A stretch of 64,000 nucleotides of DNA from an uncultured Planctomycetota bacterium. Lineage in GTDB: Bacteria > Planctomycetota > Planctomycetia > Gemmatales > Gemmataceae. This document shows positions 1 to 64,000 of this stretch, piece by piece; within the stretch, counting starts at the first letter, position 1; the number at the start of each line of letters is the position of its first letter. The DNA is taken from the NCBI GenBank assembly GCA_963849325.1, contig CAWKHF010000012.1, positions 1,280,001-1,344,000 on the forward strand. Direction: 5' to 3'. The position numbers and the translations under genes are program-made. Below the pieces are notes generated by a model that was not told the DNA's origin, made no database searches, and saw only the letters and a list, made by a program, of their open reading frames with translations.

Positions 1-1191
1 GGCTCGCGCGGCGGCGGATCGTGCCCGTCACCAATCGCCTTCCGCCCCGAATGCCCGCGACTTGGCTCGACAGGCGTGCGCCGCCGAACGGCGCCTGGCC
101 GTGGCCCGCGGCCGAGGAAGCGCTCGGCCCGCGCCGAACGAACCCTGCTCCAGGCCGACGCCGGCAAGAGGACGGAAGCCGAGAAGAAACGCGACGCGGC
201 CCAGCGACGCCGTCGCCGCGGCCCGCAAGGCGCTCGACGCGCCCGGCGAGACGTACACGCCGCTGCGCGGCGCGCTGAAGACGCCCGAGTCGAACCTGGA
301 GACCGAGGCGTCGCGCAGCCGGCCGTTCCCGACGACGAGCACCGGCCGGCGTTCGGCGCTGGCCCGCTGGATGACCGACCGACGGCACCCGCTGACGGCC
401 CGCGTCGCGGTCAATCACGTCTGGGCGCGGCACTTCGGCCGCCGCTGGTCGCCGACCGTCTTCGACTTCGGCCGCAAGGGCGCCGCCGCCGACGCACCCC
501 GAGTTGCTCGACTGGCTGGCCGTCGAGCTGATGGAGAACGGCTGGAGCATGAAGCACCTGCACCGCCTGATGGTCACATCCGAGCGCCTACCGGCTGACC
601 TCCTCCGCCGCGGGGCCGACGCCGCGAATCGAACGGTCGACCCGGAGAACCGCTATTACTGGCGGATGAACCCGGTCCGCATGGAGGCGCAGGTCGTGCG
701 CGACAGCCTGCTGCACCTGGCCGGCGAGCTGGACGCGACGATGGGCGGCCCGTCCCGATCCCGTGCGCAGACGAGGCGTCGCGGCGGCGCAGCCTCTACT
801 TCGTCCACTCGCACAACGACCACCACGCTTCCTGTCGATGTTCGACGACGCCAGCGTGCTGGAGTGCTACCGCCGGGCGCGAGAGCATCGTCCCGCAGCA
901 GGCGCTGGCCCTGTCGAACAGCCGGCTCGCCCTGGACATGGCCGCCCGCATCGACGCCCGTCTGCACGACCGTCTCGGCCCGGTGCTCCGACACCGCGTT
1001 CGTGCGGGCAGCCTTCGAGACGGTCCTGCCGCCGGCCCGACCGCCGCCGAACAGGCGGAGTGCGAGCAAACCCTGGCGCGGCTGACCGCCTTGCTGGACA
1101 AGCAGGAACGCGCCGGACGCGGTCCGCCGCGCCCGCGGCGATCTCGATCCAGGCGCTGCTCAACCACAACGATTTCATCACCATCCGCTGA
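1..1191 (+). CDS. DUF1553 (PSD1)-type planctomycete protein, 3' part, frameshifted
   Basis: Motifs spread across frames: [81 protein letters not shown]. Followed by DUF1501 as is typical. Confidence 0.85.
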
Positions 1192-1202
1192 ACGAGGCCA
1201 AC

Positions 1203-2678
1203 ATGAGTCCGCGCTGTCCCTGCCATCAACCCGGCCACGGCATCCACCGCCGGACCTTCCTCGCCGACCTGGGCATGGGCTTCACCGGCCTGGCCCTGGG
1301 CGCCATGCTGCACCGCGACGGCCACGCCTCCGACCGGTCCCGCCTGGGCGCCGCCCGACGGCAAGCCCGCACTTCCCGCCGAAGGCCAAGAGCGTCATCT
1401 GGCTGTTCATGAACGGCGGCGTCAGCCACCTGGAGACGTTCGACCCCAAGCCGATGCTCAACCAAGTACGCCGGCAAGACCATCGCCGAGACGCCCTTCA
1501 AGGACACGCAGGATCCCGAGAAGCTGAAGCTGGCCCGCGTCGTCGTCGTCAACGACGCCAACGGCCAGCAGCGCAACAAGCTCTATCCGCTCCAGGTCGG
1601 CTTCCGCAAGCACGGCCAGAGCGGCATCGAGATCAGCGACTGGTGGCCGCACCTCGGCGGCTGCGTCGACGACATCGCCGTCGTCCGCTCGATGTACACC
1701 ACCGACGACAACCACGGCGCCCAGACGCAGTTCCACTCCGGCCGGCACATGCTCGACGGCGAGTTCCCCACGCTCGGCGCCTGGGTCCATTACGGCCTCG
1801 GCTCGCTCAACGACAACCTGCCGCAGTTCGTCTCGATGGGCCGCCGCGAATACTGGAACGCCCGCGACGGCCACTACCTCGGCCCGGCCCACGACGCCGT
1901 CCCGCTGCGCATCGACCCGGCCAACCCGCTCGACTACGGCCAGCCCGAGGGCGACGTCGGCGCCGAGGAGCAGCGGGTCGGCTTCGACCTCGTCGGCCGG
2001 CTCAACCGCCTACGCGCCGTCGAGTACCCCGACGACCCGGCGCTGGCCGCCCGGATCCAGGCCTACGAGCTGGCCTTCCGCATGCAGACGTCGCTGCCCG
2101 AGGTGCTCGAACTTCAACGGCGAGACGGAGGAGACGAAGGCGACTCTACGGCCTGGACGACCCGGAGACCCGCGACTTCGGCATGCAGATGCTGGCGTCG
2201 CGGCGGCTGGTCGAGCGCGGCGTGCGCTTCATCCAGATCCAGCACGGCGCCGGCGGCGCCGGCGTCTGGGACGCCCACGGCGGCCTGCGGGCCAACCACG
2301 CGCGCAACTGTCCGCCAGGTCGACCAGCCGATCGCCGGCCTGCTGAAGGACCTCAAGCGGCGCGGCCTGCTCGACGAGACGATCGTCGTCTTCGCCACCG
2401 AGTTCGGCCGCACGCCCGGCACGCAGGGCTCCGACGGCCGCGACCACCACATCTACGGCTTCTCGGTCTGGCTGGCCGGCGGCGGCATCAAGGGCGGCGT
2501 CGTCCACGGCGCGACCGACGAGATCGGCTTCCACGCCGTCGAGGACCGCCACTACGTCACCGACATCCACGCCACGATCCTGCACCTGCTCGGCCTCGAC
2601 TCGCGGCGGCTGGAGATCCCCGGCCGCAAGCGGCTGGAGATCGACCACGGCCGACCCATCGAGGCCATCATGGCATGA
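1203..2678 (+). CDS. DUF1501 domain protein with Tat-like RRTFL leader, frameshifted
   Basis: [75 protein letters not shown]. Confidence 0.9.
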
Positions 2679-2685
2679 ACCTGGA

Positions 2686-2724
2686 CCGCTTGCGGCTTGG
2701 TGGCAAACGCTAAGCCGCAAGCGG
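2686..2724. repeat. REP-like palindrome, family C
   Basis: ccgcttgcggctt ... aagccgcaagcgg. Related copies at 31125 and 47737. Confidence 0.75.
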
Positions 2725-2979
2725 CTTGAATATCACCCCACCAAACTCTTGGATGAAGCTTTGATTCAAAAAACGGGAAAATGGCAAGATGGTGAAGGTA
2801 GGTGGCTACCTATGTTCGCTAGATTGCTATTCCTCCGTTTATTGAATCAAAGCTCCCTCTCCACGCCGGCAAAGGGTCCGCGTGGCACCGTCCATCCGGG
2901 AAACGACAGAGGACAGCCAACCTTGCGGTCGTCCGTCCTCCATCTGCCTCGGGATGTTCGTTCGTGTTCCCCGAAGGGG

Positions 2980-3366
2980 TCACGGCAATTGCCTGGCGTC
3001 CTCTTTCTTGTCGCTTGGTGCGTCGTCCTTGCTATCGGGCTTGGGAAAGGGCAGAGGTTCCTTGGCGGGCGGCAGCATGGCCGGGTTCGCCGCATTGATC
3101 GCCAGGATGCGTTCCTTGACGATCTGGGCGGACTCGGCGGGCGGCGTCCAGTACTGAACGACCTGGTAATCGGTGTGCGGCGGTCCAAAATACTGCGGCC
3201 ACCAGTACGGATAAGGAGCGTACCAGGTGACGGAGGGCACGAACGCGCCCTCCCTTCCACGCATCGCGGTTCGGACGTCGCAACCGTCCGCTCGGCTCGG
3301 GCTTCCGGTCGAGAACAGGGTCAAAAAGAAACCGGCGGTGAGAAGTAAGGTGATCATACGCGGCAT
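2980..3366 (-). CDS. Hypothetical exported protein, Pro/Trp/Tyr-rich
   Basis: GGAGGAG-like RBS, then MPRMITLLLTAGFFLTLF signal-like N-terminus. Confidence 0.6.
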   Translation of the reverse strand: MPRMITLLLTAGFFLTLFSTGSPSRADGCDVRTAMRGREGAFVPSVTWYAPYPYWWPQYFGPPHTDYQVVQYWTPPAESAQIVKERILAINAANPAMLPPAKEPLPFPKPDSKDDAPSDKKEDARQLP

Positions 3367-3607
3367 GGGCTCCTCCCAAGAGACTCGGCCAGCGCGGGAA
3401 CGTCCGGCCGTGTGATTTTCCATCCGATACAGCCAATCCTATCATTCGGCGCGGCGGGAGGCGGGTGCGTTCTCGGCTGCGCGGCGCTTTTCACCACCAC
3501 CTGCGCCGGATAGTCCCTATGGGCGATACATTTCCTGTCTCCGGAAGGATCGTCTGTCCGTTTATAAGGAATAGGTGTTGCATGTTTTTTTCCAGAAAGG
3601 TTCAGCG

Positions 3608-4282
3608 ATGATGCGACTTGGGAAACTCGGTTTGGTGTTGGCGGTCGTGGCGATGGCGTCCGGCCCGGCGTTGGCGCAGCAGCGTCAGCCGGGCGGCCGC
3701 GGTTTTGGAGGCTTCGGCGGTTCTCCGCTCTTCCTCCTGGCCCAGAAATCGGTCCAGGATGAGCTGAAGCTCTCCGAAGACCAGGTCAAGAAGGTCAAGG
3801 ATCTCAGCGACAAGCAGCGCGGATCGTTCCAGGGTCTGCGCGACCTCAGCCCTGAAGAGCGCCAGAAAAAGATGCAAGAAGCGAGGAAGGCCAATGACAA
3901 GGCGGTTGCCGATATCCTGAAGGCGGAACAACTCAAGCGTCTCAAGCAAATCTCCCTGCAACAGCGCGGAGCACGCGCGTTCAGCGATCCCGAGACGGCC
4001 AAGGCCCTCCATCTCACCGACGGGCAGACGGAGAAAGTGAAAACCATTCTCGAAGCGTCACGGCCCGCGGGCGGTCAGCGCGGTCAGCGCGGTCAGCGGA
4101 CGGAGGAAGAGCGCCAGAAGCTGGACGCGGCACGCAAGGCGACCAACGAGAAGTTGATGAACGTCCTCACGTCCGAGCAGAAGGCGAAGTGGAAGGAATT
4201 GACCGGCGAGCCGTTCAAGGGCGAGATTCGCCGGCCGGAGTTTGGGGGTCGCAATCGGCAGACTCCCCGTCCGGCTCGGTAA
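3608..4282 (+). CDS. Exported helical protein, Spy/CpxP (LTxxQ)-like
   Basis: Signal peptide ending ALA-QQ; repeats LKLSEDQ, LHLTDGQ, VLTSEQKAKWKELTGEPF. Confidence 0.7.
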   Translation: MMRLGKLGLVLAVVAMASGPALAQQRQPGGRGFGGFGGSPLFLLAQKSVQDELKLSEDQVKKVKDLSDKQRGSFQGLRDLSPEERQKKMQEARKANDKAVADILKAEQLKRLKQISLQQRGARAFSDPETAKALHLTDGQTEKVKTILEASRPAGGQRGQRGQRTEEERQKLDAARKATNEKLMNVLTSEQKAKWKELTGEPFKGEIRRPEFGGRNRQTPRPAR

Positions 4283-4393
4283 GGGAAAGCAACGGATGGC
4301 GACACGGGGCAGGAGGGTTGCGCCTCCAAAGCGGGGTAGGCGCGACGCTCCTGCCCCGTCCGTCCGGTGACTGTATTCCAGCAAGGGGAAAAA

Positions 4394-5638
4394 ATGAGGA
4401 AGTTCGTTGTCTTCATGGGCATTGGAGCGGCGTTGTTGCTGTCCGCCGCGGCGCGAGCAGATGATCCGGCGCCGGGCGGCGCGGGCAACGCGCGTTTCCA
4501 GCGCGATCGTTCGCGCGGCTCGCGCGGCTTCGCCGATTGGGACAGCCGCCGAGGAAGCTACGATCGCTCTCGGCGTCAAGAGCTTCGTGACCGAGACGAC
4601 AAATCGGGCGAGGCCGACCGAGGCCGGCGCGACCAGCGCCGCGGCGGTTCGGCCGCCCCTGCGGGCCGTCGTGAAGAGGACCGTGCTCGGCGCGAGGATC
4701 GTCCCGGCGCTCCGCCCGCTCCTCCGGCACGTCGGGAGGAAGGTCGCGGCCGAAGCGACGACCGACGGAGCGGCCCAGCGGCCCCTCCTCGGCCTTCCGC
4801 GGATCGACGCGAAGGGCCAGGACCACGAGAGGGCCGTCCTTCCGTCGGCCCCAGGGGGCGTTTCGATCGAGGAGTCGGCCCGGCGCGCGAGTCGCGTCCG
4901 CCGCAACGGGAAGCCTCGCACCGTCCGGACGAGCGACGTCCTCAGGCGGGACCGGCCCGCGGCCGTTCCTCGTGGCGCGATCGAGGTTCTCGCCAGGGCG
5001 ACTGGCGCTCCCAGGCCCGTGAGTCCGAGCATCGCCGTCCGGGGCAGCGGGGCGCGGAGCAGGGGCGTGGCCGAGGACGAGAGCACAGCTTCCATCGCGG
5101 CACCGCGCGAGGTGGTCGCCTGGGGATGGGTTCGGCGCGGCATGGACGCGGAGGAGAGCATTTCGCCCCACGCGGACGTGCGCAGGCGTCGCAACGTCGA
5201 GGTCACGGTTCGCGCGGCCATCACGCTTTTGGCCATCCCGGCCGCGGCGCACGGCATGAAGGTCGGGGCGAACGAGGGCGTCATGGACCCGCCCATCATG
5301 GTTTTGCACGTGGCTCCCACGGCCGAGGGCATCACGGACATCACGATTCGGGACGCGCTCACGAGGTACGCGGGCGCGGCGGTTGGGGCCGCGAAGCCTG
5401 GCACGGACACGGCCCCGCGCATCGGGGTCAGGGGTCGGGACACTATGGCCGAGGTCATGAAGTCCGCGGGCATCACGGGCGCGGCCATGACGGCCCTTAC
5501 GGTCATGGCTTCGCCGCCCATCGCGACGAAAGGTCACGCGGTCGCGGACAGGGCTTCCATCACTGGGAAGACCGTGGCGGTTTCTCCGCTCATCATTCGG
5601 TGAGCCACGGCCGGGGCGAGTGCCGACATCGCCGATAA
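4394..5638 (+). CDS. Exported low-complexity Arg/Gly/His-rich protein
   Basis: AAGGGG RBS; signal peptide MRKFVVFMGIGAALLLSAAARA; R/D/G-rich middle; H/G-rich C-terminus. Confidence 0.6.
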   Translation: MRKFVVFMGIGAALLLSAAARADDPAPGGAGNARFQRDRSRGSRGFADWDSRRGSYDRSRRQELRDRDDKSGEADRGRRDQRRGGSAAPAGRREEDRARREDRPGAPPAPPARREEGRGRSDDRRSGPAAPPRPSADRREGPGPREGRPSVGPRGRFDRGVGPARESRPPQREASHRPDERRPQAGPARGRSSWRDRGSRQGDWRSQARESEHRRPGQRGAEQGRGRGREHSFHRGTARGGRLGMGSARHGRGGEHFAPRGRAQASQRRGHGSRGHHAFGHPGRGARHEGRGERGRHGPAHHGFARGSHGRGHHGHHDSGRAHEVRGRGGWGREAWHGHGPAHRGQGSGHYGRGHEVRGHHGRGHDGPYGHGFAAHRDERSRGRGQGFHHWEDRGGFSAHHSVSHGRGECRHRR

Positions 5639-5806
5639 ATTGCCGTTACCGTTCCACACTCGCTCGGGGCGATTGATGCTCTGGGCGAGATTGGTCCCGC
5701 CGCGCGGGCGGCCATCGTGCCGTTGAGCCGATGCTTGAAGGACGAGGACGCCGAGATCCGCAAGGCCGCCGCCCTCGCCCTCGGGAAAATCCAGGAGATG
5801 GAGTAA
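5639..5806 (+). pseudogene. HEAT-repeat fragment without its own start codon
   Basis: Translates AIDALGEIGPAARAAIVPLSRCLKDEDAEIRKAAALALGKIQEME*, in frame with and directly after the TAA at 5636-5638. Confidence 0.6.
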
Positions 5807-5813
5807 AGAAATG

Positions 5814-5938
5814 AACCACGGATGAACACAGATGAACGCAGATAAGACAAAGACAAAGGATAAAGGGCGTTTATTTTGTCTCTATTTCTTTTTTGTCTTT
5901 TTTGTCTTATCCGTGTTCATCTGTGTTCATCCGTGGTT
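5814..5938. repeat. Long inverted repeat, family E (CCACGGAT type)
   Basis: 38-bp arms aaccacggatgaacacagatgaac.. / ..gttcatctgtgttcatccgtggtt with 2 mismatches; overlaps the sucD stop codon. Confidence 0.9.
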
Positions 5939-6809
5939 AATTCTTCTTCATCGCTCGCTGGATGGTGGCGCCGAGGTCGGCGGGGCTGTCGGCCACGGCG
6001 ATGCCGGCGGCGCGCAGGGCGGCGATCTTGTCGGCGGCCGTGCCGCTGCCGCCGCTGATGATGGCGCCGGCGTGGCCCATGCGCTTGCCCGGCGGCGCCG
6101 TCTGCCCGGCGATGAACGCCGCCACCGGCTTGCTTACACGCAGCTTGACGTACTCCGCCGCCCTCTCTTCCGCCGTGCCGCCGATTTCGCCAATCAGCAA
6201 GATCGCCTCCGTCCGCGGATCGTCCTGGAACATTTTCAGCAGATCGATCTGCGTGGTGCCGATGATCGGATCGCCGCCGATGCCGACGCACGTTGACTGT
6301 CCCAGGCCGAGGTTGGACAGCTGCCAGACGGCCTCGTAGGTAAGCGTGCCGCTGCGGCTGATGACGCCGACAGGTCCGGGCTTGTGGATATAGCCGGGCA
6401 TGATGCCGATCTTGCACTGGCCCGGCGTGATAATGCCCGGACAGTTGGGGCCGATCAGGCGGCAGTTCTTGTCCTGGAGGAAGCGCATGGTGCGGGCCAT
6501 GTCGAGAACGGGGATGCCCTCGGTGATGGCGACGATGACCTCGATGCCGGCGTCGGCGGCCTCCAGGATAGCGTCGGCGGCGCCGGCGGGCGGCACGAAA
6601 ATCATGGTGGCGTTGGCCCCGGTCTTCTTGACGGCCTCGGCCACAGAGTTGAATAGCGGGAAGCCTTCCTTGGTGGTGCCGCCCTTGCCAGGCACGACAC
6701 CGCCGACGACCTGCGTCCCGTACTCGCGGCACAGCTTGGCGTGATTGGTCCCCGCCTTGCCCATGCCCTGGCAGAGCACGCGCGTGTTCCTGTCCACAAG
6801 GATGCTCAT
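5937..6809 (-). CDS. sucD: Succinyl-CoA ligase alpha subunit
   Basis: [46 protein letters not shown]. Confidence 0.97.
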
Positions 6810-6815
6810 AGGTAG

Positions 6816-7172
6816 TTAATCCTTCTCCACGAGATGCTCCGAAGCTTCCCAGGCACGTCTCCCTTCGGCCGTCATGTGGAACCATGCCCGCCAAACGTAA
6901 CTTGGCTCGCGCGGGTCCGACACCGTCGAACCGGATTCTTCCAGGCGCGCCGCCAAAAGGCCCGCTTGCACCAGGCTGGTTATCCGCTCCGCGATTTCTT
7001 GCAGCGATGCGGCTCCTCGGGCTGGGCGCAAGTAGTAAGCCCCGCGCTGCCGGTCCTCATAGTGTTCCGCCGAGAAATCCAAACTGATCAGGTGATAAAT
7101 CTGCTCCAGGTTTTCCCAGTCGTCGGCGGTGGCATTCAGGACCTCCCACGCCGTCTTATCGAGAGCGTGCAT
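6816..7172 (-). CDS. Hypothetical protein, possible winged-helix
   Basis: GAGGAG RBS; 118 aa; C-terminal WFHMTAEGRRAW resembles a wHTH wing. Confidence 0.65.
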   Translation of the reverse strand: MHALDKTAWEVLNATADDWENLEQIYHLISLDFSAEHYEDRQRGAYYLRPARGAASLQEIAERITSLVQAGLLAARLEESGSTVSDPREPSYVWRAWFHMTAEGRRAWEASEHLVEKD

Positions 7173-7183
7173 GAACGACTCCT

Positions 7184-7414
7184 CTATGTCCAGTTGGGGC
7201 GGAAGTGCGGCGCCGTGAACCAGGTGCCATCAGGTTTCAGCAGGGTATGCCGAACCAATTCCTCACCCGTGGTTTTGTGGCGAAGCAGCTCTTGAACACT
7301 CGATCCGCCCCGATTCCGCCGGTTGGTGGAGGGGAGGGTCTCCGTTCGTACCATCTCCCATTGCATCGGATCGGTTTCATAGTCGCGGATCCGTTCGGGG
7401 AGTGATCGCGGCAT
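7184..7414 (-). CDS. Small hypothetical protein, toxin-like
   Basis: 76-aa ORF co-oriented between sucC and sucD, ending RHTLLKPDGTWFTAPHFRPNWT. Confidence 0.6.
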   Translation of the reverse strand: MPRSLPERIRDYETDPMQWEMVRTETLPSTNRRNRGGSSVQELLRHKTTGEELVRHTLLKPDGTWFTAPHFRPNWT

Positions 7415-7448
7415 CGTGCGACACCCGAAAATCGATCCTTCTTCTATT

Positions 7449-8641
7449 TTAAGCCTTCGCCGCCGCGACGACCTTCTTCGCCGCCTCCGTCAACCCGCTC
7501 GCCGTGGTGATGTTCAGCCCGCTTTCCGCCAACATCTTGCGGCCCAACTCCACGTTCGTGCCCTCCAGACGCACCACCAGCGGCACGTGGAAACCGACCT
7601 CCTTGAAGGCGGCGAGGATCGCTCCGGCGATGATGTCGCACTGCATGATACCGCCGAAAATGTTCACCAGCACCGCCTTGACGCGCGCGTCGCTCAGCAG
7701 GATGCGGAACGCCTCCGTCACCTGCTCCTTGTTGGCGCCGCCGCCGACGTCGAGGAAGTTGGCCGGCTCGCCGCCGTGATACTTGATGATGTCCATCGTC
7801 GCCATCGCCAGGCCGGCCCCGTTGACCAGGCAACCGATGGTGCCCGTCAGGCTGATGTAACTCAACCCCGAACGACCCGCCCGCAGTTCGGCCGGGTTCT
7901 CCTCCGTCTCGTCGCGCAGCTGGGCGATGTCGGGATGGCAGAACAGGGCGTTGTCGTCGAAGGTCATCTTGGCATCGACCGCCAGCACGTCGCCGTTGTC
8001 CATGACGGCCAGCGGATTGATCTCGGCGAGACTGCAATCCTTCTCCAGGTAGACCTTCGCCAGGGCCGCGACGATCGCCTCGGTCTTCGCCGCCTGCTCG
8101 CCGGAGAAGCCCAGGTCGTAGGCCACCCGCCGGGCCTGGAAGGGCTGCAAGCCGAATTCCGGTTGAACCATCGTCTTGAGGATCTTTTCGGGGCTGTGCG
8201 CGGCGACCTCCTCGATCTCGACACCGCCCTCGGCGCAGGCCATCAGCACCGTGCGCCGACGGCGCGATCGAGCACCATGCCGACGTAGACTTCGCGCACG
8301 ATCTTGGCCGACGCCTCGACGAGAAGCAGCTTCGACACCTTTTGGCCGGACTCGCCGGTCTGCTTGGTCACCAGCGGATACCGGAGCATGACCTCGGCGA
8401 CCGCGCCGGCATCGGCGCGGTTGGTGACGAACTTGACGCCGCCGAAATCCTTGCCGCTGTCCTTGAAGCGTCCCTTGCCACGCCCGCCGGCGTGGACCTG
8501 GGCCTTGACGACGACAGGACCGCCGCCGAGCTGATCGAAGGCTTGCTGCGCCTCGGCCGCCGACGAGGCCACGAGGCCGCGAGGGATGGCAGCACCGGCC
8601 CGCGCCAACAATTCTTTCGCCTGATATTCGTGGATTTTCAT
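7449..8641 (-). CDS. sucC: Succinyl-CoA ligase beta subunit, frameshift near 8255
   Basis: [58 protein letters not shown]. Confidence 0.96.
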
Positions 8642-9011
8642 GCGACTGTCCTCGGAGGGGGTGTCCCGTTCCGCTGCGGGCGTGTCACTCTCTTTATAGG
8701 ATGCTGGTACAGTCCTGGCAGGGCCGCTGGCGGCTTCGATCCAAACCGCAAGGGTCTTACCAACGGTAATGGACGCTCGATCGCATCCGTCCCCCAGGCT
8801 TATCACTCCCTCGATGGCTTGACCAGCCTCCGAAGGCCGCAAGAGTTGCGGCTTGCGGGTATTCGCGCGGTCGTGGAGGCGCGGCGGACTCTTTTCCGAA
8901 ACGCTCCGGTGATTTTTCTTCCAGAATGACCGATCTATCCGGTGTGGGGCGCGACGTGCCCGAGTCGTGTCCCCCAACGATCGTGCTCGCATTCAACCAA
9001 GGCGAACTTCC

Positions 9012-9314
9012 ATGACGCAGCTCCTGCTCCAGTGCATTGGCGAAACGACGAACGAACCGTGCGGCTTGTGCGGCCAGGCGACGACGGCATCCGCGGGCAT
9101 ACGGCTCGTTGTCGCCGGCTCCGGCGCCGCCGTCTGCCTGGAGTGCGGCCGCCGGCACGCGCCGTCGCTGTCGGCCCTGGTCGGCCTCGCCGACGCCGCC
9201 ACGCGCATCGGCCGCATCGGCCGGCATTCGGTCTTTCCGCCATTCACCGCCCTGCTCGACCTGGCCAGCGCCGCCGAGAAGTATGCTCAGACCTCTCCGC
9301 CCGCCACCGGCTGA
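9012..9314 (+). CDS. Small putative Zn-binding protein
   Basis: CGLC and CLEC pairs in a 100-aa ORF. Confidence 0.55.
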   Translation: MTQLLLQCIGETTNEPCGLCGQATTASAGIRLVVAGSGAAVCLECGRRHAPSLSALVGLADAATRIGRIGRHSVFPPFTALLDLASAAEKYAQTSPPATG

Positions 9315-9432
9315 CAACTCCCGCTGTCCTCGTTCGGAAAGAATGCGTGTTTCCGTGAGCGGAGCCGTTACAATCAACGGCACCGGCCGCCAAACATCCG
9401 GCACACGCATCGTCTTTCCTTCGGGGACCGTC

Positions 9433-10603
9433 ATGCTCGAAACCACCCGTCTGCTCCGCGATCTCGTTGCCTTGCCCAGCGTCAACCCCATGGGCCGACC
9501 CCTGCAAGGCCCGGACATCTACGAGCACCGCGTCACCGCCTACCTGGAAGACTTCTTCCGCTCTCTCGGCGTCTCCTACGAACGGCAGTCCGTCGCCCCG
9601 CTGCGCGACAACATCCTGGCCTGGACGGACGCGCCCGGTTCGGCCCCGACGCTGATGTTCGAGGCCCATCAGGACACCGTACCGACGGACAACATGACGA
9701 TCGAGCCGTTCGCGGCGCGGATCGAGGACGGTCGGCTGTACGGTCGCGGCGCCTGCGACATCAAAGGGGGCATGGCCGCGATGCTGGCCGCCTTCGCTCG
9801 ACTGGTGCGCGACAAGCCGCGCGGCGCCGCCCGCGTCGTCATGGTCTGCACCGTCGATGAGGAGTTCACCTTCCTCGGCGTCCAGCATCTGGCCCAGGCG
9901 GACTTGCGGGCGCTTCGCCGGCCTTGTCGGCGCCGTCGTCGCCGAGCCGACGCAGCTGCACATCGTCGATGCCCACAAGGGCGCCGTCCGCTGGGACTTG
10001 ACGACGACGGGCCGATCCTGCCACAGTTCGCGGCCGGAACTCGGCGTCAACGCCATCTATCGCATGGCCGATCTGCTGCCCCTGATCGCGCGCTACGCCG
10101 ACGATCTACGTGCCTCGCGGAGCGATCCGCGCCTGGGACCAGCGACGCTGAGCGTCGGCCGCATCGACGGCGGCACCAGTGTCAACACGGTGCCCGACCA
10201 GTGCCGCATCGAGATCGACCGCCGTCTGCTGCCGGGCGAGGACGCCAAGTCGGCCCTGGGGCAACTGCACGAATACCTGCGGCAGCACGTTGATCCCTCT
10301 CTGGCGTTCGCGTTCTCCGCGCCGTGGCTGTCGGCCCCCGCGCTGAGTCCGACCGGCTCGGCGGAACTGGTGGCTCGCCTCGGACGAGCCATCGACCAGG
10401 TGGCCGGCGCTGATCAGGTGTTGGCGGTGCCCTACGGCACCGACGCCGCGCCCCTGGCGGAGTCCGGCATTCCTTCGGTGGTTTTCGGTCCCGGTGACAT
10501 CGCCCGCGCCCACACCTGCGACGAATGGGTTCCCCTCGCGGAGGTCGAGCAGGCCAGCGAGATCCTCTATCGGTTGGCCTGCGGTGGAGACGGCTATTTC
10601 TAA
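9433..10603 (+). CDS. M20 family metallopeptidase (ArgE/DapE-like), frameshift near 9915
   Basis: LVALPSVNP, AHQDTV, LYGRGACDIKGG, VDEE, EPT, GRSCHSS, GTDA, FGPGDIARAHTCDEW. Confidence 0.9.
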
Positions 10604-10759
10604 TCCAAGCGGACACGGACCATTTCTAAGTTGTCACTCCGGGGTCGTCTCGGTTACGCTGGGAGGTAGGAACGGGAGTCATTTCACGGCCCGTTCGGAG
10701 CGGAGGAGAGGTTGCATCCGCGGTCCTTCGCCAAGAAGCACGTTCCGGGAGCACATTCC

Positions 10760-11604
10760 ATGAAAGGCAACGTGAATCCCTTCGAGCCGTGGCGCCCCTC
10801 GGGACGGGATGTTCCGCCGCCGGTCCACGCTGCCCGGCCCTGGCGTCCGCCGCAGAGGAGGCGGGCTGGCGCCGCCGAGGAGGAGCCGCCCTTCGTCGAA
10901 CCCGTCGATCCGCCGGTTCGCAAGGACCGACCCAAGCGGGAGCGACGGCCCGAGCCGGAACGACGGCGACGGCCGCAGCCGTCTACCCTGAACCCACCCA
11001 TCTCGGAGTTGCGGACAGATCAGAAGGTCGTCTTGGCGATGTTCTTCGTCCTGGTCCCTTTGGGTTTGGCCGGCCTGGGTTGGCTCGGCGGCACGCACCT
11101 GCCGCGCGTGGTCGTCACGCTGCTGACCGTCGCCGTCGGTTTCACCACCGGCCTTTCGTTGGCCCATCGACGGAGCTGGTATGTGCGACTGGGCTGGATG
11201 GCGGTCGGCCTGGCCCTGGCCGCTCTGTCCGGCTGGTTCGTGCCGACCACGCGCGGCGTCAACCTCTGGTCGGCGTACCAGCGCGTGGATGAACTGCACG
11301 CTCTGTCGGCGGGAGATGTTGCCGGATACACGCGCGGGCGCCGGGCCGTCAGGAGGTGGTCGCGGAATTTCCGACCTTTGCCGGAGACGTGACCGCCGCC
11401 GAGAAGGCATGGCTCCGCCGCACGGTGGACGCCGCCGTTGAGGAGGCCGACCGGCAGCTGGAGACCGATCCGCACCAGGCGGTCGCCGACCTTCACCATC
11501 TGAACGCGGCCCTCGAACGCCTGGAACACTACCCGCTGGTCCGGGCCGAGTTGGCGTCGGCCCGTCGGCGGGCGCTGCAAGCCTGCCGGAAGGCGGCGCG
11601 GTAG
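10760..11604 (+). CDS. Hypothetical membrane protein, frameshift near 11340
   Basis: Pro/Arg-rich N-terminus, three hydrophobic segments, continuation in ORF 11356..11604. Confidence 0.6.
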
Positions 11605-11750
11605 GAGGTCGAACGGTTGTTTGACCTCAAATAAAGTACAAAGGCACCCTTTTTGCACTCTTTGGCAAGGAGGTAGGAGGTACAGGGTGTCGGCGGCCGG
11701 TACGACGCCCTCCAGGCCACTGTTCAGCCGGCCAAGCCAGAGGGTGAATC

Positions 11751-12329
11751 ATGACTACGGCAACACGATCCGCGGTCGTTGGCGTCTTCAACACGCGCGA
11801 ACAGGGACACCAGGCGGTCGAGGAGCTTCGTCGCGCCGGCTTCTCGGACCACCACATCACCATGGTGATGCATCACAACGAGGATGCGAAAGTCGAGATC
11901 ACCGACATGGACGCCGCCAAGGCGGCGCAAGTGTCCGGCGAGAGCAAGGCCGGCGAAGGCGCTCTGGCCGGCGCGATCGCCGGCGGGATTGGGGGAGGCG
12001 CCTTGGCCCTGGCGATTGGCCTGATCCCCGGTATTGGGCCTGTCCTGTCGTTTGGCACTCTGGCCGCCTCGGTCTTCGGCATCGGCGCCGCCATCGGGGC
12101 CACGGGGGGCGGCATCGTCGGTGCTCTGATCGGCCTGGATTTCCCGGAGGAGGATGCTCGATTCTACGAGCAGGAGTTGAAGGCCGGCCGCGTCCTGGTG
12201 GGTGTGCATGCGGGGGATCGAGCGGATGAGGCGCAAGCCATCCTCGACCGCACGGGCGGTTACCACGCTCAGACACCGAGGCGAGCGCCGGACACGGACG
12301 AGCTTCCGCCGCTCGCTACTCCGTACTAA
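11751..12329 (+). CDS. General stress protein-like (YflT/Gly-zipper type)
   Basis: VVGVF...AVEELRRAGF, GA..GAIAGGIGG, IPGIGPV, GALIGL.FPEEDARFYEQELKAGRVLV. Confidence 0.8.
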   Translation: MTTATRSAVVGVFNTREQGHQAVEELRRAGFSDHHITMVMHHNEDAKVEITDMDAAKAAQVSGESKAGEGALAGAIAGGIGGGALALAIGLIPGIGPVLSFGTLAASVFGIGAAIGATGGGIVGALIGLDFPEEDARFYEQELKAGRVLVGVHAGDRADEAQAILDRTGGYHAQTPRRAPDTDELPPLATPY

Positions 12330-12444
12330 AGACTTAACCACGGATAGGCTTTGCTCCTTTATTCCTGAAACTGGCAAGATAGCAAAATTGGGAAGCTGCC
12401 TGGCTTCACCACATTGCCATTTCGGGGAATAAAGGAGCAAAGCC

Positions 12445-12534
12445 CCACGGATAACACGGATAAAACGGATAAAAAGACAGAAGAACAAATCGATTCTTCT
12501 GTCTTTTTATCCGTTTTATCCGTGTTATCCGTGG
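12445..12534. repeat. Perfect inverted repeat, family E
   Basis: 41-bp arms ccacggataacacggataaaacggataaaaagacagaagaa with an 8-nt loop, between convergent genes. Confidence 0.92.
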
Positions 12535-12553
12535 TTTATTTAAAGGGGCAAGA

Positions 12554-13967
12554 TTACAGCAGTTCGGTGATCGGCTCGCCGTAAGGCAACATCGGCATCG
12601 GCCGCCCGCCGGGATCGAGGAAGGACGTGTTCGCGTAATCGATGCCGAGGTGGCGGAACATCGTCGCCCACAGGTCGTTGGGCGTCAGCGGTCGATCCTT
12701 GGGGTGCTCGCCCTTGGCGTTGGTCGAGCCGACCACCTGGCCGGTTCGCATGCCGCCGCCCGAGACGAGCAGCGACATCGCCTGCGGCCAGTGGTCGCGG
12801 CCCGGTTGCTCTACCTTGCTCTCTGTTCCCTTGGCGTAGCTGATGCGCGGCGTCCGGCCGAACTCGCCAGTGACGATGAGCAACACTTTGCGGTCCAGGC
12901 CGCGCGCGTACAGGTCCTCGATCAGCGCCGTCACCGCCCGGTCGTAGAGCGGGAAGCGGACCTTGGCGTCGTTGAAGAGGTGGCAGTTGACGGCGTGCGA
13001 GTCCCAGTTGTAGGTGCCGTCCTTGAGGAACGGCACGCCAGACTGATAGGGGTTCTCCAGCACCATCGTCACGAAACTGGCGCCGTGTTCGACCAGGCGG
13101 CGGGCCAGCAGCGCCCGCTGGCCCCAGGCGTGCATGCCATAGCGCTCGCGCAGTCGGATCGGCTCGCGCGACAGGTCGAACGCCTTGGCGGCGACATCGC
13201 TCGTCGCCAGCTCCAGGGCTTTGCCCCTGTAAGCGTCCATCGCCCCCATGCTGCCGCCGGCGTCGAGCTGCGCCGGCAAGGCGTCGAAGCGCCCGAGCAG
13301 CTCCAACCGCTCGCCGAGCCGGCCCCGCGCCTGCGGCGGCAACGAGACGTTTTTGACCTCGAACTTCGGCGAGCTGGGATCGCCGACGACCATGAACGGG
13401 TGCGTTGAGGGGCCGAGGTAAGCGGCGCCGAAGCTGTAAACGTCGATGCTGATCGCGGCCGGGGTCGGTGCCGGCGATGTAGTTGGGTACGCCGGCCTGC
13501 CGCTCCTGACGGGCTCGGGCGACCATCGAGCCGACCATCGGGTAGTCGTTGACGAAGCCGACCGGCGAGCGCGGATCGCGGCCGGTCAGGAAGCGTTTGT
13601 GGCCGCCGCCGTGGTCGGCGAACTGGTGAGCGATGGAGCGGACGAGGGTGAACTTGTCGGCGATGCGGGCGTGCAGGGGCAGCAGTTCGCACACGTCGAG
13701 GCCGGGAACGTTCGTGCGGATCGGCCGGAACGCGCCGCGGTACTCCGCCGGGGCGTCCGGCTTCATGTCGTAGGTCTCCATGTGCGGCGGCCCACCCGGC
13801 AGCCAGATGAGGATGACGGCGGTGTCGGGCGCCTTACCCGTCTCCGCCGCCTCCAGACGCAAGGGCAGCAGTCCGCGCACACCCATACCGCCCAGGGTGA
13901 GCGCACCCATTTGGAGGAAGCGGCGCCGGGTAAGAGGGCCGGGGCAGTGGAAAACAGCAGGACGCAT
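12554..13967 (-). CDS. DUF1501 domain protein, frameshift near 13450
   Basis: TRRRFLQ Tat-like leader, WLPGGPPHMETYDMKP, GEFGRTPRI, GRDHWP, GGGMRTGQVVGST. Confidence 0.9.
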
Positions 13968-14077
13968 GAGGAATCTCGGCAGGAGGGTCGATGGCGGGAG
14001 GGCGAGGTTCAATCTACTCCCAAGCTACGGGGCTGCCTGGGTCGTGTCAACTTCTTGTGCGAAGCCAAGCGGTCTTA

Positions 14078-14135
14078 CCGAGCCGCGACCGTTAGGGAGC
14101 GGGGCTTTCTCCGCTCCCTAACGGTCGCGGCTCGG
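14078..14135. repeat. REP-like palindrome, family A
   Basis: ccgagccgcgaccgttagggagcgg / ccgctccctaacggtcgcggctcgg, 25-bp arms. Confidence 0.92.
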
Positions 14136-15534
14136 CTTGGTCCGCTAGGAGAGCCTTCTGCACACATTCGATCAGTAAGGCTTCTTGATGCGCGAAAATC
14201 GTGCGGACGTCGAGTACCAGCTTGCCATCGCGCAGACGGGCCATGACGGCAGGCGTTCCCAGACGCAGACGGCGAGCCAACTCGGCATCGCGGAGAATGG
14301 CGGCTTCGACTTCGACCACCCAGGAGGTCATGGCCTGGTCCGGCAGCGAACCTCCGCCGGCATAGGCGACGTCCTCAGCCGCCTTCACCGACGCTAGGCC
14401 GGCGAGGCCGCGCAGGCGCTCGGCCAGTGCCTCGGCCCGCCGGCGCAGCTCGTCGAGTGGCGTGCCGAGCATGCGCAGCACCGGCACGTCGCGCAAGCGC
14501 GCGTTCCTCGTGGAGATATAGCCGCAATGTCGCTTCGAGGGCCGCCAGCGTCATCTTATCGAGGCGAAAAGCGCGCATGAGGGGGTCTTTCTCGATCCGC
14601 TCGACCCAGTCGCGTCGGCCGGCGATGATGCCGGCTTGCGGCCCGCCGAGCAGCTTGTCGCCGCTGAACAGGACCAGATCGGCGCCCGCCGCGATGCTCG
14701 CCCGCGCCATCGGCTCATCCTGGAAGCCGAAACGCGCGAAGTCCAGCAAGGCGCCGCTGCCGATGTCGTCGATCACCGGCAGGCCGTGCTTGCGTCCCAA
14801 CTCCGCCAGGTCCGTCAGCGCCACGGAGTTCGTGAAGCCGGAGATGCGATAGTTGCTCGAATGGACCCGTAGCAAGGCGCCGGTGTTCGGGCCGATGGCG
14901 CGCTCGTAGTCGGCCAGGCGCGTGATGTTGGTAGTGCCGACCTCGCGCAGCACGGCGCCGCTGACGGCCATGATCTCAGGGATGCGGAAGCTGCCGCCGA
15001 TCTCGATGAGCTGGCCGCGCAGAGGACGACTTCCTTGCCCGCCGCCACGGTTCGCAGCACGATGACCGTGGCCGCGGCGTTGTTGTTGACCGCCGTGGCC
15101 GACTCGGCGCCGGTCAACCGGCACAACCAATCGCGGATGGAGATTTGTCGGGAGGAACGTTTGCCGCTGTCGAGATCGAGTTCCAGGTTGAGATAGCCGC
15201 GCGCCGCTTCGTAGGCCGCCTTCGCCGCCTCTTCCGCGATCGGCGACCGGCCAAGGTTCGTGTGCAGAACGATGCCCGTGGCGTTGAGGACCGTCCGAAG
15301 TTTGGGGCGTAATTCGCGGACCAGGCGCTCGGCCACGCGCTCCGCCACGACCTCCACTCGCGCCTGTCCATCGATGGTCTCCCCCCGGCCCAGACGACAG
15401 CGCAAATCGTCTAACTCGATGCGGATGGCGGCGACAATCCGATCGTGTCCATGTTGAAGGGCCAACGCCTGGACGGCCGGCGCCGTCAGGATCTCGTTGA
15501 CCGAAGGGAGATGCCGTAAGGGATTGTCCACCAT
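14092..15534 (-). CDS. selA: L-seryl-tRNA(Sec) selenium transferase, two frameshifts
   Basis: [59 protein letters not shown]. Confidence 0.95.
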
Positions 15535-15592
15535 AACTGAATCTCGACTGACGGTCTGCCCTAAAGAACTAGTCTGGCCCATAAAGAACCTA

Positions 15593-17510
15593 TTAGGCCG
15601 AAGGCGATAAGCGGAGGTCGCCCTCGCGTCTCGTGACTCCGATCCGGTCCAGGTATTCGCACAGCGGCACGGCGTATTTCCGCGTCGTTCCGAGCATATC
15701 GCGGATATCCGCCACCGTCAGCGCCGCGCCTTCCGCGAGCCGTTGCGTCACCCGGCGGCGCATGTCGGCTTCCACGTCGGAATGAATATAAACGCCCTCT
15801 GTTATATGTATTAAGTGGCCCTCGGCGACGCAGACGCCGAGCAGATCGTCGAGGTTGGCCGCGTTGCCGCCTGCTTGTCCGGCGAAGCTGCTCGGCTCCG
15901 GCGGTTGGAAGCGCGCCTCCTGATACGCCGCCACCAGCTTGTCCTTGAGCTTGCGCAGGTTGGCGCTCAGCTTCGGCTTGAATTCGGCTCGGCCGATGCG
16001 GCGCAGGTCGCCCACCAGTTTCTTCGCCGCGATCAGCCGATCCACGGCCGCATGGACCAGCGCCTCATCGCCGACGTAATCGAGCTGCGACTGCACTTTC
16101 TGGCGGTCGTGCGTGGACATGAGGGGAAACTGGTCGTGCAGTCGATCGAGAGCGGTTCGGATGCGCTCTTCCAACTCGTGGACCATGTCTTTATGCAAGA
16201 GAAGTCGGCGGGCCGTGCTGATGACCACGTCCACTAACTCGCCCTGCTCCTTGAGCTGAGACACCAACTTCGCCGCCTCGTCCGGGCCGACGTTGGCGCC
16301 GCGCACCAGGTCCGGCAGTGTGAAGCCGGCGAAGGCGCCGAACCACGCCACGGTCAGCACCCGCTCGCGGGCGTCGCCGCTCCACAAGCGTTCGATGCGT
16401 TCGAGCATCTCGATGTGCCGCCGACGGATCTTGCGCGCCACCGGCTGCAACACCTGGCCGCCGCCGAGCGTCTGCGCCGCCGACGATTCGCGGACGACAA
16501 ACGGCTGGCCCCAGATGCCCGTCGCCGGCTCGTCGAGGAACACTTGCGCCAGTCCCCACTGACCCGGCTCGATGGCGTCGGCGTCGAGCAGCGACGACCG
16601 CGCCCATGATCTCGGACGTACCGAGGTGGAAGCGCACCGGCATGCGGTGTTTGATCGGCCGTTTCATGTCGGCCAGGCAGTGCAGGCGAACCGTCAGCAC
16701 GCGCGACGGCACCAGATAGCCCGGTGTCGCCAATTCCTGACCGCGGACCACATCGTCGTGATGAACGCCGGCGAGATTGATCGCCGCCCGCTGGCCGCGG
16801 TGCAATTCCTCGACGGCCTGGTCGTGATTCTGCAAGGAGCGCACGCGCACCCGCTCGCCGCGCGGCAGCCATTCCACCTCGTCGCCCACGCGCAGACTGC
16901 CCGACGTCACCGAGCCGGTCACGATCGTGCCGTGGCCCTGCACGATGAACGAGCGATCGATCGCCAGGCGAAACCACTGCCGTCCCTGTCGCTCTTCGAC
17001 CTGCCGGCAGGCGTCGGCGAGGGCCGTCTTCAACTCCGCGACGCCCTGCCCGCTGGGAGCCGACGTGGCGATGATCGGGGCATTCTCCAGGAACGTGCCG
17101 CGCACCAGGTCGCGGACCTCCAACTCGACGACCTCGCGCGTCGTCTCATCGACGAGGTCGCACTTGGTCAGGGCGATGACGCCGTGTCGCAGTCCGAGCA
17201 GGCGCAGGATCTCCAAGTGCTCGCGCGTCTGCGGCATGACCGAGTCGTCGGCCGCCACCATGAGCACGGCCAGGTCGATGCCGGTGGCGCCGGCCAGCAT
17301 GTTCTTGACGAAACGCTCGTGGCCGGGCACGTCCACGATGCCGAGGCGGAAGGGCGGCAGATCGAGGATGGCGAAGCCGATGTCGATGGTGATGCCGCGG
17401 GCCTTCTCTTCCGGTAGGCGATCGCAGTCGATGCCGGTCAGCGCCTTGACCAGGGAAGTTTTGCCGTGGTCGATGTGTCCGGCCGTGCCGAGGATGAGGT
17501 CGCGGGTCAT
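15593..17510 (-). CDS. selB: Selenocysteine-specific elongation factor, frameshift near 16590
   Basis: [29 protein letters not shown]-terminal [26 protein letters not shown]. Confidence 0.96.
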
Positions 17511-17612
17511 GGTTTGCTTCTCTTGCCCTGGAGCGTCCTCCTATTGTAACCTGACACGGCGGGAAGCGTGTAGTCGCTCAGGTCGTATCACCCAGAACGG
17601 AAGGAGATGGTC

Positions 17613-17846
17613 ATGGCACAAGGGAGATTGGAAGAACGGGTCGTGGAGTTGGAAAAGGAAATCGCGGCCTTGAAGACGCAGGTTGCGGCGCTAACGAAGC
17701 CGACGGACTGGCGCAGCGTCGCCGGCATGTTCGACGGCGATGAAGTGATGCAGCGCATCTTCGACAATGCACGCAAGATTCGAGAAGAGGACCGTCGACG
17801 GACCCGACCGAAAGCGTCACAAAACAAACGGCGAACGCGGCCATGA
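17613..17846 (+). CDS. Putative antitoxin
   Basis: [37 protein letters not shown] overlap with the PIN gene. Confidence 0.7.
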
Positions 17847-18271
17847 TTCTACTGGATACGGATCATTTAACGATCTTGGCCATTCCACGAAGTGAACGGC
17901 ACACCCATCTGAGAGCACGCATGGCCGCTTCGGGCGATCAAGATTTTGTCATCACCATTGTAAACGCCGAGGAACAACTGCGCGGATGGCTCGCCGAAAT
18001 CAAACGTCAAAAGACACCGCATAAGCAGGTTCCTCCTTACGGGCGTCTCCAAGGCTTGTTGGCCTTTCTGCGACCGTTCTCTTTGCTTGCGTTTGACGAA
18101 AGTGCCGCCAACGAGTTCGAGAGGCTGCGGCGGATGAAAGTGCGCATCGGCAGTTCGGATCTGAAAATCGCCTGTATCGCCCTTGTTCACAAGGTACGCC
18201 TTTTATCGGCGAACCTGCGCGACTTCCGCCAGGTGCCGGGCCTGCAAGTCGAAAACGGGTTACACGAGTGA
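17843..18271 (+). CDS. vapC: PIN-domain (VapC family) toxin
   Basis: [40 protein letters not shown]. Confidence 0.88.
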
Positions 18272-18287
18272 TTCGGGAGATGAATTG

Positions 18288-18878
18288 ATGCTGGGAACCA
18301 AACTCGATGTTCGGCCGTTCATGGAGCGAGTGGCGCACGAGCTGATGCAAGTCGATCCGGCTCAGATCAAGGCGTTGGCCGACGCCATGTACGATTGCTA
18401 CGAGCACGGTCGTTTCATCTTCGTGTGCGGCAACGGCGGCAGCGGCTCCAACGCCTCACACTTTTGCGAGGACATCGGCAAGGGCACCCTGCGCCGCGAG
18501 GACTTCGACAACGACCACAAGAAGCGCATGCGCATCCTCAGCCTGACCGACAACACCCCGTATATCCTGGCCTGGGGCAACGACGAGGGTTTCGAGCGCG
18601 TTTTCGTCGAGCAACTGAAAAACCTGGCCAGTCCCGGCGACCTGCTCCTCGCCGTCAGTGGTTCGGGCAACAGTCCGAACATCTTGCGTGCCGTCGAGTG
18701 GGCCAACACGCACGGCCTGAAGACGTTCGGCTGCACCGGCTTTTCCGGTGGCAAGCTGCGCACGCTGGCGCAACACAACCTGCACGTCCCCCTCGACGAC
18801 ATGGGCATCGTCGAGTCGATCCACCTGACGGCGTTCCACTGGATCGTGGACGACCTGCACCGGCGGATCTCTCTCTGA
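18288..18878 (+). CDS. SIS-domain phosphosugar isomerase (GmhA-like)
   Basis: [37 protein letters not shown]. Confidence 0.88.
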
Positions 18879-18887
18879 GAGGGGCGC

Positions 18888-19844
18888 ATGTGGCTCGGCA
18901 TCGAAATCGGCGGCACGAAACTGCAGCTCGGCGTCGGACCCGATGACGGCGCGCTGCGCGGATTGTGGCGCGGCCCGGTCGATGTCGCCGCCGGCCCGGA
19001 GGGCATTCGCCGCCAGATCGTCGCGGCTGTGCCGGAGTTGATCGCCAGGGCGGGAATCGAGCGCGGCGAACTGCGCGGCATCGGCATCGGCTTCGGCGGC
19101 CCGGTGGACGATGCCACGCACACGGTCATCACGTCGCATCAAATTGAGGGTTGGGACGGATTTCCGCTGGCCGACTGGATCGCGGAGATGCTCGACCTGC
19201 CGGCGGCCCTCGGCAATGACGCCGACGTGGCGGGGTTAGCCGAGGCGCTGCATGGGGCCGGGAAGGGACTATCGCCGATCTTTTATATCACGATTGGGTC
19301 GGGCATTGGTGGCGGCTTCATCATCAACGGCGAGATTTATCGCGGCTGCGGACGCGGAGCGGCGGAGATCGGCCATCTGCGAATCGCGGCCATCTTGCGG
19401 AACCAAGAGAGCGTAATTCGCCCTCTCGAAGACTGGGCCTCCGGTTGGTCGATTGCCCGCAATGCGGAAAACCTCTTAGCTTTCTTCAAAGCTCCGCCAG
19501 ATCGAGTCGTTGATCTGGCAGGCGAGGGGCGGATTACAGCTCAGACAATAGCTCAGGCTGCGGAACAAGGCGATGCGACAGCTCAGAACCTACTGGCTTT
19601 CACGCGGGATGCACTCGCGGAAGGGATCTGTCATGTCATCACGCTGTTGTGCCCGCAGTGCATTGTCATTGGCGGCGGTGTCTCTTTGATGGGTGAAAAG
19701 TTGCTGTTTGAACCCTTGCGTCAACTCATCGCCGAGCGGGTCTTCAAACCCTTCGCCGGCCTGACGGACATCGTACCGGCGACCCTCGGTGAGGAAGTGG
19801 TGGTACACGGGGCCATCGCACTGGCCCGCAAGCGGCTCGGATAA
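18888..19844 (+). CDS. ROK family sugar kinase
   Basis: GIEIGGTK, GIGFGGP, NDAD, TIGSGIGGG, AAEIGH. Confidence 0.9.
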   Translation: MWLGIEIGGTKLQLGVGPDDGALRGLWRGPVDVAAGPEGIRRQIVAAVPELIARAGIERGELRGIGIGFGGPVDDATHTVITSHQIEGWDGFPLADWIAEMLDLPAALGNDADVAGLAEALHGAGKGLSPIFYITIGSGIGGGFIINGEIYRGCGRGAAEIGHLRIAAILRNQESVIRPLEDWASGWSIARNAENLLAFFKAPPDRVVDLAGEGRITAQTIAQAAEQGDATAQNLLAFTRDALAEGICHVITLLCPQCIVIGGGVSLMGEKLLFEPLRQLIAERVFKPFAGLTDIVPATLGEEVVVHGAIALARKRLG

Positions 19845-21396
19845 TCACGGCTTTGCGGCGGCCTCGCCTCGCGCCGCCACCATCGCCATTTCCTCCATCA
19901 TCTGCTTCTCGCTCCATCCTTGCTCATGTCCCCGTCCGACGGCGAAAGTGATCTTGCCCTCATACGGCGGCTTCGCTGCGCAAGAATTCGTCGAGTCGGT
20001 GTACCGCATTGTTGAGGAAATACTCGTCGGCCTCGCCGACCCAGATGCGGAGCTTGCTGCGCAGCTTCGGGCCGAGCGTCTTCCAGTTCGTTTGCAGCAC
20101 CAGCCGTAAATCATACTGCTTCCAGTGCTCGATCGCATCGCGGTCGATTCGGCCGGTGACGCCGTCCCACAGCGGACGCGGCAGGCCATCGCGGCCGCGC
20201 GGACCAAAGACGGCGTTCCAGGCGCCCCAGTCCCGACCCGACAACTCCCAGCGCCCGCCGCGGCCGAGCACGCGCTCGATTTGACATTCGTGCCGCACCG
20301 TGTAGCGAACGTCGCCGTTACGCTCGCGCGCGGCAGGGCGCTCGAAACCGTGGACGTTCACATAGACATTCTCGTCCTCATAAATGTTGATGAGTTCATA
20401 CGCCCGAAAATCGACCGGATCGGGAGCGTGCGACCAGGCGCCATTGAAGAAGTCCGGGTAGAAGACCTGCAAGGCCAGCGACACCCAGCCACCCGTGGAG
20501 GCGCCGTCCAGCACCCGCGCGGATGGCCGGCCGATGGCGCGGAACTTCCGCTCGACGTGGGGAACCAGCTCCTGCGTAACGGCGTCGCCGTAAGGGCCGT
20601 TGTTGGCGGAGTTGACTTGGTACGGATCGCCGTAAGGCCCGGCACCGTCGAGGTGCAGCAGGATCATCCTCGGCGTATCGTCGGCCAACCACGTTTTGCG
20701 GAAGTCAGAGTCCGCGTGCATCATGTCCTTCACGGCCGTGTAGCGCGTGCCATAGCCGCCGATGTGGATGCGCAACGGATAACGCCGTTCGCGCTCGCGC
20801 TGGTAATCGCGTGGCAGAATGACGCCGGCACGCAGATACATCGGCCGGCCGTGAAACCGGCTCAGCAATTCCGAGCGGAGCTTGACGTACTTGACGTACT
20901 CGTCCTCCTCGGGCAGTTCCTCGGGCGGGACCTTGCGCGTCAGTTCGATCTTCACCGTGCCGCCGCGCAGCGGGTCGAGCTTGACGGCGAGCGGATCGCT
21001 GTAGAGGTTGTCCGGGGCGTCCGTCCGCTGCAGATCGCGGTTGACGTCGAAGACGGCCTGCACGAAGTACTCGCCTTTGGGCAGGTCGGCCAGATGTTTG
21101 ATGGGAGAGAGGAGGGCCGTCTGGTCGATCGCGGCGGTGACGCCGGGAGCGAAGCCGTACACGTCGCGGCCGAGGATTGGCGGCGCTTTCCGGCCCGTTT
21201 GGCCGATCGCGCGGCGCGGCGCGGGGTTTTTCTCGCGGTCGAGGACGAGGATCAAGCGGCCGTCCCGTGGGTCCGGCAAAAGCTCCTTCGCCACCGTCAC
21301 CTCAAAGCGCAGCGATGTGGACGGGGCGCTCCGGTCGCAGCTCGCGGCGACAAGTGGAAGGAACAGTAACAGCACGGCGGAGCGTCTTCGCGTCAT
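19845..21396 (-). CDS. Alpha/beta-hydrolase-fold esterase-like lipoprotein, probable frameshift near 19975
   Basis: Lipobox-like VAASC; GASTGG nucleophile elbow; VGEADEYFL; C-terminus continues in the 19845..20207 frame. Confidence 0.75.
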
Positions 21397-21433
21397 GGCG
21401 GCATTCCTCGTCTTGTGGACGACGACGCCTAGC

Positions 21434-24400
21434 CTACTTCAATCCCGCCAGGAACTCCACCAGATCGCGTATCTCCGAGCGAGATAGGTGCTTGGTCAAA
21501 TCGTCCGGCATCGCCGACTTGCCGGTCTCGCGCTCCTCGATTTCGTCCTTGGGCACGACGAGGAGTTGCCCCTCGGCCGTCATCAGTCGGACCTCGCGGA
21601 CGTCCTCCGACTTGAGTACGCCCGTGCAGCCCTTGCCGCTCTTGAGCGTCAGTACCACCGTGTCGAAGCCCTTGGCGATCTGCTTGTTCGGCGCGACGAT
21701 CGACTCCAGCAAGTAATCGCGTTTCTGCCGGGCACCGACGCCCGTAAGGTCGGGGCCAACGTCGCCGCCGACACCGTGGACCTTGTGACAACGCAGGCAC
21801 GAGACCTCGGCCTTGGCGAGGAAGATGCGCCGACCCGCCTCGGCGTCGCCGCCCACCAGGACGTCTTGATAGGGACTTAGCGGATCGTTCTTAACCGCTG
21901 TAGCCTCATATCGTTTCAATCGATCCTTGATGGCCGGTGTCGGATGCCGTTCGGCCGCGTCCACGAGATCGAGCCGTGCCTCCGCCGGCACCTGGCCGGC
22001 CAGCAACTTATCGAGCCACTTCGACAACTCGGACTCGACGCGCGGCCCCTTCATTTCCCCCAGGATCGCAAAGGCGCCCTGGCGCTCGCTCATCGAACCG
22101 TTCTCCAACGCACGACCGAGTTCGGTCAGCGCCTCCTCGGGCCGAGCGTGGGCGAGTAAGCGACGGCCCTCGGTGCGCACGCGCGGGTCGGCGTCTTTCA
22201 GGGCCGAGTGCATCGCCTTGTCCAGGCTGCCGTCGTGTAGCGACTCCAGCGCCCGCAGCGCCTCGACGCGCATGGCGGCCGGCCGCTTGCCGTCGGCGGC
22301 CAGGGCGAAGAGGACCGGACCTACCTCCTTGACGCCGAGGCTGGCAGCAACCTTGGTCGCTTCCTGTCGGACTGCGTTGGGACCGGCGAAGATGCCGGCC
22401 AGCGAGTGCTTGATCGCCTCCGTGGCGATCTTCGCGTCACGCGGATGGAGATCCTGCGTCAGGCCGGTGACACGGTTGCGCCGCGGCGGCTGCGCCCACA
22501 AACCGAGCAACTTCAGCGCCTCGACGCGCATCTTCTCCGGGGCGTCGGGGCGGGCGGCGTAGGCGGCCAGGGCTGTGGCATTCTCGGTCTGTCCCAGGCG
22601 GAAATGGGAGTTCAGCGCCCGCAGGACGAACGCTTCCGGCATCCCCGGCCGGTGGAGTCGTTCCGCCAACGGCTTGCCTGCGAGCGGGTCATCCGCCAAC
22701 GAGTCATGGAGGACGCGCGCCGCTTCCACGGCGATCCGCGGTTCCGGATCATCCAGAAACGGCCACACGACAGGACTTTTCTTGTGCCGCAGGGCGAGAA
22801 CGGCGGCCAGACGCACGGACGCGGAGGGATGCTTGACCGCGTTCACCAGCTTCTGGCCATGATGGAGAGCCATCACTCGCGCGGCGGCGTGACGCAGGTA
22901 GGGGTCGCGGCCGGCGTTGTCTTCCAACAGACGCACGACGGCGTCCCACATTTTGTCCTCGCCTTGCTTGAATTGGAAACGAGCCGGACGTAGGGTCAGC
23001 GACAGGGCCGCCTGGAAACGAACGCGCGGCTCCGGATCATGGAGCAGAGGCACGAGAACCTGCGATTCCGCTTCCTTCAACCAGCCGAACGCGCGCGCCG
23101 TTTGGCGACGCACCTCCGCATCGGGGTCGGCCAGAAGTAATCGCAGCGTTTCAACCACTTTCTCGCCACGGCGGCCGAGTTGCCCCAAGCCCCAGATTGC
23201 GTGCAGTCGGGCGAGAGAATTCTTCTCCTCCTTCGCCACTTTCGCCAGCAGAGGTATCGATGCCGTTCCCCGGTCGGCCAAGGCGAACTGCGCTTCCTGC
23301 CGTACGCGCAGGTCGGCATGTCCCAGCAGTTGGACCAACTCCGCATCGGGGCGGCGCTCGAACCCTTCGGCTAGGAGTTTTTTCACTTCGGCGACGGCCG
23401 GCTTCTTCGCCGCCTCCGCGTCGGCGAAGCGATAGATGCGGCCCTTGCCGGTCAGACCCCAGCCCTGGACCCAATCGCTGACGTAAAAGCCGCCGTCCGG
23501 CCCGAAGTCGCAATCGGTGGCCAGAATCGACCCGATGTATTCGTGACCGTCGGCGACTTCATACGACGCCCCTTTCGGCTTGACGGCGAAAGAGTAAAGG
23601 CTGCTGCCGCCAGCGTTGCCGCGAAAGTCGCAAACGAAGAAGTGATCGGCGTAACGCGGCGGCAGCGCCGTCGCCCCATAGTTGAAGCAGAAGCCGGATG
23701 GGCCGGAGGTGATGTGCGCCAGCGGCGGCACGACGTAGGCCGGTTGCTCCGGGTTGGGCAGGTGCCAGATTTTCTCGGCGTTCCACGGGCCGCGGTTGCC
23801 GAAGTCGCTGCCGTACTGGTAGCCGGTGCGCCAACCGCTGTCGCCGCCCTCGACGACTTGGACGAGCCGGGCGCGGTCGCCGGAGTCACTGTTGTTGTCC
23901 ACCGTGAACAGGTCGCCGTGAGCGTTGAAGGCCAGTTCTTGCGGGTTGCGCAGCCCGATGTGTACTACCTCCAGGTTCGAGCCGTCCGGCTCGCAGCGCA
24001 GCACGGCGCCGGTATCCGGGTAGAAGAGCGTCGTACACTCCTTCGTTCGCACGTTCAGGCCACGGTCGCCGATGGAGAAATAGAGCAAGCCATCCGGCCC
24101 CATGCGCAGACCGTGCATGTCGTGACCGACGAAGGCGACGTGAACGCCGAAGCCGGTCGCCAGCGAACGCCGCACGTCGGCCTGTCCGTTCCCCTTCGTG
24201 TCGCGCAGCAGCCACAGGTCGGGGATACAGGTGTAATAGACGCCGCCCTTGTGGGCCAGCACGCCGGCGCCGAGGCCGTCGGCGGCGTGATGGAAGCCGT
24301 CGGCGAACACCATCGCTCGGTCGGCGACGCCTGCTCCCTTCGTGTCCTCAAGGAGACGAATGCGGTCGTGCTCGGTCTCGTAAGTCCGAAACTGGTCCTT

Positions 24401-24766
24401 GAGGTGCTTGCGGTACATGGCGACGCGATCGGCGACGGTGCGCGCGGCGAGGTCGTCGTCGAGCCAGCTCATGTGGCCGCGATTGTCGGTGACGCCGTGG
24501 TGCATGCGGAACGTCTCGGCGACGTAACAGCGGCCCTTGTCGTCGAAACAGAAGGACACGGGGTTGGCCAGCAACGGCTCGGCAGCCCACACGCGAGCCT
24601 CGACGCCCGGCGGCAGGCGCATGCGCTGGATTGCCCGGATCGGCTCGCCGGAGGCCGGGGCGACATGCGGCGAATAGGGTTGGGCCGCAGGCTCGGCGGA
24701 CTCGGTCATCCCGGACAGGGAGAGGGCGCCGAGGATGAGGAGGGAAACCGCGATCGTTCGATACAT
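21434..24766 (-). CDS. PVC-type heme-binding CxxCH protein (dehydrogenase beta-propeller, HEAT repeats, cytochrome c)
   Basis: AAEPLLANPV, GLRNPQEL, HEAT repeats, CLRCH..GGDVGPDLT, SAMP. Confidence 0.92.
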   Translation of the reverse strand: MYRTIAVSLLILGALSLSGMTESAEPAAQPYSPHVAPASGEPIRAIQRMRLPPGVEARVWAAEPLLANPVSFCFDDKGRCYVAETFRMHHGVTDNRGHMSWLDDDLAARTVADRVAMYRKHLKDQFRTYETEHDRIRLLEDTKGAGVADRAMVFADGFHHAADGLGAGVLAHKGGVYYTCIPDLWLLRDTKGNGQADVRRSLATGFGVHVAFVGHDMHGLRMGPDGLLYFSIGDRGLNVRTKECTTLFYPDTGAVLRCEPDGSNLEVVHIGLRNPQELAFNAHGDLFTVDNNSDSGDRARLVQVVEGGDSGWRTGYQYGSDFGNRGPWNAEKIWHLPNPEQPAYVVPPLAHITSGPSGFCFNYGATALPPRYADHFFVCDFRGNAGGSSLYSFAVKPKGASYEVADGHEYIGSILATDCDFGPDGGFYVSDWVQGWGLTGKGRIYRFADAEAAKKPAVAEVKKLLAEGFERRPDAELVQLLGHADLRVRQEAQFALADRGTASIPLLAKVAKEEKNSLARLHAIWGLGQLGRRGEKVVETLRLLLADPDAEVRRQTARAFGWLKEAESQVLVPLLHDPEPRVRFQAALSLTLRPARFQFKQGEDKMWDAVVRLLEDNAGRDPYLRHAAARVMALHHGQKLVNAVKHPSASVRLAAVLALRHKKSPVVWPFLDDPEPRIAVEAARVLHDSLADDPLAGKPLAERLHRPGMPEAFVLRALNSHFRLGQTENATALAAYAARPDAPEKMRVEALKLLGLWAQPPRRNRVTGLTQDLHPRDAKIATEAIKHSLAGIFAGPNAVRQEATKVAASLGVKEVGPVLFALAADGKRPAAMRVEALRALESLHDGSLDKAMHSALKDADPRVRTEGRRLLAHARPEEALTELGRALENGSMSERQGAFAILGEMKGPRVESELSKWLDKLLAGQVPAEARLDLVDAAERHPTPAIKDRLKRYEATAVKNDPLSPYQDVLVGGDAEAGRRIFLAKAEVSCLRCHKVHGVGGDVGPDLTGVGARQKRDYLLESIVAPNKQIAKGFDTVVLTLKSGKGCTGVLKSEDVREVRLMTAEGQLLVVPKDEIEERETGKSAMPDDLTKHLSRSEIRDLVEFLAGLK

Positions 24767-24967
24767 GGGGGTCGGACTCGGGTGGGAGGCGAATTCGGGA
24801 GTGTTACGCGGGAAGACCTACTTTTCCAGACTACCTCGCTTGCCCCCGGCTGACAAGCCCGTTGCGCGTGCGATTTTGGGCTTGCACGCGGCGAAGGGGT
24901 TGCTATTCCACCCTCTCCCGGAGAACAACTATAATGCCGAAGAAAGCCCTCTCTCAAGGAGCCCCCC

Positions 24968-26443
24968 ATGCAGGATCGGATTGCCTATCAGGGCATCACC
25001 TTCGACGACGTTCTCCTCGAGCCCGGTTACAGCGACGTGTTGCCCCGCGACGTAGACATCCGCACCCAACTCACGCGCAACATCCGCCTCAACCTGCCCA
25101 TCATCTCCTCGCCGATGGACACGGTGACGGAGAGCGACCTGGCCATCGCCCTGGCTCAGGAAGGGGGCATCGGCATCATCCACAAGAACATGACCATCGC
25201 CGACCAGACGCGCGAGGTGGACAAGGCCAAGCGCAGCGAGAACGGCATCATCACCGATCCCATCACGCTGCCGCCCGACGAATCGGTGGGCACGGCCCGC
25301 CGCATCATGGAGCAGAACAAGATCAGCGGCGTGCCCATCACGGTCAACGGCTACCTCAAGGGCATCCTGACGCGGCGCGACCTGCGCTTTTTGACCGACA
25401 ACAACCAGCGCCTGGCCGAGGTCATGACGCGCGACAACCTGGTGACGGCCACGGAGAATACGACGCTGGAAGCGGCGGAACGGATTTTGACGGAAAACAA
25501 GGTCGAGAAATTGCTGCTGGTTGACGATACCTATAAACTACGCGGTCTGATCACCATCAAGGACATCGACAAGCTGACCAACTTCCCCAACGCCTGCAAG
25601 GACCAGCGCGGTCGGCTGCGCGTGGGGGCGGCGGTCGGCGTACACGATTACGAGCGGGCCGAGTCGCTGATCCGGGCCGGAGTGGACGTCCTCGTCGTCG
25701 ATTCGGCGCACGGTCACTCCGCCAACGTGCTGGACACGGTGTCCGAGATCAAGCGACGCTTCACCATCGACGTCATCGCCGGCAACATCGCCACGGCCGA
25801 CGGGGCGCGGGCCCTCGTGGAGGCCGGCGCCGACGCGGTGAAGGTAGGCATCGGCCCCGGGTCGATCTGTACAACCCGCGTGATTTCGGGAGTTGGCGTA
25901 CCGCAGATAACGGCGATCTCTCAAGCGGCTAAAGGCGTGGCGGGGGCGGTGCCGATCATTGCCGATGGCGGCATCCGCTATTCCGGCGACATCAGCAAGG
26001 CCTTGGCCGCCGGCGCCCACAGCGTCATGCTCGGCAGTCTGCTGGCCGGTTTGGCCGAAAGTCCGGGGCAGATGATTATCTACAAGGGACGCAGCTTCAA
26101 GACGTATCGGGGCATGGGTTCGATCGGCGCCATGGTGGCCGGCTCCAAGGACCGCTACCGCCAGGAAGAGGGCGTGCGCGACAAGCTCGTGCCGGAAGGG
26201 GTCGAGGGACGAGTGCCCTACAAGGGGCCGCTGGCCCCGTTCATTTACCAGCTGGTCGGCGGACTGCGGGCCGGCATGGGGTACTGCGGCACACGGAATA
26301 TCGAGGAACTGCGCATGCGCAGCCGCTTCATCCTGGTGAGCGCGGCGTCGGTGCAGGAGAGTCATCCCCATGACATCGCCATTACGCAGGAAGCGCCCAA
26401 TTACAGCTCGCGCGCCGAGTACGGCAGCCCGGACGGCATGTAG
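24968..26443 (+). CDS. guaB: IMP dehydrogenase
   Basis: [19 protein letters not shown] pair, [23 protein letters not shown]. Confidence 0.98.
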
Positions 26444-27193
26444 CCTGCTCGCCCTTCTGGCCGGCGGCGTCGCGTCCGCCCAGACGCTGAAGCCGTATCC
26501 GAACGTGACCCCCTACGCCGCCGCGCCGGCGCCCTCGGCCGAGCTGGGACCGCCGCAGCGCATGGAGCCGACGGCCACGGCGCCGTTCCCGTTCGCCCAG
26601 CGCAGCCCCCGGCCGGAGGACAGAAGTTGCCGGGCGCGCCGCTGCCGCCGCGCGGCGGCATCCTGACCCCCGAGGCCGGCCTGGAAATAGAGCAAGCCGC
26701 CCCCTACACCATCCAGCTCGAACCTCCCGGACTCGAACGACTCGCGCAGTCGGTGCAGTCCGACGCCCAGCTCCAGGAGCGCATCCGCCAGGAGAACCGC
26801 GAGCGCAAGACGCCCGAGCGTGTCACCTTCCCGATGGACCCGGTCCTGTCGCGGGACACCTACCACGGCCGCAAGTGGGATCCCATGAAGCTGGAAGTCG
26901 CGCCGTACTACGTCTGCCACGGCCGGCTGTACTTTCAGCAGATCAATTTCGAGCGCTACGGCTGGGGTCTCGGCATCCTGACGCCGGTCTTATCCGCCGG
27001 CACCTTTCTCTGGGACTTCGTGACCTTCCCCTACCAGTTGGCCATGGAGCCGTGCCGCTGCTTCGAGTACAACACCGGCTGGTGTCTGCCCGGCGATCCG
27101 GTTCCGTTGCTGCTCTATCCGGTCGAAATCAGCGCCACCGGGGCCGTCGCCGAGATCGGAACCATTCTGACGCTGGTGGCGGTCTTCCCGTGA
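26421..27193 (+). CDS. Hypothetical exported planctomycete protein; start uncertain, frameshift near 26625
   Basis: Signal-like [14 protein letters not shown] in one frame; [17 protein letters not shown]...PGDPVP in the next. Confidence 0.6.
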
Positions 27194-27220
27194 GGGCGAG
27201 CCGCAGGGCAAAAGCCCTAT

Positions 27221-27275
27221 CCGAGCCGCGACCGTTAGGGAGCGAGGACCCCGCTCCCTAACGGTCGCGGCTCGG
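27221..27275. repeat. REP-like palindrome, family A
   Basis: 24-bp arms identical to the copy at 14078. Confidence 0.92.
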
Positions 27276-27393
27276 TAGCTTACGCTGCGGGGTCGTCCGA
27301 CAAGGAACCGAAAAAAGAGTTGCAGACCGCCTCGCGGGGAGGGATGATCGGGCAGCGGATACCCCGATTTCGTTCCCCACGAGAGCCATCCTC

Positions 27394-28852
27394 ATGAGAC
27401 CCCTCTACCTCGCTGCCGGAGTCTTGCTGACGCTCGCGGCCTCCCGTTCGCCGTTGGCGTCGGCGGAGAAACGACCCAACATCCTGTACATCATGGCCGA
27501 CGACCACGCCGCCCACGCCATCAGCGCCTACGGCAGCCGGATCAACCAGACGCCCAACATCGACCGCATCGCGCGGGGCGGCATGCGCTTCACGAACTGC
27601 TTCGCCACCAACGCGATCTGCACGCCGAGCCGGGCGGCCATCCTCACCGGCAAGTACGCCCACATCAACGGCGTGCCGGTCTTCAACCGCTTCGACGGCA
27701 GCCAGCCGACGCTCGCCAAGTATCTGCAAGCGGCCGGCTACCACACCGGCATGATCGGCAAGTGGCACCTCGGCAGCGAGCCGACCGGCTTCGACTACTG
27801 GAACATCCTGCCCGGCCAGGGCGTCTACCACGACCCGGTCTTCCTCGACATCGAGCGGCCGCCAGAAACACAACGGCTATTGCACCGACCTCATCGCCGA
27901 CTTCTCGCTGTCGTTCCTGGAGAAACGGCCGAAGGACCGGCCCTTCTTCCTCATGTGCCATCACAAGGCGCCGCACCGTCCCTGGCAGCCGGACGAGAAA
28001 CATCGCAAACAATGGGAGAACGTGCAGGTGCCCGAGCCGGAGACGCTCAACGACGACTACGCCACGCGCTCCGACGCGGCCCGCGAGGCGACCATGCGCA
28101 TCGACCGCGACCTGAAGCCTACCGACCTCAAGCAGAAACCGCCCGAGGGATTGACCGGCGCGGCGCTGAAGAAGTGGAAGTACCAGCGCTACATGCGCGA
28201 CTACCTCGCCTGCGTCGCCTCGGTGGACGACAACGTTGGCCGGCTGCTCGACTATCTCGACAAGAACGGCCTGGCGGACAACACCATCGTCATCTACACC
28301 TCGGACCAGGGCTTTTTCCTCGGCGATCACAACTGGTTCGACAAGCGTTTCATGTACGAGGAATCGCTGCGGATGCCGTTCCTGGTGCGCTGGCCGGACG
28401 TGGTCAAGCCGGGCACGGTCAACGACGCCATGGTCCTTAACGTGGACTTCGCGCCGACGCTGCTGGACGCCGCCGGCCTGAAGGTGCCGGCCGACATGCA
28501 GGGCCGCAGTTTTGTGCCGTTGCTGCGGGGCGAACAGCCCAAGGATTGGCGCACGGCCATGTACTATCGCTATTACCACTATCCCCAGGACCACCGCGTT
28601 CAGCCCCACTACGGCATCCGCACCGAACGCTACAAGCTCATCTATTTCAACAAGATCGACCAGTGGGAGCTGTTCGACCTGCGGAAAGACCCGCACGAGC
28701 TGAAGAACGTCTACGCGGACCCGGCCTACGCCGATACGGTCCAGACGCTCAAGACGGAGATGTACCGTCTCAAAAAGGAGTTGAAGGACGAGAACCAATT
28801 CGAGAAGGAACTGCCCAAAAATGGCGTCGGTGCGCCGGGGAAGAAGAAATAA
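27394..28852 (+). CDS. Sulfatase, frameshift near 27860
   Basis: [18 protein letters not shown] (CxPxR), [25 protein letters not shown]. Confidence 0.93.
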
Positions 28853-28875
28853 GCGTCGGTTGTAAAAGGTATCAA

Positions 28876-28926
28876 TCCGAGCCTGAAGCGTAAGCGAAGT
28901 TCCTTCGCTTACGCTTCAGGCTCGGA
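28876..28926. repeat. REP-like palindrome, family B
   Basis: tccgagcctgaagcgtaagcgaag-ttc-cttcgcttacgcttcaggctcgga. Confidence 0.92.
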
Positions 28927-29003
28927 CATACTCTTCCTCCTCGCTGGGCACGCCACTTGCACAGAGATAAGATGCCCGCACTTTCGCCGCGAAGGAGCAC
29001 ATC

Positions 29004-29207
29004 ATGCCGCAGAAACACAGCCAGCCGCTCGACGACGTCTCCTCGGCTCCCGAATCGGGCACCGTCTGCGACGACACGAGCGGAAACAAGCCGTCTGACC
29101 GAGGCTGCAATCCAGGGCAAGGTCGCGCTGCAAATAATCAAGGTGGGCAACGGCCCAACCCCTCCCAGGAGAAAGACGATCCCGCCATCGCCGGCGAGGA
29201 GCGGTGA
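29004..29207 (+). CDS. Small hydrophilic hypothetical protein
   Basis: AAGGAG RBS 7 nt before ATG; 67 aa. Confidence 0.45.
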   Translation: MPQKHSQPLDDVSSAPESGTVCDDTSGNKPSDRGCNPGQGRAANNQGGQRPNPSQEKDDPAIAGEER

Positions 29208-29230
29208 CACGCGGCCGGCGAGGACGTCCC

Positions 29231-29530
29231 ATGAGCAAGCACGTTAGTCGCAAGCAACGCTGGAACCGGGACGACGCGCAGCACTACTCCTCGACGCTGG
29301 GTCGAGTCTTCTATGAGCGGACGGGTTGGTACGCCCTCCTCGATTACCGGACTTTGGCTCCCTCGGAAGGCGAGAAGAGACTGCCAACCTGGATCACCCG
29401 TCATCAACGTCTCGGACCTTTCAAACGCCCCCGTAACGCGATGATTGCCCTGGAGCGAGAAGCCACCACACTTCGTAACCGCCACGGCACGGACATTCTC
29501 TTCTCGACCTCCTCCGAGCCGGAAGCGTAA
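29231..29530 (+). CDS. Hypothetical protein
   Basis: GAGGA RBS; 99 aa; stop codon lies inside the inverted-repeat arm. Confidence 0.6.
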   Translation: MSKHVSRKQRWNRDDAQHYSSTLGRVFYERTGWYALLDYRTLAPSEGEKRLPTWITRHQRLGPFKRPRNAMIALEREATTLRNRHGTDILFSTSSEPEA

Positions 29531-29892
29531 GCTTTGAAGTTGCGCCGAACGCTCGTTGAGTATTGTTGGTGGAGAACAAGGGACCGCTTTCCGCGGGTTA
29601 GGGCGGGTGATAACGTCACCCGTAGCCAACAACTCCATCCCCGGGAGCCGAAGCTCTCTGCGAAGGCAGAAGAAAGCGCACCGCCATGCCTGCCATTGCT
29701 TTATCTTCGGCCTGCTCATCGCGCCGGTCACCGGCACGCGGCTGCCCGGCGTGCGCAGCTACTCCAACCGCGAATACGGCCGGCAGCGGGCCGCTACCGC
29801 GCGGTGCCATTGGAACCGCGTCGCCCGGCCTGACTCGCGGCGTACCATACGAGCGTTCAGCGCAACTTCAAAGCTTACGCTTCCGGCTCCGA
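29513..29892. mobile_element. MITE-like element with 44-bp terminal inverted repeats
   Basis: 29513-29556 vs reverse complement of 29849-29892: 2 mismatches. The outer 20 bp match REP family B. Confidence 0.6.
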
Positions 29893-30079
29893 TGGCGTGT
29901 CCCTTTCGATGACCGGACGGAGGAGGGGGTGGAGGTGGGAGAACGCGCCGGTCGCTTTTCGGTTCCATCCCCGGCCGCGGAGGATTGCTCGGCCGGGAGG
30001 AAGTGTTTTCCGGCTGGCCGCAACCGGCTGCGACAGCGAGCAACAACAAAGCCGTCCAGCAGCGGAGACGGGTCGTCAT
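29759..30079 (-). CDS. Small lipoprotein downstream of DUF1559 gene; C-terminus runs into the repeat element
   Basis: MTTRLRCWTALLLLAVAAGC lipobox followed by a Pro-rich segment. Confidence 0.65.
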   Translation of the reverse strand: MTTRLRCWTALLLLAVAAGCGQPENTSSRPSNPPRPGMEPKSDRRVLPPPPPPPSGHRKGHAIGAGSVSFEVALNARMVRRESGRATRFQWHRAVAARCRPYSRLE

Positions 30080-30092
30080 CGCAGGCGCTCGC

Positions 30093-31085
30093 TCAGTTGC
30101 CGATCTGATCGAAATTGACCACCGCGCCATCCGACCAGCCGGACGCCGCGATGTAATTGGTATACGCCGGAGTGCCGGGAGCGATGCCCTTGCGGATGCT
30201 GCGCACCGCGCCGTCGCCCATGCTGAACTGGATGATGCCGCTGTGCTTGCTGTTGAATTCAGCCACCGCGGTGTCTCCCGTTCCGGCGGTGCCGTAGGCC
30301 GTCGGCAGCGAGCCGGTGCCGATCCAGGCGGGAGCGTATTGCCGGGGTCCGACCTCGACATCGTCCAGCCATTCGCCGAACATCAAGGTATTGCTGCTGC
30401 CGTCGCCGATCGTCACCTGGTGCAGGCTGACGCTCGAACGGTTGCAGAAGATGCCCGCGTACTGATCGACCGAGCCGTTGTTGATCTGGCCGCCGTAGCC
30501 GGCGACGCCGACGTAACTGGTCCGGCCCAGGTTGCCGCCGCCCTCGGTGATGCCGAAGCCACCGATGAACAGGTCGAATCCCTGTCCCGTCCGAAAGGTT
30601 TGCGTCAGGATGTCGGTTTGCACCGTGTTGGAGTAGGGATCGTCCGCCGGACACAGGTACGTCTTGACGCGCGCCTGGGCCGCCGCGTAGGTCGAACTGT
30701 AGTTCCACCACGGCGGATAGACCTTGCCGGGGTTCAGGTAATCCGCCGGCAAGCCCTGCATCAGGGCGCGATAGGTGTTGTCCTCTTCAACGTAGGGCAG
30801 CAGATACGTCAGCAGGCCGATGAACTGGGCGTTGAACGGGGGCACGCCCATGCCGGTATCGGGGTACGGCCCGAGCTGTCCGGGTGGGAGACAATTGTAG
30901 GTATCGGCGTAGTTGTGGGCGGCCAGGGCCAGCTGTTTGAGGTTGTTGCAGCACTGGGTCCGGGCGGCGCCCGCCCGGACTTTCTGGACCGCCGGCAGAA
31001 GGAAGCCGATGAGGACGCCCATGATGGCGATGACGACAAGCAGTTCGATCAGGGTGAATCCCGAGCGCCGGACGGTGCGGGCCAT
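30093..31085 (-). CDS. DUF1559 protein (prepilin N-terminal cleavage/methylation, H-X9-DG)
   Basis: [59 protein letters not shown]. Confidence 0.95.
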
Positions 31086-31124
31086 GCATTCTTCCTTGGA
31101 CAGAGGGGTAATCGAATCCGAACA

Positions 31125-31171
31125 CCGCTTGCGGCTTAGCGTTTGCCGCTGGCCCGTTAAGCCGCCAGCGG
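31125..31171. repeat. REP-like palindrome, family C
   Basis: ccgcttgcggcttagcgtttgcc is the reverse complement of 2702-2724. Confidence 0.75.
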
Positions 31172-31447
31172 CTTCGTGGACAGACGCGGAGTCATCCGGA
31201 GACAGCGAACCGGGATAGGAGGAACGAGGGACGCTGCTCGGCGGCTTGGGGGCATGGTAGTGTAGCCGATCCCGGCCCGTGAGCAAGCCACAATGATAGG
31301 TCGTTACTCCATTACAATCCTCACTATAGTAGCGGAGAAATGGCCTCGCAACAAAAATCCGTCCGGAAAGGCGCTTTTTTTCGTTTTTTTGTTTTTTTCG
31401 AGGGTGGAAGGGTTCGCCCGGCGGGTGTCGGCGAGAGGAACGTCGTG

Positions 31448-32326
31448 ATGCGTGTACTGTTGACGGGTGCGAGCGGGCAACTGGGCGGCTACCTGCTGCG
31501 CGAACGGCTGAGGCAGGGAGGGGAGGTCGTGGCCTGGAGCGGGGGGCGGTGTGGCGAGCTGTTCGGCCATCCTTTGCGTCCGGTGGACCTGGCCGACGTG
31601 GATGCGACGGCGTTGGCTTTCCGGGAGGCGCAGCCGGACGTGATCGTTCATGCGGCGGCGCGGGCCGGCGTCGCTGACTGTCACCGCGAACCCGAACGGG
31701 CCGAGCAGGTCAACACGCGCGGCAGCGCCGTTCTCGCCGAGCTGGCCGACCGCGCCAAGGTCCGGCTCGTCCACGTGTCCACCGACATGGTGTTCGACGG
31801 CGAGCGCGGAAACTACCGCGAGGACGACGCCGTTGCACCCCTCTCGATCTATGGCCGTACCAAGGCCGAGGCCGAGCGTGCCGTCCTCGCCTACCCGCGC
31901 AACCTGGTCGTGCGTCTGAGCCTGCTGTTCGGCCCGTCGCTGGTCGGCCGGCCAGCCTTCTTCGATCAACAGATAACGGCCTTGCGCGAGGGCCGGCCCA
32001 TCACGCTTTTCCACGACGAATGGCGGACGCCGCTGAGTCTGCTCACCGCCGCACGCAGCCTGCTGACCCTGGCCGCGTCGGACGTTGGCGGACGGCTCCA
32101 CCTGGGCGGGCCGGAGCGGCTCAGCCGGGTGGAGATGGGCCGGCGCCTGGCCGCCTTCCTCCACTGCGATCCGGCCGTCATCGTGTCTGCCTCGCGCTTA
32201 AACAGCGCGGCGGACGAGCCGCGTCCGCGCGATCTCGCCCTGGATTCGTCCCGCTGGCGACGGCTGTTCCCCGGCCAGCCGTGGCCTGCCTGGGACGACG
32301 CCCTCGCCGAACTCATTCCCTCGTGA
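31448..32326 (+). CDS. Extended SDR, dTDP-4-dehydrorhamnose reductase (RmlD)-like
   Basis: [31 protein letters not shown]. Confidence 0.88.
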
Positions 32327-32344
32327 AGCCAGGAGAACGCCGCC

Positions 32345-33100
32345 ATGAAGCAGCCTCGCGTCGCCCTCGTTACCGGCAGCGGCAAGAAGCGCATCGGCTG
32401 GCACGTCGCCGCCGCGCTCGGCGAGCGCGGCCATGCCGTGATCGTCCACTACCATACCTCGGCCGCGGAAGCGGCGGAGACCGTCGCGTCGTTCCGGCAG
32501 CACGGCGTCGAGTGCGTGGCCCTGCAAGCCGACCTCACCGACGAGGCCGCCGTACACGGTCTCTTTCAGGACGTCCTGTCCCGCTTCGGGCGGCTCGACG
32601 TGTTCGTTCACTGCGCCGGCCTGTGGCGGAAACGACGCCTGGAAGACGTTCGGCGCCGCCGATGTCCGCCGGCACTTCGAGGCCAACGTGTTGAGTACCT
32701 TCCTGTGCGCCGCGAGGCCGGCCTGGCGATGGTGCGTCAACCGGAGGGCGGCTGCATCGTCACCCTGGGCGACTGGGCCGAGGTTCGTCCCTATCCCGAT
32801 TACGCCGCGTACTTCGCCTCGAAGGGCGCCCTGCCGACCCTGACGCGCTGCCTGGCCGTGGAGCTAGGCACGCGCAACCCGCGCGTGCGCGTCAACTGCA
32901 TCCTGCCGGGGCCGGTCCTGCTGCCGCCCGATCTGCCCGAGGAAGAGCGTCGCGAAGCCATCGCCGCCACGCTGGCCCAGCACGAGGGCAGTCCCAACCA
33001 CGTCGCCGCCGCCGTCCTGTCCCTGCTCGACAATGACTTCATCACCGGCGTCAGCCTGCCCGTCGATGGCGGCCGCACCATTTTCGCCGGCGGAACGTAG
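32345..33100 (+). CDS. SDR oxidoreductase (pteridine reductase-like); compensating frameshifts near 32650-32710
   Basis: VALVTGSGKKRIG, YFASK, RVNCILPG, FITGVSLPVDGG. Confidence 0.85.
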   Translation: MKQPRVALVTGSGKKRIGWHVAAALGERGHAVIVHYHTSAAEAAETVASFRQHGVECVALQADLTDEAAVHGLFQDVLSRFGRLDVFVHCAGLWRKRRLEDVRRRRCPPALRGQRVEYLPVRREAGLAMVRQPEGGCIVTLGDWAEVRPYPDYAAYFASKGALPTLTRCLAVELGTRNPRVRVNCILPGPVLLPPDLPEEERREAIAATLAQHEGSPNHVAAAVLSLLDNDFITGVSLPVDGGRTIFAGGT

Positions 33101-33131
33101 GCAGCCAGCGTTTTTCCGGAAAATCTTGGGT

Positions 33132-33159
33132 TTGACTCCGACGCATAAGTCTTTACAAT
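33132..33159 (+). promoter_or_regulatory. Putative sigma70 promoter
   Basis: TTGACT-16 nt-TACAAT upstream of ORF 33221. Confidence 0.5.
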
Positions 33160-33220
33160 GACAGATGAGGTCTCGCCAGGGACGGCGAGGTTTCCGGAAC
33201 GCTGGAGAAGAGGTGCGGTC

Positions 33221-33757
33221 ATGTGGGTTCCCCAACCCGATCATCCGCTCCGGCGGATGTTCACTGGTCTCACCGAGCAAACATTCATCGACAAGCTGGG
33301 AGTAGCCGACCCTCGCCTCACCGACTATCTCTCCGAGTTGTTGTCTCGTTTCATCCACCTCGACGCCGTCTACCGGCTATCCAACGCGCGCGGCAAGCGA
33401 CTGGAGGAAGTCGCCGAGATGATGATCGAGGCCGAGGCGATGCCGCCCCAGGGCCGCACGCGCCGCGAGGTCTACCGGCACATCGGCGATTTCACCCTGT
33501 TCTGGACCGGCGTTTATCCCGAGGCGCTCAACCGTCTCCGCTCCATTCTCTCGAAGGACCACTTCATCGATTATTGTTCGCAGGGCAAGCGCTCCTACTA
33601 TCTCGCCAGCACCTTCGAGGAGCCGCCCTACCAGGAAGAAGCCCCCATCCTGCGACGGCTGAGCGAGGAGTTCGAGTTGTGCGCCTACGGACTGCACCAG
33701 GTCCGCCGCCAATGGGAGCGGCTGCCCGGTGAAGGACCGCCGCCCGTCGTCAATTGA
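33221..33757 (+). CDS. Conserved hypothetical protein
   Basis: GAGG RBS; clean ORF with RHIGDFTLFWTGVYPE, QGKRSYYLAS. Confidence 0.75.
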   Translation: MWVPQPDHPLRRMFTGLTEQTFIDKLGVADPRLTDYLSELLSRFIHLDAVYRLSNARGKRLEEVAEMMIEAEAMPPQGRTRREVYRHIGDFTLFWTGVYPEALNRLRSILSKDHFIDYCSQGKRSYYLASTFEEPPYQEEAPILRRLSEEFELCAYGLHQVRRQWERLPGEGPPPVVN

Positions 33758-33772
33758 TCGGTCGAAATCCTT

Positions 33773-33812
33773 GTTTCGCCGTAACACGCTCCGCTGCGCA
33801 TCGCGGCGAAAC
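33773..33812. repeat. Partial REP-like element, family D
   Basis: cgctccgctgcgcatcgcggcgaaac resembles the right arm of 61752-61817. Confidence 0.6.
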
Positions 33813-33814
33813 TT

Positions 33815-35246
33815 CTACTCGCGGAAGCGGCCGGGTTCGCGGACGCCCTTGCCCTGGCGTTTGGTCGCGGTATCGCCGAGGTCGTCGCGGGCCGTTTCGG
33901 CCAATTGCTTCAAGCGTTCGACGACTTCCGGATGGCGGTCGGCGACGTTGGTCGTCTCGCCGACGTCGTTGTCCAGGTCGAACAAGGCCAGGGGAGTAAT
34001 CGCCTGGGTGTAGGGAACGGGTTTGCCGTCCTTGCCTCCCGGTTTGCCGCCCAGCGTTCGATAGGTGTGGGAGAAGTGCAGCTTCCATTTGCCGGCGCGG
34101 ACGGCCTGCAGTCCTCGGTCCCAGTAGAAGTACAGCGCCTCATGGGGACATTTCGCCCCCGGCTGTCCCGAGATCAGCGGCCAAATGTCCAGACCGTCGA
34201 TCTTGTGCTTGGGCAACTCGGCGCCGGCCAGTCGCGCCAGCGTCGGCAGGATGTCGATGGTCATGGCCGGCTCTCGGCACACGCGGCCCGCCGGGATTTG
34301 GCCCGGCCAGCGCATCAGGCACGGCTCGCGCTGGCCGCCGTCCCAGGTCGTGCCCTTGCCCTCGCGCAGCGGTCCCGCCGAGCCGGCGTGGTCGCCGTAG
34401 GACAGCCACGGCCCATTGTCCGAGCAGAAGATTACCAGCGTCCGCTCGTCCAGGCCGTGTTTCTGGAGGGCGTCCAGGATCTGTCCGACCGACCAGTCGA
34501 TTTCCATGATGACGTCGCCATACAGACCCCGCTCCGACTTGCCCTTGAACTTGTCCGAGACGTGCAGCGGCACGTGCGGCATGTTGTGGGCCACGTACAG
34601 GAAGAACGGACGATCCTTGTTCTGGTCGATGAAGCGGACGGCGTGCTCGGTGTACCAGGTGGTCAGCTGCGTCTGATCGGGGTTGGTCCGGATGGTCTTT
34701 TCGCCTTCGATCAGGGGCAAGGGCGGGAACTTGGACGTCGGATGTTTGGGCCACATGTCGTTGGAGTAGGGCAGGCCGAAGTAATCGTCGAAGCCGTGCC
34801 GCGTCGGCAGGAAGGGCGGCTGATGGCCGAGGTGCCATTTGCCGTAAATCGCCGTGGCGTAGCCGCGGCGTCTTGAGGACGTCGGCAATGGTCTTCTCGC
34901 GGTCGCTGATGCCGTGCTTGCTCTGCGGCCCCAGGGCGCCGAGGATGCCCAGGCGGTTGGGATAGCAGCCGGTCAGCAGCGCCGTCCGCGACGCCGAGCA
35001 GACGGCCTGGGCGACGTAGAAGTCGGTGAAGCGCATGCCTTCGCGGGCCATGCGGTCGAGGTTCGGCGTCCGGAAGCCCTTGGCGCCGTAACAGCCGACG
35101 TCGCCGTAGCCCTGATCGTCGGTGAAGACGATGACGACGTTGGGCGGCCGGGCCGCTTTCTCCGCGCCGTGGAGCGGTGATTGGTCTCCCATCCCGACCA
35201 GCGCCGCCAGCCCAACGAACAGGGCCGCATACCCTTGTCGATTCAT
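33815..35246 (-). CDS. Arylsulfatase A-like sulfatase, frameshift near 34870
   Basis: [43 protein letters not shown]. Confidence 0.93.
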
Positions 35247-35296
35247 GTTTCGGTCCTCTTCGGCGATATTACCGCTCTTTATTTTCAGTTATTCCC

Positions 35297-37551
35297 TCAG
35301 CCAATCACGACACGAGGCTGACGGGCGTGGTCCGGCTCGGCCTTGCGGATAAGGGCGTGGACCATCCACGGGACGTTGCCTCCGCCCAGGAGCAGGAAGT
35401 GCAGATTGGCGGCCAGCGGCGACTCCTCGGACCAGGCGAAATGCACCTCCGGCGGCCGACCGACCTCGCGGAACTCCAGGGCGATCGCCGCGACCACGTG
35501 CGCGATCGAAGCGCAGTGCGACACGCGAATCACCTCCATGCCGTTGTCCTTGACGATCCGCATGAGGGGCTGATGATGGAACTCGCTGGGGTCGTCCAGC
35601 TCCGCCTCGATAAAGATGATCGGCACGTCTGCTCCCAGGCGGTGGCGGGCGCGGATCTCGGCGTCCTTCTCGGCCAACGTCTGGTAGTCGGGACGGTGCG
35701 GCACCAGTACCTGAAATTCCAACCGCCGGATCGCTTCCCAGCGGATGCCCGACTCTTCATCGGCGAAGGTGAAGCCCTCGAAGCGCAGTTCGGTGCTGCG
35801 CGCCCAGCGCGAGATGCCCGCGGAGAGGAAAAGCACGGCGAGCAGGAGCACGGCGAGCACCAGGCCGCCGGGGTTCTTCCACATGGTCAGGCCGGTGAGG
35901 CTCAGGAAGACCAGGAGGATGAACGCCAACGGCGGGACCACCAGGTACAACCAGGCCGAGTGGCGCAGTCGAGCGGTCACGTCGATGACCGCCGCCAGGG
36001 CGGCGCTGGACAGCAGCACCAGGACACTGGTGGCGTAGGTCCACTGCTGATGCGACACGCTGGCCCGGAAGTAGACGAGGACGACGAGCATAATCAGGTT
36101 GAACAGGAACAAGATGGCGCCGACCCGCTGCGCCCAGTGCAGCTGCATGCCGTAGCGCGTCAGGTAGCCGGGCACCAGGTCGCGCAAACTGATGGTGATG
36201 CTGGCACCCGCCAGGCAGAGGATAAGGACGGTACTGACATCGTACAGCGTGCCGAAGGCAGGACCGAACCACGAATTGACTTCCTGTCCCTCCACCTTGA
36301 CTTCCCGGTTCTTCACCTTGCCGATCAGCGTCCCGCCATGGGCGATGTAGGCCAGCGCGCGATCGCGGGCCGGTCCTTCCTGGATCACCGTCTGCGTGAC
36401 CGTATCGGCCGCCGCCGGCAGATCATCGCCTTCCTCGGGGGCCATGCCGGGCTGGGCGTCCCACGATTCCTCCGCCGGCACCTCCACCTGGATGGCTTGC
36501 GGTTCGTGCAAGTACGCCTGGGGCACCAGCATGGTCGTGACGAACACGCTGCCGGCCAGGAACAGACTCATGATGACGGCGGCGGCCACCAGCACCAGGC
36601 GCAGAGCGCGAATGCGACTGCGGGGCTGGGCCGGATCCTCGCCGGGTCGGCCTCGGATCAGCGGAGCGCTGACCAGGCTCAGCTCCAACCCACCCAGGCC
36701 CAGGGCCAACTGCGGGAAGTTCAGCAGGGCCATGAACAGGTCGAAGATCAGCTCCTCGGGGCTGGCGCCGCGGCCGGCATAACGGATCAGGTCGGCCCAT
36801 TTCGACGTTAATTCCGGGTGCCGCGACAGGTAAACCAGGCTGCTGCCAATCACCACGCCGTTAACGCCGAGGAACAGCAGGACGACGAGGGCGGACAAAT
36901 ACATAAACGGCCGCGAGAAGCCGCGTAACAAGAAGGCGTACACCCCGAAGCTCAGGAGCAGCAGAAGGACGGTGACGATCAACTGGCCGTTCCACCGCTC
37001 GAAGAATGAATCGGCGGCCGAGCCTTGCAAGACGTTGGGTAGGGCGTGATGGACGCATCTCCTTGCCCGACCAGCCAATCCAGTCCGCTCTGCACGTGCG
37101 GGTTATGGATGAGATGCTTGGAGGCGTCGGCCGTGGACAGGGTACGAGTGACGAGGTAATCGGTGGCGATGAAGGCGAGCAGGACGAGGATGAGGAGCTT
37201 GCCGGTCCAGCCGCGGACATGCTTCTCCAGCAGGCCGGTGGCCCCGTGGCCGTGCGGTGAGCGGCCGGCGACGTAGAGATAGACCGGCAAGGCCGCCAAC
37301 AGCGTCAGCACGACCAAACCCAGGGCCGCGAACGGCGCGGAATCCCCGGCCTCGTACACGGCGATCGAGGGCAGATACGCCAGGGTGCTGAAATAATCCA
37401 GGCCGACCAAGCCCAGGACCAGCCACCAGCCGAAGGTGGGCAGACCACGGGCCGCCCCCGTAATCGGCGGACTCATCGTGCCGCCCTCCCCTCCCCCTGA
37501 GTGGGATGGTTCGCCTGAGGTCACGGGAGCGTCGATCGTCGGCTTGTCCAT
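35297..37551 (-). CDS. APC-superfamily / amino acid transporter-like membrane protein, frameshift near 37040
   Basis: GLDYFSTLAYLP, SPHGHG, many TM segments, RSTELRFEGF, W.EESPLAANLHF. Confidence 0.8.
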
Positions 37552-37741
37552 CGCAATCCCTTCGTCATGAGTGGGCCATCGCCCGCCGCCCTCAGCGCGC
37601 GCGGCTGTGAATGATGTAACCCCGCAGGCGGGCAATCGCCTCATGCTGGTCGTGAGCATACCAGCCGAAAAGGATGTTGCGAATGAAAAACCGCCTCGTT
37701 GCCTTGACGGCGCCATGCGGCGAGCGGGGGGCGTAAGCCCA

Positions 37742-37810
37742 TCGGAGCCGCGACCGTTAGGGAGCGGACGCCCGTGCCCGTCCCCCGCTCCCTAACGGTC
37801 GCGGCTCGGA
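37742..37810. repeat. REP-like palindrome, family A
   Basis: gagccgcgaccgttagggagcgg ... ccgctccctaacggtcgcggctc. Confidence 0.9.
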
Positions 37811-37914
37811 CGGGCTGAGAGGTTCGCGGAGGGGAAGAAAAATCCGGACAGGGACGAACGAGCCACCGGCGCCGCCTGTCGAGAGGGCGAAGCCGGCCGC
37901 CGGCGCAATGAGGA

Positions 37915-38133
37915 TTACTTGACAACGCCCTTGATCTTTTCCGCGGCGGCGTGGAGGACGCCCTCGACCTTCTCGACCGCCTCCTTCGCCAGCTCCTTGA
38001 CCTTTTGCGTCAGTCCTTGTTTCGGGGGAGGCGCGCTCTCGGACGCGGCCGCCCTCTGAAGCAGCCGGTTCTCCAGTCGTTTACGCCGCTTCATGCGGGC
38101 CGTGCGACGCGTACCGCCTCGATTGTATCCCAT
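37915..38133 (-). CDS. Small basic protein
   Basis: 72 aa MGYNRGGTRRTARMKRRKRLENR...; AAGGG RBS; upstream promoter-like motif. Confidence 0.65.
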   Translation of the reverse strand: MGYNRGGTRRTARMKRRKRLENRLLQRAAASESAPPPKQGLTQKVKELAKEAVEKVEGVLHAAAEKIKGVVK

Positions 38134-38202
38134 GATGAGATCCCTTTCCGTCGGAGCGGGATTGCCGAACTGCCTCCAGGCAGATCCGTACCCGCTTGGT
38201 GG

Positions 38203-38230
38203 ATTGTAGAGGCTTTCCGACGTCCGACAA
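38203..38230 (-). promoter_or_regulatory. Putative sigma70 promoter for the small basic protein
   Basis: Minus strand TTGTCG-16 nt-TACAAT. Confidence 0.45.
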
Positions 38231-38249
38231 GCGATCCCGACACGGCTGC

Positions 38250-41228
38250 TCAGGCGCGGTGATTCTCGGCAGGAGGCGAGGGCAGGACGCCGCCGTCCAG
38301 TTGTTCTTCCAGCACTTCCAGCGGGTGCAGCGCCCGCCGGCCGGCCAGGTCGTTGATCTGATGACGGCAGGACGTACCCGGCGCGACCACGACCGCTTCC
38401 GGCGTCTTCTCCAGCGCCGGCAGCAGGGCGAGGTTGGCGATGCTGGACGCTCAGGTCGTAATGCTCCTTCTCGAAGCCGAACGAGCCGGCCATGCCGCAG
38501 CAGCCGGTGTCGAGCACCGTCACGTCCAGTCCGCGGCACCAGCCGCAAGCGCCGCGGCCGTGCCGCCGGCGCCGACCAGCGCCTTCTGATGGCAGTGGCC
38601 GTGCAGCACGCACGTCTCCGGCCGCGGCCGCAGCGGCAGCTCGGCAGCGTCCGTCCTGGACCTGCTCGGCCAGCCAGCCGTCGGCCAGGTGGGCAGCGGC
38701 GGCGATGCGTCCGCGTCTGCGGCCCCGGCACCAGCTCCGTCCACTCGTCGGCCAGCGTCAGCAGGCAACTCGGCTCCAGGCCGAGGAGCGGCGTGCCGTC
38801 GGCCGACGCGCCGCGCCAGGGCCGGCGGCCTGCGCCTGAATCAACGCTCGCGGCTCGGTGCAGGAAGCCCTTGCTAATCATCGGCCGGCCGCAGCAGGCG
38901 AGGTCGGCCAGCTCGACGGCGTAGCCGGCCGCTTCGAGCACGCGCACCGCGGCCCGGCCGATGGCCGGCTCGTTGTAGGTCGTGAAGCAGTCGTCCAGCA
39001 GCAGCACCCGGCCGCGCGTGCCGGCCGCGGCGTCCGGCCTGTGCCGGGCGAACCAGCGGCGGAAGTGGTCGGCGTGCAGCGGCGGCAGACTGCGGCGCCG
39101 GTCGATGCCCGCCAGCTTCTCCAGCAGCCAGCGCAGCGAGCCGCCGCTTCTGCAGCCAGTTGACCAGCGGCGCGAACGGGGCGCCGAGGCGGTTGAGCCG
39201 GTGGATGCCGGCCATGAGCAGATGGCCGAGCGGCCGCGGCCGGCCCTGATAGTAGAGTTGCAGAAACTCCGCCTTGAGCTTGGCCACATCGACGTTGCTG
39301 GGACACTCCGCCTTGCACGCCTTGCACATCAGGCACAGGTCGAAGACGTCGTGGACCCATCGACTTGTCAGTTCGCGCAGCGGCTGCTCGCCCGGACAGC
39401 GCCAGGCGCAGGGCGTTGGCCCGGCCGCGCGTGCTGTCCTTCTCGTCGCGCGTGGCGCGGAACGACGGGCACATCGTCCCGCCCTGCGTCTTGCGGCAGG
39501 CGCCGTTGCCGTTGCACATCTCGACGGAGCGGACGAAGCCCTCCTGCTTGCCGTAGTCGAAGACCGTCGGCGGCTCGGCCGGCGCGATAGCCGGGGCCGT
39601 AGCGCAGGTTCTCGGTCATCGGCGGGGCGTCGACGATCTTGCCGGGGTTGAGCAGGCTGCTTGGGGTCGAACGCCTGCCTTGACTGCGGCAGAACGCCTG
39701 GTAGACCGCCGGGCCGAACATCTTCTCGTTCCACTCGCTGCGGGCCAGGCCGTCGCCGTGCTCGCCGCTGAGCGAGCCGCCATACTCCAGTACGAGGTCG
39801 GTCACGTCCTCGGTGATGCGGCGCATGCGGGCCACGTCGCCGGGGTCCTTGAGGTTCAAGCACCGGCCGGATGTGCAGGCAGCCGACGCTGGCGTGGCCG
39901 TAGAAGGCGCCGTCGGTGCCGTGACGGTGCAGCAGGTCGCGGAAGCGCGGCGACGAACTCCGGCAGCCGCTCCGGCGCGACGGCCGTGTCCTCGACGAAC
40001 GTGACCGGCTTGCGGTCGCCGGGCATGCCGTACAGCAGCGGCATCGCCGGCCTTGCGCAGGTCCCACAGCGGATCGCGCACGGCCGGGTCGAGCGCCGGC
40101 ACCGCCGCCGTCAGGCCGGCGACGCCCGCCAAGCCGGCGACGCAAGCTGCTCGACGCGGTCGGCCACCTCGCCGGCGTCGTCGCCGCTGAACTCGACCAT
40201 GAACACCGCTTGCGGCCGGCCGCTGGATGGCCTTCATCGTGTCGCGCAGCGCCAGGTTGCCGGCGGTCAGTTCGAGCAGCAGATGGTCCATCAATTCGAC
40301 CGCGGACGGCTGCAATTCCAGGCAGGCGGCCAGCGCGTCCATCGCCGCGCCGAGCGATGGCGAACTGCGGCACGAGCAGGCCGCGCGCCTTGCGGCCGCG
40401 GCACCAGCCCCAACTTCCGCCTCGGTGACGACGGCCAGCGTGCCCTCGCTGCCGACGAGCAGCTGGTGCAGCCCGACCGGCTGCCGGCCCTCGTTCAAGC
40501 CCGCCGACAAGGACGTCGAGGTTGTAGCCGCTGACGCGGCGCAGGATGCGCGGGAAGCGGCGCACGATCTCGTCGCGCTCGTCGCCGGACGATGGCGCGC
40601 ACTTGCCGGTAGATGCCGCCTTCCAGCGTGCGGCGCTCGGCCGCGGCGCTCCCACTCGGCGGCGTCGACGGGGCCGAACTCGACGCCCGGCTGCCGTCGG
40701 CGAGGACGACGTCGAGGCGGCGGACGTGGTCGATGGTCTTGCCGTAGACGATGGAGCGCGAGCCGGCCGAGTTGTTGCCGATCATGCCGCCGAGGTTGGC
40801 CCGGCTGGCGGTGGCCACGTCCGGCCCGAACTGCAGGTCGTGCGCGGCCAGGGCGCGGTTGAGCGCGTCGAGGACGACGCCGGGCTGGACGCGGGCCGAC
40901 GCGCGCCGCCGGATCGATGTCGAGGATGGCGTTGAGATACTTGCTGCAATCGAGGACGAGGCCGGGGCCGATCGACTGGCCGGACAGGCTGGTGCCGCCG
41001 CCGCGCGGCCGTGATCGGCACGTGCATCTCGGCCGGCGATCTGCACGGCGGCGACGATGTCCTCGGCGACTTTTCGGGATGACGACGCCGAGCGGCTCGA
41101 TCTGGTAGATGCTGGCGTCGGTGCTGTAGAGGCGGCGCGAGGTGGCGTCGAAGCGGACCTCGCCGGCCAGGTGCTTGCGCAGGTGGCGGGCGAGACTATC
41201 GCGCTGGAGGTCGGTGAAGTCGGGTCAT
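38250..41228 (-). CDS. FAD-linked oxidase with 4Fe-4S and CCG domains (YdiJ/GlcDF-like), many frameshifts
   Basis: YSTDASIYQIEP, ANLGGMIGNNSAG, GSEGTL, SGEHGDG, CNGNGAC, CLMCKACKAECP, CCGMAGSFGFEKEH. Confidence 0.9.
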
Positions 41229-41250
41229 GGTGATGCCGGCACGTACTCCG

Positions 41251-41466
41251 TCAGGGCGTTTGCAGTAGCTCTTGCCAGGTAGAAACGCGCAGCAAGCGTA
41301 CGCTCATGCGTTCCAGGCGTTCCAGATCGGTGATGCTCTCCACAGCGAGGCGGACATTCACGTCGGCCTCGCCGAATCGTTCGCGTCCCAGGAGGAGCAA
41401 CATCTTGTGCAGCGCCTTGGCCTCGCCTTGCTCGAGGATGTACAGATAGGTGTCCGATTCCGTCAT
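41251..41466 (-). CDS. Stand-alone paralog of the Rpn C-terminal tail (putative antitoxin), 71 aa
   Basis: GGAG RBS then ATG; 57/71 aa identical to the tail of the upstream gene, with many synonymous changes. Confidence 0.8.
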   Translation of the reverse strand: MTESDTYLYILEQGEAKALHKMLLLLGRERFGEADVNVRLAVESITDLERLERMSVRLLRVSTWQELLQTP

Positions 41467-41479
41467 GGCACGTACTCCG

Positions 41480-42329
41480 TCAGGGCGTTTGCAGCAGTTC
41501 TTGCCAGGTAGAAACCTCCTGCACTCGCTCAATCATACGTTCCAGGCGGCTCCAGATCGGTGATGCCCTCCACGGCGATACGGACATTCGCGTCGGCTTC
41601 GCCGAATCGTTTACGCCCCAGGAGGAGCAAAATCTTGTGTGCCTCCTTGGCTCCCCCTTGTTCGAGTATGTACAGATACGTATCCGATTCCATCATGGCA
41701 GCTACTCCGTGAAACAGGGGAATCAGGCGATCACGTGGCTGACGCAGGCCCGACAACACGAAAAACGCGGTCGCCAGCCTGGCCACTTCCGACGGCGGCG
41801 CTTCGGCCTGGATGCGCTGCAACAGACGATCAATCGCGCCGGGCAACGTCTCTTCCAACGTCGCCCCTTCGGGCAGCCGTCCCAGCGGAGCCAACGGCAG
41901 CGTTCCCAGGCCGCTTTGCAGCCAGACGGCGATGGGCACTTCCCAGACGCGGACAATCTCGAATCGAAACGTCAACTCGCCGCGTCCCGGACGGCCTGCG
42001 TAGTGAACCGTTCCCGTCAGGTCCGAGCGATCCGCTCGCGGATGAAGCAGGACCGCGATGCTGTGTACCGGCAAGCCGTACTGATGGTACAACAGGGTAT
42101 TATACATCAGCAAGCGCTGCGGCAGATGCGCGTCCGCGCCGCTCTGGAAATCGATGTGCAAGAGGCGAGCGCCGATCTGCAAGACGATGTCGGCGAACGC
42201 CGAGACCGTGGATAAGTCCGGCGTGAGCAGATGGATCGGTTCGGTCGGCGGCTCATCGAGGATGGTGAGCCAATCGGCCGGATGGTTCCGCACCAGATCC
42301 TTCAGGGTCGCATCAAAGCGCAGGGCCAT
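41480..42329 (-). CDS. Rpn-family / putative transposase-like PD-(D/E)XK nuclease; +1 error near 41549
   Basis: FDATLKDL, ADIVL..LLHIDFQS, RLLMYN, FEIVRVWE, LPLAPL, MESDTYLYILEQG tail; GGAGG RBS. Confidence 0.8.
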
Positions 42330-42427
42330 GCACGGTCCTCCAGGCGAGACGCCGCGGCGTCCGCCAACGACAGGATAGGATCGTCCGCGGTAATCGTCGA
42401 AGGGTTGGTCAGACGGAGGTGCGAGCG

Positions 42428-43299
42428 ATGACACTTGAGGAATCTTTCATCCAGGCCATCCGCGAAACCCCGGCCGACGACACGCCGCGCCTCATTTACG
42501 CCGACTGGCTGGAGGAGCATGGCCAGGCGGATCGCGCCGAGTTCATCCGTCTCCAGTGTCGGCTCGCTCGCACTTCGGACACAGGCTCGGAACGGTCTGT
42601 CCGGATGGGGCGCGCCGAGGAGCTGTTGCGCCGGCACTGGCAGGAGTGGGTTGGGCCTCTCCGCGCCATCGTCGGGCCGTGGCGCGATCGCTACGGCGAA
42701 AGCTGGATGGGCGAGGACTACCACCCGGATGCATTACGCTATCACTTCGGGCGCGGCTTCGTGTCTGCCCTTGCGCTGGACGCCGAAGACTTTCTGCGCC
42801 ATGCCCGCGACCTGAATCGTTTGACGCCCCTTTTCATGCTGACCTTATGGCGAGCGGGACGCTGTGCCCGCAGCCTGGCGAACACCCCGCAGCTGCACGG
42901 ATTATCCGGGCTGGCCTTCGCGGATTATTACGACGCCCCTCTGACGGCGGGCGACGCGGTGGCGCTGGCGTCTTCGCCCTACCTGGACGGCCTGTCCGTG
43001 TTGTATCTTGGGGGGAACTCGCTGGGTGATGAGGGGGTTGAGCGCCTGATGAAGGCACCGTGGCTTACGGGTCTGACGCACCTCGACCTGTCGGACAACG
43101 GTCTGTCCGATCGCGGGGCGCGGCGCTGGCCGAATCGCCCGGTTTGGTCAACGTGCAAACACTCCGGCTGCGGAGAAATTACTTCTCTCTCGCCGGGGTG
43201 GCCGTCCTGGCCGGCTCCCCAAGCCTTCGCCGCATCTCTCGCCTGGAGTACGATCCTCCCGGCGAGAACATCCCGACGCCAGGGAGGGCACACGCATGA
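42428..43299 (+). CDS. TIGR02996 repeat-companion domain + LRR protein, frameshift near 43125
   Basis: FIQAIRETPADDTPRLIYADWLEEHG...RAEFIRLQC; RGFV; L.L..N.L.D.G repeats. Confidence 0.88.
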
Positions 43300-44954
43300 A
43301 TCACGAACAAGCCTTTTTTCAAGCGATCCGCGACGAACCGGACGACGACACGCACCGGCTGATCTACGCCGACTGGTTGGAGGAGCAGGGGGGGGCCGCC
43401 CGCGCTGCGCGAGCCGCTTTCATTCGCGCCCAGTGCCGGCTCGCCGTCCTGCCGGCCGGCGACCCGGCTCGCGACCCCCTCGAAGACGAAGCGGCCGACC
43501 TGCTGGCCGAATATGAGGACGAATGGACGCAGCCGTTGCGCGGCATCGCCGAACAATGGCAGTTCGCTCGCGGCTTCGTCGAGAGCATCTCCCTCCGCGG
43601 CGAAAACTTCTTGACGCACGCCGAACGTCTCTTCGACTTCGCCCCCGTGCGGGCCGTCCACTTGCTGATCCATTTCCGCGACGTCCCCCATCTGGCCGCC
43701 TGTCCGAGTCTGCACTGGGTCGAGCAGTTGGATTTCCGCCGCTGTCATCTGCACGATCGCGCGCTGCAACAACTGCTGACCTCGCCCCATCTCGACAGGC
43801 TGACCGCGCTCCATCTTGCCGGCAACGGCATCACCACGGCGGGAGTGCAAGCACTGGTTCGCTCGCCCCTGCTGGGTCGCTTGCGCCATCTCGACCTCAG
43901 CCGCAACGCCGGTGTCGGCGACCGGGCCGTGCATCTACTGGCCGGGGCGCCGGCGGCGTCATCCTTGGAAGAATTGGGCCTGGCATCGACCAATGCTACC
44001 GCGACCGGACTGGAGGAACTGTTTCGCTCGCTCCATCTGCCTCGTCTGGTAAAGCTCGACATCTCCGGTAAACGCTTCGCCCTCGCGCAGCTGGCCTCGT
44101 GGATGAAAAAGCTGGCCGAGTCGAGGTTGCTGAGCCAACTCCGCAGCCTCGACCTGAGTGAGGCGATCGACCCCCTGGCGTTGCCCCTCCTGATCCTCTC
44201 TCCCGCCGTGGCGAACTTGCGCGAGCTGCACCTGCGCGGCATCGGCCTGGAGGGAGACGACGTGGCGCCGCTGGCGGAATCACCCTATCTGGAGGGCTTG
44301 AACGTCCTCGACCTGCGGAAGAACAATCTGAGGAGCGAGGGAGCGCGAGCGCTGGCCGGCTCGCCTCATCTGGTCGGTCTGATCTCCCTGGACATCAGCT
44401 CCAACAATATCCGTGACACGGGTGCCACGGCGATCGCGGAGTCTTCTTGCTTGAAAAGGCTGTCCGTGCTGGACCTCGCCCGCAACGGCATCGGCGGACC
44501 CGGACTGCAATCCCTGGCCGCCTCGGTGAATCTCGGCCATTTGCGGACGCTCAACCTCGCTGGCAACTTCATCGGCGGCGACAGCGTGCGTACCCTGGCC
44601 GAATCCTCTCACCTAGGCCGGCTGGTGTCCCTTGACCTCAGCGATGCCTATCTCGAAGAGGACAGCGGCCGCGCCCTGGCGTCGTCCGCGAACCTGCCGC
44701 GCCTCGCCACGCTTCGGTTACAGAAGAACCTCCTCGGCGACGGCGGCGCGAAGGCTCTGGCTCACTCGCCGCACCTGAAGCGCTTGACCATCCTGAACCT
44801 CAACGACAATCGCATCGGCAAGGCCGGCGCCGAGGCGCTGTCTACCGCGCCGTTGTGGCGGCACCTGCGGGAACTCGACCTGCGCGGCAACGTCTTCACC
44901 GATACGCAGGAAGCGCTGCTGCGCAGCCGGTTCGGCGCGGCCGTGCTGCTGTGA
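43296..44954 (+). CDS. TIGR02996 domain + long LRR protein
   Basis: FFQAIRDEPDDDTHRLIYADWLEEQG; more than 10 LRRs of the SPHL..L..LDL..N.I...GA.ALA type. Confidence 0.92.
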   Translation: MNHEQAFFQAIRDEPDDDTHRLIYADWLEEQGGAARAARAAFIRAQCRLAVLPAGDPARDPLEDEAADLLAEYEDEWTQPLRGIAEQWQFARGFVESISLRGENFLTHAERLFDFAPVRAVHLLIHFRDVPHLAACPSLHWVEQLDFRRCHLHDRALQQLLTSPHLDRLTALHLAGNGITTAGVQALVRSPLLGRLRHLDLSRNAGVGDRAVHLLAGAPAASSLEELGLASTNATATGLEELFRSLHLPRLVKLDISGKRFALAQLASWMKKLAESRLLSQLRSLDLSEAIDPLALPLLILSPAVANLRELHLRGIGLEGDDVAPLAESPYLEGLNVLDLRKNNLRSEGARALAGSPHLVGLISLDISSNNIRDTGATAIAESSCLKRLSVLDLARNGIGGPGLQSLAASVNLGHLRTLNLAGNFIGGDSVRTLAESSHLGRLVSLDLSDAYLEEDSGRALASSANLPRLATLRLQKNLLGDGGAKALAHSPHLKRLTILNLNDNRIGKAGAEALSTAPLWRHLRELDLRGNVFTDTQEALLRSRFGAAVLL

Positions 44955-45039
44955 GCGCTCATCCAGGCTGGTCAGGAGCGCACGGCGGAACCTTACAATG
45001 GGTGACGTGTTGCTTGCCCCGGATCAGGGATGCGGACGG

Positions 45040-45876
45040 ATGACTCGATCCCACGCCGATGCGTTTCTGGAAGCGATCCTGCAAAATCCCGACGACGATA
45101 CGCCGCGCCTGGTTTACACCGACTGGCTGGAAGAGCAGGGCGATGCTGACAGCGTCGCTCGCGCGGAGTTCATCCGCATTCAGTGCGCCCTAGCCAGCGG
45201 ACACTTCCCGCCGCGACGGCGAACGGAAATGAATAGACGCCAGCAGCAGATCCTTCATGAGCGGGGCAAGGAGTGGGCACACCCCCTCCGCCGGCTGGTG
45301 AAAGGCTGGGAATTCCATCGCGGTTTCATCGATGAAGTCGCCATAAGGGGCGATACGTTTTTCGCTCATGCGGATCGACTCTTTCGCCGCGCCCCCATCC
45401 AGCACCTGCGTTTCTGGCCTCGTCTGCGGCCCTATTCTTCCGGCTCGGTAATCAACATTCCCTTCAGCGAGCCAATCAACACGGCGGTGTTGGCGGACAA
45501 TGAACATCTCCGCCGCCTGCGTTCCCTCGACCTCAGCTGGCACAACCTGGAAAGCCGACACCTACGCGCTTTGATCGTATCGACGCACCTGACCGGCCTC
45601 ACCTCGCTGACCCTGGCGTATAACCGCATCGGCGACAGCGGCATCCGGGCGCTGGCCGAAGCTCCGCTGCTGGCGCAGTTGAGGCAACTGAACCTCTATC
45701 GCAATGACATCAGCACTGGCGGCGTGCGTGCGCTCGCTCAATCTCTGGAAAGACTGGCTCGCACTTCCGAAGGGTTACGCCTGCGAATACTCGATGTGCG
45801 CGGCAACCCTATCAGCGCTGCCGGTCGTCACCTTCTGGGCGATTCGCCGCTGTTGCAGCGTGTGGCCTGCTGGTAG
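45040..45876 (+). CDS. TIGR02996 domain + LRR protein
   Basis: FLEAILQNPDDDTPRLVYTDWLEEQG...RAEFIRIQC; FHRGFI; LRRs. Confidence 0.9.
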   Translation: MTRSHADAFLEAILQNPDDDTPRLVYTDWLEEQGDADSVARAEFIRIQCALASGHFPPRRRTEMNRRQQQILHERGKEWAHPLRRLVKGWEFHRGFIDEVAIRGDTFFAHADRLFRRAPIQHLRFWPRLRPYSSGSVINIPFSEPINTAVLADNEHLRRLRSLDLSWHNLESRHLRALIVSTHLTGLTSLTLAYNRIGDSGIRALAEAPLLAQLRQLNLYRNDISTGGVRALAQSLERLARTSEGLRLRILDVRGNPISAAGRHLLGDSPLLQRVACW

Positions 45877-46122
45877 CACGACATCAATCCGGCGGCAAAT
45901 CCTGACGGGTCGAATCCTCGTCGGTCAACCGCACGGCCAGTTTGCCTGCCGACGCCGACAGTTACCCCCTTTCCCGCAGTCGTGTACATGCCACTGTCGG
46001 GCATCGTCCCGGAACGCTGTTTGACAGCGAACCCGTGACCCGCCCTCCTCATCCTGCTAAGAAGAGAGGAATGAGCCACCCCGGATCGGGCGTCGCCCCC
46101 AGCAGTGAGGAACTTGCTCGCC

Positions 46123-47723
46123 ATGACCGAACCATCGCGCTTCTTCCTGACCACCGCCATCGACTACCCCAACAGCCGGCCGCACATCGGCACCGCCTTC
46201 GAGAAGCTCGGCGCCGACGTGCAGGCCCGCTACCGCCGCATGGAGGGGTACGAGGTCTTCTTCCTCATGGGCAACGACGAGAACACCGTCAAGGTCGCCA
46301 AGCGCGCCGCCGAGCTGGGCCTCGAGCCGAAAGCCTACTGCGACGACATGGCCCGCCAGTTCCAGGAGGTCTGGCGCGCCCTGGAGATCAGCTACGACGA
46401 CTTCATCCAGACCAGCGAAGCTGCGCCACCACGCGGGCTGCCGCAAGTTCATCCAGAAGGTCTACGACAACGGCCACATCTACAAGGGCAACTACGAGGG
46501 CTGGTACTGCGAGGGCTGCGAAAGTCTTCAAGACCGACACGGAGATCAAGGAGGCCGGCGGCGTCTGTCCCAATCACAAAGTCCCGCCGGTCCGCCGCAG
46601 CGAGCCGTGCTACTTCTTCGCGCTGTCGAAGTTTCAGGAGCGGCTGCTGCAGTTCTACGAGGAGAATCCCGACTTCATCCAGCCGGAGACCCGCCGCAAC
46701 GAGATCCTCAGCCTGGTGCAGACGCGAGCTGAAGGACATCAACATCACGCGCACTCGGCGAGGCGTGGGGCATCCGCGTGCCCGTTCGACGAGGAGTTCA
46801 CCATCTACGTCTGGTTCGACGCCCTGCTGAACTACATCACCGGCCATCGGCTACGGCACGGACGAGGCGCGTTTCCAGAAGTGGTGGCCGGCCGACCTGC
46901 ACGTCATCGGCAAGGACATCACGCGCTTCCACTGCGCCTTGTGGCCGGCCATGTGCTTGGCCGCCGGCATCGAGCCGCCGCGGCGCGTCTTCGGCCACGG
47001 CTTCGTCTACGTCAAGAACGAGGAGACCGGGGACAGTCGAAAAGATCGAGCAAATCGCTCGGCAACGTCGTCGAGCCGATGGAGCTGATCACGAAGTTCA
47101 GCGCCGAGGCGTTCCGCTACTACTTCCTGCGCGAGTGCCCGTTCCCGGCGATGGCGAGTTCAGCTGGAGCACGCTTCGTCGAGCTGTACAACGCCGACCT
47201 GGCCAACAATCTCGGCAACCTGTACAGCCGCGTCGTCAAGCTGATCAGCCAGCACTACGACGGCCACCTTGCACGAGACGGCCGGCCTGGAGCCGGGCGT
47301 CATCTACACCGAGGCCGACCTGGAGACGACGGTCAAGCAGGTGCAAGGCGCACATCGAGGCTTGCCAGTACAACCAGGCGCTGCAGCGCATCTGGCTGCA
47401 GATGCTCGACCCGGCCAACCAGTACCTCGACCGCACCGAGCCCGTGGAAGCTGGCGCAAGACGGACAAGGCGGCGGCCAGGCAGGTGCTGTACGACCTGG
47501 TCGAGCAGCTGCGGGTGGTCGCGCATCCTGCTCAAGCCGTTCCTGCCGCGCATGGCCGAGACGATCTACAGCAGCTTCAACTTCTCGCAGCCGTGGGACA
47601 GCGTCCGCTACGAGGACGTCTGGTCGCACCCGCGGCAGACCGAGGACCTGCGTCTGATGGCGGAGCTGGAAGACGGCAAGGTCGCAGCCGCTGTTCAAGC
47701 GAATTGAGCTGAAATCCGTCTGA
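46123..47723 (+). CDS. metG: Methionyl-tRNA synthetase-like class I ligase, many frameshifts
   Basis: TTAIDYPNSRPHIG, YEGWYC, YVWFDALLNYIT, IGKDITRFH, KxSKSLGN, LANNLGNL, PLFKRIE. Confidence 0.8.
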
Positions 47724-47736
47724 GAAGCTGTTTCCC

Positions 47737-47782
47737 AAGCCGCTGCGGCTTAGCGCCGGCAGCCGGCAAAGCGTTTGCGGCT

Positions 47783-47783
<1 letters not shown>
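47737..47783. repeat. Degenerate REP-like palindrome, family C
   Basis: aagccgctgcggcttagcg...gcgtttgcggctt between convergent genes. Confidence 0.5.
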
Positions 47784-51343
<3,560 letters not shown>

Positions 51344-51611
51344 GTTCGTGTCGTCAACCGGAGTTTGTTGCCAATCCGAATCGTATCTTACCCGGCCCTG
51401 TTGTCCTCTACCACGATCGCCTTTCCGACATAGGCTCGCAGGGAGCCCCGAATTCATTTCGGCGCGCCAATAATCCGGCTATGTCCAAAAACCGGCACTA
51501 GCTCACAAACTCGAACTTCTGCAATAAATCGACGAAACGGTTGGGCTAACGGATCAGGAAAGGCCGAAGGGAGAAACCGCCATTTCTCATCTAAACAAAA
51601 GACGCTCTGAT

Positions 51612-53068
51612 CTACCAACATACACGTTGAACTTCTCTTCTGATCCAGCCTCGCGCCAGCCGCCGTAGGTCCAGCCGCTGCAGCAAATCGGCCGTAATGG
51701 GGCGTTTGGTGTCCCAAAATACGAACGCCTCGTAGAACTCCTGCGCGATAGAAGAGTTGAGTAGGGCACCCAGATACTCAGCCTGTACCTGCGTCTGGCA
51801 AGGCAGGAAGTAAGAAGTATCGTCAAGCACGACCGGCTTGCCCTTGATCGGGCCAACCGTCACGAACGCGAGTTTCTTGTAGAAGCCGCTGATGGCGATT
51901 TTCCAGGGCGCGAAGCTATACTCCCCGACCCCGAAGATGGAAAACGGTGGACGGTTTCGGTAGATCGAACTTCCTCGCCGATTCAACAGGTCGGCGTGGG
52001 CCTTGAGATAGCTCCACGTCCGAGGCGCTCTATTCTGTAAACCCGTCGTATCCTCATTCACCGTTCGCTGAGTTACAAGCATGTAGCGATTTCCGTTTCC
52101 ACCGCCTTTCGCCACGTGCGAACTTTTCAGCATGGGGTACAGATAAGTATCCTCAAGGTCTACGAGTTCCCCAAGGCCGTTTCGATGCTTCTCTCCCTCC
52201 TGATAGACCTCCATGACCTTGGAACAGTCGTGTTTAATCCCCAGCGCCACTTGAGAACCTCTTCGCCGCACAGATGCTTCCAACGGTGAAAGGCCGCGAT
52301 GTCGGCGAGTAGCATCCCGTCCGCGTAACCGATGACGGTTTCCATCTTGGTCTCGCTATGCAAGCCAGAATACACTTTGGCTTCCCGATCCTGAGCCTGC
52401 GGTCTGAAGTGCGTCACCAGTAAGGCCGCATCAACGGCGGCGTTAAAGTGGAGGTCGGCTTTGATCCGGTAGATCGCCGACCGCTCCAGAGCGGTCCTCG
52501 TCTTCCACCCGTGAAGTAGCGTCTTTCGCGCTACCGATGACTTGCAGAGCATGGCGAGTGTGCCCTGTCGTCCATTCATCGCTTCCAACAGACGGATCAG
52601 CATCCATTCCGATATGTCGAAGTTCGCCTTACCCGTAATGGCGTCGAGTCCATTACGGTTCTGAAAATTCGATTTGGTGGGTAGGTTTTGACTGCCAAGC
52701 GTACTGAGGTGAGCGTTCGTGATCCACGGCAGGTTGCCGAGGACCAGGATCGGCTCGGGCAAATCCGAGATCACCTTCTCCCAGTCCGTGGCGAAAAAAT
52801 CCGCTTCAACGAGTCGTACCTTTTCGGCATCTTGTCGCCGTTGAAGAGCGGCCCTGGTTTGTTTGATGTATTGAGCATTGATGTCCGCGCCAAGAGCTTG
52901 CCGGACCTCCCGAAATTGGTCGAGGCCAGCGAACAGAAATCCCCCCAACCCGCACGTCGGTTCCAGTAAAGCAGTAGGCCGTAGCGCGTGTTTACTCAAG
53001 AGGGTACACACGTCTCGCGCCAACGCCTCGGGAGTCTGGAAGTCACCGTATTCCTTGGTTTTTCTCAT
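51612..53068 (-). CDS. Amino (N6-adenine-type) DNA methyltransferase, frameshift near 52245
   Basis: EYGDFQTP, LEPTCGLGGF (motif I), GNLPW (motif IV variant), continues GIKHDCSKVME. Confidence 0.85.
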
Positions 53069-53164
53069 TTATAACCCGCATCCTCGTGGCCAATTCTTCG
53101 GCCGTGATTTGCTGCTGACATATCACCATTCGTGTAATGGCGAGCGGATGTCGAATCTCACGGA

Positions 53165-53821
53165 CTACCTCAGTTTCAGAATGCCATCGACCTTGCCGGC
53201 CTGCTCGATAACTCGCGCATACTGGAGCCGCCACTGCAAGGCGTTGGAGATAGTCAGGTATCCCTGTTCGCATGGCTTCTTTAGCAGTTCCTCCGCGATG
53301 TTGTTCGCCTCGATGTCATCCACCGGCAGGTTCTTGTCGTGCATGAGGCCGATCAGGTCTTCGGAGTTGCCCCCGGCTTCCAGGTGCTGGCGGATCAATC
53401 GCGTCATGGTGAAGTCGGCTGTGCGGTGCTTTTCGACAAGGACCGTGTGCAAGATATTGAGGATGGCGGTGGTCGTCTTCGGATCGTCCTTCTTCTGGTA
53501 GACGAACACCAGTACGGAATATCCGAGACCAAAGATCTTCTGGCGGGCCGATTGGAAGGGGCATGAAGACTGCGGCTGAGTAATGGCCGTGACCTTCATG
53601 TCCACCTGAAGATCGGGGAAGTCAATGCCAGCCGCCGAACTGGACGATGCGAGGGCATACTTGGACTCAAGATGTGCCCGGAACTTGTGTTCAAGATACG
53701 TTCCAATGGCCTTGCCGTCTGTCACCCCATACAACGTAGGCTCCGGATAGGTGGACTCGACCTCTGCGAAGGCAGCGGCTTCTTGACACAGCCGTTCGAT
53801 TGCCAGCTTCTTCTTCCTCAT
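53165..53821 (-). CDS. Putative type II restriction endonuclease
   Basis: GVTDGKAIGTYLE, GIDFPDLQVDMKVT (PD-DxK-like); directly upstream of the MTase in lower-GC DNA. Confidence 0.8.
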   Translation of the reverse strand: MRKKKLAIERLCQEAAAFAEVESTYPEPTLYGVTDGKAIGTYLEHKFRAHLESKYALASSSSAAGIDFPDLQVDMKVTAITQPQSSCPFQSARQKIFGLGYSVLVFVYQKKDDPKTTTAILNILHTVLVEKHRTADFTMTRLIRQHLEAGGNSEDLIGLMHDKNLPVDDIEANNIAEELLKKPCEQGYLTISNALQWRLQYARVIEQAGKVDGILKLR

Positions 53822-54167
53822 CCGTCATGCTCCGTTCAAGGCGGACTTTCCGCTTACCTCCCAGGTGATCTTTTGAAAAGTGAACATCCTGCTGCCTATC
53901 TCCGCCCCCAGGCTGCACATTCAGGGCAGTCTACCGGCTTGCTGTGCAAAAATCCACCTCTGCCAGGAAGTACCAATACAGAAGTCGGAGGTCTGGTTCT
54001 AGTTGCGCGGCATGGGAGCCAGTAAAACAAGGGCGGACACGAAGAAGTCCGGGGTAGTCGGGAGTTTTATGGCAGATCAGGCTTTTCCGGCAAATTCGGC
54101 ACATGGCCAGACCTTACGTTGAACGGGGAGAGATGATTCACGGAATGGATTTGTCCTGGAGGAAGAG

Positions 54168-54880
54168 ATGATGTCATCGGAGTCCCTGAAATCCGCTGTC
54201 ATACTGTTGAGCGGCGGTCTCGATTCGGCGACCGCGCTGGCGGTGGCCCGCCGCGACGGCTTCCGCTGTCACGCCCTGACCATCGCCTATGGCCAGCGCC
54301 ACGCCGCGGAGTTGGAGGCGGCCCGCCGCGTGGCCGTCGCACTCGGCGCGGTCGAGCAGCGTGTCGTCGAGTTGGACCTGCGCAGCTTCGGCGGCTCGGC
54401 CCTCACGGCGGACATCCCGGTGCCGCGCGACCGCTCGCCCGAAGCCATGAGCGCCGGCATCCCCATCACTTACGTCCCGGCTCGCAACACCGTGTTCCTC
54501 GCCCTCGCCCTGGGTTGGGCCGAGGTGTTGGGCAGCTTCGACATTTACGCGGGCGTCAACATCATTGACTACAGTGGCTATCCCGATTGTCGCCCGGAGT
54601 TCCTGGCGGCGTTCGAGCGGCTGGCGAACCTGGCCACCAAGACCGGCGTCGAAAAGAAGGGACACTTCCGCATCCACGCTCCGTTGATCCGGATGGCGAA
54701 AGCCGACATCATCCGCCTGGGGACATCGCTCGGCGTCGATTACGGGCTGACGCATAGCTGTTACGACCCGGCGGACGACGGCGCGGCCTGCGGCCGCTGC
54801 GATTCCTGTCAGCTGCGCGCGCCGGCTTCGAGGCGGCCGGCGTCCCCGACCCGACCCGTTACGTCTGCTCTGGCTACTGA
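54168..54880 (+). CDS. queC: 7-cyano-7-deazaguanine synthase, frameshift near 54815
   Basis: [42 protein letters not shown]. Confidence 0.95.
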
Positions 54881-54999
54881 GTCTCGCCTTGCGCATCACG
54901 ACCTCCGCCGCCTTCGTCCTTTCTCCCGTTGCTTTCGTCGTGTTACAATCCTCCTCTCGTTTCGCGTTTCGGTCGTTGTCCTGGCTCGGAGGTTCCGCG

Positions 55000-56875
55000 A
55001 TGAAACGACGCATGCGCTTCGTGCAGCTGCTCGGCCTCGTTCTGCTCGCCGGTTCACCCGCCGGCGCCGCGGCGCAGGGACTGGAGTACGTCAAGGCCCA
55101 CTACACCAAATACGAGTACCGCATCCCCATGCGCGACGGCAAGAAGCTCTTCACCGCCGTCTACGTCGCCCAAGGACCAGGCGAAGCGCTATCCCATCCT
55201 GCTGACGCGGACGCCGTACAGCGTCCGGCCCTACGGCGCCGACCAGTACAAGACCGACCTCGGACCGTCGCCGTTGTTCGGCAAGGCCGGCTACATCTTC
55301 GCCTACCAGGACGTGCGCGGCCGCTGGATGTCCGAGGGCGACTTCGTCAACATGCGGCCGCACAATCCGGCGAAGAAGGAAACCGACATCGACGAGAGCA
55401 GCGACACCTGGGACACCATCGACTTCCTGGTCAAGCGCGTGCCAAACAACAACGGCCGCGTCGGCCAGTGGGGCATTTCCTACCCCGGCTTCTACACGGC
55501 CGCCGGCATGATCGACGCGCATCCCGCTCTGAAGGCGTCCTCGCCGCAGGCGCCGGTCACCGACTGGTTCATCGGCGACGACTGGCACCACAACGGCGCC
55601 CTGTTTTTGCCGCACATTTTCAACTTCATGGCTAACTTCGGCCGGCCGCGCCCCGCTCCGACGCGGAAGTTCGAGTACAAGTTCGACCACGAAACGCCGG
55701 ACGGCTACGACTTTTTTCTGCGTCTGGGTCCGCTGCCCAACGCCAACGCTCGCTACTTCAAGGACGACGTCGCCTTCTGGAGCGAGGCGATGCGGCACGG
55801 CACCTATGACGACTTCTGGAAGTCGCGCAACCTGCGGCAGCACCTCAACAAGGTTCGGCCCGCCGTCATGACCGTCGGCGGCTGGTTCGACGCCGAGAAC
55901 CTGTTCGGCGCCCTGGAGACGTACAAGAAAGTCGAGGCGAGCAGTCAAGGCCCGTGCAACGTCCTGGTGATGGGTCCGTGGTTTCACGGCGGCTGGAGCC
56001 GCGGCGACGGCGAAGCGCTGGGACACGTCTCGTTCAACGCCAAGACGTCGGTGTTCTACCGCGAGCACATCGAGTTGCCGTTCTTCGAGTTTCACCTCAA
56101 GGGCGTCGGTGCGTTCAAGCACCCCGAGGCGTGGGTGTTCGAGACGGGAACGAACCAGTGGCGCCGGCACGACGCCTGGCCGCCGAAGACGGCCAAACGT
56201 CAATCGCTCTATCTGCGCGACAAGGGACGGCTATCGTGGAAGGCGCCGGGCGAAAGCGAGGCGGACGGTTACGACGAATACGTCAGCGATCCGGCCAAGC
56301 CGGTGCCGTACCTCGACAAGATCGCCATCGGCATGAGCGCCGAGTACATGGTCGCCGATCAGCGCTTCGCCGGGCGCCGGCCGGACGTGCTGGTGTACGA
56401 GACCGACGTCCTGGATGAAGACGTCACCATCGCCGGACCCATCCGGGTCGATCTGCACGTCTCGACGACGGGCACCGATTCCGATTGGATCGTGAAGCTG
56501 ATCGACGTGTATCCCGACGATTATCCCGACCCGAAGCCGAACCCGACCGGCGTGCATATGGGCGGTTATCAGCAGTTGGTGCGCGGCGACGTGATGCGCG
56601 GCAAGTTCCGCGACAGCTTCGAGAAGCCCGAGCCGTTCGCGCCGGGCAAGCCGGCGGCCGTGTCGTTCACGATGCAGGACAGCTATCACACCTTCCGCAG
56701 TGGGCATCGCATCATGGTGCAAGTGCAATCGAGCTGGTTCCCGCTGGTCGATCGCAATCCGCAGACGTTCGTGGACATTTACCAGGCGAAGGCGTCGGAC
56801 TTCCGCAAGGCGACGCAGCGCGTGTACCGCTCGCGCGAGATGCCGTCGCGTCTGTCGCTGTTGGTGCTGCCGTGA
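55000..56875 (+). CDS. CocE/NonD family hydrolase, frameshift near 55170
   Basis: [47 protein letters not shown]. Confidence 0.92.
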
Positions 56876-56969
56876 CCGAACGCCGAGGGCCGGAAAACTC
56901 CGCTTTCGTCGGCGCAGGCCGGGCAATTATACTTCCGGTAGTTCCGTCACGACATCGGAGGGAGAAAGC

Positions 56970-57677
56970 ATGGCGACGACGAAACCGCGGATCTTTCTGG
57001 CGCTGGAGTACGCCGAATACGCCCAGGAATATCTGCGCAGCCTGCCGCTGGAGCACTTCATGGAAGCGACCGGGCAATCCACGCAGCGGAAAATCACCCT
57101 GGAGAGCCTCGACCTGGTCAGCGCCCGTCGGCCCGAGGTCCAGGTCTTCAGCGAATTGTTGGTGCAGTATCCCTTGCCGCGGCGGAAGCGTCCCGGTCAG
57201 GTCGTACCCGACAACATGGTCGTCATTTGGAAGGAGCCGATCAAAGCCGACGGCAGTTTCGATGTGCCTTTGCAGCCGGCCCGTCCATTCTGGGTATTGG
57301 AGTACGTCTCCAAGCACAACAAGCGCAAGGACTACGAGGTCAACTTCCGCAAGTACGAACGGCAACTGAAGGTGCCGTACTACCTGGTCTTCCACCCGGA
57401 AGATCAGAAGTTGACGTTGTATAAGCACACGGGCGGGAAATACGTGTCGGTGAAGCCAAACTCACACGGTCGTTTGCCGTTGCCCAAGCTGGACCTGGAG
57501 ATGGGACTGCTCGATGGTTGGGTCCGCTTCTGGTATCAGGGCGAACTGCTGCCGTTGCCGGGCGATCTGCTGCGCCAACGGGACGAGGAGCGGCAAGCTC
57601 GCCTGGCGGCGGAGCGAGAGTTGGCGGCGCTGCGGGCGCAGTTGAAACAGATGCGGGGGCGGTCGGTTGGAGAGTAA
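56970..57677 (+). CDS. Uma2 family endonuclease
   Basis: VVPDNMVV, FWVLEYVS, KDY, LKVPYYLVF, C-terminal coiled coil. Confidence 0.85.
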   Translation: MATTKPRIFLALEYAEYAQEYLRSLPLEHFMEATGQSTQRKITLESLDLVSARRPEVQVFSELLVQYPLPRRKRPGQVVPDNMVVIWKEPIKADGSFDVPLQPARPFWVLEYVSKHNKRKDYEVNFRKYERQLKVPYYLVFHPEDQKLTLYKHTGGKYVSVKPNSHGRLPLPKLDLEMGLLDGWVRFWYQGELLPLPGDLLRQRDEERQARLAAERELAALRAQLKQMRGRSVGE

Positions 57678-57683
57678 CGCCGT

Positions 57684-58028
57684 TCACTCCGACTTCGACG
57701 ACGCGGCGAGGAGTACCTCGACCGCCTCGCGTCCGGTCATGCCGAGGCGAATGCCCAGATCCTTCGCGGGCTGCGAAGCCTCGACGATCTGGGCGTCGAA
57801 CAGATCTTCGGGGTTGACGAGCGGTTTTTCCGGCGTGCCGCGAGCGATGGCGACGGCTTGACCGAACTCGCCGGCCGTCTTCACATCATAGATGCCGCAG
57901 CCGACCAACCCGGCCTCGGTCAAGAGTACGCAGTATTGTCCCTTACGCCAGCGGTTGCTGATGCCGATGGCGCAACCGTTGGCAAACGGGATTGGTCGCG
58001 CGATCGTGCGGGGCAGCGGTTCATTCAT
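57684..58028 (-). CDS. DUF1805 (YunC-like) protein
   Basis: GLVGCGIYD, AIARG, AKDLGIRLGMTGREA. Confidence 0.8.
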   Translation of the reverse strand: MNEPLPRTIARPIPFANGCAIGISNRWRKGQYCVLLTEAGLVGCGIYDVKTAGEFGQAVAIARGTPEKPLVNPEDLFDAQIVEASQPAKDLGIRLGMTGREAVEVLLAASSKSE

Positions 58029-58046
58029 GGTATCTTCTTCCTTCTT

Positions 58047-58099
58047 TCCGAGCTGAAGCGTAAGCGAAGAGTGCTCTTCGCTTACGCTTCAGGCTCGGA
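58047..58099. repeat. REP-like palindrome, family B
   Basis: tccgagctgaagcgtaagcgaagag-tg-ctcttcgcttacgcttcaggctcgga. Confidence 0.9.
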
Positions 58100-58147
58100 T
58101 CGGCGCCGAATGCCCATCTTGCTCCCCATCATAGCCGGCCGTTCGCC

Positions 58148-59806
58148 TCACGGCTCGTTGCGGCTCTTTTTCGCCATCCGCAGAACACGCCAGACGAGGA
58201 ACAGGCTGCACGGCAGGCCGAGCACACCGGGGAGAGAAATGTCGAAAAACGGCTCGGCCAGAACGTGGTGACACAGCATCAGTGTCGAGCCGAGGAACAG
58301 CGACGCGCTGACCAGGCCGTCCACCAGCAGGGCGACCGACGTCTCCAGGCGGCGGTGCTCCAGGTGGAACTTGAACTGGCCGCGCTTAGTGCGTTCGAGG
58401 ATGTCGCCCAGGTCGCCGGGCAGCGTCCGCATCAGCTGGTCCCATTCCAGGAACATCCGTCGCAGGTGACGAAAGATTCGCCGTGGCGAGAGCTTCTCCT
58501 GCACGGCCCGGCGGTAGTACGGCTGGATCATCTCGGCCAGGCTGAACGAACGGTCCAGCTTCCGCGACGTGCCCTCCAGCACGATCAGCGCCTTGAGCAG
58601 CAGCGCCAGGTTGGCCGGCAGCAGCAGGTGATAACGACGGATGATGTCGGTCAGGCCGTTGAGTGCGCCGGAGACGTCGAACTGGTTGAGCGACTGCGTG
58701 CCGTAGTCGGCGAGGAAATCGTGTACCTCCGTCTCGAAGGCGTCGCGGTCGAGGTCGGCCGGCACGCGCGCCAGCCGCGTCACCATGTCGGTGAAGCGGC
58801 TGGAATCGCTGGCGATGGCGGACAGTAGCATGGTCGTGAAGGCGTCGCGCGTGTGCTCGTCGAGTCGGCCGACCATGCCGCAGTCGATGACGCCGATGAC
58901 CGTGTGGGCCAACACCAGCAGATTGCCGGGGTGCGGGTCGGCGTGGTAGAAGCCGTCACGGAAAATCATGCCGAGGATGACGTCGGCGCCGCGGCGGGCG
59001 ATGGCTCGCAGGTCGTGTCCCTCCTCTCGAAGCCGAACCGTGTCGTCGATGGGGACGCCGTCGAGGTAGTCCAGGGTCAGCACGCGCCGCGACGACAGCG
59101 CGGGATGCGGCGCGGGAAAGCGGACGGTTCGGTCGCCGGCGAAGTTGTGCAGGAACTCGTCGATGTGGCGCAGTTCGCGGCGAAAGTCCAGCTCGCGCAG
59201 CAGGGTACGGCGGAACTCGGTCATGGTGGCGACCGGCCGATAGTGCCGTAGTTCGGTGCTGTACTTCTCGCCCAGGTCGGCCAGGGCCATCATGATGTCG
59301 AGGTCGGTGGCGACCTTGTCCTCGATGTTGTGGTGCAGCACCTTGACGACGACCTGTCGGCCATCGTGCAGGAGGGCGCGGTGGACCTGACCGATCGACG
59401 CCGAGGCGAACGCCGCCGCCTCGAACTCGGCGAACAGTTCGACGATCGGCTTGTGCAGCTCCGACTCGATGAGGGTACGGGCGGTGTCGGGCGGGTCGGC
59501 CGGCGTGTCGTCCTGCAAGCTGGAGAGCTCGTCGGCGAGGGCGGGGCCGACGAGGTCGGGCGGCGTGCTGAGGATCTGGCCGAGCTTGATGAAGGTGGTG
59601 CCCATCTCGGTCAGGGCCATGCGGATGCGTACCTCGGTGGACAGTCCGGCGATGGGCCGGCCGTCGAAGCCGGTGAGGAAGCGGCGAACCGGGCGGACGT
59701 TGACGGCCTTGAGCCAGTCGGCCAGGCTGTATTTGCAGAGAATGGTCACGATCTGGGCCAGCCGGCCGGCGGTGCGTTGCCCTCGGGCGAGGGTCGTGAG
59801 GTCCAT
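58148..59806 (-). CDS. ABC1/AarF/UbiB family kinase
   Basis: FIKLGQILST, ASASIGQVH, VVVKV, ELDF, GFYHADPHPGN, IDCGMVG. Confidence 0.93.
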   Translation of the reverse strand: MDLTTLARGQRTAGRLAQIVTILCKYSLADWLKAVNVRPVRRFLTGFDGRPIAGLSTEVRIRMALTEMGTTFIKLGQILSTPPDLVGPALADELSSLQDDTPADPPDTARTLIESELHKPIVELFAEFEAAAFASASIGQVHRALLHDGRQVVVKVLHHNIEDKVATDLDIMMALADLGEKYSTELRHYRPVATMTEFRRTLLRELDFRRELRHIDEFLHNFAGDRTVRFPAPHPALSSRRVLTLDYLDGVPIDDTVRLREEGHDLRAIARRGADVILGMIFRDGFYHADPHPGNLLVLAHTVIGVIDCGMVGRLDEHTRDAFTTMLLSAIASDSSRFTDMVTRLARVPADLDRDAFETEVHDFLADYGTQSLNQFDVSGALNGLTDIIRRYHLLLPANLALLLKALIVLEGTSRKLDRSFSLAEMIQPYYRRAVQEKLSPRRIFRHLRRMFLEWDQLMRTLPGDLGDILERTKRGQFKFHLEHRRLETSVALLVDGLVSASLFLGSTLMLCHHVLAEPFFDISLPGVLGLPCSLFLVWRVLRMAKKSRNEP

Positions 59807-59977
59807 GGGGCGGGGACTCCGAGATCGGGAACTCTCCGCGGTTCTTCGTTGGCTCTGCCCCAATCTTAGCTGCGCCGCCGCCGTCGGTCAGGATCAACCG
59901 CTCGGCGACCCCTGGCGGGGCGGCCGTTTATCGACTATGCTGCCGCCCAGGAACCTACTCACTCCGAGGGACTCACC

Positions 59978-60904
59978 ATGCTCGCTCTCTTTCTGCTCTC
60001 GGCCGTGCTGCCCGGCCAGTTGCCGGCCGACGACGCCGTCAAGCCGGCGCAAGTGGTCGTTGTGCCCGAGTACAGCGAGGGCATCGTCTTCGACCACGCC
60101 GGCAACGCCTACATCTCGCACGGCAAGATCATCACGCAAATCGGCCGCGACGGCAAGGCCCATAAGTGGGCCGAGACCGGTGCGCCGAACGGCCACAAGA
60201 TCCTGGCCGACGGCACGCACTTGGTCTGCGACGCCAGCCATCACGCCGTCCTGCACCTGGACGCCGACGGCAAGATGTTGCCGCACGCCGCCAAGGAGTG
60301 CGACGGCCAACCGCTCCGCGCTCCCAACGACCTGACCCTCGATCCCAAGGGCGGCTTCTACTTCACTGATCCCGCCGACTCCAGCGCCGACAAGCCGGTC
60401 GGCACCGTCCACTACGTCGATCCGCGCGGCCGGACGCACCGGATCGCCCACGGCTTCGCTTACCCCAACGGCATCGTGCTGCGGCCGGGCGGCAAGACGC
60501 TGTTGGTGGCCGAGAGCCGACACAACCGCATCCTCGCCTTCGCCGTGCTCGAACCCGGCAAGGTCGGCGAAAAGCAAGTCTTCGCCGAGTTGCCAACGAA
60601 GAAGGGCGACCAGATCGACAACCAGCCCGACGGCATGTGCCTGGACGCCGACGGCAACCTGTACGTCGCCCACTACGGCATGCATCAGGTTCAGGTGCTC
60701 GGCCCAGACGGCCGACTGCTGCGCCGCTACCCCGGCGGCACGCTGACGACCAGCAATGTCGCCTTCAGTGGTCCCAACATGGACCAGCTCTACGTCACGG
60801 GGGCGCTGGGCGAGGAGAAGGGCAGCAAGGGGGCGTTGTTCCGGCTCGATTTGAAGGGCGTCAAGGGGCTGGTGATCCTGCCGAAAAAAGCAGGGAAGCC
60901 TTGA
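59978..60904 (+). CDS. SMP-30/gluconolactonase family protein
   Basis: SEG, PND, YFTDP, PNGI, PDGMCLDADGNLYVA. Confidence 0.92.
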   Translation: MLALFLLSAVLPGQLPADDAVKPAQVVVVPEYSEGIVFDHAGNAYISHGKIITQIGRDGKAHKWAETGAPNGHKILADGTHLVCDASHHAVLHLDADGKMLPHAAKECDGQPLRAPNDLTLDPKGGFYFTDPADSSADKPVGTVHYVDPRGRTHRIAHGFAYPNGIVLRPGGKTLLVAESRHNRILAFAVLEPGKVGEKQVFAELPTKKGDQIDNQPDGMCLDADGNLYVAHYGMHQVQVLGPDGRLLRRYPGGTLTTSNVAFSGPNMDQLYVTGALGEEKGSKGALFRLDLKGVKGLVILPKKAGKP

Positions 60905-60914
60905 AGGCACGACC

Positions 60915-60968
60915 AGTCCGGAGGCGTCCGCCCCAGACGGGTCGGACCCGTCGCGGACGCTCCGGACT
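60915..60968. terminator. GC-rich nested hairpin between convergent genes
   Basis: agtccgga/tccggact, gcgtccgc/gcggacgc, gacgggtc/gacccgtc. Confidence 0.5.
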
Positions 60969-60981
60969 TGCCAAATGGACC

Positions 60982-61691
60982 TTATTTCACTCCGGTAAAT
61001 ACAGAATACGGCCGCACGACTTGCACAAGCACGAACATCTCCTGCTGCAGTTCGTTGTACTGCTGGGCCGTGATCTCGGTATAGCAAGCGGTGCAGGTGC
61101 GGCCGTGGACGGCCGCCAGGGCGTCGTGTCCCTTGGAGGCCACGTCGCGGTCGTACTGGACCCGGACTTTGGCCGAGATGCTCGTCTCCAGGGCTTGCAA
61201 TTGCTTCTGCGCCTCGTCGTGCTGGCGGCTGCAGGTCCGCCAGACGTTCCTGCATCCCCGCCTCGTACTTGGCGTACTCGTCCCTGGCCTGGCGCACTGC
61301 CTTCTCCAGCTCCGGCAGCTGGGCCGTCTTCTCCTCGCTCTCGGCGATGCCGTTGAGGATTTCCTCCTCCAGCCGCTGGCACGTCGTCTGGGCGTCGCGG
61401 ATTTCGTGCTGCAGCGCCTCGTATTCTTTCTTCGATCCGGCCTCGTTGAGCTGCTTCTGATACTTGGCGATCTGCCCGTGCATCGTCTTGAGCGTCCCTT
61501 CCTTGCCGTGGACCTCGACCTTGAGGTGTTTGATCGCTTCCTGGGCCTCGCGCTGGGCTTCCTCTTGATGCGCGACCTTGGCTTGCTGAATCTTTTGCTG
61601 CCGCGGCACGCGGTCGATTTGCTCCTGCAGGTCGTGGCTCGAAGCGACGCAGACGATGAATTTCGCGGAAGAGGATGGCGGGACCGGACAT
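60982..61691 (-). CDS. Coiled-coil + C4 zinc-ribbon protein (DUF164-like), frameshifted
   Basis: KEYEALQHEI, CTACY, CKSCGRILYLPE; lies downstream of rpoD. Confidence 0.85.
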
Positions 61692-61751
61692 GATGAACTC
61701 CTTGCCGTTCAGGGCGAGCGCGGTCGCGTTTGTGGCGTTCCGGAAGAACTT

Positions 61752-61817
61752 CGTTTAGCCGCGACGCGCAGCGGAGCGCGGGAATTCCCGCGCTCCGCTG
61801 CGCGTCGCGGCTAAACG
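61752..61817. repeat. Perfect 66-bp palindrome, family D
   Basis: cgtttagccgcgacgcgcagcggagcgcgggaa|ttcccgcgctccgctgcgcgtcgcggctaaacg. Confidence 0.93.
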
Positions 61818-61863
61818 GGGAAGTCATTCCGGAACGCCTCCAAACGCGACCGCTCGCCCCAAC

Positions 61864-61895
61864 AAAAAAACCGCCGGTCTTTTTGACCGGCGGTT
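61864..61895 (-). terminator. Rho-independent terminator after rpoD
   Basis: Stem aaccgccggtc/gaccggcggtt followed by a T-run on the minus strand. Confidence 0.8.
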
Positions 61896-61902
61896 GCGTG
61901 TC

Positions 61903-63554
<1,652 letters not shown>

Positions 63555-63579
63555 CAAACCCTCCCTCGCCCATTTCTTC

Positions 63580-63650
63580 AGTTCTGAGTTCTGAGTTCTG
63601 AGTGAAGAGTTCTGTTTTCACTCAGAACTCAGAACTCAGCACTCAGAACT
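63580..63650. repeat. Heptamer tandem repeats arranged as an inverted pair
   Basis: (agttctg)x3 ... (cagaact)x4 with one variant unit. Confidence 0.88.
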
Positions 63651-64000
63651 TTGGATTTTGCAGCTGCCGGAGCAGTTCCAGTTCCGCCGCGGGATCGCTG
63701 GCGGCGTTCAGCTGAGTATGGAGTTCCTGTTTGACGCGCTTGAGGCGGCGCTGCTGGAAAAAGGCCAGGAGTTGCCGCAGGCACGCCGGACGGTCGGGGA
63801 TGGCCCGGCCGATGGCTTGCAGTTCGAGTGCTTTCGCCGCCAGGTGGACGTTGTCCAGGCGGGGACGCAAGCAGATCAAGCGTGGGCGGCTCGCCGGCCG
63901 CCCGCAGGGCGTACAGCCCCTCCAACAGCCCACGTAAGCCGGGATGGGCGATCTCCTCGGGGCGGATCGGCCGCCGCCGCCGGCTCCACCAGCGCCGGCT
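63629..64000 (-). CDS. dnaG: DNA primase C-terminal region, partial and frameshifted
   Basis: Helical C-terminal ORF immediately upstream of rpoD (canonical dnaG-rpoD order); no catalytic motifs within the window. Confidence 0.55.
   Translation of the reverse strand, partial: SRRWWSRRRRPIRPEEIAHPGLRGLLEGLYALRAAGEPPTLDLLASPPGQRPPGGESTRTASHRPGHPRPSGVPAATPGLFPAAPPQARQTGTPYSAERRQRSRGGTGTAPAAAKSKVLSAEF

Follow-up and report, generated by a model that had tools for sequence, protein, structure and literature searches.

We describe here a chromosomal locus of a planctomycete of the family Gemmataceae, which with a probability of roughly two in three represents an Rpn-type module: a gene joining a nuclease to a tail and containing an internal start, followed by a duplicated, free copy of that tail (Table 1; positions refer to the window, that is, the whole analysed stretch of 64,000 nucleotides). 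In the mechanism we propose, the product of the long gene would consist of a nuclease domain of PD-(D/E)XK-like type and a small helical tail (DUF4351), and a conserved GGAG with ATG at the domain boundary would let ribosomes make the tail alone as well. The second, free tail gene immediately after the stop would go back to an old tandem duplication in which the tail segment was copied together with its ribosome binding site (RBS); its transcription is presumably shared with the long gene, and its translation presumably uses the GGAG copied along with it. By analogy with the Rpn proteins of E. coli, the free tails may associate with that of the long protein, so that the nuclease stays inactive until some trigger. 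The duplication would be older than the split from a syntenic relative, the locus L145; both copies of the tail would have been retained by purifying selection and, in the window's lineage, partly homogenised by gene conversion.

Table 1 Coordinates of the features of the putative Rpn-type locus in the window
Feature	Position	Strand	Basis or remark
Likely Shine-Dalgarno sequence of the long protein, GGAGG	42337..42341	-	7 nt before ATG 42329; genome with anti-Shine-Dalgarno, GGAG enriched before starts
Rpn-like long gene (RpnL-type)	41480..42329	-	ORF list, translations, homolog lengths, structure model
N-terminal domain, 211 aa, predicted PD-(D/E)XK-like alpha/beta core	41697..42329	-	Conserved columns, VIA-align, hhalign
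Motif copy 1 (ACGGAGTAGCTGCC), intragenic	41697..41710	-	GGAG 41705-41708, 8 nt before ATG 41696; proposed internal start
Tail 1 within the long gene, of DUF4351 type (RpnS-type provided that ATG 41696 serves as start)	41480..41696	-	Broken by one extra base
Single extra base, GAGCCGCC versus GAACGCC	41546..41549	-	Shifts the frame of tail 1; unit alignment, translations, L145 intact
Motif copy 2 (ACGGAGTACGTGCC), duplication junction	41467..41480	-	GGAG 41475-41478, 8 nt before ATG 41466
Tail 2, free gene of 71 codons and a stop (RpnSs-type, paralogous to tail 1)	41251..41466	-	Open frame; dN/dS; ortholog in L145
Motif copy 3 (ACGGAGTACGTGCC)	41238..41251	-	Begins on the final base of the tail 2 stop; no tail after it

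Judged from the structure model of the long protein (pLDDT 90.4) and from the conserved columns, the N-terminal domain is PD-(D/E)XK-like and a putative nuclease. Among homologs D47 and Q62 are invariant and D60 is nearly so (HxDFQ). Eight of the 12 best VIA-align rows bear nuclease titles (Z 5.2-7.1, within residues 1-149), headed by NucS (Z 7.1, rmsd 3.0, 100 residues aligned) and continued by Can2 (6.7 and 6.0), EcoT38I (5.8), SdaI (5.5), McrBC (5.5), BspD6I (5.3) and Cdn1 (5.2); all fold matches lie below a Z of 8, hence are middling on the scale of this tool, and Foldseek with the model returned no match at E<=0.001. That the long protein is a remote relative of the Rpn nucleases is supported by two steps of profile comparison (hhalign): the family profile aligns with 37 Gemmataceae PF04754 proteins at 96.7% (E 3.3e-10, 266 columns), pairing HlDFQS with LIEHQS and tail with tail, and this Gemmataceae PF04754 family aligns with E. 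coli RpnE at 86% (E 5e-6), whereas the profile of the window's family compared directly with E. coli RpnE gives 0.35% only. The term 'Rpn-like', which a preliminary description made from the sequence had used, therefore holds in the sense of a remote relationship, to which the VIA-align matches also point.

The Gemmataceae PF04754 proteins (Transposase_31 / Rpn family, found for example in the same genome at C12:63141-63473) are collinear with the window's family and likewise combine a catalytic-type motif with a tail; at least two of the 120 listed members (P0334, P0355) also carry DUF4351 (PF14261). The two families differ in their motif, which is D-x-Q in the window's family and E-x-Q in the PF04754 proteins, and in length (about 282 versus about 340 aa). 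Source databases name homologs of the long protein 'RpnC/YadD family', 'DUF4351' or 'predicted transposase YdaD', the last of which JGI applies to part of both families; the link to COG5464 is one of names only. The PF04754 model matched neither the window protein at E<=10 nor any of the 46 homologs at E<=0.01, and a scan of the whole genome with it found other genes, the long gene not being among them. Nothing relevant was found for the window's own proteins in Pfam, NCBIfam and PADLOC, PF11103 (DUF2887) has no match in the genome, and sequence searches of the PDB with the family profile and the tail profile yielded no meaningful match. Of 46 homologs, 29 have a DUF4351 tail, among them the nearest homolog (residues 223-278); tail 2 alone stays below the Pfam threshold for PF14261, yet aligns throughout with DUF4351 tails. 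Behind tail residue 17, relatives show 4 or 8 inserted residues, which both tails of the window lack; the insertion site falls within the long helix 216-242 of the model.

The locus is surrounded by housekeeping-type genes, with no obvious mobile island. Its gene order (LRR gene, rpn, tail, tail, FAD oxidase) is the same in L145, which lies on an independent metagenome contig; there the period is 229, the spacer measures 13 nt, the motif occurs three times and tail 1 is intact. The counterpart of motif copy 3 in L145 stands in the same place and has diverged. At exactly this spot a genome of the same genus carries a helicase-HNH gene with restriction/PbeA-like matches, as is expected of a slot for defence genes. 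We regard it as rather unlikely that the family has Rpn ancestry and serves another role, be it recombination, DNA repair or that of a selfish element, with tails that are oligomerisation or regulatory modules instead of antitoxins. The similarity to tested Rpn proteins is only remote, PADLOC gave no match, and conserved synteny among housekeeping-type neighbours outside any obvious mobile island would suit such a role; what speaks against it, besides the helicase-HNH gene, are the hallmarks shared with Rpn systems, namely the DUF4351 tail, the internal RBS and start, the 4-residue indels of the first tail helix and the free second tails.

As assembled, the ORF of the long gene extends from 42329 to 41529 (266 aa, stop TGA 41531-41529), because an extra base near 41549 breaks tail 1; in the alignment of the two repeat units this base is seen as GAGCCGCCTGG in unit 1 versus GAACGCCTGG in unit 2 (~41546-41549). 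If it is ignored, the long gene comprises 282 codons and ends at TGA 41482-41480; the long protein has 409 homologs, and six of the seven nearest full-length ones (P0002-P0008) have a length of 282 aa, P0008 having 286 aa. The preliminary description had reported a 71-aa tail 1 whose TGA overlaps motif copy 2. This is accurate once the extra base is disregarded and fails for the sequence as assembled, the single-base frameshift having been overlooked there. We consider the frameshift in tail 1 to be probably an assembly error, since the next gene contains at least six frame changes in comparison to an intact 984-aa ortholog and since tail 1 is intact in the syntenic L145. In another long-contig MAG (L081) an indel occurs at the same GATC..CGCCTGGAA spot with the opposite sign, which points to a systematic base-calling error. 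A programmed frameshift in tail 1 was considered as well and rejected on account of this opposite sign.

If, on the contrary, the frameshift were real, the long protein and the internal product would both end after tail residue 49, tail 2 would be the only complete tail, and we would be looking at a split or decaying system. This is unlikely. The assembly as given does stop at 41529, the source's own gene call is 266 aa long, and loss and fusion of such tails are described by Zhong et al. (2023, PMC10400941); however, the stretch of tail 1 past the break still is constrained (dN/dS 0.26), two of the six other paralogs in the same indel-ridden assembly are split too, and the intact tail 1 of L145 and the indel of L081 likewise speak for an error.

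An internal translation start at 41696 is supported by comparative evidence. The glycine codon at the junction is GGA in 38 of 43 relatives, as against 123 of 762 (16%) in the background (58 loci, kinship between loci being ignored), and ATG or GTG is found at the tail start in 49 of the 58 loci. The genome has an anti-Shine-Dalgarno sequence, and GGAG before ORF starts peaks at -13 to -10; before ATG 41696 it is located at -12, the modal Shine-Dalgarno position of this genome. The intragenic tail start, which had been proposed from a motif copy with GGAG directly before the ATG (correctly read, as the sequence confirms), has thereby gained backing from relatives.

Tail 2, proposed at the outset as a stand-alone tail at 41466-41251, is indeed an open frame of 71 codons. 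Searching with it gave 1304 matches at E<=0.001, and 57 of the best 150 are proteins of at most 90 aa with a single tail match. With tail 1 read through, 70 codons can be compared; the tails differ at 14 of them, the IERVQE/SVRLLR cluster included, and show 19.5 synonymous differences. The fourteen differences noted originally thus stand, together with the cluster and the synonymous changes, with the qualification that they refer to a read-through tail 1 and to 70 codons instead of 71. The dN/dS ratio between the tails is 0.21 at a dS of 0.54, the differences are located in variable columns, and core residues are kept. These comparisons support the view that both tails are under purifying selection and that tail 2 is a maintained paralog. 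The contrary view, that tail 2 is a functionless by-product of tandem duplication which merely has not decayed so far, appears quite improbable. Extra tails do decay, as is evident from the 5 of 93 sampled loci in which only a partial remnant of a second tail is left, and 3 of 25 extra tails have no nearby start codon; a by-product would, however, hardly combine an open frame and a copied GGAG at 8 nt with the ratio given above and an intact core, nor would one expect a free tail to be kept in L145 with the same junction (dN/dS 0.29 between tail 2 and its L145 counterpart) and, in L022/L023, across genera (0.22). That an error-prone assembly itself produced the duplication, say by placing in tandem the versions of one tail from two strains, is barely conceivable, as had been argued from the start: a maintained paralog is seen, most differences between the units are substitutions that follow a coding pattern, the independent L145 has the same two tails, 13-nt spacer and neighbours, and the architecture recurs in other assemblies, several of them with contig names in the style of short-read assemblers (k141_, NODE_).

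The repeat underlying this duplication can be delimited precisely. The motif GGCASSTACTCCGT occurs at 41238, 41467 and 41697, three matches where 0.03 are expected, and none of 100 shuffles contained as many as three; Tandem Repeats Finder reports 41238-41710 with a period of 230, 2.1 copies and 84% matches, in agreement with the three copies at a period of 229-230 in the preliminary description. All copies have the minus-strand sequence ACGGAGTA..TGCC, with copy 1 directly preceding ATG 41696 and copy 2 directly preceding ATG 41466. Copy 2 begins on the final base of the read-through stop TGA, and copy 3 makes up the 13-14 nt that the repeat has in excess of two complete units. RNA folding in the vicinity of the three copies gave stabilities no higher than those of shuffles and hence no hint of a structured element, and a scan of 40900-42700 for promoters and terminators found none. 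The 14-mer was further considered as a conserved tail flank or recombination site and rejected: in the 70 fused (first) tails from 70 relatives' loci, 60 of them with one detected tail match, the word shared upstream and downstream has only 3-6 nt. Duplication junctions vary between loci, with periods of 225-445 nt (L026, L032 and L072, in which the spacer alignment is trivial, are omitted here). As far as these flanks and junctions tell, the 14-bp motif serves neither as a general boundary of cassettes nor as a site of recombination.

Among relatives the number of tails varies from one to three, as the preliminary description had predicted. Two tails were found in 15 of the 93 sampled loci and three in some; by origin, two-tail loci account for 7 of 60 from genomes and 8 of 36 from metagenomes, the metagenome relatives deriving from a scan with the alignment as query (scanning with the window's exact peptides found no relative). 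Besides three-tail arrays there are single ORFs with two or three tails, and at least 11 of 22 extra tails have a Shine-Dalgarno-like site. The nearest relatives also contain each of the window's tail types as a fused tail, and one genome possesses two loci with N-domains 91% identical, in which the same two tail types are arranged in opposite order. This reversed order supports an exchange of position between fused and free tails among relatives. Of the swapping by recombination at the repeat suggested earlier, the exchange itself survives, whereas the 14-bp motif is not its site. In the L022/L023 quartet, sites of the concerted type relate to those of the paralog type as 6:0 in codons 1-15 and as 1:29 elsewhere.

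We tentatively suggest, at well below even odds, that the tails might be exchangeable specificity cassettes, with one to three stored free variants, a conserved 5' block used for swapping, and possible cross-regulation of paralogous nucleases; the block may consist of the RBS and the first 15 codons, which undergo concerted evolution inside a locus. A comparable arrangement is that of polymorphic toxin loci (CDI, Rhs), which keep orphan cassettes of toxin tip and immunity gene in extra copies downstream of a conserved junction. The likeness is one of analogy: a variable module stands behind a conserved junction, spare copies lie downstream, and in the window's relatives fused and free modules appear to have been swapped. 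There is no homology, and the module stored here would be a putative inhibitor or dimerisation tail, not a toxin tip.

The two-tail layout is already published for rpnE-ypaA of E. coli K-12, with RpnE-L, RpnE-S and a downstream copy, RpnE-Ss (Zhong et al. 2023, PMC10400941), and the locus in the window is a new example of this known design; the novelty claimed initially was overstated, a free downstream tail and an RBS-bearing junction being known from there. According to Zhong et al. (2023, PMC10400941), both small proteins of rpnE-ypaA are made, free second tails behind rpn genes have independent origins and undergo loss or fusion, and RpnS can also exist as a gene of its own, which then bears the annotation DUF4351. 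The resemblance extends to details: an internal RBS and ATG at the tail start followed by a free second tail gene, a distance from stop to second tail of 12 nt (13 nt in the window), a DNA identity between tails of 85% (84% in the window), and a 14-nt RBS-bearing AAAAGGAGAGATTA before both starts, which overlaps the stop and forms the same kind of junction. This repeat is plain on reading the E. coli sequence, although Tandem Repeats Finder did not report it. In contrast to the window, E. coli has tails of 56-61 aa instead of 71 and no third motif copy after ypaA, and its RpnE is annotated as inactive nuclease-like, whereas the window's family keeps D47, D60 and Q62. The E. coli ypaA gene is annotated as a pseudogene.

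The logic proposed for the window, in which a nuclease is held in check by its own tail made as a separate translation product, is that of RpnA/RpnA-S (crystal structure 7TH0). In Rpn tails, hypervariable 4-residue insertions begin 8-20 residues after the tail Met, in the first helix (PMC10400941); the insertions of 4 or 8 residues in the window's relatives lie in a predicted helix and are of a similar kind. No later papers on multi-tail arrays were found in the literature searched, and the dataset lists of Zhong et al. 2023 may already include planctomycete or multi-tail loci.

The present locus would carry the design of an antitoxin inside the toxin gene, backed by a spare copy downstream, beyond E. 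coli into a remote branch in Planctomycetota that is invisible to Pfam. In annotation, short ORFs of DUF4351 type that follow such genes deserve to be called as genes. The planctomycete two-tail form appears to be old, as it is common to the window and its syntenic relative, and both of its tails seem to be under purifying selection, which argues for a function of the free tail in its own right, the very point left open by the work on E. coli. Two-tail loci, three-tail arrays, reciprocal order of tail types and concerted evolution of the first 15 codons together offer material on how the specificity of such tails may evolve.

The locus lies on the minus strand with all of its features, the long gene, the motif copies and the tails. 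The pattern GGCASSTACTCCGT occurs in the window at the three positions given in the preliminary description (41238, 41467 and 41697), against an expectation of 0.03, a count reached in none of 100 shuffles, and Tandem Repeats Finder reports a 230-bp unit in 2.1 copies with 84% matches, spanning 41238-41710. The stand-alone 71-aa paralog of the intragenic tail, described at the same time, is present as an open 71-codon frame. The observation is real, except for a frameshift that had been overlooked. Beyond the start of the putative nuclease gene, three adjacent leucine-rich-repeat (LRR) genes (42419-45876, plus strand) have an N-terminal domain in common, which contains the motif RLIYADWLEE; the first of them is transcribed divergently from the nuclease gene, and less than 100 nt separate the two starts.

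Features of the putative nuclease gene, its two tails and the 14-bp motif (window positions)
Feature	Position	Strand	Remark
Long gene (Rpn-like nuclease), start	ATG 42329	-	GGAGG 7 nt before ATG
Motif copy 1 (ACGGAGTAGCTGCC)	41697	-	within long gene, immediately 5' of ATG 41696 (tail 1)
Motif copy 2	41467	-	immediately 5' of ATG 41466
Tail 2, free 71-codon frame	41466-41251	-	opens at ATG 41466
Motif copy 3	41238	-	first base is the last base of the tail 2 stop codon

Alignment of the two repeat units reveals one additional base in unit 1 (GAGCCGCCTGG vs GAACGCCTGG, about 41546-41549). In the assembled sequence the long gene ends with TGA 41531-41529, giving 266 aa; leaving out the additional base gives 282 aa. 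Of the seven nearest full-length homologs (P0002-P0008), all but P0008 (286 aa) have this length. A 71-aa tail 1 ending at a TGA that overlaps motif copy 2, as originally proposed, is obtained if the base is ignored, but not from the assembly as it stands. The base probably is an assembly error, because the next gene downstream, encoding an FAD-linked oxidase (38300-41228, minus strand), changes frame at least six times in comparison to the intact 984-aa ortholog in the same-genus genome G107, because two of the six other paralogs of the long gene in the source genome also are split, because this genome comprises 14 contigs, yet has a completeness of only 84.7%, because the tail 1 codons downstream of the break remain constrained (dN/dS 0.26), and because tail 1 is intact in L145, a syntenic relative on a metagenome contig. 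A single-base indel is found at the same place of the tail in two long-contig MAG assemblies, in the window (41546-41560) and in the related locus L081 (3290-3310), with opposite sign (one insertion, one deletion) and in both cases adjoining GATC..CGCCTGGAA; this looks like a systematic base-calling problem, perhaps a recurrent sequencing error where a motif of methylation type occurs. A sulfatase gene at 33818-35246 (minus strand) is likewise split across two frames. The window's assembly is rich in single-base indels, and ORF-based readings anywhere in it call for care.

Searches of the window's own proteins against Pfam, NCBIfam and PADLOC matched nothing relevant. At E<=0.001 the long protein has 409 homologs; wherever an organism is named, it belongs to Gemmataceae. 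The names given by the sources include 'RpnC/YadD family protein', 'DUF4351 domain-containing protein' and 'predicted transposase YdaD'. When 46 homologs were scanned with Pfam, 29 had DUF4351 (PF14261) on their tail, and the N-domain, the part upstream of the tail, was covered by no Pfam family. In profile-profile comparison the family did not match E. coli RpnE (0.35%); it did match a set of 37 Gemmataceae proteins with PF04754, homologs of another gene of the source genome (96.7%, E 3.3e-10, 266 collinear columns), in an alignment that places HlDFQS opposite LIEHQS and tail opposite tail, and this PF04754 family matched RpnE (86%, E 5e-6). In these comparisons the window family is but a remote relative of Rpn. 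Foldseek with an AlphaFold2 model built from 47 sequences (pLDDT 90.4, pTM 0.79) gave no match at E<=0.001; NucS/EndoMS, Hjc, Cap4 and restriction enzymes stand at the top of its weak rows. When 48,161 chains were compared with the model by VIA-align, NucS came first (Z 7.1, rmsd 3.0, 100 aligned), followed by Can2, VC1899, EcoT38I, SdaI, McrBC, BspD6I and Cdn1; among the 12 best rows, 8 are titled nucleases, each aligned within model residues 1-149, and all Z values stay below 8, middling by the tool's own scale. Asp47 and Gln62 are invariant in the family and Asp60 nearly so. We conclude that the window protein probably represents a branch of the Rpn superfamily that has diverged beyond the reach of the Pfam model. 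Three more Rpn-like PD-(D/E)XK genes with sub-threshold PF04754 matches lie closely spaced elsewhere in the genome (C6:618400-624700; L019-L021, L141-L143), one of them giving a 95% match to the window's family profile, and two further loci (L044, L089) show the entire gene in tandem duplicate.

The internal start was compared across 58 related loci with complete N-domain and tail, which, being related, do not give independent counts. The tail opens with ATG at 41 of these loci and with GTG at 8, and an SD-like word is located 4-18 nt 5' of the tail start in 45. Of the 43 glycine codons that supply the GGAG, 38 are GGA and 5 GGG. In the background, the glycine codons of these genes' N-domains, GGA has a share of 16% (123 of 762) and GGC plus GGT one of 61%, yet the latter two never occur at this position, which is hard to explain by constraint on the protein. 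The 16S rRNA of the source genome ends in the usual anti-SD, and GGAG before the long ORFs of this genome peaks at -13 to -10, that of the window beginning at -12. To read the locus as a putative Rpn-type toxin that has an internal tail start plus a spare tail is reasonable, but this reading depends on remote homology and comparative signals.

The two tails differ at 14 codons, as had been counted, though out of 70 comparable ones rather than 71 (dS 0.54, dN 0.11, dN/dS 0.21). These differences sit in the variable columns of the family (mean entropy 2.68 bits vs 1.59 elsewhere), and the conserved core residues are present in both tails. L145, the nearest relative (N-domain identity 76%), has the gene order of the window (LRR gene, rpn, tail, tail, FAD oxidase), a period of 229, a spacer of 13 nt, the GGAG-bearing motif before both tail starts and a diverged third copy of it after the second stop. 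The tail duplication is hence older than the split between the lineages of window and L145, and this, together with the dN/dS of 0.21, bears out the earlier statement that it is no assembly duplication. With a dN/dS of 0.29 between tail 2 and its counterpart in L145, tail 2 is, judged by its substitutions, a maintained gene. At the same time, the window's tails are closer to each other (81% identical, dS 0.55) than are the orthologous N-domains of window and L145 (dS 0.78), and motif copy 2 does not differ from copy 3, which suggests later gene conversion between the tails within the window locus. In G107 (L139, G107:C278:37000-45000, 1063-3621), an 852-aa helicase-HNH protein takes the place of window 41238-42395, its gene flanked by the FAD oxidase and LRR genes exactly as the nuclease gene and tails are in the window; PADLOC matches it to PbeA-like and restriction-enzyme-like (type IV) proteins, and about 40 nt beside the oxidase gene still resemble tail end, stop and motif.

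Tail number does vary among relatives. A genome sample of 80 loci, selected by N-terminal peptides and therefore blind to tails, left 60 evaluable after removal of 19 without a whole single-frame N-domain and one without downstream DNA: 49 have one tail, seven have two, none has three and four have one plus a remnant. Among 36 distinct evaluable loci of 80 obtained from metagenomes by alignment of close homologs, the corresponding numbers are 27, 8, 0 and 1. Three one-tail loci are common to both samples, so that two tails occur at 15 of 93 loci. Five tail-rich genomes, a sample biased by choice for many tail matches and in which remnants were not scored, contributed 67 places, 52 with one tail, 13 with two and two with three, one raw 'triple' being a double with a split second tail. 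L122 (G013:C110:23800-27600) contains three intact 71-codon tails with 54-59% mutual identity, each with its own ATG and a purine-rich upstream stretch, and L123 (G100:C11:415000-419000) likewise has three in a row. A library search with tail 2 returned 1304 proteins at E<=0.001; the best 150 of these include 57 free proteins of at most 90 aa with a single tail match, 35 ORFs with two matches and two with three. P0127, P0129, P0130 and P0148 are single ORFs with two or three tandem tail domains and no intervening stop, that is, fused tail arrays.

The preliminary description proposed that tails were added or swapped by recombination at the RBS-containing repeat. The evidence is against this: in 70 related loci, 60 of which have just one tail match detected, the flanks upstream and downstream of the first tail share no more than 6 nt. 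Periods (225-445 nt) and spacers (9-154 nt) vary among two-tail loci, homology begins 4-120 nt 5' of the ATG, and repeat material past two whole units is confined to the 225-nt group L022/L023/L025 (5-7 nt) and, with 13 nt, the window. Lack of flanking repeats and locus-to-locus variation of the junctions speak against the 14-mer as a recombination site; it would thus be the edge of this one duplication, travelling with the RBS. Tail exchange itself does occur in relatives, as judged from sequence comparison. Two loci of genome G013, L032 (C96) and L131 (C137), have 91% identical N-domains in unrelated flanks and share two tail types, the fused type of one locus being the free type of the other (86% and 76% crosswise vs 60% and 54% by position); if the matched-tail model is true, the free tail of each would suit the nuclease of the other. 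Both tail types of the window are found as fused tail among its closest homologs. Codons 1-15 of the orthologs L022 and L023 gave six concerted-type and no paralog-type sites, vs 1 and 29 in the other codons (Fisher p = 3.6e-6), and fused and free tail of L022 are 100% identical in DNA over these codons vs 62% over the rest. In this pair, as in the majority of two-tail loci, similarity within a locus is far higher over codons 1-15 than over the remainder, with lineage-specific states common to both copies, which suggests gene conversion limited to the 5' end of the tail. The window's tails are without this pattern (about 82% identity in the first 15 codons by alignment count vs about 84% for the whole repeat).

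According to the E. coli study, long Rpn proteins are toxic nucleases that are kept in check by their own tails, which are translated separately; the tail can also be encoded by its own gene, annotated DUF4351, and second tail copies, as described there downstream of rpnE (ypaA) and rpnC, arose independently and can be lost through deletion or fusion to the N-domain (Zhong et al. 2023, PMC10400941). A second copy has been regarded as a decoupling of toxin and antitoxin (Koonin commentary, PMC10400984). The layout of rpnE-ypaA in E. coli K-12 is that of the window: AAAAGGAGAGATTA precedes both the internal ATG of rpnE and the ATG of ypaA, its second copy overlaps the rpnE stop codon, the spacer measures 12 nt, and the tails are 85% identical in DNA, with a 4-residue insertion in ypaA. 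Insertions of 4 or 8 residues in the window family follow tail residue 17, within the model's long helix 216-242, the hypervariable-repeat position reported for Rpn tails (PMC10400941). The design, an internal tail start plus a spare tail, is thus already published. New is a planctomycete branch of it that is invisible to Pfam, although the supplementary lists of Zhong et al. may already contain such loci, as are the evidence for the two-tail state as old and selected and, from the comparison of relatives, hints of a cassette-like exchange of tails.
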